Shown piece by piece: positions 1 to 64,000 of a DNA stretch of 64,000 nucleotides; the first letter of the stretch is position 1; every line of letters begins with the position of its first letter. The notes beneath the pieces were generated by a model. It did not search any database. It saw nothing but the letters and a program-made list of their open reading frames with translations, and was not told where the DNA came from. The translations under genes were made by a program, and so were the position numbers. Source of the stretch: Podarcis muralis (lineage: Eukaryota); assembly GCF_964188315.1 (NCBI RefSeq), contig NC_135667.1, positions 16,802,001-16,866,000 of the forward strand, in the 5' to 3' direction.

Positions 1-2086
1 GAGGAAAGCTAGAATTGGGGGGCAGGGTGGGGGCAGCGAAGGAATGCGGTGTCAGAAAGAAGCACATGGCCCAAGGCCAAGAGAATGAGAAATGGGAAGG
101 ATCGAGGAGGAGGAAATTTGAAGCATTCAGCGACTGATTTAATGACTTCCATCAAAATCAAGGCTGAATTTGCATATAGTTTTTTTCTAAAGGGGGAAGA
201 TGTTGGATGACAGCTGATCAGCACATTTCACTTTTTGCTATAATGTTTTTATTGTGGAATTGTATGCCGCTTGGCGGTCAGTTGAAAATTTTTAATATAA
301 GCATTAGAAAATAGAGAGGGTTAAAAAAAACCCAACCCATTTGGCTATACTCTGGACTCCTTGCTTGTAACCCTTTCTGCCAACACATTTTCAAGTTTCT
401 TTCCATAAACATGAGGGCTGGAAACTTAGCTTTATAAAACAAAAGCTGAAATTTGCTTGTTTTTCACAAGCTCCCAAGCCTCTACTTCCATAGATGAGTG
501 TGTGGTGGGAGGGCACTGATTCTTAGTTAGGGAAACAAGAAACATCAGTCCTTCAGCCCAAAACATGGCTGAAACTTTGTCAAAAGAACAACAATATGGT
601 AACATAAAGGACAGCAGCTGAAGAAAGATAAAAGTCTGCAGCCCCGTCTGTTGGTGGAGAAGCTAAATAATGGAACCAAGGATTTGTAACTGGCAGGCAT
701 AATAAGAATGCAAGAGGAGCCATGCAGGATCCGGCCAGTCGCCTATTCCAGCATCCTAGTCTCACAAGGACCTGATCACAACAGCACTCTTGCCTCCCGT
801 GGTTTCCAGCAACTGGTAAACCTTAAGCTCCAATCCAAATCACTGGTCCAGGTTTCTTGGATTGTCAGGCCATATTGCAACGTAAAGGAAAGAGATGATG
901 TTGATCACATGATGAACCACAACATTTCTGCCAGGGGGGAAATGTGCCACTTTAAGTATGAGGGCCTTTGTTTCAGGCATCTACAGAGGCAGCCCAAATA
1001 AAACAGTTTAGGTCCTCTCCAAGTTGTTGCCCAAGTCCCAGAGATCCTCCTTCTGTTCTTGGCTCCTCAATCTCGAACTCACAAGCTAGGACCGTGTACC
1101 ATCTCTGGGATTTCTCTCAGGTCTTGCAGAGCACCCTGACCCTGCTTCTGTGACTCTTAGATCGGTTAATAACGTGGCTCAAGCTAGACCCAAATGGCAG
1201 CAGACCCATTTGTTTAAACCTGAGTCTGCCCCCTCACTTGTTGTTGTTGTTGTGAACATTTCACTGTACACAGACATTAAAAATCCCATACTAATAACAA
1301 AAACAAATCATGTAACAAATGGATTACATCTAAATGTGCTCTTGCATCATATTTATAAATGAGATATCTCTGTAGAGCGGTGTGCTTCACTCTCCCAGTA
1401 TTCAAGTCATGGTTTCCCAACCCAACAAAAGTCTACTATTTTTTTGTCATCATTCTTAGTCACTCTTAGTCAACTTAGGCTTAACAGCATAGTTAAATAC
1501 CACATTTTCACATTCTTCTTCATTGTCATGGACTAATGATATTCTACACTTTGCCTCGATTATATTGCGTCCACCGGTTACTGTCTGTAGTAGCTTCACC
1601 CCCTAAGAACCTTTCTCTCAATTCTACTACCAGAACTTTCACTATCAGAAGCAAATGGCTAAGCCCACATGTACCTTTTGATCTAAAAATGAGACCTGCA
1701 TCTCACCTTATATGTGACTTTAAGCAAACAGGATTTACATGCAATTTGGAGAGCCCTGCATTTAGACAAACAGATCTACCGCAATCACAATTGTTGTCAT
1801 GCTGCATATAAATAATCATCACATCATAAGATCAGTTACTCCAACTAAGGATTGGTTCCCAAAAGGTCTGATTTTATGATTTATTTGATTTATATCCTGC
1901 TCTTCCTCCTAAAGAAGGTCAGGGTGGCACATCTTATAGCCTATAGCCTGGTCCAAACAAGTCCCTTCAAAACTTCACAAAACCACTGGCCTGTTTTTAA
2001 AGTGTTAAAAACCACTTACTTTAAACGTGGTTGGTAAATTGCCCCTTCACATATTTTAAGGGGTGACTGAAATGTCCATTTCTTAC

Positions 2087-2279
2087 CTTGGTAGTGAAAT
2101 TTGAAGATTCCAGGGGTGGTGGTGTGGTAGCTCTGAAAGTGGATCAACACCTGATTGGTTGGGCTGCGGATCACCTGCCCCTCAACCATCAGGGACTCAT
2201 TGGCCAAGACAACAGGCTTCTCCCCTCCCAGGCCCTCTACGGTCAGCGAATCCTCCTTGGATAGATTCAGACTCTGCAC
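2087..2279 (-). CDS. SEZ6L2: SEZ6L2 coding exon 5 (CUB1, second half)
   Basis: ccccag|GTGCAG...CACTACCAAG|gtaag; VQSLNLSKEDSLTVEGLGGEKPVVLANESLMVEGQVIRSPTNQVLIHFQS...FHYQ. Confidence 0.92.
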
Positions 2280-2800
2280 CTGGGGGTGGAAGGTGGACAA
2301 AGTCAGGACAAAGAATGGAAGAAAAAAGAGCTTTCCCTCTCTTGGACCGAAACCCAGAACAAATGATTTACAAGGACACGTCTAAGCTTACCCGCCCTCC
2401 AAACACACCCACGACTTTTTGTCTGAGAATTAAAAATTAAGAACACCATTATTTTCCTCTAAGACCTGAGAATTTTGACTGGGGATGCAAAATGTAAACC
2501 TATTTGTGAGAAAGACTGTAACGCAAGATGCTGTTATTTCTCTGAAGGGAGCAAATAAATTTCAGTCACAGCCAGCATCCATACATTGAGAGAAGGTATT
2601 TTCAATTCTCCAACATCTAGAAGCAGTTGGCAGCAAGCAAGCAGATTTTTCTTTTTGTCTTGCAGACAGAAAAATGAGACAAATCTGAAGGACAAGAACC
2701 AAAGGGAACCAGAAAAGGCCAAGTTTTATGCTACCTTCTCATCCTCTTTTAAAAAACACTTAGAACAACGAACAGCGAGTATCTTTCAGCTTTCAGACTA

Positions 2801-3073
<273 letters not shown>

Positions 3074-3077
3074 TCAC

Positions 3078-3395
3078 CTGGCGTGTGCACCGTCGTGATG
3101 GTTGTCGTCGTGATAAGTGTGGTGGTGGTCTCCTCGTCGCCTTCGGGGATGAAGGCCGTGGTGGTGGCCGAGATGTGTTGGCCGGCAGACCCGGTCTCAT
3201 CAGGTGGAGGTGGAAGGCGGGGGGGCGCAGCTGCTGTGGAGGCCGGAGGGGTCGTAAGGAGGAAGCCAGTGGGCGGTGCAGCAGTGGTCAACGGGGAAGG
3301 ACCCGTGGCTGCAGCTTCAGAGGCTTCGGGGACCATCCCACCATCCAAGTGCTGGACAGGAGGGTGGAATGGGGGCAGCGTGGAAGGGCTACCTC
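3078..3395 (-). CDS. SEZ6L2: SEZ6L2 coding exon 3 (Pro/Thr-rich stalk)
   Basis: tcctag|GAGGT...ACGCCAG|gtgag; 318 nt, phase 1-1; ends GDEETTTTLITTTTITTVHTP, a SEZ6-family motif. Confidence 0.9.
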
Positions 3396-3920
3396 CTAGG
3401 ACACCACGATGGCAATGGTGGGAGAGAAGGAAAGAACAGGGCAAGGGAAATCAGAACGGATGACAGGGAAACATGTACATTTGGAGCCCCCCCACCACAC
3501 CCTTCCAATAGCCACTCTGCAAAATGCATACCGCTTTTCTGGCAGTAAACCAATGGCTATCTATTAGAAATAGTTGGTGGCTGGTACTCAATGGGACTGG
3601 TAGGGCGGAAGGCTGGGAGGACAGCAGTAGGTGGCGCTAGAGCAAATGACAGGCACAGCCTTGACTGGTTGTTAAGTAAGAAGGCTGAGGTTCGTGGGTC
3701 TGTGCCCCAGCGCCCCAATGGACCAGCTGCCACTGTATTTATTACCAATATTTACCAAACTGGAATGTTTATTCCAGTTAATAATCCAACCTACTTTATC
3801 CATAGTCCTCCAGCCACACTTTCCCACACAAGCCACCTCATTTACTTCAGCCAAAGAGGGCGCCACGACCTCCCCCTTCCTCTCCCACCCTCCTCCAGTT
3901 TATTTATTTATTTTTCTCAC

Positions 3921-4148
3921 CAGGGATGGGCTCCTCCATCAACTCGCCCCCCAGAAACTCCTTCCTCAGCAGTGCCCCCTGCAGCAACTCAGAGAGGCCT
4001 TCGGGGCTGGGGGGTGAGGACCCCCTGACCTCAGCCGAGACCCCCAGTTCCTCCTCCTTGGGTCCACCCATGGCCTCCGATGCCAGGGCCTCCAATTGTG
4101 GGGAGGGGGTAGCCGGGACCACATCGTCATTTTCCCAGAGGGGCAGGC
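3921..4148 (-). CDS. SEZ6L2: SEZ6L2 coding exon 2
   Basis: ctgcag|GCCTGCCC...ATCCCTG|gtgag; 228 nt; GLPLWE...LSELLQGALLRKEFLG resembles human GLPLKE...LAELLHGALLRRG. Confidence 0.88.
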
Positions 4149-7100
4149 CTGCAGCGAAGGAAGGGTGAATGGAAACCTATCAGCTTTTGAGCTTCCCCAG
4201 AAGAAGACTGGGGAGGACATGCAATAAACGAAGAAGTCAACAAACAATACAGGCCTCAACATCTCCGCCCACCACAATCCAGATCTTGCAGTGTCCTCCT
4301 TACGTCCCTCAGCACAGACCAAAACTAACCCTACCAGGTCCATGTGCCCTGCATAGTGGGTTGCAGCCAATGCCAGTCCTCCTAAGAGTAGACCCATTGA
4401 CGTTAGTAGACATGACCAACTTAGGTTCCTTCGTTTCAGTGGGTCTACCCTGAGTAGGAAGCAGTGTGGCCTGGCCACATACTGGACTTGGCAATACTTG
4501 ACTGAAACGAGGCTTCATAATTTCAGCAAGGCCTGCCTGGTGGGATATGGAAATGGCTGCAGGCCTTGTGGCAGCACGGACTTAGGCCTGACAATCCGCC
4601 TCTGTCCAAAGTCATGCCCCTTGTCCTTGTCTAGGAAGGAGGAAGAGGTGGTTCTGAGTGGGCATAAGGTCGGCTGAGGAGGAATAAGTCACTTGGCCAC
4701 TGACCGGTGGTGATGGAAGCCCAGCCACTCCCACCCATAGGTCAACTGTCCATCCCTGAAATATGGCCTTGGCTTGGCGGTAGGGGGAAAGGCATGCACA
4801 ACATTGGCCACCACTTCCATTGCTCCACCACATCTGTTATAACATTTGGCCACCTCTGTGCTTTAACTTGAGGGAGAAGATGTACCCCTAGTCCTCTTAG
4901 CATTCGTGTAGACCTCTTTTGGGTTTTTTTTTAGAAAGCTACAGGAGGGTGATGCTTTGGCTAAAACAGAGGTGTTTCTTATAGACTGCGAAGGGTCCCT
5001 CCACACAAACTTCCCATCCCTAACTGGAGCACTGGGCCGCATGCCTGCTTATTGCCCCAAACGGAAATAAATTCCAGTTCTCAGACTTCCCATGCATCTG
5101 TGTTTGATACAGGCACCTAGGGGTCTTCACACTGCCCCCTCATCCTGGAAAGACTTCTGAAGCCTTTGTTCTGTATGAGAGCACGCTAAGAATTTGATGC
5201 TGGCCCATTAAAAGAAAGTGGAAATATTTCTTAGTCCTGCCTCCCCACCCACCCTGGTTATCTTGCTTTCTCAGCTGTTAATTAATCCAGACAAAAAGAA
5301 TTGTTTTGTGCGGTCATTAACATACAGTTCAAGGGGGCTTACTCACTAAACTAGAAAAGTGTTCTAGGGCTGCAGCCCAAACTACACTTTTCTTTAAGTG
5401 TGGTAAAAATGAGATATTTCCCCCTCGCTGATTCAGTCTGTTTCTATAATCCTATGTGCCCATTTGCAGATGCAAGCAGGGGTGTTCTCATAACCATTTA
5501 GAGGGTCTAAAACTACTGAATGAACTCCTATTGGAATAACTCATTGTTTTTATCAATGCTGGTTGGATGAACACACTGGTTAAAAAAGGACGAAGAGGCC
5601 GTTCATTTAGAAGTTAGGCCTTGCGAACAAAATGGGTGATCAGTGTGTGTTTAAGGTAGAGTAATTTATCTGGGATAAAGTGGCACTGTCGGCAAACTGC
5701 GCAGCTGAAGTGTGATAAGAAGGCAAGCGAATTGGAGAGACATGATCTTGTGACAGTGAAGCGGTAGCTAAAATGCAAACTGGGAGGTAACTAATGTGTG
5801 TTAAGTGCTCTTGTGAATGCTTGCCTGTCTGCCTCCCTCCTCCCATTTTACTGCAGAAGGCTGCGTCATTTAGCTCCATATTTTACACATTAAGTTTGGC
5901 CTTGGTGCTAGGAAAATAGAAGGGGAAAGAGCCTGTAGGCTAGGACGCAGGGCGCTGATTGAAAGGTGGTTGGCAGGCTCTAAGAGGCAGCTCAGGGATG
6001 GGATAGCAGGGGGGTTTGCGGATCACGGGCTGAAGGGCCTTGAATGATGAGCCCCGCACATCACTCTTGCTGCCTTGATGTGACAAGTTCGGCAGTGACA
6101 GCCGCCGCCGCCGTAGGCGTCTGACAGCATGTGAGATCCTGGCAGCTGCTGGCGAGCCATTAATTGCTCTGAACTCGCTCCATTAAGAAGGCCAGCTGCC
6201 TGGCAGGCCTTGTGGGCCCAGCCATTCGCCACCCCACAGTAAAGTGGCAGAGAGACCCCAACGGTGTGGGAAGGCCCATCCCATTTAGGGATCCGTCAGC
6301 CACTCCTAGCCAGCCAGCCACCCCCTCAACGAGACAGATGTCAAAAATCAAAGAGCAGCTGCCTCTGGGGTGGGAAGAGAACGATTGTTAGGCAGGAAAA
6401 GATAACCTTCTGTGGAAGGCCACATTAATTTGGTGGCACATCACACACTCAGCATCTCCTAAGTGAGTGATTGCTCACATATAACCTCCCCCTGCCATTA
6501 AAAAAAAACCAAAATCAGCGAAGGTGGGCGACACCTGTGATTTCAAGATAGTATAGGAAGGAACACAGTTAGCTGGAATCCAGATAAACATCTAGTCTCC
6601 ACACCCAAATGGAAAAAATCTATGCTTCCCAAATCCTTAGTTCCTGCAGTGCATCAGTAATAACCCCAACCTTCATGGAGTCCTGGGCCTAGCCTCATCT
6701 TTCACCATTCTACCTCACAACCCTTCTGCCCTCCCACATCTAGTTTTCTTGCTGCCATGGTACTTTAAGGCCTTGAAAACGGAGCAGCCTGCTACCCCAG
6801 CTGAGCACCCCACATAAATCCAGCAACACTGAGGTTTTCCCCCACCTTAACTGCATTGCAAAGCTGCATGATCGCTGATCCTGTTTGGAAATGCATTGCC
6901 CAAGCCAGCCTGCCCCCCCCCCCCTTTCCATGATGCCACAGTTCCCCAAATCTCTTCAGCCCTTTACACAACCCTGCATGCTGTACATCCCAGAACTGAA
7001 TGACAATGAAAAAGAAACACAATCCTTATGTTTGGGCACCCCTTTTCTGATTTTGCGAAGAGATCCATTTTTATTAAGAGGGACCTTGTAAACCTGTTTT

Positions 7101-8032
7101 GTTTCTACGTTGCATGAAAAAGCATGTCTCCTTTTAGCAATGCAGGAATCCTGAATCTGTTTTTCTTTGCAGTGTTGTATGTAACACCCCACTTTCTTTC
7201 TTTTTCTTACACACATCGGCATCTATTTGTACCCCAGTTCTTTGACCTCCACGTTTCAAAATTCAACTCAACTCCCAACCCCAAATGTCCTGTCTGCACT
7301 CGTATCAATCAAGGGTCAGCCCCAGATTTCTGCTTCACTTGCAATGTTCTGCGACAACCTGACACCCCTCCCCCGTTATTAATAATTGGTTGCCTTGAAG
7401 CCCGTGCTCCCCTTTACAATGTTGCGGAGGCATACTAATAATCAAAAGCAAAGGCAGTTTATGGACCCCTTTGTACTATATTTTGTAATCTTTTTAAACA
7501 GAATATTTCCCTGTCCATTCCCCCCAGGACACCCTTGATTATCATTCGTTTGCTACTGATGCATGCTACTCCTCAGATCTCTGTATTCCACCTCTACAAA
7601 CCCCAAAGAGGATCACCCCCTTTTCCCCTTTCTTTTTTTGCAAGGAGGCACAGAACCTCCCAGCTCTGTGCAACAATTTTTCCATCCCTCGTTTCATTTT
7701 GCAAGCGCTTATAATAACCCTGGCAGCCTTCGTGTACCCTCCCATCACAATCTCATACCCAAAGCTGTTTTAATATCCATGTGTTTCCATGCAAGGCAGA
7801 AAAATATTTCAGGTTGGTTTTTTTAAGGTGCGTTTGGAAATATTGCTCATATGCCTGCAACACCGCGTTCACAACATACCCACCTGCCATTTGCACCCTG
7901 GGGGGGGGGAGATGAGAATGCGTTTTCAATCCCCTTTCCTTTGGTACAAAACACTGTCAAAATGCAACAAGCCCATTCCGTTTTGGTACACACACCCCCA
8001 AACCCCTCTCCCGACAAAGCCAGCCCCCTTAC

Positions 8033-8105
8033 CTTGTAGAAGAGGCACAGAGCTCAGCAGCAGAAGGAACAGCATTTTGGACGCTGCTTTTTCCGAACAG
8101 CCCAT
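8033..8105 (-). CDS. SEZ6L2: SEZ6L2 coding exon 1 (signal peptide)
   Basis: ATG...CTACAAG|gtaag; MGCSEKAASKMLFLLLLSSVPLLQG has a hydrophobic signal peptide; phase 1 joins exon 2. Confidence 0.8.
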
Positions 8106-10240
8106 TTTGGATTTCTTCAGACCTGCAGAATACCTAGTCTAGCTATTTCCTTCTCCTACCAGGCAAGGGAGCCGTGGAGCCAGGAGCCTGCTTAGCAAAT
8201 GAAAATGCAGTAGATTCCCTTGCAATGGCTATTCCTGTGTTATTTTCTTCCTTCCTCTTTTTTCTCTCCCTTCCAAAAGCAATCTAGGATTTGTGTTTCA
8301 GAAATAGTTGGCTATTTCTGAAATATTTCTGCTGCTCATTGGTTGTTCTTTTGAAAGCGTACAACACTTATTTTTTTAAAAAAACAGATAAATCATATAG
8401 ATACCTTCCTTTAGATAAATATACATACATACTTTAAAGGTGAAGCAGTGTAACACCTTTTCATTTTCAGTTCCAGGCCTCTTTGGCAAATAATGCCTCC
8501 CTCTGTCTCTCTTATGGTTTTTGCCCACAGAATATAGCAGTTACCTAAGCCCACTTTTAACACAGAAAATGCAGGATGCAGAGAAGCATTTCTTTGCATA
8601 TGAAAAGGCACTGGCTCCCTGGTTTCTTGGCAGGATGAATGAAGTGGATCCTCCTGTCTTTCCACAAACCCATATGACACCTTATAAACCCTTCAGCAAA
8701 AGCTGTGAACAAGCCCACCTACACACCTATCTGAAAAGTCACATATAGATTCCTGTCATTTCAGAGACTTTACATTTATTACCCGTGGCACATTGTTCCC
8801 CCTCCCCTCCCAATCTTGCCAAAGCAATTCAGATTCAGTTGCCAAAAAAGAGAGATCAGATGGATGCAGTAATCTGCCCTTTAAAAAAAAATAGTAAAAC
8901 CTTGGGTGCCTATCAATTCGTTTGGCAAATCAAGTAGCGCTCTCTCTCTCTCTGTTTCTAGCTCTCTCTGTCCTTGAGAATGAAACGCAATGGATGGCAG
9001 CCTGTGCATTTGCAACAGAAATGCAGCCGGTAGCTACAGATTATTCTGGGTCCTAGGGTAGCCTTTTGCAGAATGTGGAATCTAGATCTTCCACTCCCAC
9101 CCCAGAAGGTGCCTATATAGTATAGGTAAATGACTTACAAATGCAATGAAGGAAAAATAACTACCTGTCCTTTTTAAAAAATAATAATAATATGAAGACA
9201 ATGCAATGTTTGTTGGCAAGCAGCACTGAGGCCTTAACTAAAATGCAGCCTTTGGATCTGCAAAATAATACCTACAGATAAGCAGATCTCTTTTTCTTTG
9301 AGACTGAAAATAAATACATGGGAGGGGGAAAATGCAAAGGCAAAACTATGCTTCTTTAATAAGCAGTGGGCTGGAATTTTAGAAGAAGAAAACAACAACA
9401 ACCCATGTTGACTATTATATGGCTGTCCACTAAACATGGGTCACATTTAGATACTGTACTTCCTTTTGAGAGATGCAGGTGGTAGCACTTTAAAACGTAC
9501 CACAACAAGGTGCCTAAGTAGCTTAGTCCATTTTGCAAAAGAAGAGCAGCTTTTATGCAGTTCTTGCAAATTCAACTCAGGTATCCAGGCAGAGACATTG
9601 GATTTGCATCTACAGTATTTAGTACATCAGTTTCTCTGTATTTTATGCCACCTTCAGCATCCTAGCTCTCTATGGGTTTTTGCAAACTACAGGCCTCAGT
9701 TTTCTCACAAATGTCGTTAATTGTCCTCAAATTCTTATATACCTCATCATTCTGTATTCAGCAATGTTGCCTTTATTTCCTTTCCTTTTTTTGCAATGTT
9801 CCATAATTATTGGGGGCAGGGGGTTACAGTTAATCCCTGTCCTTTAGTAAGTTGCTCATTTTACCTTCCTTTCTCCCAAAATTAGATGTTGCTTAATTTG
9901 CAAGCTCCTGTACCCATATCTGGGTACCCCTCCCAACAACCTCTGCCATCAAATATATCGCTCCCATAAACCTCTTCAGCAAGGCAAAAGCAGCAGCAGC
10001 AGCAACAACAACAACCCTGCCCCCTTTCATCACAGACTGTGGGGGGGGGGAGAGAGAGAGAGAGAGAGAGAATCAAGGTGGGTGTGTGGAAGTTCCTGAA
10101 ATGAATGAATGTGGGGGCCAAGAGGAGTTATGTGGGATGGAGAGACATTCGAATAGGGTGGGGTGGCTGTTGGGGGGAACAGCAGAAAGGAGGGGAATCT
10201 CCCTTCCTTGGCTGCTTCAACTTAATCTTCCCTCACAATG

Positions 10241-10350
10241 GTTGCTATGGGAGTTGCAGTGGGAGAGCGGTTGCTAAGGGAGGCACTGTAGTTGCCAGGC
10301 AGTTGCTAAGATAGGTACCAGAGACTGGTAGGGAAGTTGCTAAGGGCAAT
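10241..10350 (+). promoter_or_regulatory. Cluster of five RFX X-box-like GTTGCY sites upstream of SEZ6L2
   Basis: GTTGCTATGGGAG 10241, GTTGCTAAGGGAG 10270, GTTGCCAGG 10291, GTTGCTAAG 10302, GTTGCTAAGGGCAAT 10336. Confidence 0.5.
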
Positions 10351-11193
10351 ACCAAGGATGACGGATGTTCAGTTTCAGGGCTTGGTTGCAATATGAGAGG
10401 GGGCTGGACAGCAGGAAATAAGCCAAGGGTCTTCTTCTGCTAGTTTTCAAGCTGTGTTCTGGATCACCCTTGGATTTCTCAATGAGAAAATCAGCCATGA
10501 CACACAAGCTTATTTGAAAAACATGTTGTCCGTCACAACCACCCTTGCACCTGCCCTATGCAACCCAAAGGGAGTGATGAGTGAGTCCTAGGCTTCTGAA
10601 ACGAACCCAAAACATGCGTAACGGAACTGAACACATATTCTTTGCCTTTATCGCCATCTTTCTTGTCTTGCCCCTGCCCTGGTTGTCAAATTTTAGACCA
10701 TAAGCTTTGCGGGGCAGGGACCAGCATTCCTGTAGTTTGTAAGAGTGCCATGCATATTTATAGTGCTAATAGAGCATGAATATTAATATTATAGGGCAGG
10801 TTCTCTATTCATCATGTGGGGCAGTTCTGAGGACCAAGAAGTGAGTGTGCATCCTAAACACATACCCCCACACACTCACCCCAGTCCTTTGCAAACAAAT
10901 GTTGAGCATAGAAAAATGCTTTATATCAAAACAATTTGCCCATCTAGTGCAATACTGCTTACTCCAACTGGCAACAGAAATGAAGAAATAAATATTTAAA
11001 ATGATTTCTAGAGGGGTGGTGATTACACTGGGCAACAATTTTTTACTTTTTGAATGTTGTCTAGATTTCTACAACTGATTTAGGGTATTTTTGCACTGCT
11101 GAATCAGGAAATGGCATCCGTTTCTCTCCATCAGGTCAGGTTTACTGTAAACTGAATGGTGGGCATTGATAAAGGTAAGTACACATAAATTGC

Positions 11194-12525
11194 TTAGGGC
11201 TTGAACTTCCGTTTCTTGGAACTCCTGGAATGCTCAGTGGCAGGGAGGTCTCTCTTCAGAGTCCAACAGTCAGCCATAATGACTGTGTCCCAGCGACCCT
11301 GATACCTGTCTCCATCTCTTTCATGTCCTGATGGAATCTCTCCCCCTGCTCGTCACTCATTGAACCCAGGTTCTCAGGAAACCGGTCCATATGTGAAAAT
11401 AGGTAGTGCATCTTGACGCTCATGTTGCAGCCCAGGTTTCTGAAAGCAGTCAGCATGTTGTTGACAAGTTCTGTGTAGTTTCTGGCCTTATTGTTGCCAA
11501 GAAAGTTCTCCACTACCAGAACAAATGCCTTCCATTCTTCCAGTTCCACTTTGTTCATTGAGTTTCCGAACTCTAGATCTCTGATGAGCTGACGGATCTG
11601 AGGACCGTCAAAGATGCCAGCTTTCAACTTCTCCATGGTCAATCCTGGAAAAGCCTGGCACAAGTAAGTGAAGCAGTCACCATCCTTGTCCAGAGCCTTG
11701 GTGAACTGCTTGATTAAGCTGAGCTTGATGTGCAGTGGTGGGAAGAGTATTCTGCCTCTGTCTACCAGAGGGTCGTTGATGACGTTCCTTTTTCTGCAAG
11801 GCACCAATTCCTCCCGCACAGGCCAGTCCTTCTTCGTGTAATGCTGAGCACGGTCCCTACTATCCCACATGCACAGAAAACATGGGTACTTGGTGAAGCC
11901 AGACTGTTGTCCCAACAAAAAGTTCACCATCTTCAGGTCAACACAAATAAACCACTTATGCTGATCATAACCAATTTTCTCCAGCACATACTTCACCACT
12001 TCATAGTTCTCCTTCAGTGTACTCGAGTGAGCCAGGGGTAAAGAGGCAAACTGGTTGCCGTTGTGTAGCAGAACACATTTCAGTGATCGCTTGCTGCTGT
12101 CAATGGACAGTCTCCAATCTTTGGGTTTGTACTGTGGCACTCCAAGCTTGAGCAGAAGCTGCGCAATATCTACACAGTACACCAAGTCCTTCTCTTCCGA
12201 GAAAAAACGGAGGTACTCTTGATGCCTGTTGCGGAAGAAGCTGATGCGAGCACTGTCAGAGAGGAGGTTTTTTCCCCTTCAATCTGGATGCCAACAGTTT
12301 GGCAGAGTCCTTTGACAAGCTGAGGTCGTGAACTAGATCATTCAACTCCTTTTGGGAAAATGGATGTGGAGCATCATCTTCAAGAACCACTTCTTCTTCT
12401 TCATGTCCATCAACACTGGAGGCATCTTCGTCACTAATGTCAGGAAGTTCTCCAAAGATAGGCACTGGAATTTCATCACAATGAGCTACAGGACGACGTG
12501 CTGATTGAAGATCAGGATACTTCGT
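11194..12525 (-). pseudogene. Chapaev-type DDE transposase remnant, frameshifted
   Basis: KYPDLQSARRPVAH...SKDSAKLLASRL; IDSSKRSLKCVLLHNGN; CVDLKMV; YPCFLCMWDSR; PPLHIKL; HYLFSH; SDEQGERFHQD. A 1-nt frameshift near 11312 precedes YQGRW...MADCW...KRKFKP*. Degraded N-terminal remnants (IKLGDQ) extend to about 12700. Confidence 0.85.
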
Positions 12526-12748
12526 GGGGCGGCTGCCCCATTAACTTAGTTTTGATCCCCCAACTTTATGCTTTGCCGTACCAATTTATGGAAGATTTCG
12601 AGGTTTTATGACTTCAAACTGATCCCTTTTCAACATAATCACCCAGAACTATCGGACCTGAATACTTATTGTCATTAAAATAATCATTTCCAATCAAAAC
12701 AATTATTCAACATGGCATTTTACCCCCACCAACTTCTTCTAAAATGCT

Positions 12749-14280
12749 GACCCTTTTTAATCTATTTATAAGTGATATGAGGGCGCCTCTGATAGATTCT
12801 CAAGAAACGATCCACGCCCCCCCGTCTTGCCCAATATCGTTGCCCCCTTCTACTCTACGCAGACGACACAGTGATCCTATCTTTTTCAAGAGTGGGCCTT
12901 AGGAGGGCATTAAAAATTTTTGATGCTTACTGCAAATCAAATTTTCTTACAATTAATCATGCAAAGTCCAAAGTCCTAATTTTCACCAAGAGTCGAAAAA
13001 CCTATAATTGGAGAATAGATAGAAAAGCCATCGACCAAGTCTTTAAATTTCAATACTTGGGAGTCCTTCTCCAACACAACATGGGCTGGAAGGTCCATCT
13101 TGCATATGAATTAAATAGAGCTAAAGCCCTTTCCTTTGCGCTACTGCGTTTTTTCTTTTCAGATGGGGCTTTCCATATTCCATCAGTGTTAAAAGTTTTC
13201 AAGGCAAAGGTGATTGCAACAATAGCATATGCAATCCCAATATGGGGGTCCTTTGTTAATCTAACCCAATTGGAGGTAATCCAAAACCAGCTGCTAAGAA
13301 GGTTGCTAAAATTACCCAGGTGTGTAGGCAATACTGCTATACGACTCGAACTAAATGTTACATCTCTAGGAACCACATTATGGAAATGCATCCTCTGTTA
13401 CTGGTTGGCATTATGGCATAAACTTCCAAATCTCCACTTGATACAGTGTCTCTGGAGAGATGACTTCCCTAGCCCTTGGGCAAAAATAATACATGGGAAA
13501 CGTGTGTCCTTAGGACTATCTCCATCTGAACTACTAAAATTGGATTTAATTTCTGCCAAGAGAATTATAACTCACAAATTAGAGGAGATGGATTTACAAT
13601 TTAATATTGCAACAGGTGGTGGCACCTGTTCACCGATAAACCTTGGCTTAACACCACCAACGAAACTTCCATCTTATTTAACTACCTTATCTGTGGTGAT
13701 GCACAGGTATGCCTTTATAAAGGCTAGATTCAATGTTTTCCCATCAAATGTGTTGGGTAACAGACTCTCCAACGGACAGATCTCACTCCTCTGTGACTGT
13801 AAAAGTGGATCTATAGAATCGTTATATCATATAATCTTCTGTTGTCCATTACATTCGGCTTCACGGTCCAAGTTTCTGGCCCCATATTTATTGAGAATTG
13901 CTGACAGACCTCAGGAAGCCCAAATAATATACTTATTAAACGATGAAGACTCAAGTAGATCCCTTGCAGTCGCTAGATACCTGATTAATGTCTTATTTCA
14001 TAAGAGGAGAAATGGATCACTGTATGACTCTGACAGCTTAGCCAAACTTAAGAACCATCAATAAGTGCCAGAACTAAGACGCATATCCCCCAAAATCCGA
14101 GGGATTTGAATTGCGGTTGACATAGAGGGAGCTTATTGTATATAGTGTTTACTTAATTGAAGTAAAATTGGTTTTATATGGGTGTTTTAACTTGGAACTG
14201 TTTAAATTGTTTGTGTATGGATAAATTTTGATGTATTGTTTTAGATATGGGCCAATGGCCGTAATAAATCAAATCAAATC
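12749..14280 (+). mobile_element. 5'-truncated non-LTR retrotransposon (RTE-X-like; clade uncertain) nested in the Chapaev element
   Basis: RT motifs LFNLFISDM and LLYADDTV, then FQYLGV. C-terminal CDC...ESLYHIIFCCP knuckle. ORF open 12871-14064. (AAATC)n tail. TSD (TC)TAAAATGCT at 12738-48 and 14279-89. Confidence 0.85.
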
Positions 14281-15474
14281 TAAAATGCTCCACACAAGCG
14301 TACATGTGAACAAAAACGTACAAAAAGACATGTGGCCATAACTCAAAAACTTGACCTGATTGAGCAAAACCAATGTGATTTTTGGATTCAGCACATCAGA
14401 TTCATCCTAAATCAACTGAAAAAACGCAGACAACAAATTTGTTGTTGACCAGTGTTATGAACTGGAACAAGACTGAGAAACCTCAGACCTGGGAGCTGAA
14501 TACAGCCTTCTAGGGCTCTCTGTTTGACCCTCAGGATTCTCCATGGGGCACACACCATCCCCAGCCATGCCCCCATTCTGCAGGCTACATCCATTCCTGC
14601 CTTTGCTTTGCACCCTCACAGAGTGCCTTTGCCCAGCTGGAATACGTCCTTGAACTGTGATAATGCCTCCTACTTTGCTCGATTGAGGATAGAAAGGGGT
14701 CGACATGTGTAGAAGCTAGGCCACTGTACAAAGATGAATTTCACATATGTTGGTTTTTCCACTTTTGCCTCTGGCCCCACCCACGACTGCCATGTGGCCC
14801 CCAGAAGGGAATGAGGCCCTTGAGCTGAAAATGGATTCCCAACACTGAACAAGAAGTTAAGATGTTGTTGTTTTTTAAAATCTTTTTTACTAAAGTTTCG
14901 TATGTGTGTTGGGGGGGGGGGTATGTGTTGCTGAGTGTAGCCCGTAAAAAGATGCTTCCTGGCAGATACCATTGGGCACTCCAAGAGAGGCAAAACATAT
15001 TTTGGGGTTTCTCACAGGACTGTGTTGCCCTACCACTAGGCAGAATGAGGTCTCCACCCCAGGCAGCTGATTTTGGGTCCTTTGAGAAGACACAAATTGT
15101 TATTTGCTAATTATTACTGCATTTCCCCCCACCCCCAGGAAGAGGGTGTTTGTGGGATCTTATTGAGTTACAAAATATCCTCGTCAGCCTTGGGCGTTAT
15201 GCACACTGGCATGTGTGTGTGTGTGTGTGTCTTTCCACTTGTTTCACCTCAAGGAACTGGAAAACCCCAGAAGCATAATAAACCGCCAACTCTGAACTGC
15301 CCACCACTCTAAAAATCTCCAGTAGCAGGCGACAGAAGAAGTTCTGCCTCAGACCCTGGAGAGCTGCTGCCCAGCAGAGGAGACAGTACTTGAGCAGGTT
15401 TTTTGGCAGGCTCTGCTTTCTAGAGTCGGGTGGTCCATGAAGTTTCCTTGGGGGGTCGAGACCAGGGAGAAGAG

Positions 15475-15955
15475 TCGGTGGAAGAAGATTGGAAAAAATT
15501 TAAAGTATATTTACAGAAACATTGTAAAATTAATGAATGCTAGAAGGATGCTGGAATGAAGTTACATGGTTTTAGCAGAAAGGTTATAAAGAACTAAGTA
15601 AAAATGGATTGTTAATGGGTCAAGGTGTAAAATTTAAGGTCAAATTGTGTTAAGATAAATTATGGAACAAAAACTGAGAAAGATGGAAAGGATTTGCTGA
15701 AATAGCTACTTGAATTAGAATACAAAAAAGGGAGGTGTGAGGAGGTCAATGAAACAAGTAAATGAAGGATAAAGATATGGAAATGCTGGATGTGTTTTTA
15801 AATGTTTTTGTTTTTAAATGTTTTTGTTTTTCTTATTGTTTTGTTATACTGTTTTTTATTGTGTTTTTTATTTTTGAAGTATTGTAACTTTTTATTGTCT
15901 TTTTTCTTTTTTTCTGTAACTGTTAAACCTTTAATAAATATCATTTAAAAAAAAG
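15475..15955 (+). mobile_element. L1-type LINE 3' fragment
   Basis: EEDWKKFKVYLQKHCKINEC* ORF2 C-terminus, T-rich 3' UTR, AATAAA and A-tail. Confidence 0.65.
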
Positions 15956-15973
15956 TTTTCTGGGGGGGGGTCG

Positions 15974-15987
15974 GTTGCTATGGGAAC
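15974..15987 (+). promoter_or_regulatory. Canonical RFX X-box
   Basis: GTTGCTATGGGAAC. Confidence 0.5.
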
Positions 15988-16058
15988 GGCTGAGGAAGTA
16001 GCTGCCAGCAAGGGGCTAAATATGGCAGTTGCTCGTGGAGCACTTTATCCCTGGAGAG

Positions 16059-16175
16059 CATAGAAATGCAGAGAGGGCCATCTAGCCCACCCCCCTGCAA
16101 TGCAGGAATATTTTGCCCAATGTGGGGCTCGAACCCATGACCTTGGGATTAAGAGTCTCATGCTCTTCTGGACTG
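16059..16175 (-). mobile_element. Degenerate SINE with a tRNA-Lys(CTT)-derived head and CR1-type tail
   Basis: Minus strand reads AGAGCATGAGACTCTTAATCCCAAGGTCATGGGTTCGAGCCCCACATTGGGC, then the CR1-like TTCCTGCATTGCAGGGG...CTAGATGGCC. Confidence 0.65.
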
Positions 16176-16410
16176 ATGGAGCAGGGAAAGGGAACAACTC
16201 TCTGACCCTCCAGATGGGGTTGGACTCCTAACTCCCATCCCGTGGATGGCGAGCGGTCAGGGGTGATGGGTGTAGGAGCCAACTCTTGGGGCCAAGATCC
16301 CAAGTTCGGCCCCCTCAATAAAATATTTGAAGGTGTGTGGGTGCGTGCTGTGTCTTATGATCTATAATGCCTCCCCCCCCCCCCGCAGTATCTTATTCAA
16401 GTTGGCAGTA

Positions 16411-16633
16411 CAGTGGTACCTCGGGTTAAGTACTTAATTCGTTCCGGAGGTCCGTACTTAACTGGAAACTGTTCTTAACCTGAAGCACCACTTTAGCTAA
16501 TGGGGCCTACTGCTGCTGCCACGCCGCCAGAGCCCGATTTCTGTTCTTATCCTGAAGCAAAGTTCTTAACCTGAAGCACTATTTCTGGGTTAGCGTATGT
16601 AACCTGAAGCGTATGTAACCCGAGGTACCACTG
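16411..16633. mobile_element. Tc1/mariner (Tigger-like) MITE
   Basis: Terminal inverted repeats (TIRs) CAGTGGTACCTCGGGTT / AACCCGAGGTACCACTG, with TA on both sides. Confidence 0.9.
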
Positions 16634-16649
16634 TATTTATTCAATATTT

Positions 16650-17450
16650 TATTCAAGCTGGCGCCCCTAATGATGGGTGTTGGGACCCCCAACCACACCA
16701 CAGGCCCTCCACCTCTGCTGCAGAGGAGTCTTAGCATGGTTCGTGGATGGGGTGAGGAAGGAAATGCTGGCGTAACCAATGGAGACGCCGGGAAGGTCAA
16801 GGTGAATGCTAGGGAGGAGCAGTTGCTAGGCGCGGGGTTGCTAGGCCCGTTGCTAGGGAAGGATGTTGCTACGGGCACCGGGGCAGGGGTGATCTCGTAG
16901 GGGTGGCCCCGATGGGCGAGCCCATGCTGCAGCGAGGGGGGGGGGGAGGTGTTGATGAGCTCGGCCCCAGTGACGCTGCCCCCCTCCTTTTACTGCAAAC
17001 CTGCGCCTGGCTGGGGCGCCTTCTGCAGTGCACGTGTGGCCCCCGGGGGACTCAGGGAGGGACCCTGGCTCCCTTCCCCTTGTGCTGTAATGCACTCGCT
17101 CCCGGGAGTGGGGCGGGCGGGGGGGGGGCGGCTGTTTATACAGGGCCCCGTTGCCCATTGCCGAGATAGATGCATCAGCCGGGGGTGGAGGGGGGGGGCC
17201 GTCTCTTTACGCAGCGATGCCTGGCCTGGTGCTGATACGAGGAAGGAGACAGACGTCAAAGGGAGGGAGGCATCCCGGGCCGGGTGGAAGGGTGTGCTCG
17301 GCGGGTGCGCGGGGAAAGGGAAGGGGGAGCACCCTAATATTTTCCCGGATGTCTCCGGCAGCCTACGTGCACGGGGAGGAATTAGGAAAACAGCAATAGA
17401 GGAGGCTGCACAGGGAACCGGGCTGAGGCAGAGGAGGGACCACTAGTGAC
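16650..17450 (+). promoter_or_regulatory. GC/CpG-rich putative ASPHD1 promoter with four GTTGCTA X-box half-sites
   Basis: GTTGCTA at 16822, 16837, 16849 and 16865; GC boxes; 0.6-1.4 kb upstream of the ASPHD1 ATG. Confidence 0.5.
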
Positions 17451-18029
17451 TGGGGAAGCTGGAAGAGCAGGCAGCAATCTCAGAGGACTGGAGGGACTGC
17501 AAGCCGCCAGGTAGAGATGAGGAGGGGGTGAGAGAGGGATGGAGGGGATGAAAGGCGGGGAGGGCGGGAGAAGAATATGGGGGGAATAGGTTTAATCAAG
17601 TAGGGAGGAGCGGTTAAGGGGGGCGTTGAGGATGAGGAGGGGGTAAATACATGGGTGGAGACAGATGCCCAGAAATATTGTGGGTGGGCTGCGAATGTGG
17701 AGAGATTTACTGGCCCAGAATACAGCAAAACAGAGCTAAGACCTTAATTTCTGGGGTGGCAGCGGGAGGAGGAAATGAGAAATGTAGCAGTGGAAATGAC
17801 TGAGTCAATGGGGCTTGAAGCCAGCCGCCCTCAGAAAACAAAGCGAAGCGGCAGAGGAATGGCTAGGTCTGTGTAGCGGAGGCCAAGCCAAATACTGAAT
17901 GAGGTGGACCTGGTTAAGAGCAAGGGGTTAAAAGGGCACCCAACCAAGAGGGCAGGGGTCAGACATTGAAGAATGGGAAGGCTGCAAGGAGCTGCCTGCG
18001 CTCATAGGGTGCTCTAAGCCCACCTGAAG

Positions 18030-18786
18030 ATGCCCTCTATCATGGCCGACTGGGGTCTGCACGGCCTTCTCTCGCCACTCCTCCCTGACACCTCGTCTTG
18101 GCGCCCTCGGCCAGAGCCCACCATAGCCGTGCTGGGCTCCCTGGCCTTGCTGTTTGTCTGGTACTGCTACCGCGTGGGGAGCGGGCAAGCGGCCCCTGCC
18201 TCTCACCAGCAGGGCATGCCCACGGAGGAGCGATGCCCTCGCCGTGCCCTCGGGAGCGACGCTGCCAACCAGCGCCTGTATCGCAGCCTGCGAGACTACG
18301 CCAAGCGCTACTCTTGGTCGGGCATGAACCGGCTGCACAAAGGCATCCGAGACCAGGCCCATTACCAGCTGGGCGAGCGCCTGGCGATCCAGAAGCCCAG
18401 CGCCTTCTACCTCCCGGACTTGCCTTCTGCCCCCTACTTCCCCCGCGAGTCCCAGCGCCACGACGTGGAGATCCTTGAACTCAGCTTCCCGGCCATCTTG
18501 CGAGAGTTCGAGGGCATCGCGTGGGACTTTGCGCCTGGAGCGCCAACCCCGCGGGGGTGGACGGCCAATGCCAACCCTGGCTGCCATAGCTATTACCTCT
18601 ACCGGCAAGGGGAGTGCGTGGCGCAGAACTGTCGCAGCTGCCCGTGGACGTACCGGGCACTCAGTGCGCTGCGCACCTTCGTCAATGCCAACCGCTTTGG
18701 AAACGCTTGCTTCAGCGTCTTGCAGCCTGGAACTGTGCTGCCCGGGACCTATGGGCCAACCAACACCCGGGTGCGATGCCATTTAG
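18030..18786 (+). CDS. ASPHD1: ASPHD1 coding exon 1
   Basis: TM segment LALLFVWYCYRVG; YAKRYSWSGM; QKPSAFYLPDLPSAPYFPRESQRHDVE; GPTNTRVRCHLG|gtgag. An in-frame TAA lies at 18015, so the start could differ if an upstream exon exists. Confidence 0.92.
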
Positions 18787-19359
18787 GTGAGCAAATGCTG
18801 GAAGAACAGCAAGGCGGGCAAGATATGGGGGCGTCAGTGTGTGGGGAAGTTTGCAAGGCCAGAGTCTTCCACCATGCATGCATTGTCCACTAGCTGGAAA
18901 TTATTGAGTCCCTAAACAGGTGGCAGAGGACTTCTGTTGTTTATAAGCATCAGAAATAAGTACCCCTCAGGGGTCATTTTGAGGGCTGCAATATATAGTT
19001 GAGTAATCGGTGCCCTAGATCAATCGGCCAACTAGAAAATCTGTTAAATTGTTTGGAATAATGCAAATACTTTCCAAAAAACATGCAGGTGGAAAGTGGC
19101 ATCATAGAAGAGGCATTTCTTCCTGTGCGTGGGAATGCTTCTTCCAGTAAGATTTTGACTCTGCCATGAGACACCTCTAGAAATCAGAAGAATGCTTTCT
19201 TTCTCTTTAGAGCTATATGCTGAAATGTATGATGATTTACGCATCAATTAATCAGCTAAAGCTCATACAGTTAATTAACAATATTTCTTTAAACAGAGCA
19301 GCAGCCCTAATCACTTTATGGCAAAGGAATCTCATAAGACCTTTTCAGAGGCTAGCAGT

Positions 19360-19500
19360 TAAGAGTTGGGAAACTCTGGTGGCTTTGGATGAGTCACTGG
19401 CTGCTTCCACACTTTAATTTCCTCATAGGAAAACAGAAATAATAATCTATCTTGCAGGGTAGTTGTTAGGTTCTTCAGACATTAACCATTGTAAAGCATG
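19360..19500 (+). repeat. Old MIR/CORE-like SINE remnant
   Basis: TTTCCTCATAGGAAAACAGAAATAATAATCTATCTTGCAGGGTAGTTGTTAGG resembles the CORE domain. Confidence 0.45.
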
Positions 19501-20851
19501 TAGTAGTAGTAGATTAGTTGGATATGTGGAAGTGGAATAACAGTAGACTTGAAGTTGCCTTCAACAAGAAAATGTAATGGTATCACACAGCTGTTCAGAC
19601 CTTGAGTGTCATTTATTTATTTATTTATTTTAAAAAAGCAAGTTTCTAGCTCTCAGGTATATTTGAAAATATGCAATATTCTCAAAGAGCTCTAGTATGC
19701 ATAAGGCAAATTTGTATGCCCTGCATCGCCCCTGGTTCCTTCCTTCCTTCCATCCATAACGTTTTATTGGGTTTTACAAGCAAGGCTCATAGGAATAATA
19801 AATGAGGCAAATAAATAGACCAAGTCCTGTTCCACCCATTCTGATCTCCGGCAATGGCCTGGTTTCCCTGTCATAGTAAGCCTGAGTGTGGCACAAACAT
19901 ACTGGCTTCCGAACACGTCACAGAAGGAACAGGAACTTGCACCTACTGTGCTCTTCGCTGAACTTTTTTGGGTCAAACCAGACAAGAGCTCAGCCAAGGT
20001 TTGTGTTGTTCAAACCCGGGGTCATACTTCAGGTCTCTGCTCTTTAGCCACTACCTCTAATCGTAGGGCCTACCTTGGCTACAAATTGTGGTTAAAGGTG
20101 AGACACCTTGACCATGGATTTGGACGGCACACTAAGCTTACCTGCCATGCTGTGATAACTGAAAAAGCCAGTGGGGGACAGGGAGCAAAATGGCTGCCAT
20201 TTCTTCTTCCTCCTCTGCCCTAAGCTATGGTTTGGCCTTCTGTGACGTGTGAATGCAGCCTATGCGCCCCTCCTCCCCAGAAACCTTCTGTGACGCCTCA
20301 CCCACATATTTCCGTCTTGCTCTGTCATCTGCAAGTAAAATCAGGCAGACAACGCCCCCAATTCCCCGCGAAGACTCAGATAAAGACTGTCAAAAAAATT
20401 ATGTAAGTGCTTTGCTTTTTGTGCCCATCCTCTCTCTCTTTCTTTCTCTCTCACCTACCCACCATGAAGTCTTTTCTAGAAGGAGCTCTGCATATGAGCA
20501 TTTTATCCACACCTTTCAGGATTGGGATGGGGTGAGAGAGAAGCAGCATTTCCTTGTGGGAAGGAAGAAAGCAGCGAGGTGGGCCTGCAAAGGCAACAGC
20601 AGGGCCTTCTTCGGATAAGAGTGTCGTCCCCTTCCCAACCCAAAGAAAGCCAGTAACCAGCAACTGTCCTGATTTGGAAGGAACATCTGATGACATCTCC
20701 TGCTCCAGTAGAGCTGGTTGCTATTTAAACATATCTTAAATTTATTCAGTGCTTTGAGTTGCTAGTCGAAAAGTGAGCTCTAAATCTGCTGAATAAATAC
20801 ACAAACTTTGGAAGCTTCCTTGTTACAGCCGCCTCTTTCTTTCATTTCTAG

Positions 20852-20965
20852 GGCTGAAGGTTCCTCCTGGTTGTGAGCTGGTGGTGGGGGGTGAGCCTCA
20901 GTGCTGGTCCGAAGGATACTGCCTCCTAGTAGACGACTCCTTCCTGCATACCACGGCTCACAATG
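20852..20965 (+). CDS. ASPHD1: ASPHD1 coding exon 2
   Basis: ttctag|GGCTG...CACAATG|gtaag; [37 protein letters not shown]. Confidence 0.95.
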
Positions 20966-21309
20966 GTAAGAGAATGGATTTACAGGCTAAGGCTACACAT
21001 CTGATGCCCTCCAGATGTTTTGAACTACAACTCCTACCAGCTCCAGCCAGCATGGCCAATAATCAGGGATGCTGGGAGTTGTAGTCCAAAGTATATGGGG
21101 GCATTAAACTGAGTTTGCTCCCCCCACCCTTTTCTTAAGAAATCATAGCAGGGGTTGGGCCTGGGGAAATTATACACTCAGCCTCAGTTCCCCAGTCTGT
21201 GAAATGGGAGGGGAAACATTCATGTCACTGCAGATTTGGCAATCCGTTTGTCAGGGAGTGGCCTGCCTTACTGCCTGCTCCGCTCACCCATATGACTTCT
21301 CTTAAAGAG

Positions 21310-21641
21310 GTAAAGGTAAAGGGACCCCTGACCATTAGGTCCAGTCGTGACCGACTCTGGGGTTGCGGTGCTGATCTCGCTTTATTGGCCGAGGGAGCCG
21401 GCGTACAGCTTCCAGGTCATGGGGCCAGCATGACTAAGCTGCTTCTGGTGGCCCAGAGCAGCGCATGGAAACGCCGTTTACCTTCCCGCCGGAGCGGTAC
21501 CTATTTATCTACTTGCACTTTGACGTGCTTTCGAACTGCTAGGTTGGCAGGAGCAGGGACTGAGCAACGGGAGCTCACCCCGTCGCGGGGATTCGAACCT
21601 CCGACCTTCTGACCGGCAAGTCCTAGGCTCTGTGGTTTAAC
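21310..21641 (-). mobile_element. Sauria SINE
   Basis: (ACCTTT)n tail, B-box GGTTCGAATCCC, body CAAGTAGATAAATAGGTACC; TSD CTTAAAGAG at 21301-09 and 21642-50. Confidence 0.9.
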
Positions 21642-21871
21642 CTTAAAGAGATATAACCTCTTTAAAAATAGTAGGGAGCTGACATAATGCCATCCTGCTT
21701 GACACATTGATGGCTGATCACCTGTGGTCAATCTTTACTCACCATGGGCAACTAACAGTGTGTGAATTTATGCAGCTGAGCTGCCTTGTCAGGTTTCTGT
21801 GATGCCTTCACAAGATTAAGGATCTTTCACAATTTGAGGGTTACAGATAACTCTAACCATATTTGTTGCAG

Positions 21872-21981
21872 GTTCTCCCACTGATGGCCCACGGGTGATA
21901 TTTATTGTTGATCTCTGGCATCCCAATGTGGCAGGACCTGAGCGACAGGCGCTAGACTATATCTTTGCCCCTGGTCGGTAG
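21872..21981 (+). CDS. ASPHD1: ASPHD1 coding exon 3 (terminal)
   Basis: ttgcag|GTTCT...; [35 protein letters not shown]. Confidence 0.95.
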
Positions 21982-22649
21982 GTGCCTGCTCAGGATCAGG
22001 TATTGTAGCCAAGGGGGGGGGGGGGAAACCCCATAATGCCACCAATAGTGTTTGCTGCTCTTCACAATCATCAAAGCCTCCCACAATATTGCCTTGGAAT
22101 GGAAACTTCTTATTTTACCGTTGTGCAGACTGAACTGGGGGGGGGGGTGCCCCCCCTCCAACTTTGGACTTCTGCATCTGAACTAAAATCTACGCAGGGA
22201 TGTATCACAGATGGGGCAGCGGGGCTCCTTTTCTCTCTCTCAGTGTGATGCTGTGACCTAAAATACTTGTTCTATAGACCTTTGTGACATGGTATACATT
22301 GGTTCCTCTTCTTGCCATTCTGTTGGTGGTAGACGCTGATCTGGACGGGTCCTTGTGGCCTGTTCTCATCTCCTGTGAGTCGGGGGTTATTCAAGTGCAA
22401 GTGCTGCTGTCTAGAGTCCAGGACCAGAAGGCCTCTGAGTTCTACTGAAGTTCAACAATCCTGATTTTAGTAGCATGGACTTCTCCCGTTTTTTTGGAAA
22501 TGGGTGGGTTGGGGAAGAGAAGCAAGCCAAGGCGAGCACTATTTCCACCTGTCTGTGATCATTTGTTAATTCCCACCCCGCATCTGTTACCGCGACGTTT
22601 GTGTGGCAGGATTTAATCCAAAAAAGCCTTGCTAATTAACCTGCACCCC

Positions 22650-22655
22650 AATAAA
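22650..22655 (+). terminator. Candidate ASPHD1 polyadenylation signal
   Basis: AATAAA about 670 nt after the stop codon; GT/T-rich sequence follows. Confidence 0.4.
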
Positions 22656-23296
22656 ATAATTAGAACCCTCTGCCTCGTGTCTCAATTTTTCTCTACTGTG
22701 GGGGGGGGGGGAATCAGAATCCTCTTTACTATTGGTTCAATGTGAGTTCTGAGGCGTGGCTGAGCCACAGGCCGTGAAGGAAGCAAACCGTGGCCTGAAG
22801 TATTGCTGTCACCCCGACATTTCATAAATGCCTCAGACTGGGACGTCACTGCTCAGTAACTTTGACAAAATCCAGCCTGGGAAAAGTCTGCTAATTGGAT
22901 CAAGGACGTCAATAGCCTGAGGGAGCAATATGTCACTGCGGATCTGCATGCGAGTTATTATAATAATGGGTATGACTGTATGCATGGGAGGGGCGGGGAG
23001 AGAATTATTGGCGCAGGCCTCCACCATGACCAGAATACTGACACACAGAAGAAGACAAGTCCTTCTGCCTGCTTTTTACATCCATATGTTTTGCCTGCAT
23101 CCCTATCTTGCTGGCTGCGGCTTGGAATTAGTCTTGACAGCCATCCACCCGGTTTCTGTGGCTGTAACCCAAAACACACTTGAGGGCTGCAATCCTAACC
23201 ATATCTACTCAAAAGTAAGTCCCTTTGAACTCCATGGGGCTTGCTCCCACGTAAGTGGGGTTAGGAATGCAGCCTTTACCCTACTGAAGGTAGGAT

Positions 23297-23531
23297 TCGA
23301 ACCAATGGCTTCAAGTTACAAGAAAGGAGATTCCGACTAAACATCAAGAACTTTCTGACAGTAAGAGCTGTTCCACACTGGAACGGACTCCCTCAGGAGG
23401 GTCACTGGGGTTTTTAAAGCAGAGCTTGGATCCATCTGTCATGGATGCTTTAGTTGAGATTCCTGCATTGCAGGGGTTGGACTAGATGACCCTCGGGGTC
23501 CCTTCCAACTCCACAATTCTACGATTCTATG
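23297..23531 (+). mobile_element. CR1 LINE 3' end
   Basis: GFKLQERRFRLNIK..FLTVRAVPHWNGLP; TAGATGACCCTCGGGGTCCCTTCCAACTC; ATTCTA(C/T)G tail. Confidence 0.85.
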
Positions 23532-24266
23532 GACACGGATAGACTTCCAAGTAAACATGCATTGTAAGTGACTTGGGGTATGCTTATTAGATTTCAATAC
23601 CAGCTTCTTAAAAAATCGGGTTTTTTAATAATAAAAAGTGGCAAAAATCTGCTACAGGATTAGAAAGAAAATCGCATCGCATTCCCATTTTTTTTTAAAA
23701 AAAAGACTTTGACTTGATCTGTCAGAGTCTGACATACCCAGTTTTCTTCCCTGTTCCTCCTGAACAAGCTTTTTCTGCACCTGCCAGAAAACATCTAACA
23801 AAGACATTTGCTTCCCAGCACATACCGTTCCAGGAGCAAGAGTTTCATCGCGTCCTCACCTGCTGCAGGAGGTGGGAAGAGAGAACAGCTTGCCACACAC
23901 ACAACTGCTCATGCTGCTTTCCTGGGTAGCAGTCTGCAAATTTTGGCTGCCTTGATAGTCACAATGTGTATGTACCAGGAGCTCCTCCAACCAGTACTAT
24001 CTGGTGTTGCTGTCCCTGACCTCGCATCCCTAAAGGCAGCTTGAGTTCAGGAACAATCCCCTGCTCTCCCTCTCCAGGTCCAAGCGTGGGGCAGAGAGGT
24101 GAGGGGGTGGAGGTTTATCACTGCAGGCACCCTGTGCTTTGAAGGCCCCTCAAGGCCTTCCAAAGCAGAGCACCACTTTGGAGAAGACACTCTGTACCCT
24201 CACCAAACGCTTACGGTCATAAGAACAAAAATGAGAATTTAAGAAGTAAAAACAAACTCACTAGCT

Positions 24267-24272
24267 TTTATT
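24267..24272 (-). terminator. Candidate PAGR1 polyadenylation signal
   Basis: AATAAA on the minus strand 180 nt after the stop codon. Confidence 0.45.
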
Positions 24273-24451
24273 TACACTCAAATAACCCAAAGCAAGTGCT
24301 TCCTGCCAGTCAGTGCAAGATGCAAACTAAAGTCCATTGTCTGAACCAGTGGGTCCGTCCAGTAATTTCCTTCCCCTTGTATTGAATCCATGAGTCCACA
24401 GTTCCACTTGGGCTGAAAGGATTTAAAAAGGTCCTGTTGACTCCACTGCAC

Positions 24452-24636
24452 TCAGTATTTGCGCTGGCGCAGGAAGAGACCTGGTGGCCGTTTTGGCGTG
24501 GGTACGTCATCTGAGTCAAGGTCAAAGAGGTCTCGGCCCGTTTTCATTATCTGTTCCTCTAAGACTTTGTGGCGCTTCATATCTGACAGCACCTTGTCCA
24601 TGCGAGCCTCCCTCTTCTGGCTCTTAGCTGAGGTCC
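24452..24636 (-). CDS. PAGR1: PAGR1 coding exon 3 (terminal)
   Basis: tttcag|GGACC; [37 protein letters not shown]...FLRQRKY*. Confidence 0.95.
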
Positions 24637-24752
24637 CTGAAAATAAAATAAACACCAGTTAGGATCTGTGGACTCAGTGGGAAGTGTAAGTCCAGGTTTT
24701 TTAAAAATGAGAGGTAGGCTTCAAATGCAAGGTGCCAGGAAACCATTGTTCT

Positions 24753-25076
24753 TAAAGGGACCCGACAGTTAAGTCCAGTCGCAAACGACTCTGGGGTTGC
24801 GGAGCTCATCTCGCTTTACAGGCTGAGGGAGCCAGCGTTTGTCCGCTTCTGCAGACAGTTTTCTGGTTCATGTGGCCAGCAAGACTAAGCTGCTTCTGGC
24901 GAAACCAAGGCAGTGCACGGAAACGCTGTTTACCTTCCCGCTGGAGTGGTACCTATTTATCTACTTGCACTTTGACGTGCTTTCGAACTGCTAGGTTGGC
25001 AGGAAAAGGGACTGAGCAACGGGAGCTCACCCTGCCCTAGGCTCGGTGGTTTAGACCACAGCGCCACCTGCATCCC
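24753..25076 (-). mobile_element. Sauria SINE with an internal deletion of the B-box region
   Basis: Body matches the other Sauria copies; the segment GTCGCGGGGATTCGAACC...GGCAAG is missing between CTCACCC and CCTAGG. Confidence 0.85.
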
Positions 25077-25259
25077 TTGTTATTCCCTAACTAGATCCAA
25101 ATCTACACACTGTTTTCACAGCAGTAAGAGGGTCTGCATGTCCCTACATTTTGCATAGGTTTAAAGTTTTCCCATCTTTGAGGAACTTTAAAGTATTTTG
25201 TAAACAGCTTTGAGGTTTTTTCTCTCTAAGTGGTGTATAAATTTTATCCAATAAATATA

Positions 25260-25620
25260 AAAGGTAAAGGTAAAGGTACCCCTGCCCGTACGGGCCAGTC
25301 TTGCCAGACTCTAGGGTTGTGCGCTCATCTCACTCTATAGGCCGGGAGCCAGCGCTGTCCGCACACTTCCGGGTCATGTGGCCAGCGTGACAAAGCTGCA
25401 TCTGGCGAGCCAGCGCAGCACACGGAATGCCGTTTACCTTCCCGCTGGTAAGCGGTCCCTATTTATCTACTTGCACCCGGGGGTGCTTTCGAACTGCTAG
25501 GTTGGCAGGTGCTGGGACCGAACGGCGGGAGCGCACCCCGCCGTGGGGATTCGAACCGCCGACCATGCGATCGGCAAGTCCTAGGCACTGAGGTTTTACC
25601 CACAGCGCCACCCGCGTCCC
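25260..25620 (-). mobile_element. Full-length Sauria SINE (CCCGTACGGG subfamily)
   Basis: 5' GGGACGCGGGTGGCGCTGTGG, (ACCTTT)n tail; 13-bp TSD TCCAATAAATATA at 25247-59 and 25621-33. Confidence 0.92.
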
Positions 25621-25711
25621 TCCAATAAATATATAAGCATGCTTATATATTTATTATAAGCATGGTCTTCCTGTCCATGCCCTTCTCCTTTTCCTAGGTT
25701 CCCGTCTAGAC

Positions 25712-25844
25712 CAGGTGTGGAGAACCTTTGGCCCTCCAGATGATGCTGAACTACAGCTCCCATCATCCCTGGCCACTGGCCATGCTTGATGGGGCTGATG
25801 GGAGTTGTACTCCAGCAATATCTGGAGGGTTCTCCCTACACCAG
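25712..25844. mobile_element. hAT-like non-autonomous MITE with an internal hairpin
   Basis: GAACTACAGCTCCCATCATCCC...GGGGCTGATGGGAGTTGTACTC; 8-bp TSD GTCTAGAC/ATCTAGAC. Degenerate relatives lie at about 20985-21095, 57395-57530 and 61199-61323. Confidence 0.75.
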
Positions 25845-26565
25845 ATCTAGACAACAGAAAACTGTCAGCCAATTTGCTTTAACTTTTGTAGGGGAGTCTC
25901 ACATGTTAAGCCTCTTGGGACTTCAGCCAGGATTCTCAGAGAAATATTCTGGAGTCCTGGCATTTGAATAGGGATGGAGAATCTGCAGCCTGCGGGCTGG
26001 ATCCAGACCATTGTGGCATTTCTTCCAGTATGCCTGAGGAGAGCATTATATTTGTGGATCAGATTGCCTGACAGCTGGGCCTTGTGAGCACCTTCAAAGC
26101 TTTCCCCAAGTGAGAGGCTGACTTCCTGTTTGGAGAGGGACTCTTTTGAAAACACCTTCAGGCCAGCTGATGGACAACCCATTCTGTGCCTTCGAAGGTG
26201 AATACCCTGCTCATGTCAGCAGGCCTGATCCAAACTTTTAAAGCACTACAGGAAGGAGAGGCAACCCTACCTTTTGGAGGTGGAGGTGGATTGGTGGGTG
26301 GGCCAATGGTCCCCGACTGAAGTGGAAGGAAGGTTCCCTACCTCTCGGTTTGAGAGAGGAGTGTCAGAATTGTGACAGAAGTAAGCCAGAACAGGGTGCA
26401 TGAGAGCATGAACTAAATTCTGAGGTTGCAAATGGGGCTCCTCAAAAGAGAACAAGGACAATCAAGCATGACTCCAGGATTCTCTGGAAAGTGTGTGTGT
26501 TTAGGGAGAAATCCAGTCCTCCAAATACAGCCAGGGTAGGCGGGTGGCTTTCCTTTTCCACATAC

Positions 26566-26648
26566 CAGGAGTTCTTCGACGATTGATCAAGGAGCTCTTA
26601 GGGGAGGCAGGCTCATCATCAAAGTCAAACTCCGTTGGCACGTGGGGC
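26566..26648 (-). CDS. PAGR1: PAGR1 coding exon 2
   Basis: ctgcag|GCCCCAC...ACTCCTG|gtatg; [27 protein letters not shown]. Confidence 0.95.
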
Positions 26649-26808
26649 CTGCAGCAAAGAGAGAAAAATGGAAATCCGCCCAGCACCAGAAGCCCCTCCC
26701 TCCTTTCCTGTCACCAGCACCATCTCAGATTTTGGATCCTTCCCCAAACTCCCCTTTCAAGTCAAATATTACCCCTCTCCCCGCAAAAAGAAAGACATGC
26801 GCTCTCAC

Positions 26809-27203
26809 TTCTCTTCCTCCTCTTCTTCCTGGTTCTCCAGCTGCCCATCAGATTTATCCTCATCTTCGCTGTCAGGCTCTGGGGTAGGGTTGCGCCGGGG
26901 TAGGATCTCTGCCTGGATCTCTAGAGTCCCCTGGGCAGCAATGAGCTCATAGAGGCGCCGGATCTCCTCAGGGGGAGGCATCCAGCTGTCTGGGGACTCC
27001 AGTTCCTCATCGCTGCAGGGGACGCACCAGTCCTCCTCGGCCGATTCGTCTCCCTTCGCCAACTGCTCCCCATCTCTCTCCCCGGCTGCGTCATCTTGTT
27101 CCTCGGTGGTCGGAGGTAGCTCTGAGGCAGGCTCATCTTCTACTGCCAAGGACTGCATCCCTGAGGTGACTTCACCTTCCTCCACAGTGCTGGCCTCCTC
27201 CAT
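26809..27203 (-). CDS. PAGR1: PAGR1 coding exon 1
   Basis: gcagccATGG (strong Kozak context); [10 protein letters not shown]...[11 protein letters not shown]...[16 protein letters not shown]...EEEEEEK|gtgag. Confidence 0.92.
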
Positions 27204-28645
27204 GGCTGCTGGAGAGACAGAGGCCACAGAACTGAGAGAGGCAGGGCAAACAGGACCCTAACATAACCGGGCAAGGACCTGCCTGGTACAAGACGGCGGC
27301 CATCTTGGGAAACCCCTACAGCAAAATGTGAGCTAGCGTGGTGCAGGAGTGTGGGTGGCTGGTTGTCCCTCGCCTGCAAGATTATCTTTCTCTTTTGGCA
27401 TCAGAGACTCCTCTCCAAACTTTCACATCCTCCAATGAAAGTTTTCTTGGGAGCGCAGAGATGGGGCTCAAAAAGATGAATTGCCAGTGTTTCCAAACTA
27501 ACTCCTTAGATACACCTCTCCTAGTTGCCTGTAGTTGAGGGAGGAGGGTTAGCTGTCATGAAAAGTGTAGAGAAAAATTGTATGTTCTGGGAAGACTTCT
27601 TAGGCCTCCTCTTTCTTGCTGCCTCTGCCAGCAAATTCAGAGACATCTTTGCTCTGTCTCTTAACACCTTTCAGATCAATAATCCATTGATCTGCCCCAG
27701 CCTTCCCATAAATAATGAAGTGGAATTCGCCCCTGTCCAGAGGAAGCGCCCAGATAAAGATCTCTTTGAAGTTGCCAATTGTTATTCATTCTGCCATTCT
27801 GCTGCAAGAAAAACCAGGAAGCCTGTGGCTCATGCCAGGGTAAGAGCAAGGAGGCAGAGGCACAGCAGAGGAAGATGCCTCAGGATGTGCGAATCAGACC
27901 TTATATCAGACTCCAGTCCACTGAGAGATGAATCAAGGTTCTGCTGGCCCATCCTTGCAACCTCCATATCGGAGAAGACCCTCCCACAGCTCCCAGTGTA
28001 TTCCTGGTCAGGGGGGAGACATGATGCCATGAGGAACAACCCCCTTCCCTCTAAGACCATAACTCAGAGATGCTCCATCCAGAGAACCTGTAGAATCAGG
28101 GGACCCCAAAAGCCCTACAGGATCCACCCCACACCCCAGATCTGGACGCAGACACCCTGTGGTCTTATAACTTCATTAAGTGCAACATAAGCCAGTCCAG
28201 AGCTTTACTCAGTCCTGAGGATCCAAAAACTTAACTCCTTCTGATGGAGCTATGTTGCAGTAATGGTAATGGGAGAATTGATTACAAAAAGTGCCAGGGG
28301 TGGGGTTTTGAAGTCCTGAAGTCTCTGCTTTAGACTCCAGAGACAAGCTCCTTACAATCAACTCTGAATGCTATGAAACTGCAAATACATACATATTCTA
28401 GATAGGACGACACTAGCAAGATGAGTCAGATAGCGTCAAGCCATAGTCAGTGTTCTCAACAGGTAAATCCATTCAGGAAGGCCATCCCCCCAGGTTAACT
28501 TCCAGATGAGACAGCCTTGATTTGACTACCTGCCCAATCTCCCAATCCCTAGAAGCTCTCTCATTTTACCCAATCGCCTTTCTGACCCTCGTGCTGGTTC
28601 CTTCTCACTGGTCACATTTTCAGTTCCACTTGACTCACTTTAGAT

Positions 28646-28926
28646 CAGGGGTAGGCCCCCATAAACGGCCGACAGGGGTTGTTTAACCGGCCCACGAGCC
28701 ACCCCTGAACCAAGCCGCCAGCTTGGTGAGTCCCTGCGCGCTGCACTAAAGCGGTGCAGCACGGCATGGGGACTTGCTTCCGCAGCACCAGAAATCGCAT
28801 CTGCGCAGACACAGACGCCGGAAATCCGTCTGCGCAGACGCAGAAAATCGCAGGCGCGATCCGGCCCATGGAGGGATCTCCGCTGGAGTGAACCGGCCCA
28901 GGCAAGGTAAACCTTGCCGACCCCTG
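28646..28926. mobile_element. hAT-Charlie-type non-autonomous transposon
   Basis: TIRs CAGGGGTAGGC / GCCGACCCCTG; perfect 8-bp TSD CTTTAGAT at 28638-45 and 28927-34. Confidence 0.88.
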
Positions 28927-29915
28927 CTTTAGATTAACAGTCCCCTGAGGTAGTGTGACCCTATTTTGGGGATCAGCTGGGTGGCAGTTTTATAAAACTG
29001 CCCCCAAATATACATGTCTATTGTCCCCAAATGTAACATATCCTTTTCTCCCAGCAACCTGGTAAGCAGCTCACTTGCTCTTCAGCGTCAGTAACCCTGA
29101 CTGGCATCATTAGACAGCTTCCTTGCTGTTCAGTACATTGGCTGTCAAGCCACAGACCTCGCTAGACAGCTCCACTGCCAAGCCCAGAAGACTGAGAATA
29201 GGCCAGCAGCCAAAGAACAGTTCTCTTGCCAGGAAACTCAGTTTTCCCTCTTCCTCGCTCTCACTGCACTTAGGCAATCAATATGATCCAGGAAGTTCTA
29301 CCACTGCAGTAAAGCTATATTCCGCAAACATTTAGACCTTGGGCTCGTTCCTCACAGCTGCTCATAAGGACCTCCATTGTGGGTTTTTGTTTCTAGATGG
29401 CCCCGCAGACCCAAACATCACACTGGCCACAACAACAACAAATACCTTTGATTAGGAGCCCAGGCAGGGGCAAAGATCAGCAGGAAGACCCTGCTGAAAG
29501 TCCCTTCCGCTGGAGATCAAAATCGATATGCAGAGAAGCAATGTCTTCACAACTGCGGCTTCTTGGAGAGACTGCGGCTTCTTGGAGAGGATAGTCTCAG
29601 CCCAACCCTGCAGTGATTTAGAAGGCAAAATATTACTTTTCACAAAAGCCCCTTAAGAAACTCATACATATAAGCTCAGCTCCAAATGGCGCCTTAAACA
29701 TGGGTTATGGTTGCCACAATGGAATGTCTAGGCACCCCCCCCCAATGAAATTTGTTATTATTATTCTTCATTTCATTTCTATATCAATTTATATTTTAAA
29801 GAAAAAATCTCAAAGCTGTATACAATACAGTGAAATATCAAATAAAGCAATACAGAATAAAACAAATTCAAGCTTCAAGGAAAATATTTCAGATCCTCCT
29901 CTAAATGACATCTAA

Positions 29916-30095
29916 GTCGGACTAGGACCTGGGAGACCAGGGTTCAAATCCCAACTTAGTCATAAAGGTCACTGGGTGACCCAGGGCCAGTCACAGCCTC
30001 TTAACCTACCTCACAGGGTTGTTGTAGGGAGTGACTGAGGAGGTGGGTGAACCGTGTACTCCTTGGAGAAAAAGGCAGGATATAAATGCAATAAA
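29916..30095 (+). mobile_element. MIR-related squamate SINE
   Basis: B-box GGGTTCAAATCCC, CORE-like CCTACCTCACAGGGTTGTTGT, A-rich end. Confidence 0.7.
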
Positions 30096-30339
30096 GAAAC
30101 TGTTCTGCTTACCTGCTTAAGAAATGTGGAGGGGCCAGCCAGATGGAGATGTCAGTCGCCAACCTGGCATCCAGAGATCTCCATGTGGTTGCAATTGGAC
30201 CTGCACCAGTCGTAAAACACGCCTGGCTAATTTCTAATACTGACCTTAAGGTCTATAGATGATGACAACTGCATAGATCAACTAAGCTTGTCTGCATTCT
30301 TTTTTAACCAAGTATTGCTGGGGTTTAAATGTAATATTT

Positions 30340-30478
30340 TAAGTCCTAATGTAGTAGCTGAAAGACAGACATAATCCGATATAGGATCAGATTTTTTACC
30401 CATTGTTGTCTTTTTAATTGTAATATATTGCTTGTTTTATGTTGCTATGGCCGTTGGCTAATGCAAATAAAGTTTACC

Positions 30479-30522
<44 letters not shown>
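30340..30522 (+). repeat. LINE 3' end with a (TAT)n tail microsatellite
   Basis: ATGGCCGTTGGCTAATGCAAATAAAG followed by about 14 TAT units (30479-30521). Confidence 0.55.
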
Positions 30523-30523
<1 letters not shown>

Positions 30524-30677
30524 AGGATCGGATATCCTATCCTATGCAGAAGTTCAGTGGGACTTACCTCTAGGTATGTGTGTACAGAACTACAGCCTAA
30601 GCTACAAATCAGGCAACCCCCAGGTTGAATCTTGCCTCTGCTATGAAATCATTAGGTGGCTGTCTACTCTCACAGCC

Positions 30678-30845
30678 ACATAAGAAGCTGCCTTATACTG
30701 AATCAGACCATTGGCCCATCTAGCTCAGTAATGTCTACACTGAGGGGCAGTGGCTTTCAAGGGTTTCAGACTGGGGAGATGCTGAGGATTGAACCCAGGA
30801 GCATATGCATGTAAAGCAGATGCTTTGCCCCTGAGCCACAGGCCC
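30678..30845 (-). mobile_element. tRNA-derived SINE with a CR1-like tail
   Basis: Minus strand reads GGGCCTGTGGCTCAGGGGCAAAGCAT...GGGTTCAATCCT...GACCAATGGTCTGATTCAGTATAAGGCAGCTTCTTATGT. Confidence 0.7.
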
Positions 30846-31008
30846 TTCCTCTCTTTCTCAGCTCAGTCCTTCCCTCCTGCAAAGTGGGTGAGGATGATAC
30901 TGAATTACCTTACTGGGCTACGTGAGGATTGCTACTAGAATAGCTAGATGACTGTATGTGAAGTACTTGAAAGCATAATGCAGGTATTTAAAGCAATATC
31001 CTTTAATG

Positions 31009-31145
31009 CAGGGATGGGGAAATTGCGACCTTCCAGATGTTGCTGGATTATGGCTCCCATCATCCCTCAGTAATGGCTCAGCTGGCTGAGGCTGATGGGA
31101 AGCCAACAGCATCTACTCTACAGGGCAACAGGTTTCCCATCTCTG
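31009..31145. mobile_element. hAT-like MITE
   Basis: CAGGGATGGGGAA...TTTCCCATCTCTG; TSD CTTTAATG/ATTTAATG. Confidence 0.75.
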
Positions 31146-32199
31146 ATTTAATGTAAGTAAACCACTCTCAGCTACCACACCAAAGCATAAACCAAATACA
31201 AGGACAATATTGTTGAAAATGCAGCAAGCAAATGAAGTTACACACATATCAACTTGGACATTCCAAGGAAAGCAGATAGAAGTTTCATGGGCAATGATCC
31301 CTGCTTTAGCTTTCTTTCGGAGTAGAGATTGCTGGAGACCAGTGCCATCTTTTAAGTATTTGGTTTATTCCCAAATATTCAGGTAGAGGATAGAAGATGG
31401 AGGCAAACAATATAACCACTGCTGCCAGGCAAGGACCTTAAATCAGTTGTCCAGTGAGCAGAAGCTTCTGCACCAGTTCTCCCACTGTTTTCAGAAAGCT
31501 GTCATTTCATCACAGTTTCAGGAGGAACCCCACCCCAACCCAGAACTAGAAGCTGCCAAGCATGCCACTTTCCACAGTCTCTTAAATTTTCTTACAGAAA
31601 GTTAATGGTTGGGAGAAAAGCTTCTACTGGTATTCTGGACCCCCAACATACCTGATAGCAGCTATAATATTAAACTAGCATTCCTTTTTTCCTTTGCTTT
31701 TATTTTTTTATTCCAGTCAAGAGTAATCAGGGCTTTGGCATCCGGCTAAAAATTTTGTTTTTTTATTGACCATCCACTCTGGAGAAGAGCTGTGCAGCTA
31801 ATTCCAAAGCTATATCCTTCTTTTAGTTAAGTATGACCATGATCCAAAGTTATGCATTTCTTACGGCCCATTGAGTTCAATGGCAGAGTTAAGCCCGAAC
31901 ACCTACCCGTAAGTAAGTCACCCCACTGAGCACGGCATCTTGCTCCCTTGTATTAATAAGTAAAAGAGGACATTGCACGAAGTTTTATACTTTTGCCACT
32001 GAAATAAATCAATCCAAGGCACTCTTAAAATGCTTAACTTCGGCTGGATCATGCTCAAAGTCAACTAAAAGAAGATCTGTTGTCTTAGGATCCTCCCCCC
32101 CTCCCCTTTTAATTTTTTCAAAAAGTCACTCTGCACATGCTCAAAGAGACTTCATCGGATCATTTCTTCCACGGCTCAGCACTAAACACGAACCACGAT

Positions 32200-32820
32200 C
32201 GGGGATTAAGTCTTGCGGGGGGGCTTCACCACGGCGGGTGGCCAGGGAGGGAAGGAAGGGAGGAGACTCGTTCACCCACCCGCCGCGGGTCTTATCCGGA
32301 CCTCGAAGCTCGCGCGCTTCCCTGCCATGTCGGTTTCCTTCGCCCCGGACCAACCAAGGATCAAAAGCTGAGCGGCGCACAACCGATCACCCAAAACCAG
32401 CCCGCAAAAGCCGAGTGTAAGAACAATCGATCGCTGCTGTTGCTGCTTCCTGGAAAGGGGGGTACTCAAAAGTACCGGTCACTTTCTCAGCTGCGCACGC
32501 GCCGCAAAAATGGGAAGGGGGAGGGAAGCGGCCGCTTTTTCTCCGGCGGAACTTGTTCTACGCGCAGGCGCAGTGACTAACGGCTGGGTCCTTCCCTCTC
32601 TCCGATTGGCCGCTTTCTCCTTCCTGGGGCGGGCTTAGCGCCAAATACAAACGAAGTCCGGGAGTTGCTCTGAGGCGATTTTGGGAGCGAGTGAAGGACC
32701 CGCCTGGGAAGGCGGGAGAGGGGTAAGTGGCCCCCCCGGCTGCGCCTCAGTTGCCGGTTGTGGCGAGCGGGCGGAGCCAGAGCGGGGTCGCCGCTGTTCC
32801 CGCGGCCTGCGAGAGCCTTT
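32200..32820. promoter_or_regulatory. CpG island; bidirectional PAGR1/KIF22 promoter
   Basis: Dense CpG; inverted CCAAT (ATTGG 32605-09), GC box 32626-33, E2F site GCGCCAAA 32638-45. Confidence 0.75.
32640..32722 (+). other. KIF22: KIF22 putative non-coding exon 1
   Basis: Strong donor GG|GTAAGT at 32722/23 within the CpG island, with no ATG; the 5' start is approximate. Confidence 0.55.
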
Positions 32821-32823
32821 GTG

Positions 32824-33180
32824 CATAGAATCTGAAGAGTTCGAAGGGACCCCGGCGGTCATCTAGTCCAACCCCCTGCAATGCAGGGATCTCATGTAAA
32901 GCATCCATGGCAGATGGCTTAAAAATCTCCAGGGAAGGAGAATCCACCAGCTCCCGAGGGAGACCTTTCCACTGTTGAAGAGCTCTTACTGTCGGAAAGT
33001 TCTTCCTGGGGTTCTTCCTGTCGGAACCTCCTTTATTGTAACTTGAAGCCACTGGTTCGAGGCCTGCCCTCCAGAGCAGGAGAGAACGAGCTTGTTCCCT
33101 CTTCCATGGGACAGCCCTTGAGATATTTGAAGATGGCTATCCTATCTCCTTTCAGTCTCCTCTTTTCCAGGCTAAACATA
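32824..33180 (-). mobile_element. CR1 LINE 3' end in KIF22 intron 1
   Basis: MFSLEKRRLKGDRIAIFKYLKGC...GFKLQ...VRALQQWKGLPRELVDSPSLEIFK; TAGATGACC...GATTCTATG tail. Confidence 0.88.
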
Positions 33181-33673
33181 CTCAGCATACTTCTACCACA
33201 GAAATTTGACAGAGTGGCCAGGATCCCTGATAATAATTTACTGGTTGCATTACCTGGGCAGTCTGTCCATTCTTTTGAGATGGTAAATGCTTTAGTTCTA
33301 GAATCCAGGTCACAGGCCACCCTTTCCTGCACAAATACGCCCTTAAGACAGGATTTGTAGGATTTGTAAGTGAAAGGACTTACAAGGAAATGGAGGGAAT
33401 ATTTAGAGACATTAGGGGAGCCAAGATGGTTTTTTTGGGATTGTTTTGTGTGCTAAAATAATGTGTAATTTTTTCAGGGAATATTTCTTAAAATTTGAAA
33501 GACAAAGGATTGGTTTTCTGTGGAATGCATGTGCATCCTAAAATTTTATAACTAGAACCACCCCAAAGGGGACCTTCAATAATGATCTCAGTTCACAGAT
33601 GAGCTGGTGCGGAGTTTGGTGCTTCTTCTGGTACTTGTATCTCACCCTGCACTTTTTCTCTTCTTAGATATCA

Positions 33674-33873
33674 ATGAAATCTTATCAACGATTAAGCCGT
33701 TATGAAGCCCAGCGAACCCCCAGCAATGCACCGGCTCGAGTTCGGGTTTGTGTGCGATTGCGGCCAAGTGTGGGAACAGGAGAGGGAAAGGAAGCCCCTT
33801 GTGTACGTGGCGTGGACTCCTGCTCCCTGGAGATCCTGAACGTGAGAAATAATATGGAGACAATGAAATACAA
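33674..33873 (+). CDS. KIF22: KIF22 coding exon 1
   Basis: Acceptor at 33667/68, ATG at 33674; [12 protein letters not shown]...[12 protein letters not shown]...ETMKY; AA|gtgagt. Confidence 0.88.
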
Positions 33874-35289
33874 GTGAGTTGGGCAGAGAACGTTGGAAGA
33901 ACCAGGCTTCGTGTAGGTTGTGGCCCTATGGCACCCCTGTTTATGGTTTTTAACAGGGGCATTAGTTGGAACTGAGCAGTGTCTGGAGGAATAGCAGCCC
34001 TTCACTTCCAGTATGAGAAGCAACAGAGGCCTTTCTCTAGGCCCCTCGCTGCCTTTTGTCTGTCTCCTTGCAACTGACAGGATAGTTATGGGAAACCACT
34101 GGCTTAAAACCACTGACTTAAAGTGACTGCTTCTGCCTGTTTTGCCACTGCTGTTCTTTGATAGTCTAGGCATGACGGGTTGCTACTGGATTGTTAACGG
34201 GCTCTGCATATGAACAAAGGAGGGAGAGATGGTGCCTGTATTCCTGCTGGGAAAAGTATTAGTTCAGTTGAGACCCCATCCCACCCTGATGTTATAAGAA
34301 TTTTTACATCTTAGATATATAATAAATGTTCATAAATGTACCAAGCAAACACATACATAAATGTATAAACCACATGTCTGAAGCAGCACAGGAAGACAGT
34401 CCTGAAACCATTTTAACTCCCAAACTGGCCAAATGTTTCTCTGCAAGGATGGAGGAAATGAAAAAAAAACCCCTTACCATTGTCTCAGGAATCAAGTAAT
34501 TTCCATCATTTCAAAGGAGTGGCCAGACTACCAGAAAAGGCAATCAGATAAGACATTATCAGATAACCTGGCAGACAGGAAAAACAACATTCAAATTTCT
34601 GTTGTAGACCACCTTTTCTGTGATGTAGGTATGATGTATCTGGGGGGGAGGGTCTGGAGCTCAAGGGCAAGGAATTTCAAAATAGATATATAAGGCCTTG
34701 TGCGCCATTGTTCGAGGTCCTCTTCTCTCCTGCGTGTGGGGGAGCACCCTGTTGCAACAGTTAGTAAGATCAGGCTTACTAGCTGCTTTGCTTCTCAATA
34801 TTCTCTGGTTGGCCTATGTTATTTTCTCCTACTGATAGAGAACTTACAAAAGGACTCTATATGGGCTCTTGGGTACCCCATAAGGGAAAAGGAGCAGGTT
34901 TTTTTTACTTATTTCACTGAGAAGCTGTCAGTCCCTACCTTTCGTTCACATTTCTCTCGCGGTATATGGCTTGGTTGAAACAATTGATGTCATTTCAAAA
35001 CTGGCTTTGGACAGTATAGCAATTTATTGCATAGCTCTAAATAGCACTCTGGTTTCCAACAGGCATCTGGTTGGCTACTGTGAGAACAGTGCCCTGATCC
35101 AGCAGGGCCGTTCTTATGTTGATAATAGTCTGTACAACATGAAGAATGGGGGTATGCTAGGGAAAAAAGCTCTTATGGGATATCTGCCACTCCTTCTGCA
35201 AAGCCTCCTGTTACTTATCCCTGCTGTAGAAATTGCTGAACTTTCGGAGAAGCCAGCAGGCCTCAATTCCACTTCTCTATTCCCACCAG

Positions 35290-35417
35290 ATTTGACGCTT
35301 ATTACAGTGCAACGGCCACGCAGTATGATGTCTACATGGGGTCAGTTCAGCCTATCTTGCACCATCTGCTGGAAGGGCAGAATGCCAGCATCTTGGCGTA
35401 TGGGCCTACCGGAGCAG
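35290..35417 (+). CDS. KIF22: KIF22 coding exon 2
   Basis: caccag|ATTTGAC...GGAGCAG|gtaac; FDAYY...[17 protein letters not shown]. Confidence 0.95.
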
Positions 35418-35567
35418 GTAACTATAAAACAGTGCGCAAAGGGATGAACCCAACCTAGAGTTGGTGGGGGTCGGCAGGTGGGCTAGGGCTTGGAATTGGG
35501 CTGAGGGAGGACACGATGGTTTTTCCTCTCTCCACATCTCTTTTGTTCCCCCTCCCTAAAATGGCAG

Positions 35568-35716
35568 GGAAGACGTACACCATGTTGGGGAGTCCGGAGC
35601 AGCCGGGGGTGATTCCAAGAGCAGTTCAGAATCTCTTGCAGATGACAAGGGATGCTTCGGGGGATCAGCGGAAGTACTCGGTCTCTATGTCATACCTGGA
35701 AATCTACCAAGAGAAG
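35568..35716 (+). CDS. KIF22: KIF22 coding exon 3
   Basis: ggcag|GGAAGACG...GAGAAG|gtaac; [18 protein letters not shown]...SYLEIYQEK. Confidence 0.95.
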
Positions 35717-36711
35717 GTAACGGGTGCTGGACAAAATGCGTAAGGGGGAAAACAGCCTAGTATATAAGAATGGTGGGATCTTTGGGGAAGAAAGCAGCTT
35801 AGAACAAGATGGGGCTGAGGAGCCAGATGTATTGGGGAGAGCATGACCTAATTAGACTACAGCAAGTGATACTGGCAGCAGATTTGAACACACTCTGGCC
35901 TCCTTTTTTGTTGTATTGAAGACTGGCAGTGTTTTGAGCCCTGGGAAGTTTGTTAATGTGACCAGAACTCCATCCTGTTCCCTGTTGGTATTTAGAAGAT
36001 CAGTGTGTCATCTGCTGCTAGTCTGATCTGGAGAGGGTCCCGTCTCAGTGCCTGCTGATGCTGTCACATGTGTGCTCTGGCCCTGCTTGAAGATTAGTGA
36101 AGAACTGAGGCGTTGCTAATGGGAATGGGGAAAGAGACTGGGCAGCTGCTTCAAAAGCAAGCCGAAATGGCTGCAAAGGGGAGGAGAAGAAAGGAAAGAG
36201 CAGTAGAAGGGCAGGGAAGACAAATGGAGTAAGGCAGGGGTGGGGAATCTTTGGCCCTCCAGACTGTAGCTTCCATCTTCCCTGACCATTGGGCATGCTG
36301 AGGGGAGCTGGAGTCCTACAAGCTCTGGAGGACCATAAGTTATTTATCCTTGGGGGAAGCAGACAGAATGGAGCCTGGGAAGGAGGAGAATGATTGAATG
36401 CAAGTGGAGAAAGGACAGGGAGGAGGGGGAAATTTGGAGGAGTGAACAGAGTGTGGCATGGAAGTTAGATGGAGACTAAAGGTGATGAGCCAAAAGTGCC
36501 CAGGAGAAAGGAGGTCTCTTACAGAGGAGGGTAAGAGGTGAACTTATTCAGTGTTTGCAGAAGGCTGGATTTGCATTCTACTTGATCAAACCACACAATC
36601 TGTTCAAGTAAACTTACGTTGTTCTCCATGTGCTTCTGAGGAGCCAGGGGATTTAAGTGAGGTGGGGTTTGAGGTGCCACCTGGACCAACACTAGTCTGC
36701 TTGTTCCCCAG

Positions 36712-37152
36712 GTCTTGGACCTTCTCGAGCCTTCCCTCCGTGACTTGCCAATCCGGGAGGATCAGAATCACCACATTCTGGTGCCTGGTCTGACGGAGAG
36801 AGAGATAACCAGCTTCTCAGACTTTGAGAAACATTTCTTGCCTGCCAGCAGCAACCGTACAGTGGCATCCACACAGCTGAATAATCGCTCGAGCCGCAGT
36901 CACGCTGTCCTGCTGGTGTACGTGAGCCAGACCCGGGGCTGGCCGCCATATGCCCAGCGGGCTGCCAAGCTTTGCCTTATCGACTTAGCCGGCTCAGAGG
37001 ACAACCGGCGGACAGGCAACAGAGGGGTGCGCCTGAAGGAGAGCGGGGCCATCAACACGTCACTCTTTGTGCTTAGCAAGGTGGTGGATGCCCTCAACAA
37101 GGGGCTGCCTCGCGTACCCTACAGAGACAGCAAACTCACTCGCCTGCTGCAG
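36712..37152 (+). CDS. KIF22: KIF22 coding exon 4 (switch I/II)
   Basis: ccccag|GTCTTG...CTGCAG|gtagt; 441 nt containing [18 protein letters not shown] and [11 protein letters not shown]. Confidence 0.95.
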
Positions 37153-37242
37153 GTAGTTGGGGTGCCTGGGTTCATTGGTGGGGCTGTGGATTTGGGAAGA
37201 GCTGCGTTTTATTTTACTGAGCATATTTCTCTTTCCTGAAAG

Positions 37243-37396
37243 GATTCTTTGGGCGGTAGTGCTCACAGCCTGATCATTGCAAATATCGCCCCTGAGAGGA
37301 AGTACTACTTTGAAACGCTCACAAGCCTCAACTTTGCTGCCAAATCCAAGCAAGTGGTGAACAAACCCTTCACGCAAGAAACTCTGCTGGATGTTG
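37243..37396 (+). CDS. KIF22: KIF22 coding exon 5
   Basis: gaaag|GATTCT...GTTG|gtgag; [18 protein letters not shown]...[15 protein letters not shown]. Confidence 0.93.
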
Positions 37397-38229
37397 GTGA
37401 GGAAGGGAGCCGGCCTGAAATTCAGCAGAAGTGGGGCAAAACAAGGTTTTTTGGGTAGAAAGGAAGGGCAGGATTATTGGGCTGCCCTGGAGCAGAGTGG
37501 GGTGTAGTGTACAGATTCACTGCCCCAGATTTCTTTATCATGGTTCAGATACATATACACTAGAACCATTCATGGTCTGTCCTTTTCATCAATGACCAGC
37601 TGACTCCTGTCAGAACCAGTCTGTGCCTTGCAGTCATCCGGGGAGGAGGGTCTGCTTTGGATTCCTGTGCCTACTGAGATCATGTGAGTGGTGTCAATGG
37701 TTTGGGCCTCTTCAGTGGTGGCACCCAGATTTTGGAACACCTTCCCCAGGTCCATGTTTTAGGTATCAAGTAAAAACATTTTTGCCCTTGCTGTCTTTAT
37801 CTTAAGCTGCTTTAAAGGGTGGATACGTTTACACTTAGGTTGTGTTTTTAGTTCTGTTTTGTCATTGTGGCTCCCCCCCACCCCGGTATTTTTTGAAAAA
37901 ACATTTTAATAATTAAGTTATTCTGATATGTAGCTTGTAAGCTGATGGTTTGTAAGGTGCCTTGAAATGCTTTTGATAAGGCTGGGATATTTTCCACAAT
38001 TTGTTCTTTGTTGCTATCCCACCACTGCGGATACAAATCATTCCAAGGCGCTTTACCAGTAATTTTGTAATAAAATTACAACGAAGACTATCCAAACAAA
38101 ACAGGATCCTTTCTGCAGCCCAGTTGGTGGTAGGTGGCCCAGTGGTAGTGAAGGAGGGCAATCCAGGTGGAGCAGGCTCCAAGGTCCAATAAACACATCA
38201 AATAAATTAAAAACATCCTCCCCACACAG

Positions 38230-38335
38230 AAGCATCAAAAAGACCATGTCCATCTTCCAGTGATGCAGGCCCTGAAGCCAAGAGACCTTGTCCAGAGGAG
38301 GAACAGCCCAGCTTGGTTGAAGAGAAGCCATTCAG
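38230..38335 (+). CDS. KIF22: KIF22 coding exon 6
   Basis: cacacag|AAGCA...TTCAG|gtgag; phase 1 to 2; AGPEAKRPCPEEE resembles human GPPEAKRARGPEEE. Confidence 0.8.
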
Positions 38336-38495
38336 GTGAGACACCAAACATTTTATAGGCTTTGGTGAAGGGGCAAGCAGTGCTTCTGTGGTGCAGTCAA
38401 ATTCTCTCCTGCCACTCCACCCTTAAAGCGCTGAGCAGCTCTCTCTGGCTTGTTAGAAAAGGTAGGCCCTACTTTCTGGTCTCTTTCCCCACCAG

Positions 38496-38673
38496 TTCCT
38501 TGCTGCCGATGGAGAATCTTGAGCCGGCCTTGGCTGAAAAGCTGCTGCACTTGGAGGCCTTGGAAACACAGCAGGCTGGGGCAGAGAGTTGTGCGTTGCC
38601 CCTCCTCAACACCCCACGCAGCGAGCGGCTGGAATTCCGGAGGCTGCTGGAGGAGACTCGGCGTGAGCTGCAG
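38496..38673 (+). CDS. KIF22: KIF22 coding exon 7
   Basis: ccaccag|TTCC...CTGCAG|gtgaa; LEPALAEKLLHLE...LPLLNTPRSERLE. Confidence 0.88.
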
Positions 38674-39511
38674 GTGAAGGCTTTGTTCTTTATGTCCCAC
38701 CGTGATCCCTCAAAGACTGCAATGGGCTACTTCCCGTAAACAAACACAATGCCTTGTTTATTGCACGGTCTGCGGGTTTCATTTGTTGATTAAATTTTTA
38801 AATTTCTATGTGTGGTTACTATGTTTCTTCCCTTACAGCAGCACATTTTTCTTTTTTTTTAAAGGTTCTGAAGTGAGTGGCAGGCAGTAAATAGCAGTTA
38901 ATGGGTGGATCCAAGGACTGAAAACTATGAAAGGGGCAGGAAAAGTGCACTAAAGGGAAAGTGAGGGAACAGCAGCTCTTTTTTTTTTAGGACTCCAGGG
39001 ATTCCTTTTGCCTGGTGTCCAAACAACTCGCTTATCAATCACAGCTCCAATTTCATTCATTGCCTACAAACAATGACGGGCGAGAGCAGCCAAGCTGGTT
39101 CAAGTCAGTTACCTGCACATTTTGCTTCTTAGGTTTTTTTTCTAGGAGGACTATTGTTGCTGTTGTTGTTTTAAACTCAGGAGGCCCTGCCTGGGGTGCC
39201 AGTGAAGCCTTTGCCAGGGCAACTCTGGTTAAGCCAATGGCTCCAAGGTAAAGGCCAGCTTTGAAGGAAGAAAGAGATGTAGCACTAAGTAAGTCCTGCA
39301 GGAGGGGATTCTTATATAAATTGAACTGTGTCCATCTTGCACTGAGAACCTGCTTCATTATGGCCCTGGCAGTCTATACAGTTGGCACCGCAATACGATC
39401 CTTATTGTGCTGGGAACCTGATGGCAGCCCCACACATGCCTGGAGGTCACCGAACACACACCCTGTTCCCTCCATCTAAATCTGCTTATTATGTTCTTCC
39501 TCTCCCTACAG

Positions 39512-39632
39512 AGGCTTAAGAAGAAGCAGCTGGAAATGGAAACCAAGGTTCTGCAGGACAAAGAGCATGGACGTGGTTCATGGGTGCCTGCCAAACGCCA
39601 AGGAACAGCAGTGGTATTGCCCTTCCAGCAAG
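39512..39632 (+). CDS. KIF22: KIF22 coding exon 8
   Basis: ctacag|AGGCTT...CAGCAAG|gtaaa; RLKKKQLEMETKVLQ...AVVLPFQQ. Confidence 0.88.
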
Positions 39633-39721
39633 GTAAAAGGGCGCTGGGTCTGGAAAGCAGGACTCCCTTTTCATGCTCCTTCCTCCTATGACATCACAGC
39701 TCTCCTTCCTTACCTCTCCAG

Positions 39722-39798
39722 TGCAGCACCTGGAGAACTCTGAGAACGAAGATAGCATCATCATTGTAAAGCAAAAGAAGGGAGGTCGAAAGAAGAAG
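39722..39798 (+). CDS. KIF22: KIF22 coding exon 9
   Basis: ctccag|TGCAG...AAGAAG|gtgcg; SIIIVKQKKGGRKKK, a basic NLS-like stretch. Confidence 0.85.
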
Positions 39799-40344
39799 GT
39801 GCGTAAGGGGGTTTGTTGAACTTGGGGCTGGTGATGGTTAACAGGTGTCTATACCACTTAGGTTTTTGAGGCAGTTTACAAACATGGTTGAATAAAGTTA
39901 TATATGGATTCCGCCTGGGCAGGCTTCCCCCCATAGATCTTCTGCCCGAGAACAAAGAACAGATTCCCTTACCTATTGCCTGTTGTTGGTTCATGTTCAG
40001 ACTGCCTCAGTCTTAGCAGTGCGGCAAAGATCAGCCTTACCCAGAAGGATACACATCTGCCCTCACCCACACACCGTGTTTCTGAATCAAATCTGGGAGT
40101 GGAACAGGTAGCAGTAGACAGATGAGAAAAATCAGGGCTGTTCCTGCTGACCACATGTTTTTCCTCCTCTTCCATTTTAAGCAAATTTAAATTCTTACGG
40201 GTAAGGTTGGTGGGAAGCAGCCTGAAATGGTTTATTCCAGGAGCAGAAAGAAAGTAGCTTTGCGAGTGTCTTGAGGGAGCCAGATCAAAGTTCTGGACTC
40301 ACTGCCTCAGACCAGCAGTCTCTCTCTCAGCTGTTAGGCACAGG

Positions 40345-40676
40345 AAACGTTTCTGCACATGCCCAGACACCGAAAATTGCTTCTGCAAGAGGCAGAGGCT
40401 GGCGGCGGCGGCAGTGGTGGAGGAGGAACGAGCAGCCCAAAAGGGCTGCTTTCGAGCTGCTCGTTCCTCCTCCATCACCGCCGACAGCCTCTGCCACTCG
40501 CAGAAGCAATTTTCGGTGTCTGGGCATGTGCAGAAACGTTTTCCAGAGCCACGGAAGAGAGTCAGCGCACTGTGCTGGTTTAGCGCAGCACGCAGGGACT
40601 CGCCGAGCAGGCAGCTCTGTTCAGGGGCGGCTCGTGGGCTGCTTCCGGCCCATGGGCCTTAGGTTGCCTACTCCTG
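40345..40676. mobile_element. Partial hAT-Charlie-like element containing a 197-bp palindrome
   Basis: Inverted repeat at 40345-40541; right TIR AGGTTGCCTACTCCTG ends at 40676 and is followed by GTCTAGAT; left end not found. Confidence 0.6.
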
Positions 40677-41095
40677 GTCTAGATCATCAGCCTGAGAGAA
40701 GTGATTTTTGTAAGCCTCTCTGAGTGTGCGTTCAGCTAAAGGCAGGGTTATAAATGCTATAAATAAGGTGGCTCCGGCAGTTTCCAGTGGGCCTGCTTCA
40801 GGGACATGGCTGTCAGCAGATTCCAAAAACCCTGACAGGCCTGTGAAACAAGAGAAGGTAAATTCAGCAGCGGCAGTTGTCTGTCTTATCTTCTGGAGAA
40901 CTTTATTCTGCATGCCTGATATCTCATTGAAGAGCCCCTGAGAAGTAAAAGGCGAAAGATTTATACGATCTGAGGAGAAGCCAGGGTATGTTTGTGATTG
41001 GTGGATTCAGTGAAAGAATATGAGATGAGGGCCAGTCAGGAAACAGACGGGTACAACACGACACCACTTCTTATTATGATTCATGCTATATCCAG

Positions 41096-41299
41096 GATTC
41101 GGCCCCTGGCTCTGAAAACAAGGTTCCCTCTGAGTGGGAGATGGTGCTTCAGCCTGAACTGATGGCCCGCACCAAGGAGAACATCCTGGCCATCCTGAAC
41201 ACAGGCTCTGTGAAGGATCTCATGGCCCTGCACCAGATTGGCAAGAAGAAGGCAAATCGCATTGTGGCCTGGAGAGGAGAGCACGGGTCCTTTGAAAAG
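41096..41299 (+). CDS. KIF22: KIF22 coding exon 10 (HhH)
   Basis: atccag|GATTCG...GAAAAG|gtaagt; ILAILNTGSVKDLMALHQIGKKKANRIVAWRGEHGSF. Confidence 0.93.
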
Positions 41300-41707
41300 G
41301 TAAGTGGGCTCTGAGGGCAGAGCTGCTCTTCCATCGTTTGAGGTGTGTGCAGGTGCAGCTACTGTGCAGAGGAAATTAATCCTCAGGTAGGAGGTAGGCC
41401 ATGCAAGGCTTTAACACATTCAGACCTGGCTCAAGTTCAGAGCATTGAAGTCTAGTGGGCAGAACATTAAAGTCTTGGAGGAATCCTGCTTTAGCCTTTA
41501 GCTCAGCAGGGATCCTTGGAGTTTGGAATACTGGCTCATTCTCAAATCTGGGAGAGGAAGGAAGCAGCACCCTATTCTTGTAAGAAATGGGTTGGAATAA
41601 AGGTCCATCTAGTCTAATGTTTTTGGAGCAAGCCAGAAGCTTCTAGAAAGCCCACCAGCATAGCACGACAGCAATATTTCCTACCCAGCAGTTAGAATTG
41701 GGAGGCT

Positions 41708-43250
41708 AATAATAATAATAATAATAATAAATTTATTATTTGTACTCCGCCCATCTGGCTGGGTTTCCCCAGTATATTAAAAACATCAAACATTAAAAAC
41801 TTCCCTAAACAGGGCTGCCTTCATGTTGTTGTTGTTTAGTCGTTTAGTCGTGTACGACTCTTCGTGACCCCATGGACCAGAGCACGCCAGGCACCTCTGT
41901 CCTCCACTACTTCCCGCAGTTTGGTCAGACTCATGCTGGTAACCTCGAAAACACTATCCAACCATCTCGTCCTCTGTCGCCCCCTTCTCCTTGTGCCCTC
42001 CATCTTTCCCAGCATCAGTGTCTTCTCCAGGGAGTCTTCTCTTCTCATGAGGTGGCCAAAGTACTGGAGCCTCAGCTTCAGGATCTGTCCTTCCAGTGAG
42101 CACTCAGGGCTGATTTCCTTAAGAATGGATGCGTTTGATCTTCTTGCAGTCCATGGGACTCTCAAGAGTCTTCTCCAGCACCATAATTCAAAAGCATCAA
42201 TTCTTCGGCGATCAGCCTTCTTTATGGTCCAGCTCTCACTTCCATACATCACTACTGGGAAAACCATGGCTTTAACTATACGGACCTTTGTTGGCAAGGT
42301 GACGTCTCTACTTCTCAAGATGCTGTCTAGGCCTGTCATTGCCCTTCTCCCAAGAAGGAGGCGTCTTTTAATTTCGTGGCTGCTGTAACCATCTGCAGTG
42401 ATCATGGAGCCCAAGAAAGTAAAATCTCTCACTGCCTCCATTTCTTCCCCTTCTATTTGCCAGGAGGTGATGGGACCAGTGGCCATGATCTTCGTTTTTT
42501 TGATGTTGAGCTTCAGACCATATTTTGCGCTCTCCTCTTTCACCCTCATTAAAAGGTTCTTTAATTCCTCCTCACTTTCTGCCATCAAGGTTGTGTCATC
42601 TGCATATCTGAGGTTGTTGATATTTCTTCCGGCAATCTTAATTCCAGCTTGGGATTCATCCAGCCCAGCCTTTCGCATGATGTATTCTGCATATAAATTA
42701 AATAAGCAGGGAGACAATATACAGCCTTGCCGTACTCCTTTCCCAATTTTGAACCAATCAGTTGTTCCATATCCAGTTCTAACTGTAGCTTCTTGTCCCA
42801 CATAGAGATTTCTCAGGAGACAGATGAGGTGATCAGGCACTCCCATTTCTTTAAGAACTTGCCATAGTTTGCTGTGGTCGACACAGTCAAAGGCTTTTGC
42901 ATAGTCAATGAAGCAGAAGTAGATGTCTTTCTGGAACTCTCTAGCTTTCTCCATAATCCAGCGCATGTTTGCAATTTGGTCTCTGGTTCCTCTGCCTCTT
43001 CGAAATCCAGCTTGCACTTCTGGGAGTTCTCGATCCACATACTGCTTGAGCCTTCCTTGTAGAATTTTAAGCATAACCTTGCTAGGGCTGCCTTCATATG
43101 TTCTCTAAAAGTCAGGTAGTTGTTTATTTCCTTGACATCTGAGGGGAGGGCGTTCCACAGGGCGGGCGCCACTACTGAGAAGGCCCTCTGCAGAATGCTG
43201 CAGTGTGATTGCTGACAGGAGTGAGGCCTTGTCAGTGGGTAAAACCTGTG
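41708..43250 (-). mobile_element. L2 LINE 3' end, split by the BovB insertion
   Basis: (TAT)n tail at 41708-32; 3' UTR CCCAGCCAGATGGGCGG; resumes after 43084 with AFSVVAPALWNALPSDVKEINNYLTFR. Confidence 0.8.
41825..43083 (-). mobile_element. 5'-truncated RTE-BovB LINE with an uninterrupted RT reading frame
   Basis: 412-aa ORF with QAGFRRGRGTRDQI, QGCILSP, LRYADDTT and GVTKSRTRLND*; (CAA)n tail; 14-bp TSD AGGGCTGCCTTCAT at 41811-24 and 43084-97. Confidence 0.95.
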
Positions 43251-43257
43251 CTTGGAG

Positions 43258-43745
43258 ATCTGCACTGGTTGCCGATTTCCTACCAGGCCAAGTTCAAGGT
43301 GCTACTATTGGTATATAAAGGCCCTTAACAACTTGGGACCAGTTTACCTACAAGATCGTCATGCCCCACATATTTCCATTCAATCGGTTAAATTGGCAGA
43401 ATTGGCAGTACTAAGCTGCCGCATAATACCCGTTCTGCATTTGTAAGAACCCGATTGTTTAATGTGGCAGCATCTGCACTTTGGAACTCCCTGCCTTCTG
43501 AGATCAAGAAGTGCCTCCACAGTATTCTTTGGCGCTTGCTAAAAAACATGCTTGTTTAGGCAAGCCTACCCAGATGCTTAGGAAGTTGAGGTAATGTTAA
43601 TCTGTTTTAGTATTTTAACTTTTGTGTGCTTTACAGCAGGGTTATGAATATTTCTCCATTTTCTTGTTTTTATCTTTTTGTAAACCATTTTGAGGTTGCA
43701 ATTTTTAAAAAATCAAGTGGTGTATAAATTTTATAAAATATATAA
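43258..43745 (+). mobile_element. L2 LINE 3' end
   Basis: LHWLPISYQAKFKVLLLVYK..LNNLGPVYLQDR; 3' end GTGGTGTATAAATTTTATAAAATA. Confidence 0.8.
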
Positions 43746-43993
43746 TAAATATTACCTTTGAATGTGGAGGTTTCATTTAGCTACTGTGGCCAGTTGGCAG
43801 AGACTGGAAATGCCAGGTGCTGAGTAAAGCAAAATGCTCTACTACTGTAGTATTGCTATTCCCTCAGAATATTTTTTTTGCTGTGGACCTGAGATCTATG
43901 GATGAGGGGTGGTATACAAATTTAATAATTAAGTATCTTCATGACTTTGCAACTTTGTGTAACCTACACATTTCTCCTTCCTCCTTTTCTCAG

Positions 43994-44053
43994 GTAGAGG
44001 ACCTGGGGAAAGTCGAAGGCATCTCCGCCAAACAAGTAGCTTCTTTTCTGAAG
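43994..44053 (+). CDS. KIF22: KIF22 coding exon 11
   Basis: tctcag|GTAGAG...CTGAAG|gtgtg; VEDLGKVEGISAKQVASFLK. Confidence 0.92.
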
Positions 44054-44836
44054 GTGTGTATTTAATTCAGTTCCGTCACTGTGGCTATAAGCTTATCTGG
44101 AGTAGAGGCCATTGCATTAGATGAATGGAGTGTTATCCTCAGATGGCAGATGAATAGGTAGAGAGGGGAAAGTGTAAACAGAAGTGTAAGTTTGTCATGA
44201 AATGCAAGGGGGACAGCAGCCTATTAGCTTAATGTACAGTGACAGAAGTTGCTATCCAGAACTTTTTCTACCTGTCCCTCGGGAAACAAGTAAAAAAACA
44301 TCCTGCCTCTTTTGAGCTTGGCAGACTGGCAGGTGTCGGATCAGTCTCTCTGTCTCCCTGCTTCATTTCCCTCCTTTCAGAGCCGGCATAGAAATCAAGT
44401 AGGCTGGTGGGGGATGATTTGCTTCACCCCCCTCATATTACTCCATCCCTCATATCAGCCTACCTACATTATTATACTGGCCACAAAAGAAAGAAAGCTC
44501 ATTCCTCTGCAGCCAACATAGAGATTAGTGGGTCCCTACCTTCCCCACCAGCCAGCTTGCTAGCCTGAATGGAATTTCTTATTGCCTGTGGCAGCTTTTT
44601 GCCTACCTCATGCCCTCCAGCTGTCCAAAACAGGCACCAGGCAGGTGAAAGCTGGCCTGTGGTGTCCAAGTGAGTATTTAAAACGCAAGTCCGAGATACA
44701 GGTTGTGATTATTCTTTGTAAAGCTTAAATGTATGCATTGTAATCTAGTATGCACTGGATTCAAAAGGTGCTAATGTTACAAATAACGGAGGAATTAAAA
44801 TTCTTGCTCTTCTCTCTCCCCTACCCCCTTTCCTAG

Positions 44837-44872
44837 GTAAATATCCTGACCAACATTGGAAATCTTCAGTAA
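44837..44872 (+). CDS. KIF22: KIF22 terminal coding exon
   Basis: tcctag|GTAAATATCCTG; VNILTNIGNLQ*; ATTAAA at 44905-10. Confidence 0.8.
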   Translation, partial: VNILTNIGNLQ

Positions 44873-45049
44873 CTGGAAAGCATCTTCTCCCTACATTGAT
44901 TTTTATTAAAAGTGACTTGGGTTTTTATTCTGTTTTAGCTTTGGTGCATTTAAATATATTAAGCATATAAAAGTAGTACAGAAAACTTGTACATCTCAAA
45001 TGGTTATTTTATATTGCCGCCACCAACTTCCTACTTTTGGTTACAAAAA

Positions 45050-45365
45050 GAAAGAAAGAAGAGCCTTGCTGGATTGTAACAAAAGCCCATCAAGTGTAGT
45101 ATCCTCTTCTTGCAGTGGGCGTTCAGAGACCCTGTGAGATGCCTGCAACAGCAACTCTCTGCACCTTGATTCCCAGCAAATAATAGTCAGAGGTATGCTT
45201 CCTTTTGACACTGGAAGTACCAGATAGCCCTCGTGGCTGATAGCCTTATCCTCCATGAATTTGTTAAATTCCATTTAAAACCATCCATGTTGACTGCTTT
45301 CACTATCCTCTCAGAACAAATTCCCAGGGAAACTCCTTATATGAAGAAGTACCTTCTTTTGCATG
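45050..45365 (-). mobile_element. Old CR1 3' end
   Basis: AAGAAAGAAGAGCCTTGCTGGAT...TCCTCCATGAATTTG...ATGAAGAAGTAC, typical of reverse-strand CR1 3' ends; weaker relatives at about 708-790 and 41570-41700. Confidence 0.55.
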
Positions 45366-45677
45366 AAATCAGTGCATAAAAGATGCCAAAATCAAAGTGA
45401 GGAGGAAACCTCACATGAGGGGATATATATTAGGATGAATAAAAAAGAAAGTGTTGGAGATACTTAGGATTGCTATTTAAATGTATTACCCACTCTTCGC
45501 CATCAGGCTCCCAACAATTAAATGTCTGTATTAAAAGAAGTTTATTTTATTTTTAAAATAATTTCCAAACATTAAAATGCAGAGTTATTTGGAACCTTTA
45601 GACTTCCCTCCATGGGTTCCATCTTTAAGATTAAATGTACTACATCTTTTACCCTTATCTATCTATTATATATATAA

Positions 45678-46035
45678 GGGACGTGGGTAGCGCTGTGGGT
45701 AGAAGCCTCAGCGCCTAGGGCTTGCCGATCGAAAGGTCAGCGGTTCAAATCCCCGCGACGGGGTGTGCTCCCGTTGCTCGGTCCCAGCGCCTGCCAACCT
45801 AGCAGTTCGAAAGCACCCCCGGGTGCAAGTAGATAAATAGGGACCGCTTTCTAGCGGGAAGGTAAACGGCGTTTCCGTGTGCGGCTCTGGCTCGCCAGAT
45901 GCAGCTTGTCACGCTGGCCACGTGACCCGGAAGTGTCTCCGGACAGCGCTGGCCCTCGGCCTCTTGAGTGAGATGGGCGCACAACCCCAGAGTCTGGCAA
46001 GACTGGCCCGTACGGGCAGGGGTACCTTTACCTTT
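45678..46035 (+). mobile_element. Full-length Sauria SINE (CCCGTACGGG subfamily)
   Basis: GGGACGTGGGTAGCGCTGTGG...GGGGTACCTTTACCTTT; TSD ATCTATTATATA at 45661-72 and 46036-47. Confidence 0.92.
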
Positions 46036-46990
46036 ATCTATTATATAACCATAATTACCATTAAAACAATTCCACATTAAAAATGTCTTCACATCCCTGC
46101 CAAAGATTTTAGCTGTTTACAAACTTACTCCAGTCTTTAGAAAATACTTGATCTTCCTGGTTTCGGATCTTCCCAGTCAGTTTTGCCATTTCCGCATAGT
46201 CCATCAATTTCATCTGCTATTCTTCTTTTGTTGGTACTTCTTCCTTCCATCTCTAGGCTAGTAGCATTCTTGTTGCAAACATAAAAAGTCTTTTATCTTA
46301 TCTTGGAAACTCTTCACCTACAATGCCTAATAATAAGGCTTCTGTTTTTTTAACAAATGTATTCGTAAACATTTTCTTTAATTCATTATACTGTATATCA
46401 TTTCCCAGAAAGCCTTTACCAATGTACATGTCCACCACAAAAAGTGCCCTCTTTTTCTTTACATTTCCAACACAGTTTAGAACTTGTTTTGTACATTTTA
46501 GCAATTTTACTCGGTGTTAGATACCAACGATACATCATTTTCATATAATTTTCTTTCAATGAACAGAATGCAGTAAATTTTATTTCCTCTTTCCATAACT
46601 TTTCCCAGGATGAAAGTTGGATATTATATCCAAAGCCTCTAGCCCAATGTAGCATCACTGCCTTAACTTCTTCATCTTTTGTATGCCATTCTAAAAGTAA
46701 TTTGTACATTTTTGATAGCACTTTCACATTATTTTCGAACAGATCTGTTTCAAACCTCGATCTCATTGTATCAAACCCTTTCTTTTTGTCAACTTTAAAA
46801 ACATTTAATTGGTGATACTGTAACCAATTCGTTAACCATTCTCTAATATTCTCATTTTTTTTCAATTTTAATTGGTCTCACGTCTCTTTTAACAAATCTT
46901 AATAGGTGACCCACTTGCCTCTCATATTCACTTTTTTAACTGAAATTGCTTCTAATGGAGAGAGCCACCATGGTGTTCTTCGTTCTAATG

Positions 46991-47212
46991 CAGTCATACT
47001 TCGAGTTGCGAACGTGATCCGTGCGGGAGGCATGGTCGCAACCTGCAGCACCGCGTTTGCGCACATGTGTGACGCGATTTGGCGCTTCTGTGCATAGCGC
47101 AATTTAGTGCTTCTGTGCATGCGCTGAAACCCATTCTGGTACTTCCGGGTTTGGCGCGGTCTGTAACACAAAAACGCGCAACTTGCAGCGTTCGCAACCA
47201 GAGGTATGACTG
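46991..47212. mobile_element. Tc1/mariner (Tigger-like) MITE
   Basis: CAGTCATACTTCGAGTTGCGAAC / GTTCGCAACCAGAGGTATGACTG; flanked by TG (mutated TA) and TA. Confidence 0.85.
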
Positions 47213-49274
47213 TAGATTCTTGTACCTATCCCATACCTCATAGATTGATTTTCTTATTAAATGGTTCAGGAATCCTTTATGTACTTTTGTTTTATCGTAC
47301 CACAAATACGCATGCTACCCAAATCTATTATGACCCTCCAGATCTAATAAATCTGTGTTTTTTAACAAGATCCATTCCCACAACCAGCAGAGGCAGGATG
47401 CTTCATAATATAACTTCAAATCTGGCAGGGGTGGGGTCCTAAAAACACACATCTAAGGTGTCAAGATGTCTTTAGCATCTGCTGAAAGCTGTATAGTAAA
47501 GGTGCTAGACACCTGTCAGGTGGGAATTCCACAGCATAGTGGTTGACACAGATTAAGATTCTTGTTCCACTGTAAGTGGTCAGAAGTTCTGGTCTTAAAA
47601 CTTGTGTGATGACTTTAAGCTTTTTTTTTTTTTTTTTTTTTTAAGCCAGTGATTCTCAAACATCTGTTGGATGAGGGTTTATCTTCCCAGAGCTGAATGA
47701 TGGGGACAGACCCAGCTGTAACAGTTTACTTCTAGCGGGGTGGAATGCTCAGCCCAGCACATCATGTTTTTGCATGAGGTACTGTTTGCAACATCCTATC
47801 TCACTGGGAGGCAAATGCAGAGTGCTGACAGAGGCAGAGATGCAATAAGCAACTGTGACTATGCATTTCTGCTTTGTCTTTGCCAGGAGTGCTTTAATTG
47901 ATCCTCACGCCAAGTGAAAGGAGAAAGCCTTCCTCCTGCAGAGGCTCACTGCAGGATTTGTTTCCCTGGCACTCTCCCCTGTGGGCATCTGGGTTTACAA
48001 GAGCCTTGAGCTCCTTAGTTTCTCAATAAATCTATTTGGCCACTCAGTTTCATGCAGAATGCTCTCAACACAATTATGGCTTTGAATTCGTTTCAGAGCA
48101 AATACATGGGACCCGAAGTTGATGAGAGCAAAAGTGTTAAATGATGAGTGACAAAAGATAAGAAAATATCATGTTAATGACCAAAATCAAGATCTCCTTA
48201 TACCAACTGCTCAGTAGTCTCAGTGGAGAAGTTACATTAATATGTTTGAATATTGAATGTGTAAGTGTATGTCTAGAGACAATGGCTAGAACAAACACCA
48301 TTAGCTGTACTGCAGGATAAGCTGTACTGCTGGGTAATTGTATTTGTTTAAAAACAATAAAAAATGCTTTTTAAAAAATCAGAAAAGATCAGCAGCAATA
48401 GGGAGAGGCACAAAAATATTACTTGACTGTGAAAATTGAAGCCTTAAGAGAGAAAGATTCTAAGCACAAAGCACTTATAGAACCTTACCTGACTGCTGAA
48501 GCTTAGAAAAGCCCCAAATGCCCAAGGGCAGGGGCAAAACTAGGCTTTATTTCATAGGAGTCAAAAGACCCTTTCTGGCACCTCCTCCACACATAAACAC
48601 ACACTGGGAGTCTCAATGGCACCCTGCCAAGGGGAAAGTCTGATCAATCTGGGGTGTTTATATTTACCATATGAATACTTCTTGCTTCGTCTTGAACAGG
48701 GCAGCAACTGCAAACAAAATAGGCCAGAGCCTCATTAAGAGTTGTGGGGCAGGATGCTGTTTATTGTCCTGCATATGGCAGCATGTTTGGCAAACCCTCA
48801 CCGTGATCAACTCCCACCTGGAAACGTCCCCACTGTGGAAGGATGGGTGGATCCAGAATTGGCCTCCATGGTCACTTACGGACTCACTGTCGAGACTCTG
48901 TTCATGAAAGTCAATCTTACCCGGCTACAATTGATCGCCAAAGATGGCAGCATACCATGTGGCAGTTGCCCATGCCCCTGGGGTTGGCCTTCACCAGGGC
49001 ACTGAGCCTTTAGTGTGAGCCAACACTGCCCTGTGGAACTCCTTGCCAACAGAAGACTGGTGGGAGGTGTTTGGATGGGCCTTAGGAACTTCCATTTTGT
49101 TTTACCAGCCAGGTTTATGGATATGCTGGTGAAGCTTTTCTATTTGCATTGCTGAAGCCTCTGTCTTCGCTTACACACACTCACGTTCCGAAAATGCAGT
49201 TTATGAACATTTTAAGGAACATACCCCTTCAAGAGGGAAAGATGTGAACCTGGACGAAGCCATGGGAACTGCTG

Positions 49275-49352
49275 GAGGGGCGTGTAGAATCATGGAGCTG
49301 GAAGGGATCCGAGGGTCATCTAGTCCGACCCCTGCAATGCAGGAATCTCAGC
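49275..49352 (-). repeat. CR1 3'-tail fragment
   Basis: TAGAATCATGGAGCTGGAAGGGATCC...TCTAGTCCGACCCCTGCAATGCAGGAATCT; a + strand copy lies at about 50972-51045. Confidence 0.7.
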
Positions 49353-49359
49353 TAAAGAG

Positions 49360-50250
49360 TACCTGCCTTCAGCCCCTGCGACGCTACCGGCGCAAACCAG
49401 CCGATATAAGGCGCTTTAGCTGCCCCGGCTGGAAGAATGGCGCATGCTCCAGTTACTGCGCGGGCTAGTTAACGGATTTTTCCCCTAGTAGCGCGCGTGC
49501 GCAAAAGACAGCACGGCGCATCTTCCGAGGCGCGAGGGCCCCCTTTCTGCGTAAACCAAACGCTCAGTGCGGCTCACGGTTGCTTGTATATGCGCACGCG
49601 CACGCTCAGCGCCCTCCCTCCTTGAGCCTCAACGGCTCGCCTTCTGGCGCAGGCGCACTTCTGCTCCTCCGCCCCTGGGAGGGAAGCACCGTCCCGGCCT
49701 CTGTGTCTTGCTCAATGCGAGCGGGTACCCGGATGTAGAGGCTAACTGCCAGGCGAAGCGACCAGAGTTGCGAGCGAGGGCTCCGAAGTGCATGCGCAGT
49801 CGCTGTCCCTGCGCCCCCTTGCTCCCGGGCTTAGGCGTCTTGGCCGGCCGTTGGGCCCTGAGTCCGGGCGGGGCTGAAGGGGAGGCGCCTGGGCTGAGCC
49901 CACCCCGCTCTCCCTCGGGAGGTGAGTGGCTGGGGGCGGCGGAAGGGCCCGGGGTTGCAGGCCTCCGGGGACGGAGGGGGACTGAGGGGAAAAGGCCCAA
50001 ACGGAGACGAGCCAGGCTTAGGAGGAGGCCCGTCCAGCACCTCTGCATTGGCTTCGTCTGCTCAGGCCCTGAAGGCCCCGCAGAGCAGCCAGCAATAAAT
50101 GGGAAGACAGGTTGCGGGTGGGCTGGCAGGAAGATCGCCGGCAAATCACTGCTGAGGAGCGAGGAAGGAGCTGAGTGAGGGTGGCTGGAGTGGGGCGGCC
50201 AGGAGGCGGAAATAAGAGCCCGAGGGGCAAAAAGAGGAGTGCAAAACACG
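49360..50250 (+). promoter_or_regulatory. KCTD13 CpG-island promoter and non-coding exon 1 (donor at 49921/22)
   Basis: Dense CpG; NRF1-like TGCGCACGCGCA and TGCATGCGCA; donor GAG|GTGAGT. Confidence 0.7.
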
Positions 50251-50346
50251 GGACACACTCCTGTTGTTTTCTGCTGACGTGACTCACAGGACACGGAGCT
50301 GGTTTGGTTTATTGTTGTTTATTGTTTTATTTGGTTTATTGTTGTT

Positions 50347-50402
50347 GGACCAGAGCACGCCAGGCACTCCTGTCTTCCACTGCCTCCCGCAGTTTGGTCA
50401 GA
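50347..50402 (-). repeat. Short BovB 3' fragment
   Basis: GGACCAGAGCACGCCAGGCACTCCTGTCTTCCACTGCCTCCCGCAGTTTGGTCAGA matches the 41877-41930 BovB sequence. Confidence 0.8.
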
Positions 50403-51117
50403 TGTTTGGTTTATATATTTTCATTTACAAACCAGCACCTTGCCCTTCTAATGCCCATGCACCTTTTAGGGTGGCTAACAACTAGAACCACAACTAAACA
50501 CAATAAATCTCCCCAACTCCCCAAAAAATAACAAAACAAGCATTAGATAAATAATTGTTCATCTGATAAAGCAAGTGCCTGCCTAAACAGGAAGGTTTTT
50601 GCTCTATGATGAAATGCTGTAAGAGAGGGGTACGGACAAAGAGGAGTCTTCCCTTGATTTCCACCAACTGAGCCTCAACTGTAATGAAGCCGCAAATGAT
50701 CGAGTTTCTTCCCAGAGAGTTGACAAGAAATGGGCAAGAATGGGATGGGAAGATAGTGTGTGGTGGTGGGGTGGGGAGAGGTATGTGTCAAACAGCAGTG
50801 AGACAGGTGGGTCTGAAACTGGCCTAAACGTTTTACAATGTTGTGCAGAGCACCCTTCGCCAACCTGGCACCCTCCGTATGTTCTGGGCTACCACTCCCA
50901 TTAGCCCCAGCTAATGGGGCTATTGATGTGAGTCAGTGGCCTGCAGTGACATTTTTCATAGGGAACAGTTAGATTCCAGCATTGCAGGGGGTTGGACTAG
51001 ATGACCCTTGTGGCCCTTTCCAACTCTATGATTCTAAGTTCTATGAGTCCCTGCACATACCTCGCAACTAGTAGTGTGGGGATAACAATACTGGTCAGCC
51101 TTACAGGGTTGTTGCAC

Positions 51118-51240
51118 TAGTAGTAGTAGTAGTAATAATAATAATAATAATAAAAATAATAATAATTTTATTATTTAAACTCTGCTCATCTGGCTGGGTT
51201 TCCCCAGCCACTCTGGGTAGCTTGCAGCATATATAAAAAC
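51118..51240 (-). repeat. (TAG)n/(TAA)n microsatellite tail plus an L2 3' end
   Basis: TAGTAG...AATAAT, then CATCTGGCTGGGTTTCCCCAGCCACTCTGGG, the same L2 3' UTR as at 41750. Confidence 0.7.
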
Positions 51241-51416
51241 ATAGTAAACATAAACTAGGCTAGTCCACTAGTCCAAGGAGCGGATGCCCCTGATGTAAGT
51301 TGTAGTCCAAAACATCTGGTGAGTATCTGATTGATGGAGGCTGCGCTCTGCTATGAAAGTTAGAAGTGTGTGCAAGGGCTGGGGGGTTGAGACAAAAGGC
51401 TCCACAGGCCCTACTC

Positions 51417-51620
51417 CAGAGCTTTCCAAACTTTTCAAGTTGGTGACACATTTTTTGGACATGCATCATTTCATGACACAGTAATTCAGTTTTACTAGCA
51501 AATTGGAGGTTAAACCAACCCATTCCAGCCCGAAGAGGAGTGCAGGGGAGCATTTGTGCGACATTCCTACACACTGCAGCTGACACACAAACGTGTTGCA
51601 ACGCAGTTTGGAAAACTCTG
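51417..51620. mobile_element. hAT non-autonomous element
   Basis: TIRs CAGAGCTTTCCAAAC / GTTTGGAAAACTCTG; perfect 8-bp TSD CCCTACTC at 51409-16 and 51621-28. Confidence 0.9.
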
Positions 51621-51705
51621 CCCTACTCCATCTAATCCAAGCCCCTTTGCAAGTATTGTGGTTTGGGAAGGCCTCCCTGCTCAATTTCTGTTTCTGCAGG
51701 TGGTT

Positions 51706-51967
51706 ATGTCAGCTGAGGCCACGGCAGACCAGGTCCCACCCCTGGAGAATTGTGCCCCGCTAGTCCCAATCCAGCAGCGACGGGATGGCGGCGGAGGGGT
51801 AGCTGGTGTGACCTTTGATCTCAAACCCCTTAACCCCAGCAGCAAGTATGTCAAGCTGAACGTGGGAGGGTCTCTGCATTACACCACAGTGCAAACCCTC
51901 ACCAAGCAAGACACCATGCTGAAGGCTATGTTCAGTGGCAGGATGGAGGTGCTCACAGATAGTGAAG
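51706..51967 (+). CDS. KCTD13: KCTD13 coding exon 1
   Basis: Acceptor at 51699/700, ATG at 51706; [42 protein letters not shown]; G|gtaagt. Confidence 0.93.
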
Positions 51968-52524
51968 GTAAGTGTCTCTCCACTCAACCCTTCTCCCAAT
52001 CCAGGTTTCCTGCTCAGCTGAGATTATATGGTATACTAAAATAAATAAACTTTAATACTTTTTGGACCAAAAGCCCCCAAAGCCGTGAACAGCACTACTG
52101 CATTTTAAAGAAATATATAGGAAAAGTGCAATGCATGTAATATCAAAGTGATATTAAAAAATAGCAAGAAAATTCAGTCAAGAATATAAATGATGTAATA
52201 GGAACTAGTTATCAATAAGTGTGGCACATTGGAGGCGACAGAAATCTGCCATTCTATATGGCTTCTTTGCAGAAGCAAAAAAATCAGAACTACCTCACAC
52301 CTGCTTCTGATAGGATGAACAGTGAACCCCAGGGGGAAAATTCAGGTTCATATTTTTAAAAGATATGAGCAGCTTTCTAGTCAAAGACAATGTTTGATAA
52401 CTTGGTATCAAGGATCTGTTACAGCTAGAAGCTTACATTTTGTTTGTGAGATAAAATATCCTAAATTTCCTCAAGGACCTATCCTAAATACCTCAATTAC
52501 CACCTCCTTCCATATGAACCTACC

Positions 52525-52879
52525 CAAACCCTGAGATCATCCTCTTAGGCCCTTCTTTGTGTGCCTTCTCCACAAGAGGTCTGCAGGGTGGCAACACGAG
52601 AGCAGGCCTTTTCTGTAGTGGCTCCCCACTTGTGAAATGCTCTCCCCAGGGAGGTTCGCCTGTCGCCTTCATTATACACCTTTAGGTGCCAGGCAGAAAC
52701 GTTGCTTTTTGACCAGGCCTTTGGTTGACTGACATTCAGTGCCCTTTTTAAATGTGTTGGTGGGGTTATTGGGTTGTTACTGTTTTTATTTTGATTATGT
52801 ATTCTGTGTTTCTATATCACGATTTTATCCTGTGAACTGCCCTGAGACCGGCAGGTATAGGGCGGTATACAAATTAAAT
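52525..52879 (+). mobile_element. L2 LINE 3' end
   Basis: RAFSVVAPHL*NALPREVRLSPSLYTFRCQAETLLFDQAF; CTGCCCTGAGACC...GGGCGGTATACAAAT. Confidence 0.8.
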
Positions 52880-53239
52880 GTTGTTGTTGTTTAGTCGTGT
52901 CCGACTCTTTGTGACCCCATGGACCAGAGCATGCCAGGCACTCCTGTTTTCCACTGCCTCCCACAGTTTGGTCAAACTCATGCTGGTAGCTTTTAGAACA
53001 CTGTCCAACCATCTCGTCCTCTGTCGTCCCCTTCTCCTTGTGCCCTCCATCTTTCCCAACATCAGGGTCTTTTCCAGGAAGTCTTCTCTTCTCATGAGGT
53101 GGCCAAAGTATTGGAGCCTCAGCTTCAGGATCTGTCCTTCCAGTGAGCACTCAGGGCTGATTTCCTTAAGAATGGAGACTCTCAAGAGTCTCCTCCAACA
53201 CCATAATTCAAAAGCACCAATTCTTCGGCGATCAGCCTT
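52880..53239 (-). mobile_element. Short 5'-truncated BovB with a 27-bp internal deletion
   Basis: KADRRRIGAFELWCWRRLLRV[del]SILKEISPE...KSRTRL; (CAA)n tail; TSD AAATTAAAT at 52871-79 and 53241-49. Confidence 0.92.
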
Positions 53240-53451
53240 CAAATTAAATAGAAAATAAAATATTGTAGCTTCATTAGCAAAATTATATACAAAGACAGAA
53301 ATGTTTGGATTTCCCTCTAAATGTTTTAAAGCGTTCTCCAGAACAGAGCTACTTTTAATTTTATGTGCAAGAGATCCTTCTCTCCTGGTCTCTGCTTCTG
53401 CCCCCCAAAGACCTTTTGTTCAGATACTAAAATTCTGTTCTTCCTTTCCAG

Positions 53452-53621
53452 GCTGGATCTTGATTGACCGAAGTGGGCGCCATTTTGGAACCATCCTGAA
53501 CTACTTGCGCGATGGCTCTGTCTCTCTCCCTGAATCCCAGCGGGAGCTGGAAGAAGTGCTATCTGAGGCCCGGTACTACTTGATCCAAGGCTTGGTTGAG
53601 GACTGTCAGCTTGCCCTGCAG
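53452..53621 (+). CDS. KCTD13: KCTD13 coding exon 2
   Basis: ttccag|GCTGG...CTGCAG|gtgag; [21 protein letters not shown]. Confidence 0.95.
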
Positions 53622-54061
53622 GTGAGCTGGTCACCTGCTGAGCAGTTAGGAGGCAGGCAGACTCCTCTGAGCCTCAAGCAGTTTGAAGGAACTGGGGAGA
53701 CGAAGAGGTGAGTTAGTAAGGCCCACTTGCCTTAGCCTGATTTGGACGACCTGCTACTTGGCCTCTCCCTCTCAGAACTGTCTCCCGCAGTGATTGTTCC
53801 ATCTGGTGGTTGTAACCATCATGCAACATTATCTAAAAACTGATTCCCCCGTTTGCATATTTTTCTTCTTCCTCCCCATCCTTCCACCCTTATTTTGTTA
53901 ATGTGTTAAATAAACTGTATGTCATTTGTTTTAATTTATAAACGTCCATGAGTGCACTGGTAAAAAGGCAGTACATAAGTGTGGTATGTTAATAATATGT
54001 GGCATGTTCTAGGGCGTCTAATAAGGTTGTAATATATTTGTATGTATCTTTTTCTGCCTAG

Positions 54062-54151
54062 CAAAAGAGTGAGGCCTATGACCCCCTCTGCCATATCCCC
54101 ATGGTGACCTCTCCCAAGGAGGAGCAGCAGATCATCTCAAGCTGTTCCAAG
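54062..54151 (+). CDS. KCTD13: KCTD13 coding exon 3
   Basis: cctag|CAAAAG...TCCAAG|gtaaa; QKSEAYDPLCHIPMVTSPKEEQQIISSCSK. Confidence 0.93.
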
Positions 54152-54618
54152 GTAAAGAGGCTGTGAAGTCACATAAGGCTCAAGTCCAAGAAGATCGTGT
54201 AGATTTGCACCATTTTAGACTGGTTGACTTAGATGTCTTCTTGCTTGTTTAGGGCCAGTGAGGTGATACTCGTGAGAGCAGATGGCGTCTGCCCCCATTA
54301 GTGAAGTACTAAGTTGCAAAGCTTCTTAGCCTTCTAGCTAAAATCAAGCACTACCTACTATAAGACGTAGGTTGGGACTCCAGTCTCGTGACCCATTCAA
54401 GTCATGAAGACTTGCCATGTGACACAGTTTAACACATGGAATTGTTGACACAGCATAAAATGGGTCTGTTGTGAACATACACACACCAGAAGTTAGAACA
54501 TATATGAACATTTCATGAAATCACAGTAGCTCAGCCAATGGCAAAGGTGACAGTTTCTCTTATGCAGGTTAAAAAAATAGTTTCCACCATATTTATCCTT
54601 CTTTTCCTCCTTTCTTAG

Positions 54619-54671
54619 CCTGTGGTGAAATTGCTGCATAACCGAAGTAATAACAAGTATTCATATACAAG
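54619..54671 (+). CDS. KCTD13: KCTD13 coding exon 4
   Basis: tcttag|CCTGTG...ACAAG|gtaag; PVVKLLHNRSNNKYSYT. Confidence 0.95.
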
Positions 54672-54680
54672 GTAAGATGC

Positions 54681-54681
<1 letters not shown>

Positions 54682-54721
<40 letters not shown>
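54682..54721. repeat. (CA)n microsatellite
   Basis: About 20 CA units in KCTD13 intron 4. Confidence 0.9.
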
Positions 54722-54723
<2 letters not shown>

Positions 54724-54809
54724 CGCCCATTCTTGACTCCCACCTCCTGGCTAATAGAGGTGTCTTAAGAGAGATCACACCACCATTTCTCCCTTTCCCT
54801 CCCCTCCAG

Positions 54810-55005
54810 TAACTCTGATGACAACTTGCTGAAGAATATCGAACTGTTTGACAAGCTGGCTCTGCGGTTCAATGGCCGAGTACTCTTCATCAAAGATGTT
54901 CTTGGGGATGAAATCTGCTGCTGGTCGTTTTATGGGCAGGGCCGCAAGATTGCTGAAGTCTGCTGCACCTCCATTGTGTATGCCACCGAGAAGAAGCAGA
55001 CCAAG
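54810..55005 (+). CDS. KCTD13: KCTD13 coding exon 5
   Basis: ctccag|TAACTCT...ACCAAG|gtaat; [30 protein letters not shown]...EKKQTK. Confidence 0.95.
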
Positions 55006-55793
55006 GTAATGTGCAGACCCCTGAGCTTCAGATATGAGCTTTCACCTTCAGGATAAATTGTACCTGCTCTCCAATATGTCTGATCTTGCTCCTTCCCTCC
55101 CTCTCTCCGTGGTGTCTGCCCGAAAATGGCTACTGCCAACCAGCAAAGCAGAAACAAAGAAGTAAGGAAGTTGGCTGTTTGGATAAGTGAATGTCCTTTA
55201 TGTGCTGATAAGTGAATTTTTGGATAGCAAGCGTGTGGATCGCAGAACCTGTGTGTACTGCTTTTCAGGCAAACATCACATATTTTCTTAGAAAAAACAA
55301 TATAAATTAAAACTATATTATAAGGCAATAAAGAGAGAGCCACAGGGAAGAAAGCTTTTTGAAAGCGAGGCCTCTCCTTCCTTCAGGGCATGGTGGTCCT
55401 TAGGTAGCCCTCTGGTGGCATTTGGGGGAGGGAGTGGACCCATACATGGGAGAACAGAACCTGAGAGGAAGAAGAGGTTTCCCCCTAGGCCACTCAAATG
55501 ACTCTCTGGATGAAGTGCTACTTCAGCTCAACTCTCCCACTTCCAGTTCTTCCCACCTAGCGAAACTGCAGCTCTGCTTACATTTTTATGCATCAAGGAG
55601 TTCAGAGCAGCTGTTGAGTTTTAGCCTTGCACTATGTGAGTTAAGTTAAACTGGAAAAAAACTGTAAAGCTCAAGTTCACCAAGCAAGGATTTGAACCCA
55701 GGATTCCATTTTGAAACCAAACACTTGCACCACACTGTGGACAGAACTGGTGTTGCTCAGTATGCTCTTGTTTTGCTGCCCCCATGTGCACAG

Positions 55794-56036
55794 GTGGAGT
55801 TCCCAGAGGCACGGATCTTTGAGGAAACCCTGAACATCCTGATCTACGAGACGCCACGAGTGCCAGACAAGGCCCTCCTGGAGGCAACAGGTGGGGTGGC
55901 GGGTGGGGGTGGAGGCCCCCTCCGTGCAGGTGACGACGAAGATGGGCGGGAGCACCGTGTCCGGCGCATACATGTCCGTAGGCACATCATGCATGATGAA
56001 CGTCCTCACGGCCACCAAGCTGTTTTCAAAGACTGA
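55794..56036 (+). CDS. KCTD13: KCTD13 terminal coding exon
   Basis: gcacag|GTGGAG; VEFPEARIFEETLNILIYE...AVFKD*. Confidence 0.95.
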   Translation: MEFPEARIFEETLNILIYETPRVPDKALLEATGGVAGGGGGPLRAGDDEDGREHRVRRIHVRRHIMHDERPHGHQAVFKD

Positions 56037-59000
56037 TCCCGCCTCGCTCGCAATGTCCTCATTACTCCATCCATTTAGTGCCAAAGGAGGACCTGTTTTC
56101 TCCTTTTGATCTTTCACCTCAAGGTCTTCTCATTGATGTTTGCATCCTTTTCTAACCTCTCTCCCCCTCTGGGCTGCTTTTCTGCCCTCTTGCTATCCCT
56201 TGACTTTATTAAGCCCTCCTTTTTATTGTGACAATTGACCTCTTGGTCTGCCCCTTCATTTTACTGGCATGCTCTTTCCAGCTGTTAAACCCGACTTCCC
56301 CTCACCACCCCACCTGTCTCATAATCTGCAAGACACCACTGAAACCTGGTTTGTGGTCCTTTATTCAAAACCTCTTGACCCTGAACCTTTCCAACCTGAG
56401 ACCGACTGACTCTTAACTGTCCTCTAAACTTAGGATCCATGGAAAACAACATTATAACTGAGAGAGCTATATGTGAGCAAAGCATATGAATCAGGGGAGC
56501 CTACATTCCATCTCAGCTTAATACTGGGCCTCTGGTGACTTCCATTTTGTAACACTGTTATTGGCCTCTTTCAAAGGTCACAGACGAGGTGCTACCTAGA
56601 CAGGGGTGTGTCAGTTCTTACATATTTACCAACTTTGATCTCTCCATTCTGGAGTCTTCTGCCCTTTGCTTTATGGTACATAGTTGTTTTTTTATTGGTC
56701 AACCCCCAACCCACCCTTGGTTTCTGTTCGCCTACTTTTAACTTCTCTGTTGAAGAAACTGGCTGGATTTAAGATAATGCATAAATTGTTCAGACAAAAA
56801 CTGGCTACACTCCATTTAAAATTTTTGATAATGGCATTGACATAACTGGGATTATACAACATACTTATTAGTGTCTTTTTTTCTGGAATAATTTCCACTA
56901 CATTTAGCCTCCTGTGAGCAAAGGAGATTAAATCCAGTGTTAATCAGCCACTTAAAAAATTCATGCATACAAACTTGGCACCTTTAACCTTTGCATTAGA
57001 GCAGGAGGTAACAGTCGTGAAATTGGTTCTTATTACTTATTGTCCTTCTGGGAAAGATGTCAGTCAGATAACAGCTGCTATTTTAATTTTTTTTGTCTGG
57101 GTCAAAAACACAGTTTGACTGTCTCCTTAGGTGTTGTGTGACCTGGACCCTGATTCCATCCAAACTATTCTGTCCCACTTACAGGTACGACTTATATCAA
57201 AATATGTTAGATGCTTCAATCCCACACTTCATAGGCATCTACACACCATTACAAAACAGCGGAACATGGTCAGGTGACTCCCTTCAGACATAGATCTTGT
57301 AGGTACAGAAGTCTTACTTCTTCCTGCAGAGTTTGAGCACTTGCACTCTGCCCCCGGAATGCCTTCACCCCCTTGTTTTCCATGAGGTTGGGTGGAGGGG
57401 GAATCGGGGGTCCTCCAGAATACATTGGCCTACCAACTCCCATCAGCCCCAGCCAGCATGGCCAGTGATCTGGTTTGATGGGAGTTGTAGTCCATCCATA
57501 ACTGAAGGGCCACCATTTCCCCATCCTGCCACAGGGATGCCGCTTCATACAAACTTCAGCAAAGTGTAATATGGGACATTTCAACAGCCCTTTCAGTCAC
57601 CTGTCTCATGGAACAGGGTTTGGATATTAATGGTGGTGGATGGAGAGGGAGGGTGAAATTGCATTCTGTAAATGCAGACTGGTGCAGGTAACTTTACTGG
57701 AGAGAAGGTATTATTTTCCTCCATTCTTCTTTTCCCATCTCTATATCCTCCCCTCCCTGGAGGAGGTAACTTTCTTGAATTAATTATTGTAATTTTTTGT
57801 ATTTGCATAATTTATTTTAAAAATGTTTTTTTTCTATTAAGTTATTGTAATAAAGGTACCTGCTTAAAAATGGGGAAGTTTCCTGGTGTTTGTTTTAACT
57901 GGACAAGGATCTGTATCTCCAGGGCTTTTCCATGCCTGGACAGGCACATTTCCCAAAGAATATTAGTGACTTTAGTGAGCTGGATCATCCTTTTTTCTAA
58001 CCCAGGGGGTTGTGTTTATTGGACAATTACAGTTGCTAAAGAGGAAGGAGTTTTTGGCATAGTTGGCAGCACATGTGTGAAATCTTACCTTGCTAACACT
58101 TGGGCAGCTTCTCTGTTCATCTGCTGCCTGTGGCTTGCATTTTAGGAACCTAAAATTTAAGGTGGGTGCAGGTTTTCTCCAATTCTCCCCTTCTGTATTG
58201 TAGCAATGGAGAGCGTTTCAGCAGTCTGGTGGATGCCTTGGATTTTGTGAAGAGAGATGCTTATGGGGAAGGGGATCTGTATGTTGAGTGCCTCAGGCCA
58301 GAGGAAATGGAAGATCTACTGGCATTATCCAGACTGCTGGTATTTAATTGGAGAACATTATAGTGTGCCTGTCTTTCTATAATAGTATGCCTTGATTCAT
58401 ACTAGTTGATGGCAGCTGCTGCTGTAACTGGGGCCTTGGAGAAGAAGCAGAAGGGCTGGGCAGGCTTGAGGGGCTACAATGTAGTGGCTGGATGAGTGTT
58501 TTAATTTTAAGAAACCATATTTTGGTAACTTGGTATTCCTGCTTCCATATCTTGGTAGTTTCCTATCTCGTCTCGTACCCAGGGAAGAAGAGTCAGGCAG
58601 AGGTACGTTGCTAGTATAGATCTCATACTAGGATTAAACAAAGGCTTTTGCCCATTCAGAGCAGAACCCACTGTTTACAATGTATCTCAATCTAATAGGC
58701 AGCTGAGCCTTACACTAGTTTCTGCATTTTAACTCTGCATCCTCCTGTGCCAGAACATCTTATGTAGCTTCCTTCCCTGTGTGGTTGATTCTTCTAAATA
58801 TAAACAGCTATGATACAAAAAGTTAATCCTTAACAATGATCTACACCTTTCCAGTTGTCAAGGGTTAAAGTAGCAAAACCATATTGGCCTTGAGGGAATG
58901 AAGTTAACAAACCTTAGATTACTATGCTGTAAATTAGTCTTCTCTCAGCTGCAATTAGGCTGTGCTTAGCTTTGTTAATAGCAATTGCCCAACAGTATAA

Positions 59001-59379
59001 AAAAACCTGAAATTTGCAAAATGACCCAATGCCTACCCTAGTAGTGCTGCACAGTATCTGCAGTTTTTTTGTATTACTATATTATTTAAACATGAAACAC
59101 CTAGTGTTGCAGTTAAGTGATGATAAACTTTTAACCCTTATATGTACACTGTAGTTTGCAATCAATCTGCAAACAATCTCTACTTATTTTTTATATATAA
59201 AAGCAAGCCCCACTAAGCTCTATGTGAGCCACCACCAAGTATATTATTTATGATGCTATTTAAAGTATTTTTACCCTACCCTTCAGCCGACCAAGGCACC
59301 CAAAGCAGTTTACAGTAATGAGTAATATGGTCCCCTCCTTTACAATCTAAAACACCAAAGGAAACGAGATTGGAAGGTG

Positions 59380-60600
59380 GGGAGCATGAGGGCTGCGGCC
59401 CTGACTTGGGAGTAAGCCCCACTGAATTTAATGGCGCTTACTTCCGAGCAGACATGGCAGGGTTTGCAGCTTTAGTTGCGAAATCCTTACAGCTGTTATT
59501 CCTAGGACTGAGCGGGGCCGAAGCAAGAGTCCTGTGGCTGCTACTCACTTTGGTTTATGGATGGGGCCAAGTCGGTCTCACCCTTTCCATAATGTTCTTC
59601 GAGGGCGGCACGGGGAGCAGCCTATATATGAGAAAATATATAAAATTATACGGCGGGGGGGTGGGAAAGCACACGGTGCTTTTAAACTCCACAAGAAAAA
59701 CGCAACCAACCCAATTGTACGAAAGAAAGGGGCGGGTCAAAGAGTGAAGAAGCAAAGAAGAGGGAGGAGGGGGGAAAAAAAGCAACTCCCTCTAGTCACG
59801 TGATAGACGAAGTGATCACATGACAGAGGGCGGGTCACGCGGCACGGTTACCTCCCCGGAAGCTACGGCGCTTTGAGGATCAGGTGACCAGAGGAGGCCA
59901 AAGGGGGAAACCGGTCACGTGGCGGGGGCTGGCTGGGTGAATGTGCCGGGCGGGCTTGGCTGAATCGCCTGGGCCTGAGGAAGGTGAAGGGAGGAGAGCG
60001 GGGCTGGAGCGCAGGGGGGCCGCCTTGTAGTTGGGGGGCAGCCGGCCAGAGGCAAAGCGGGCAGCCGGGGCTTTGGGCGGAAGCGAAGGGGCTCCTTGAG
60101 TTAGGGCCTTCCTGGGGAGGTTCTCTTTTTTTTAATTTAAAAAAAGGAAAAAGGATCCCCCTTCAGGCGGAGGGTTCCTGGCTGTGATTTTGAGAGCGTC
60201 AGGCTGGGCCTAGAGTTATCTGAGCTCTGACGAAACAAGGGCCCCAGTTGACGGAACCGGGAAAGCGAGGCCGAAAAGGTTGGGAAAGACTGCGGAGGAA
60301 GTTTGCGACCCCAAAAGCGGGGGCGGTAGATCTGGGCTGGTGGGGTTTTTTTTTAATAAAAAAGGAAAGACTACGGGAAGCAAAGCTGTTAGCAAAGGTT
60401 GCGGGGTGGGTGGGAGTCGCCTCGAGTGTGGGGGTGTAAGCAAGGGAAAAAGCCTTTTTTTGCTGCTCGTAAGGAAGAAAGCTTCTGTTACGGTTGTAGG
60501 GAGGTGCCGCGTTTGGGGCTGGATCCTTGGGTTGGTTGGTTTTTCAGCCGGGAAGCGCTAACTGGGGTGGGTGGGGTACCGTAGGGCAGACAGACAGCTA
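59380..60600 (+). promoter_or_regulatory. CpG-island promoter of the NUFIP2-like gene with CLEAR/E-box motifs
   Basis: GTCACGTGAT 59795, ATCACATGAC 59815, GTCACGTGG 59914, GC box, ETS site CCGGAAG; candidate donor CAG|GTGACC at 59883/84. Confidence 0.65.
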
Positions 60601-61030
60601 AAACGGAAAACGAGGGGGCAACTTCCTCCCGAAGTTTTATACAGGTGTTTGTATACAGCGTAGGGTGTTAAAGCCCAAGCTGCAGAGGTGGAAAGGAGTG
60701 TAGGTATACAAATAGAAGTAGTTTCCTTTGGTTCTTTAAGCTGCTGTAGCATTTCAGAAGTTGGGGAGCTCTGCGGGGTACCTGGCAACTTTCTCTGCCA
60801 CTGAGGTGACTTTTGCGGCTGCAAGAGAGTGAATAGCTTTCAGGCACAGGCTACTAATTTGCAGTGCAGGGAAACAGAGGAAGAGTAGAGTCGCTGGGCA
60901 CGCTGTGGTGTTTTGCTTCAAAAGGAGGCTGAGAGCAAGACTGTAGTCAGGACTCTGGGGTTTAGGAATACCTTCCACATCCTCGAAGCTCTATTGCTGT
61001 TGAGATCTGCATCACACACAGTCAGAGGCC

Positions 61031-61142
61031 ATGCAGAAGGAGGAGCTGGGAATGGATGAAAATCGCAACCCAGAGGAGGAGCTGCGTCTCCTCGGTGGAA
61101 AGAAGGAAAAATGCCACAACCTCAGCAACCGCATCCGGACAG
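61031..61142 (+). CDS. NUFIP2-like coding exon 1
   Basis: gaggccATGC; MQKEELGMDENRNPEEELRLLGGKKEKCHNLSNRIRT G|gtaac; phase 1 joins 63289, echoing the human NUFIP2 KKKTG|YGELNG junction. Confidence 0.62.
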
Positions 61143-63288
61143 GTAACTTAAACTGCATCCAGTATTTTATCTTCTACGAAGTCACTTCTACGAAGTCACC
61201 TCTGGTCCTCCAGAAGGTGTTGGACTCCAACTCCCATGAGCACTAAGTCAGCATGACCATTGGTCAGGGATGATGGGAGATGTAGCCCAGCAACATCTGG
61301 AGAGCCACAAGTTCCCCAACCCTTCACCATCGCCAACTCAAGACTGGCTACTAAAAACCCAGCTTCTTGAGCACCCAGAGCTTTGGTGTTGGTACTTAGC
61401 ATTTTGAAACATTTCCTTTAGTTCCCAATGACCTCAGCTGATCCTTGCCCTTATCAATCCATTCACACACCTCAAACTCCTTGCATGCATCTGTTATCCA
61501 TGTAATCCTAAACTGAACTCCTGGGACAAGCAAGCTTTTTTCACCACTAGAGCGCATCCTTATTTCAATTTCCTTTACCTCAGCCCTATAGTGTCTACTT
61601 GATTTGTGGAGCTGTGAACCCCCATCCCCCAAGCTAAGTTTCCTGCTCCCCCCCCAAAAAAATCCAGACAACCCATGTTGGAAATCCTACTGCATCTCCA
61701 CAGAATCATGCAGACCTGTCCCTTACCTGGTAAATCTCAACTTACTGGATCACACTCCCTTTCCAGAGTTTGTTTCCTTTTCCTTACTGGGGCGGGTCCT
61801 ATTTGGTTATTAATTCAGTGGCTCTGGTTTGATTAACTGCCTTTTGTAACATGCATCTAAGTTCTAGCTATCCTTAATGCATCTAAATGTTGAAAATAAA
61901 ACCTTCTTTCTGTCACGCAGGGGGTGGAGCAGAGCTGGGCTACAGGCCAAGCCAGGTCTCCAGAGAAGGTGTGTTGTACTGAACTGGGATTGGGCTTTCC
62001 CCTTTTCCTTTCTGTCATGCTTTTTCTGCATGTTTTTCCGTTCCAGAGGTGGCTGCACCTCAGTGCTGGGTGAGGTACATTCATCCTGCGAACCTAGAGC
62101 CCTGAATGCCCACCCTCTATGCTCCCCATCTGCTCTTCCCTGTTGAAAAGATGTGGAGAAGAAGTGATTATCTGCCACCGTGCTTCTTTACTAGATACTA
62201 GTTTACTAGTTTGGAAAAAGTAGCATGTTCTTCATATCCCTTTCCTCCTCCTGTTACACTCCTGGGGTATACTTAGGAGAGGAATGAAGACCTACAGATG
62301 GGAAAACAATGACTTTAATTCTCTGGGCAGCAAGCCCAGAGCTCAGTGGCTTACAGGAAGGGATCCTAGAATTATTGGGAAAGGGTTTGAGGAACCTGAA
62401 ATTGGTTAGGGCTTGAGAGAAGGGAACTCATAGGTTTGAATTCTTCAGCATAAACACTTCTGGTTCCGTTCCCCCCCTTTGCTCATCACAATGTAGAGAA
62501 TCTTAGAAACCCGAAGACAGAATGTTTTGAATGCTAAATAACCAGAAAAGCGGGGAGTAGGCTAAACCAACCTCAGAAGTGGTATTTTCATATGATCTCC
62601 TGATGTTGCTGAACTACAACTTCTGTCAGCCCCTGTCAGTATGGCCATAAAGATGCAAAATGTAGTTCAGCAGTTTCTGGAGGGCAAAAGGTTCCTTGTA
62701 CTTGTCTTAGAGTTTATAATTCATTAATAAATATCAGAAGACAGAAGAGGAATCTCTCTCCCCCCCCCCCCCCATTTTATTGACTAAAGATCACTGTTTT
62801 GGAATTGACTGAGTTAGCAGCACGGAGAGGGGTTTTGAAATCACTTAAGTGATGTGAAGTTTTTAGCCACCTGCACACCCCAGATAAACGACCTCAAGGG
62901 TATTTTAACCCCATGGGCTATCTGCCTTATCTATGACCTGTTGACCCCAAACTGAGAGAGGTGAATGTGTCTGCATTCCAGATAAATGAAAACCAGAAAT
63001 ATGTTCAAATATTTAGATATCATATTTAAGCACCTTTTAATCCCCCAACTTTCTTACCAAAACTCCAAACAGTAACTGAGCAGTCTGGTATTTTGGGAGG
63101 GTTGGAATGAACTGCGCTGAGGCACCATTTTTGTTGATGGTGCACTTGACAAGAGTTAACATAAGCTCCCTACCTGCCGAAATAAAAAATGGGGTTGCTG
63201 CTCTGAGATGCTTACATTCTAGGTGTGTGAAGTGACAAAGGGATGTGAGGCAGGCATGGTCTTCACCCTTCCTCTTCTTCCTCTTCAG

Positions 63289-64000
63289 GTGCCTGGGAGT
63301 CCAACGGGTATACCGCTCCCTCTGAGATAGCTGACGAACCCAGTGTTCCCCTGAGCCCTTCCAACAGCCTCAACATCCGCAACCTCCAGTTGTCTGAGCG
63401 GGACCCTCCTGTTGCCCACCATCCCCACCGCTACCCTCATCGCTTTTACCATGCCCGCCCCTTCCATGCTACAGCGTACCGCAAGACCTACCGAGGCAGC
63501 CCCTCAGACCGCAAGGAATGGGGACCTAGCACAAACGGCCACCACTGTGCTCCTGAGAGCATCTCCAACGGGAGGTGGCAGCACCGGCGCCGTGGCTATT
63601 CCGACCCACCCTCCCCGTCGTCGTCTCCCGAATCCGAACGAGGCAGCACCGTCAAAGCCAGTGAGAAGCCTGCCGCCACATCTAATGCCGCCAACACAGC
63701 CAACGAGGATTCTGGGAAGGAAACATGGTCGCTCTTCCGGCCACTTCCCGCTTTCCCTGTCGATAGCAGCAGTGCCCGGATCATCCCCAAGATCTCTTAT
63801 GCCAGCAAGCTGAAAGAGAACCTGGATCAACCGGGGAAAGCCTGCCATGTTCCTGCCTCAGCCGTCCGCACCACCAATAGCCTCCCCAACTGTGTCTTGG
63901 CGCCACCCCCAAGTAGCCCCCCGCCATCTGACAGCAGTCGGCGACAGCACCTGGGAGCCATCTTTCAGAATGAGTGGGGCCTCTCCTTTATCAACGAGCC
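63289..64000 (+). CDS. NUFIP2-like coding exon 2 (continues past the window)
   Basis: ctcttcag|GT GCC TGG GAG...; stop-free for 236 codons; WSLFRPLPAFPVDSSSARIIPKISYASKLKENL (63726-63824) and LGAIFQNEWGLSFINEP (63951-64000). Confidence 0.88.

What the first reader, a model, noticed from the sequence alone, without database searches (positions are those of the whole stretch)
61031..64000. Hidden NUFIP2 paralogue (probable ohnologue) beside KCTD13, apparently lost from mammalian 16p11.2
Seen: an exon at 63289-64000 with a strong acceptor and 236 stop-free codons, missed by the ORF track because it has no Met. It carries WSLFRPLPAFPVDSSSARIIPKISYASKLKENL and LGAIFQNEWGLSFINEP, and splices in phase to a short ATG exon at 61031. 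Recalled: human NUFIP2 has WTLFKPPPVFPVDNSSAKIVPKISYASKVKENL and a GDIFQNQWGLSFINEP-like motif. It lies at 17q11.2 with SEZ6, TNFAIP1 and TAOK1, the paralogues of 16p11.2 SEZ6L2, KCTD13 and TAOK2, and I know of no second human copy. Inferred: this is the second copy from whole-genome duplication, retained in this lineage. It lacks the long poly-His N-terminus, is much shorter before the first motif, and has an RHY-rich stretch (HHPHRYPHRFYHARPFH). It would be an uncharacterised stress-granule/DDX6-type RNA regulator.
Basis: partly seen in the sequence, partly recalled or inferred. Interest (0 to 1): 0.82.

Follow-up and report, generated by a model that had tools for sequence, protein, structure and literature searches.

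The report
Second NUFIP2 gene beside KCTD13
Next to KCTD13 this lizard-type genome carries a real, transcribed and strongly conserved gene for a short second copy of the stress-granule protein NUFIP2; the copy is older than the shark/bony-vertebrate split, was not found in mammals, birds or crocodilians, and sits in public gene catalogues without ever having been studied.

Summary
An ATG exon (61031-61142) splices in phase to a long open exon (63289 to the window end). The product matches Pfam NUFIP2 (E 5e-24) and is identical to a catalogued 344-aa protein, so the gene is not hidden. RefSeq and UniProt list it across squamates, turtles and amphibians as "uncharacterized LOC" or "NUFIP2-like". 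I found no paper on it.

It is a true paralogue:
- Canonical NUFIP2 coexists with it in the same species.
- A maximum-likelihood tree splits the two clades at 100/100 support, and each clade runs from sharks to tetrapods.
- All three intron positions are shared.
- The short copy lies by KCTD13, TMEM219 and KIF22, while canonical NUFIP2 lies by a beta-crystallin gene.

This fits a pre-gnathostome, probably 2R, duplication.

The gene is under purifying selection (dN/dS 0.067 against Sceloporus), and spliced transcripts exist in a squamate, turtles and Xenopus.

The protein is predicted disordered but keeps three NUFIP2 modules:
- the block inside the Roquin/FMRP-binding fragment;
- the ..GLSFINEP block, whose Phe is reported to contact G3BP1;
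- a C-terminal helix.

The likely role, inferred and not shown, is an RNP/stress-granule adaptor. No member was found in mammals, birds or crocodilians. Interest is moderate.

The parts
59600..60600 (+). CpG-rich stretch upstream of the ATG exon. Possible promoter or 5' UTR region of the NUFIP2-like gene (weak evidence).
   Evidence: GC is 0.49-0.64 and CpG o/e 0.57-0.82 in 200-nt bins, against 0-0.3 in the flanks. Window 59855-59990 aligns to the Sceloporus upstream region at 76.5%. Not tested further.
61031..61142 (+). Coding exon 1 (Met1 to the first base of Gly38), followed by donor GT at 61143.
   Evidence: It is 97% identical in protein to Sceloporus exon 1 and identical to the start of catalogued protein P0001.
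61696..62204 (+). The only intron stretch alignable with Sceloporus. It surrounds the cassette exon.
   Evidence: blastn gives 71% over 519 nt. Sliding identity peaks at 96% over 61893-61942.
61921..61968 (+). Alternative in-frame 48-nt cassette exon, flanked by AG and GT. It adds 16 residues (GGAELGYRPSQVSREG) and gives the 360-aa isoform.
   Evidence: It is 48/48 nt identical to Sceloporus L008:11022-11069. Isoforms with and without it are annotated in geckos, skinks and iguanians. No counterpart was found in turtle, frog or paddlefish introns.
63289..64000 (+). Large coding exon, cut by the window end. It covers residues 38-274 of the 344-aa protein.
   Evidence: dN/dS against Sceloporus is 0.067 over 289 codons.
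63348..63404 (+). Block specific to the short clade (PLSPSNSLNIRNLQLSERD).
   Evidence: Nearly invariant from lungfish to squamates in the short clade. Only loosely alignable to canonical NUFIP2.
63417..63467 (+). His/Tyr/Arg-rich low-complexity stretch.
   Evidence: H/Y-rich runs occupy this position in all tetrapod short-clade members. Canonical NUFIP2 has its H/Y run at the N-terminus instead.
63726..63824 (+). Family motif 1 (W184-L216).
   Evidence: Most columns are invariant across 39 family members. It corresponds to residues 335-367 of 695-aa mammalian NUFIP2, inside the 255-411 fragment that binds Roquin-1 and FMRP (PMC5775257).
63951..64000 (+). Family motif 2 (L259-P275, last codon cut by the window end). 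Phe271 is at 63987-63989.
   Evidence: Invariant columns. It corresponds to residues 502-515 of 695-aa mammalian NUFIP2. F511 of human NUFIP2 is reported as the G3BP1 NTF2L contact (bioRxiv 10.1101/2025.11.30.691455). AlphaFold2 predicts a beta-hairpin at pLDDT about 70.
51556..53711 (+). Context: BTB-domain exons of the upstream neighbour KCTD13.
   Evidence: Pfam BTB_2 hits on both ORFs. The best solved-structure match is BACURD1/KCTD13, 4uij. The same BTB_2 gene sits upstream of the orthologue in Sceloporus, Hemicordylus and a turtle.

Best explanation
This is the 5' three-quarters of a functional protein-coding gene. It has an ATG exon, an optional 48-nt cassette exon and a large exon; two small terminal exons lie beyond the window. 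It encodes a 344- or 360-aa, largely disordered protein that is the second gnathostome paralogue of NUFIP2, called here 'NUFIP2-like'.

Origin. The duplication that produced it predates the split of cartilaginous and bony vertebrates and copied the gene with its introns. Its position in the KCTD13/TMEM219/KIF22 block, against canonical NUFIP2 in the CRYBA1/TAOK1 block, makes the vertebrate 2R whole-genome duplication the most likely source. It is retained in sharks, chondrostean and probably teleost fishes, coelacanth, lungfish, amphibians, turtles and squamates. It was not found in mammals, birds or crocodilians.

Function (inferred, not shown). The protein is a compact version of NUFIP2 that keeps its three conserved short modules. 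It probably works as a cytoplasmic RNP/stress-granule adaptor:
- motif 2 (..GLSFINEP, Phe271) docks on the NTF2-like domain of G3BP;
- motif 1 lies in the segment that binds FMRP or Roquin in NUFIP2;
- the C-terminal helix is shared with NUFIP2, with an unknown partner.

It lacks NUFIP2's poly-His/Gln N-terminus and most of its linkers.
For: Shown here:
- Family membership: Pfam PF15293, E 5e-24.
- Exact match to catalogued protein P0001 and its orthologues.
- Coexistence with canonical NUFIP2 in the same species.
- The short clade and the canonical clade split at UFBoot/SH-aLRT 100/100, each with chondrichthyan, actinopterygian and sarcopterygian members.
- A profile of the short clade gives members at least 216 bits and canonical proteins at most 213, with no bird, mammal or crocodilian member.
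- Identical intron positions in both paralogues: after ..TG, after YH(T/L)x, then an 11-codon micro-exon.
- Synteny.
- dS 0.60, dN 0.040, omega 0.067 with bootstrap interval 0.04-0.11.
- Complete spliced ORFs on short Logan contigs: a squamate (P0332, 2.2 kb), turtles (P0017 cluster) and Xenopus (L002, L003).
- AlphaFold2 gives pLDDT below 50 for 211 of 344 residues. Only the 305-328 helix is confident, and the motif 2 hairpin is moderate.

From papers:
- NUFIP2 255-411 binds Roquin-1 (KD 182 nM) and FMRP 1-132 mutually exclusively (PMC5775257).
- NUFIP2 F511 mediates G3BP1 NTF2L binding (bioRxiv 10.1101/2025.11.30.691455).
- Both sites map onto motifs that are invariant in this protein.
Against: - No binding, localisation or phenotype data exist for any member of the short clade, so the function is transferred from the paralogue.
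- The residue mapping to human numbering uses 695-aa non-human mammalian orthologues as a proxy.
- Motif 1 is the only conserved block inside 255-411, but the papers did not map binding to it.
- The spacing between motifs 1 and 2 is 45 residues here against about 135 in NUFIP2, and the short clade evolves about two to three times faster. Partners may therefore differ.
- WGD as opposed to an older or local duplication is not proven. No invertebrate outgroup was found, the single hagfish sequence is a long unstable branch, and neighbours of canonical NUFIP2 were seen only in one bird.
- The canonical copy of this very genome was not seen, only those of close relatives.
Confidence: 0.85

Rival explanations
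1. An ancient paralogue made by a small-scale (segmental) duplication before the gnathostome radiation rather than by the 2R whole-genome duplication. Its place in the 16p11.2-type block would then be coincidental or secondary.
For: The tree shows only that the duplication predates crown gnathostomes. Only two paralogues exist, not up to four. No outgroup dates the node. The hagfish sequence is unplaced.
Against: The two copies sit in blocks known to be paralogous: KCTD13, SEZ6L2 and TAOK2 against TNFAIP1, SEZ6 and TAOK1 (established knowledge). The short copy's neighbours are stable from shark (KIF22) to turtle and squamates (KCTD13, TMEM219).
Confidence: 0.12
2. A decaying or non-functional relic (pseudogene) of a NUFIP2 duplicate.
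For: The protein is short, fast-evolving and mostly disordered. The last 70 codons of this genome's copy were not seen in the window.
Against: Omega is 0.067 at dS 0.60. The ORFs are intact, with conserved splice sites, in dozens of species across roughly 450 My of divergence (established dating). Spliced transcripts exist. P0001 is a complete catalogued product identical to the window's exons.
Confidence: 0.02
3. It is simply this genome's NUFIP2 orthologue, or a recent squamate-specific copy or retrocopy of it.
For: Some databases name members 'FMR1-interacting protein NUFIP2' (Bombina, Pituophis).
Against: Separate canonical NUFIP2 proteins of about 640-715 aa occur in the same squamate, turtle and amphibian species, on other chromosomes. 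There is a 100/100 clade split. The introns are retained at homologous positions, so it is not a retrocopy. Orthologues exist in sharks and lungfish.
Confidence: 0.01

Closest known systems
NUFIP2 (82-FIP, FMR1-interacting protein NUFIP2; Pfam PF15293)
   Same: It shares the same Pfam family, motif 1, motif 2 including the Phe equivalent to human F511, and the C-terminal helix plus DPxR..Y block. The three intron positions are the same. Both are largely disordered.
   Different: It is half the length (344 or 360 aa against about 650-715). It has no poly-His/Gln N-terminus. It has its own N-terminal blocks (DENxNPEE, WESNGY, PLSPSNSLNIRN) and ends in DGKG instead of DxPDQ. The motif 1 to motif 2 linker is 45 residues instead of about 135. 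It evolves faster. Its locus is different (KCTD13-TMEM219, not CRYBA1-TAOK1). It was not found in mammals, birds or crocodilians.
Catalogued orthologues: Anolis carolinensis LOC100562769, Sceloporus LOC121932743, 'FMR1-interacting protein NUFIP2-like' (Anolis sagrei, Tiliqua, many frogs), Xenopus XB5854344 / LOC100145486, and cod 'Si:ch211-214j24.10'
   Same: It is the same gene, at 83-96% identity within squamates and 37-58% to turtles and frogs. It has the same exon structure and the same two isoforms.
   Different: Nothing but species. These are automatic models with no study behind them: the literature searches for these names returned nothing. Several are misnamed or fused to TMEM219.
Short-linear-motif ligands of the G3BP NTF2-like domain (USP10, Caprin1, UBAP2L, alphavirus nsP3)
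   Same: This is a 'works like' comparison only. All are disordered proteins that present a Phe-centred peptide. The equivalent NUFIP2 peptide is reported to bind NTF2L and to dissolve stress granules when expressed alone.
   Different: There is no sequence homology to those ligands, and binding of this protein was not tested.

Membership tests
NUFIP2 family (Pfam PF15293) | Profile HMM match above the curated gathering score | tested here: met
   85.5 bits against a cut-off of 27, E 5e-24, on the partial exon alone.
NUFIP2 family (Pfam PF15293) | Conserved motif 1 (W.LF.P.P.FPVD.S.A...PKISYASK.KENL), motif 2 (IFQN.WGLSFI..P) and the C-terminal YH...DP.R..Y block | tested here: met
   There are 32 invariant columns across 39 short-clade and canonical sequences, clustered in these blocks. 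The C-terminal block is seen in P0001 but lies beyond the window.
NUFIP2 family (Pfam PF15293) | Shared gene architecture: small 5' coding exon, one large exon, an 11-codon micro-exon and a short last exon | tested here: met
   Intron positions coincide in Sceloporus, turtle, Xenopus and paddlefish short genes and in Tiliqua, turtle and owl canonical genes.
Canonical NUFIP2 orthologue group | Groups inside the canonical clade | tested here: not met
   It falls in the separate short clade, with a 100/100 split.
Canonical NUFIP2 orthologue group | About 600-720 aa with a poly-His/Tyr/Gln N-terminus | tested here: not met
   It is 344 or 360 aa and has no such N-terminus.
Canonical NUFIP2 orthologue group | Locus beside CRYBA1/TAOK1 | tested here: not met
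   It lies beside KCTD13, whereas owl canonical NUFIP2 lies by a Crystall gene.
2R ohnologue pair | The duplication node predates the chondrichthyan/osteichthyan split | tested here: met
   Both clades hold sharks, ray-finned fishes and sarcopterygians.
2R ohnologue pair | The two copies lie in paralogous chromosome blocks | tested here: inconclusive
   For the short copy this is shown across shark, turtle and squamates: KIF22, KCTD13, TMEM219, plus ASPHD, PAGR1 and KIF22 in the window. For the canonical copy only a CRYBA1-type neighbour in one bird was seen. The paralogy of the two blocks rests on established knowledge of human 16p11.2 and 17q11.2.
2R ohnologue pair | A single pre-duplication gene in invertebrate chordates or cyclostomes dates the node to 2R | not testable with these tools
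   No invertebrate homologue appeared among 1.84 billion representatives. One hagfish sequence sits on a long, unstable branch.
G3BP NTF2L-binding stress-granule proteins (functional class) | Phe-centred peptide that binds the NTF2-like domain | not testable with these tools
   The residue equivalent to human NUFIP2 F511 is conserved as Phe271. This is sequence conservation only, with no binding assay.

The most novel reading that the evidence does not exclude
The short paralogue is not a redundant NUFIP2. It may be a natural low-valency competitor. It keeps the G3BP-docking and FMRP/Roquin-docking peptides but lacks most of NUFIP2's other regions. It could therefore cap these nodes and tune or suppress stress-granule and Roquin/FMRP complexes in fishes, amphibians, turtles and squamates. 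The squamate-specific, nucleotide-invariant cassette exon would add a regulated isoform switch. Independent loss in mammals and archosaurs would then mark a rewiring of the granule network.
Probability: 0.15. Interest if true: 0.6.

Novelty: new member of a known kind. Interest (0 to 1): 0.35.

Why it matters
NUFIP2 is treated in the literature as a single-copy vertebrate gene. One recent paper even calls the unrelated NUFIP1 its paralogue. It is studied as a partner of FMRP, Roquin, G3BP1, ATXN2L and DDX6.

A second, half-sized family member exists in widely used models such as Xenopus and Anolis, and probably zebrafish. It keeps just the conserved docking peptides. That makes it a natural minimal version for working out which NUFIP2 modules do what. 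It is also a possible confounder or compensator in NUFIP2 knock-outs in non-mammalian models.

In evolutionary terms it adds one more pair to the 16p11.2/17q11.2 paralogon and a clean case of differential ohnologue loss. It does not bear directly on the human 16p11.2 copy-number region, because no mammalian copy was found.

Tried and rejected
- The exact-sequence contig look-up of the window's own product (P0001) and of the Tiliqua isoform X2 (P0003) found nothing on record. The exons beyond the window and this genome's downstream genes therefore could not be read. Sceloporus, Hemicordylus and Crotalus loci were used instead.
- The flanks of the Xenopus tropicalis short gene showed only an NDK gene.
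- The flanks of canonical NUFIP2 in Tiliqua and Carettochelys held no gene within 10 kb, so these were uninformative for synteny. The shark locus came without DNA.
- Literature searches for 'NUFIP2-like', the zebrafish clone name, the Xenbase id and LOC numbers returned no paper.
- This scan's own notes had nothing on NUFIP2, TAOK or TMEM219 in this genome.
- The AlphaFold2 model is too disordered (mean pLDDT 52, pTM 0.22) for a meaningful fold search, so none was run.
- The protein-atlas look-up only repeated the NUFIP2 family.
- I considered and rejected three readings: sole orthologue, retrocopy and pseudogene (see rivals).
- I did not search mammalian or human sequence for a relic. No tool here holds those genomes.
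Full report
**1. What is in the sequence**

The window shows an ATG at 61031 with an in-frame stop 11 codons upstream. A 112-nt exon follows, ending at 61142 before GTAACT. A pyrimidine-rich acceptor ends at 63288. From 63289 (phase 1) an open frame of 236 codons runs to the window end. There are no N in 56000-64000.

The large exon alone matches Pfam PF15293 (NUFIP2) at 85.5 bits, E 5e-24, against a gathering score of 27. That protein is P0001, whose names the tool masks as the window's own. About 70 residues lie beyond the window.

A second isoform of 360 aa (P0002, and P0006 of Sceloporus) contains 16 extra residues. These are encoded in the window by an AG/GT-flanked 48-nt cassette exon at 61921-61968.

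**2. It is an annotated but unstudied gene**

Searching 5.8 billion clustered proteins with the exon found orthologues of about 300-410 aa in several groups:
- squamates: Tiliqua 93%, Salvator 92%, Sceloporus 89%, Naja 83%;
- turtles: 46-58%;
- many frogs: 37-42%.

Cluster listings add Anolis carolinensis LOC100562769, Anolis sagrei 'FMR1-interacting protein NUFIP2-like', Pogona, Varanus, geckos and about 15 snakes. So the gene is not 'hidden'.

An exhaustive HMMER pass over 1.84 billion representatives found only 39 clusters in the whole family. Naming them revealed further short-type members in a caecilian, a salamander, a lungfish, the coelacanth, paddlefish and sturgeon, a basking shark, and a cod fragment named after zebrafish si:ch211-214j24.10.

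Several models are misnamed (formin-like 7, ZC3H18, SFPQ-like, GPI-anchored protein 58) or fused to TMEM219. Full-text searches for 'NUFIP2-like' and for the clone, Xenbase and LOC identifiers returned no paper.

**3. Paralogue, not orthologue**

A search with a frog canonical NUFIP2 returned canonical proteins of about 570-715 aa from the very species that carry the short gene. These are Tiliqua, Salvator, Naja, Carettochelys, Pelusios, Xenopus tropicalis, Hymenochirus, Bombina, Geotrypetes, Pleurodeles and Latimeria. In Tiliqua and Carettochelys the two genes are on different chromosome-scale records.

A quick tree of 53 proteins and a careful IQ-TREE run of 45 proteins (LG+C20+F+G4) both split the family into a short clade and a canonical clade. 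Support in the careful run is UFBoot/SH-aLRT 100/100. Each clade contains cartilaginous fishes, ray-finned fishes and sarcopterygians in roughly species-tree order, and the window's protein sits among the squamates. The duplication therefore predates crown gnathostomes. Branches in the short clade are about two to three times longer.

A profile of the short clade separates members (at least 216 bits) from canonical proteins (at most 213 bits). It added two more sharks, the axolotl and more caecilians, but no mammal, bird, crocodilian or tuatara.

**4. Same gene architecture**

Mapping proteins onto fetched loci shows coinciding intron positions in short genes (Sceloporus, turtle, Xenopus, paddlefish) and canonical genes (Tiliqua, turtle, owl):
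- one after the ..(K/R)(T/A)G that precedes the xxE.NG block;
- one after YH(T/L)x;
- an 11-codon micro-exon;
- a last exon beginning (D/A)PxR.

A retrocopy is excluded. The duplication was at the DNA level.

**5. Synteny**

In the window the upstream gene on the same strand has BTB_2 exons whose best solved-structure match is BACURD1/KCTD13. Further upstream lie an ASPHD-type hydroxylase, PAGR1 (PAXIP1_C) and a kinesin motor, which I read as KIF22.

| Species | Arrangement |
|---|---|
| Sceloporus, Hemicordylus | BTB_2 gene (+), then short gene (+), about 5-8 kb apart |
| Kemp's ridley turtle | Short gene between the BTB_2 gene and TMEM219 |
| Crotalus adamanteus | A fused model joins the short gene to TMEM219 within 23 kb |
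| Scyliorhinus torazame | Neighbour is a Kinesin+HHH_3 protein, which I read as KIF22 |
| Tawny owl (canonical NUFIP2) | Lies next to a beta-crystallin gene, as human NUFIP2 lies next to CRYBA1 (established knowledge) |

The short gene thus belongs to the 16p11.2-type block and the canonical gene to the 17q11.2-type block. These blocks are known to share SEZ6L2/SEZ6, KCTD13/TNFAIP1 and TAOK2/TAOK1. This makes 2R the most economical origin. I could not date the node with an outgroup: no invertebrate homologue was found, and the hagfish branch is unstable.

**6. Functional gene**

Against Sceloporus, 289 aligned codons give dS 0.60, dN 0.040 and omega 0.067, with a bootstrap interval of 0.04-0.11. 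The introns are unalignable except for 61696-62204 around the cassette exon. That exon is 48/48 nt identical, and identity peaks at 96% there.

Complete, spliced ORFs occur on short Logan contigs:
- a skink-like squamate (P0332, 345 aa on 2.2 kb);
- emydid-type turtles (the P0017 cluster);
- Xenopus (L002 and L003, 405 aa on 2.1 kb, against a 5.5-kb genomic span).

Salamander and lungfish ORFs sit on 2-4 kb contigs despite their giant genomes. I have no transcript from this species itself.

**7. How it probably works (inference)**

AlphaFold2 with a 39-sequence alignment predicts disorder: mean pLDDT 52, with 211 of 344 residues below 50. The exceptions are a confident helix at 305-328 and a moderate beta-hairpin at motif 2.

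Conservation across both paralogues is concentrated in three places:
- motif 1 (residues 184-216; window 63726-63824);
- motif 2 (259-275; window 63951 onward);
- the C-terminal block.

In 695-aa mammalian orthologues, used as a proxy for human numbering, motif 1 is at 335-367 and motif 2 at 502-515.

Rehage et al. showed that NUFIP2 255-411 is necessary and sufficient for direct binding of Roquin-1 (KD 182 nM), and that the same fragment binds FMRP 1-132 in a mutually exclusive way (PMC5775257). Motif 1 is the only conserved block inside that fragment.

A 2025 preprint maps G3BP1 NTF2L binding to NUFIP2 F511 (10.1101/2025.11.30.691455). That residue is the Phe of ..GLSFINEP, invariant here as Phe271 (window 63987-63989).

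The most likely role is therefore a compact RNP/stress-granule adaptor that docks on G3BP and on FMRP/FXR or Roquin. Whether it bridges them like NUFIP2 or competes as a cap is open. The poly-His/Gln N-terminus is absent. A His/Tyr/Arg-rich run lies at 63417-63467, and clade-specific N-terminal blocks are conserved from lungfish to squamates.

**8. Verdict**

The gene is catalogued, so it is not hidden. What seems undescribed is:
- its status as an ancient second NUFIP2;
- its phylogenetic distribution;
- the apparent losses in mammals and archosaurs;
- the retention of exactly the mapped partner-binding peptides.

Differential ohnologue loss is common, and the function is inferred only, so interest is moderate.

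Noticed in passing
window 61921-61968 (flanks 61696-62204): The squamate-only 48-nt cassette exon is identical at all 48 nt to Sceloporus, although synonymous divergence in the same gene is 0.60. Its flanks are the only alignable intron sequence. This suggests nucleotide-level constraint, such as splicing regulation. No counterpart was found in turtle, frog or paddlefish.
   Followed up: partly
L008:23259-24626; L013:25905-26772; L012:25552-27115 (beyond the window end): A single-exon Harbinger-transposase-derived ORF (455 aa, PF04827 plus DDE_Tnp_4) lies about 8-10 kb downstream of the NUFIP2-like gene in Sceloporus, Hemicordylus and Crotalus. Identity to Sceloporus is 96.5% aa over 289 residues in Hemicordylus and 90-93% in Crotalus, where the match is split over several frames. 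It sits between NUFIP2-like and TMEM219 and is absent from the turtle locus. It looks like a domesticated transposase conserved across squamates.
   Followed up: partly
window 1-56000: Gene order differs from the human 16p11.2 order. Here the order is CUB-type ORFs that I take for SEZ6L2 (-) (no Pfam hit), an ASPHD-type gene (+, 18030-18893), PAGR1 (-, 26805-27227), a kinesin motor, probably KIF22 (+, 36715-37239), then KCTD13 (+, 51556-53711). KCTD13 is on the same strand as the NUFIP2-like gene in squamates but on the opposite strand in the turtle, which implies a local inversion.
   Followed up: partly
window 41836-43074 (-), 52874-53242 (-), 12871-14064 (+), 11256-12185 (-): Transposable-element ORFs: an RTE/BovB-like reverse transcriptase with a shorter second copy, another LINE reverse-transcriptase fragment, and a transposase-like ORF.
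   Followed up: no
window 59600-60600: A CpG-rich stretch (CpG o/e up to 0.82) contains a 136-nt block (59855-59990) that is 76.5% identical to Sceloporus. It is probably the promoter or 5' UTR of the NUFIP2-like gene.
   Followed up: partly
public protein records (P0066, P0087, P0040, P0039, P0319-P0327, P0309, P0085): Orthologues of this gene carry misleading automatic names: formin-like protein 7, ZC3H18, SFPQ-like, GPI-anchored protein 58 and IGFBP-3 receptor isoforms. Others are fused into larger models, including a TMEM219 fusion in Crotalus and a 4254-aa coelacanth model.
   Followed up: no
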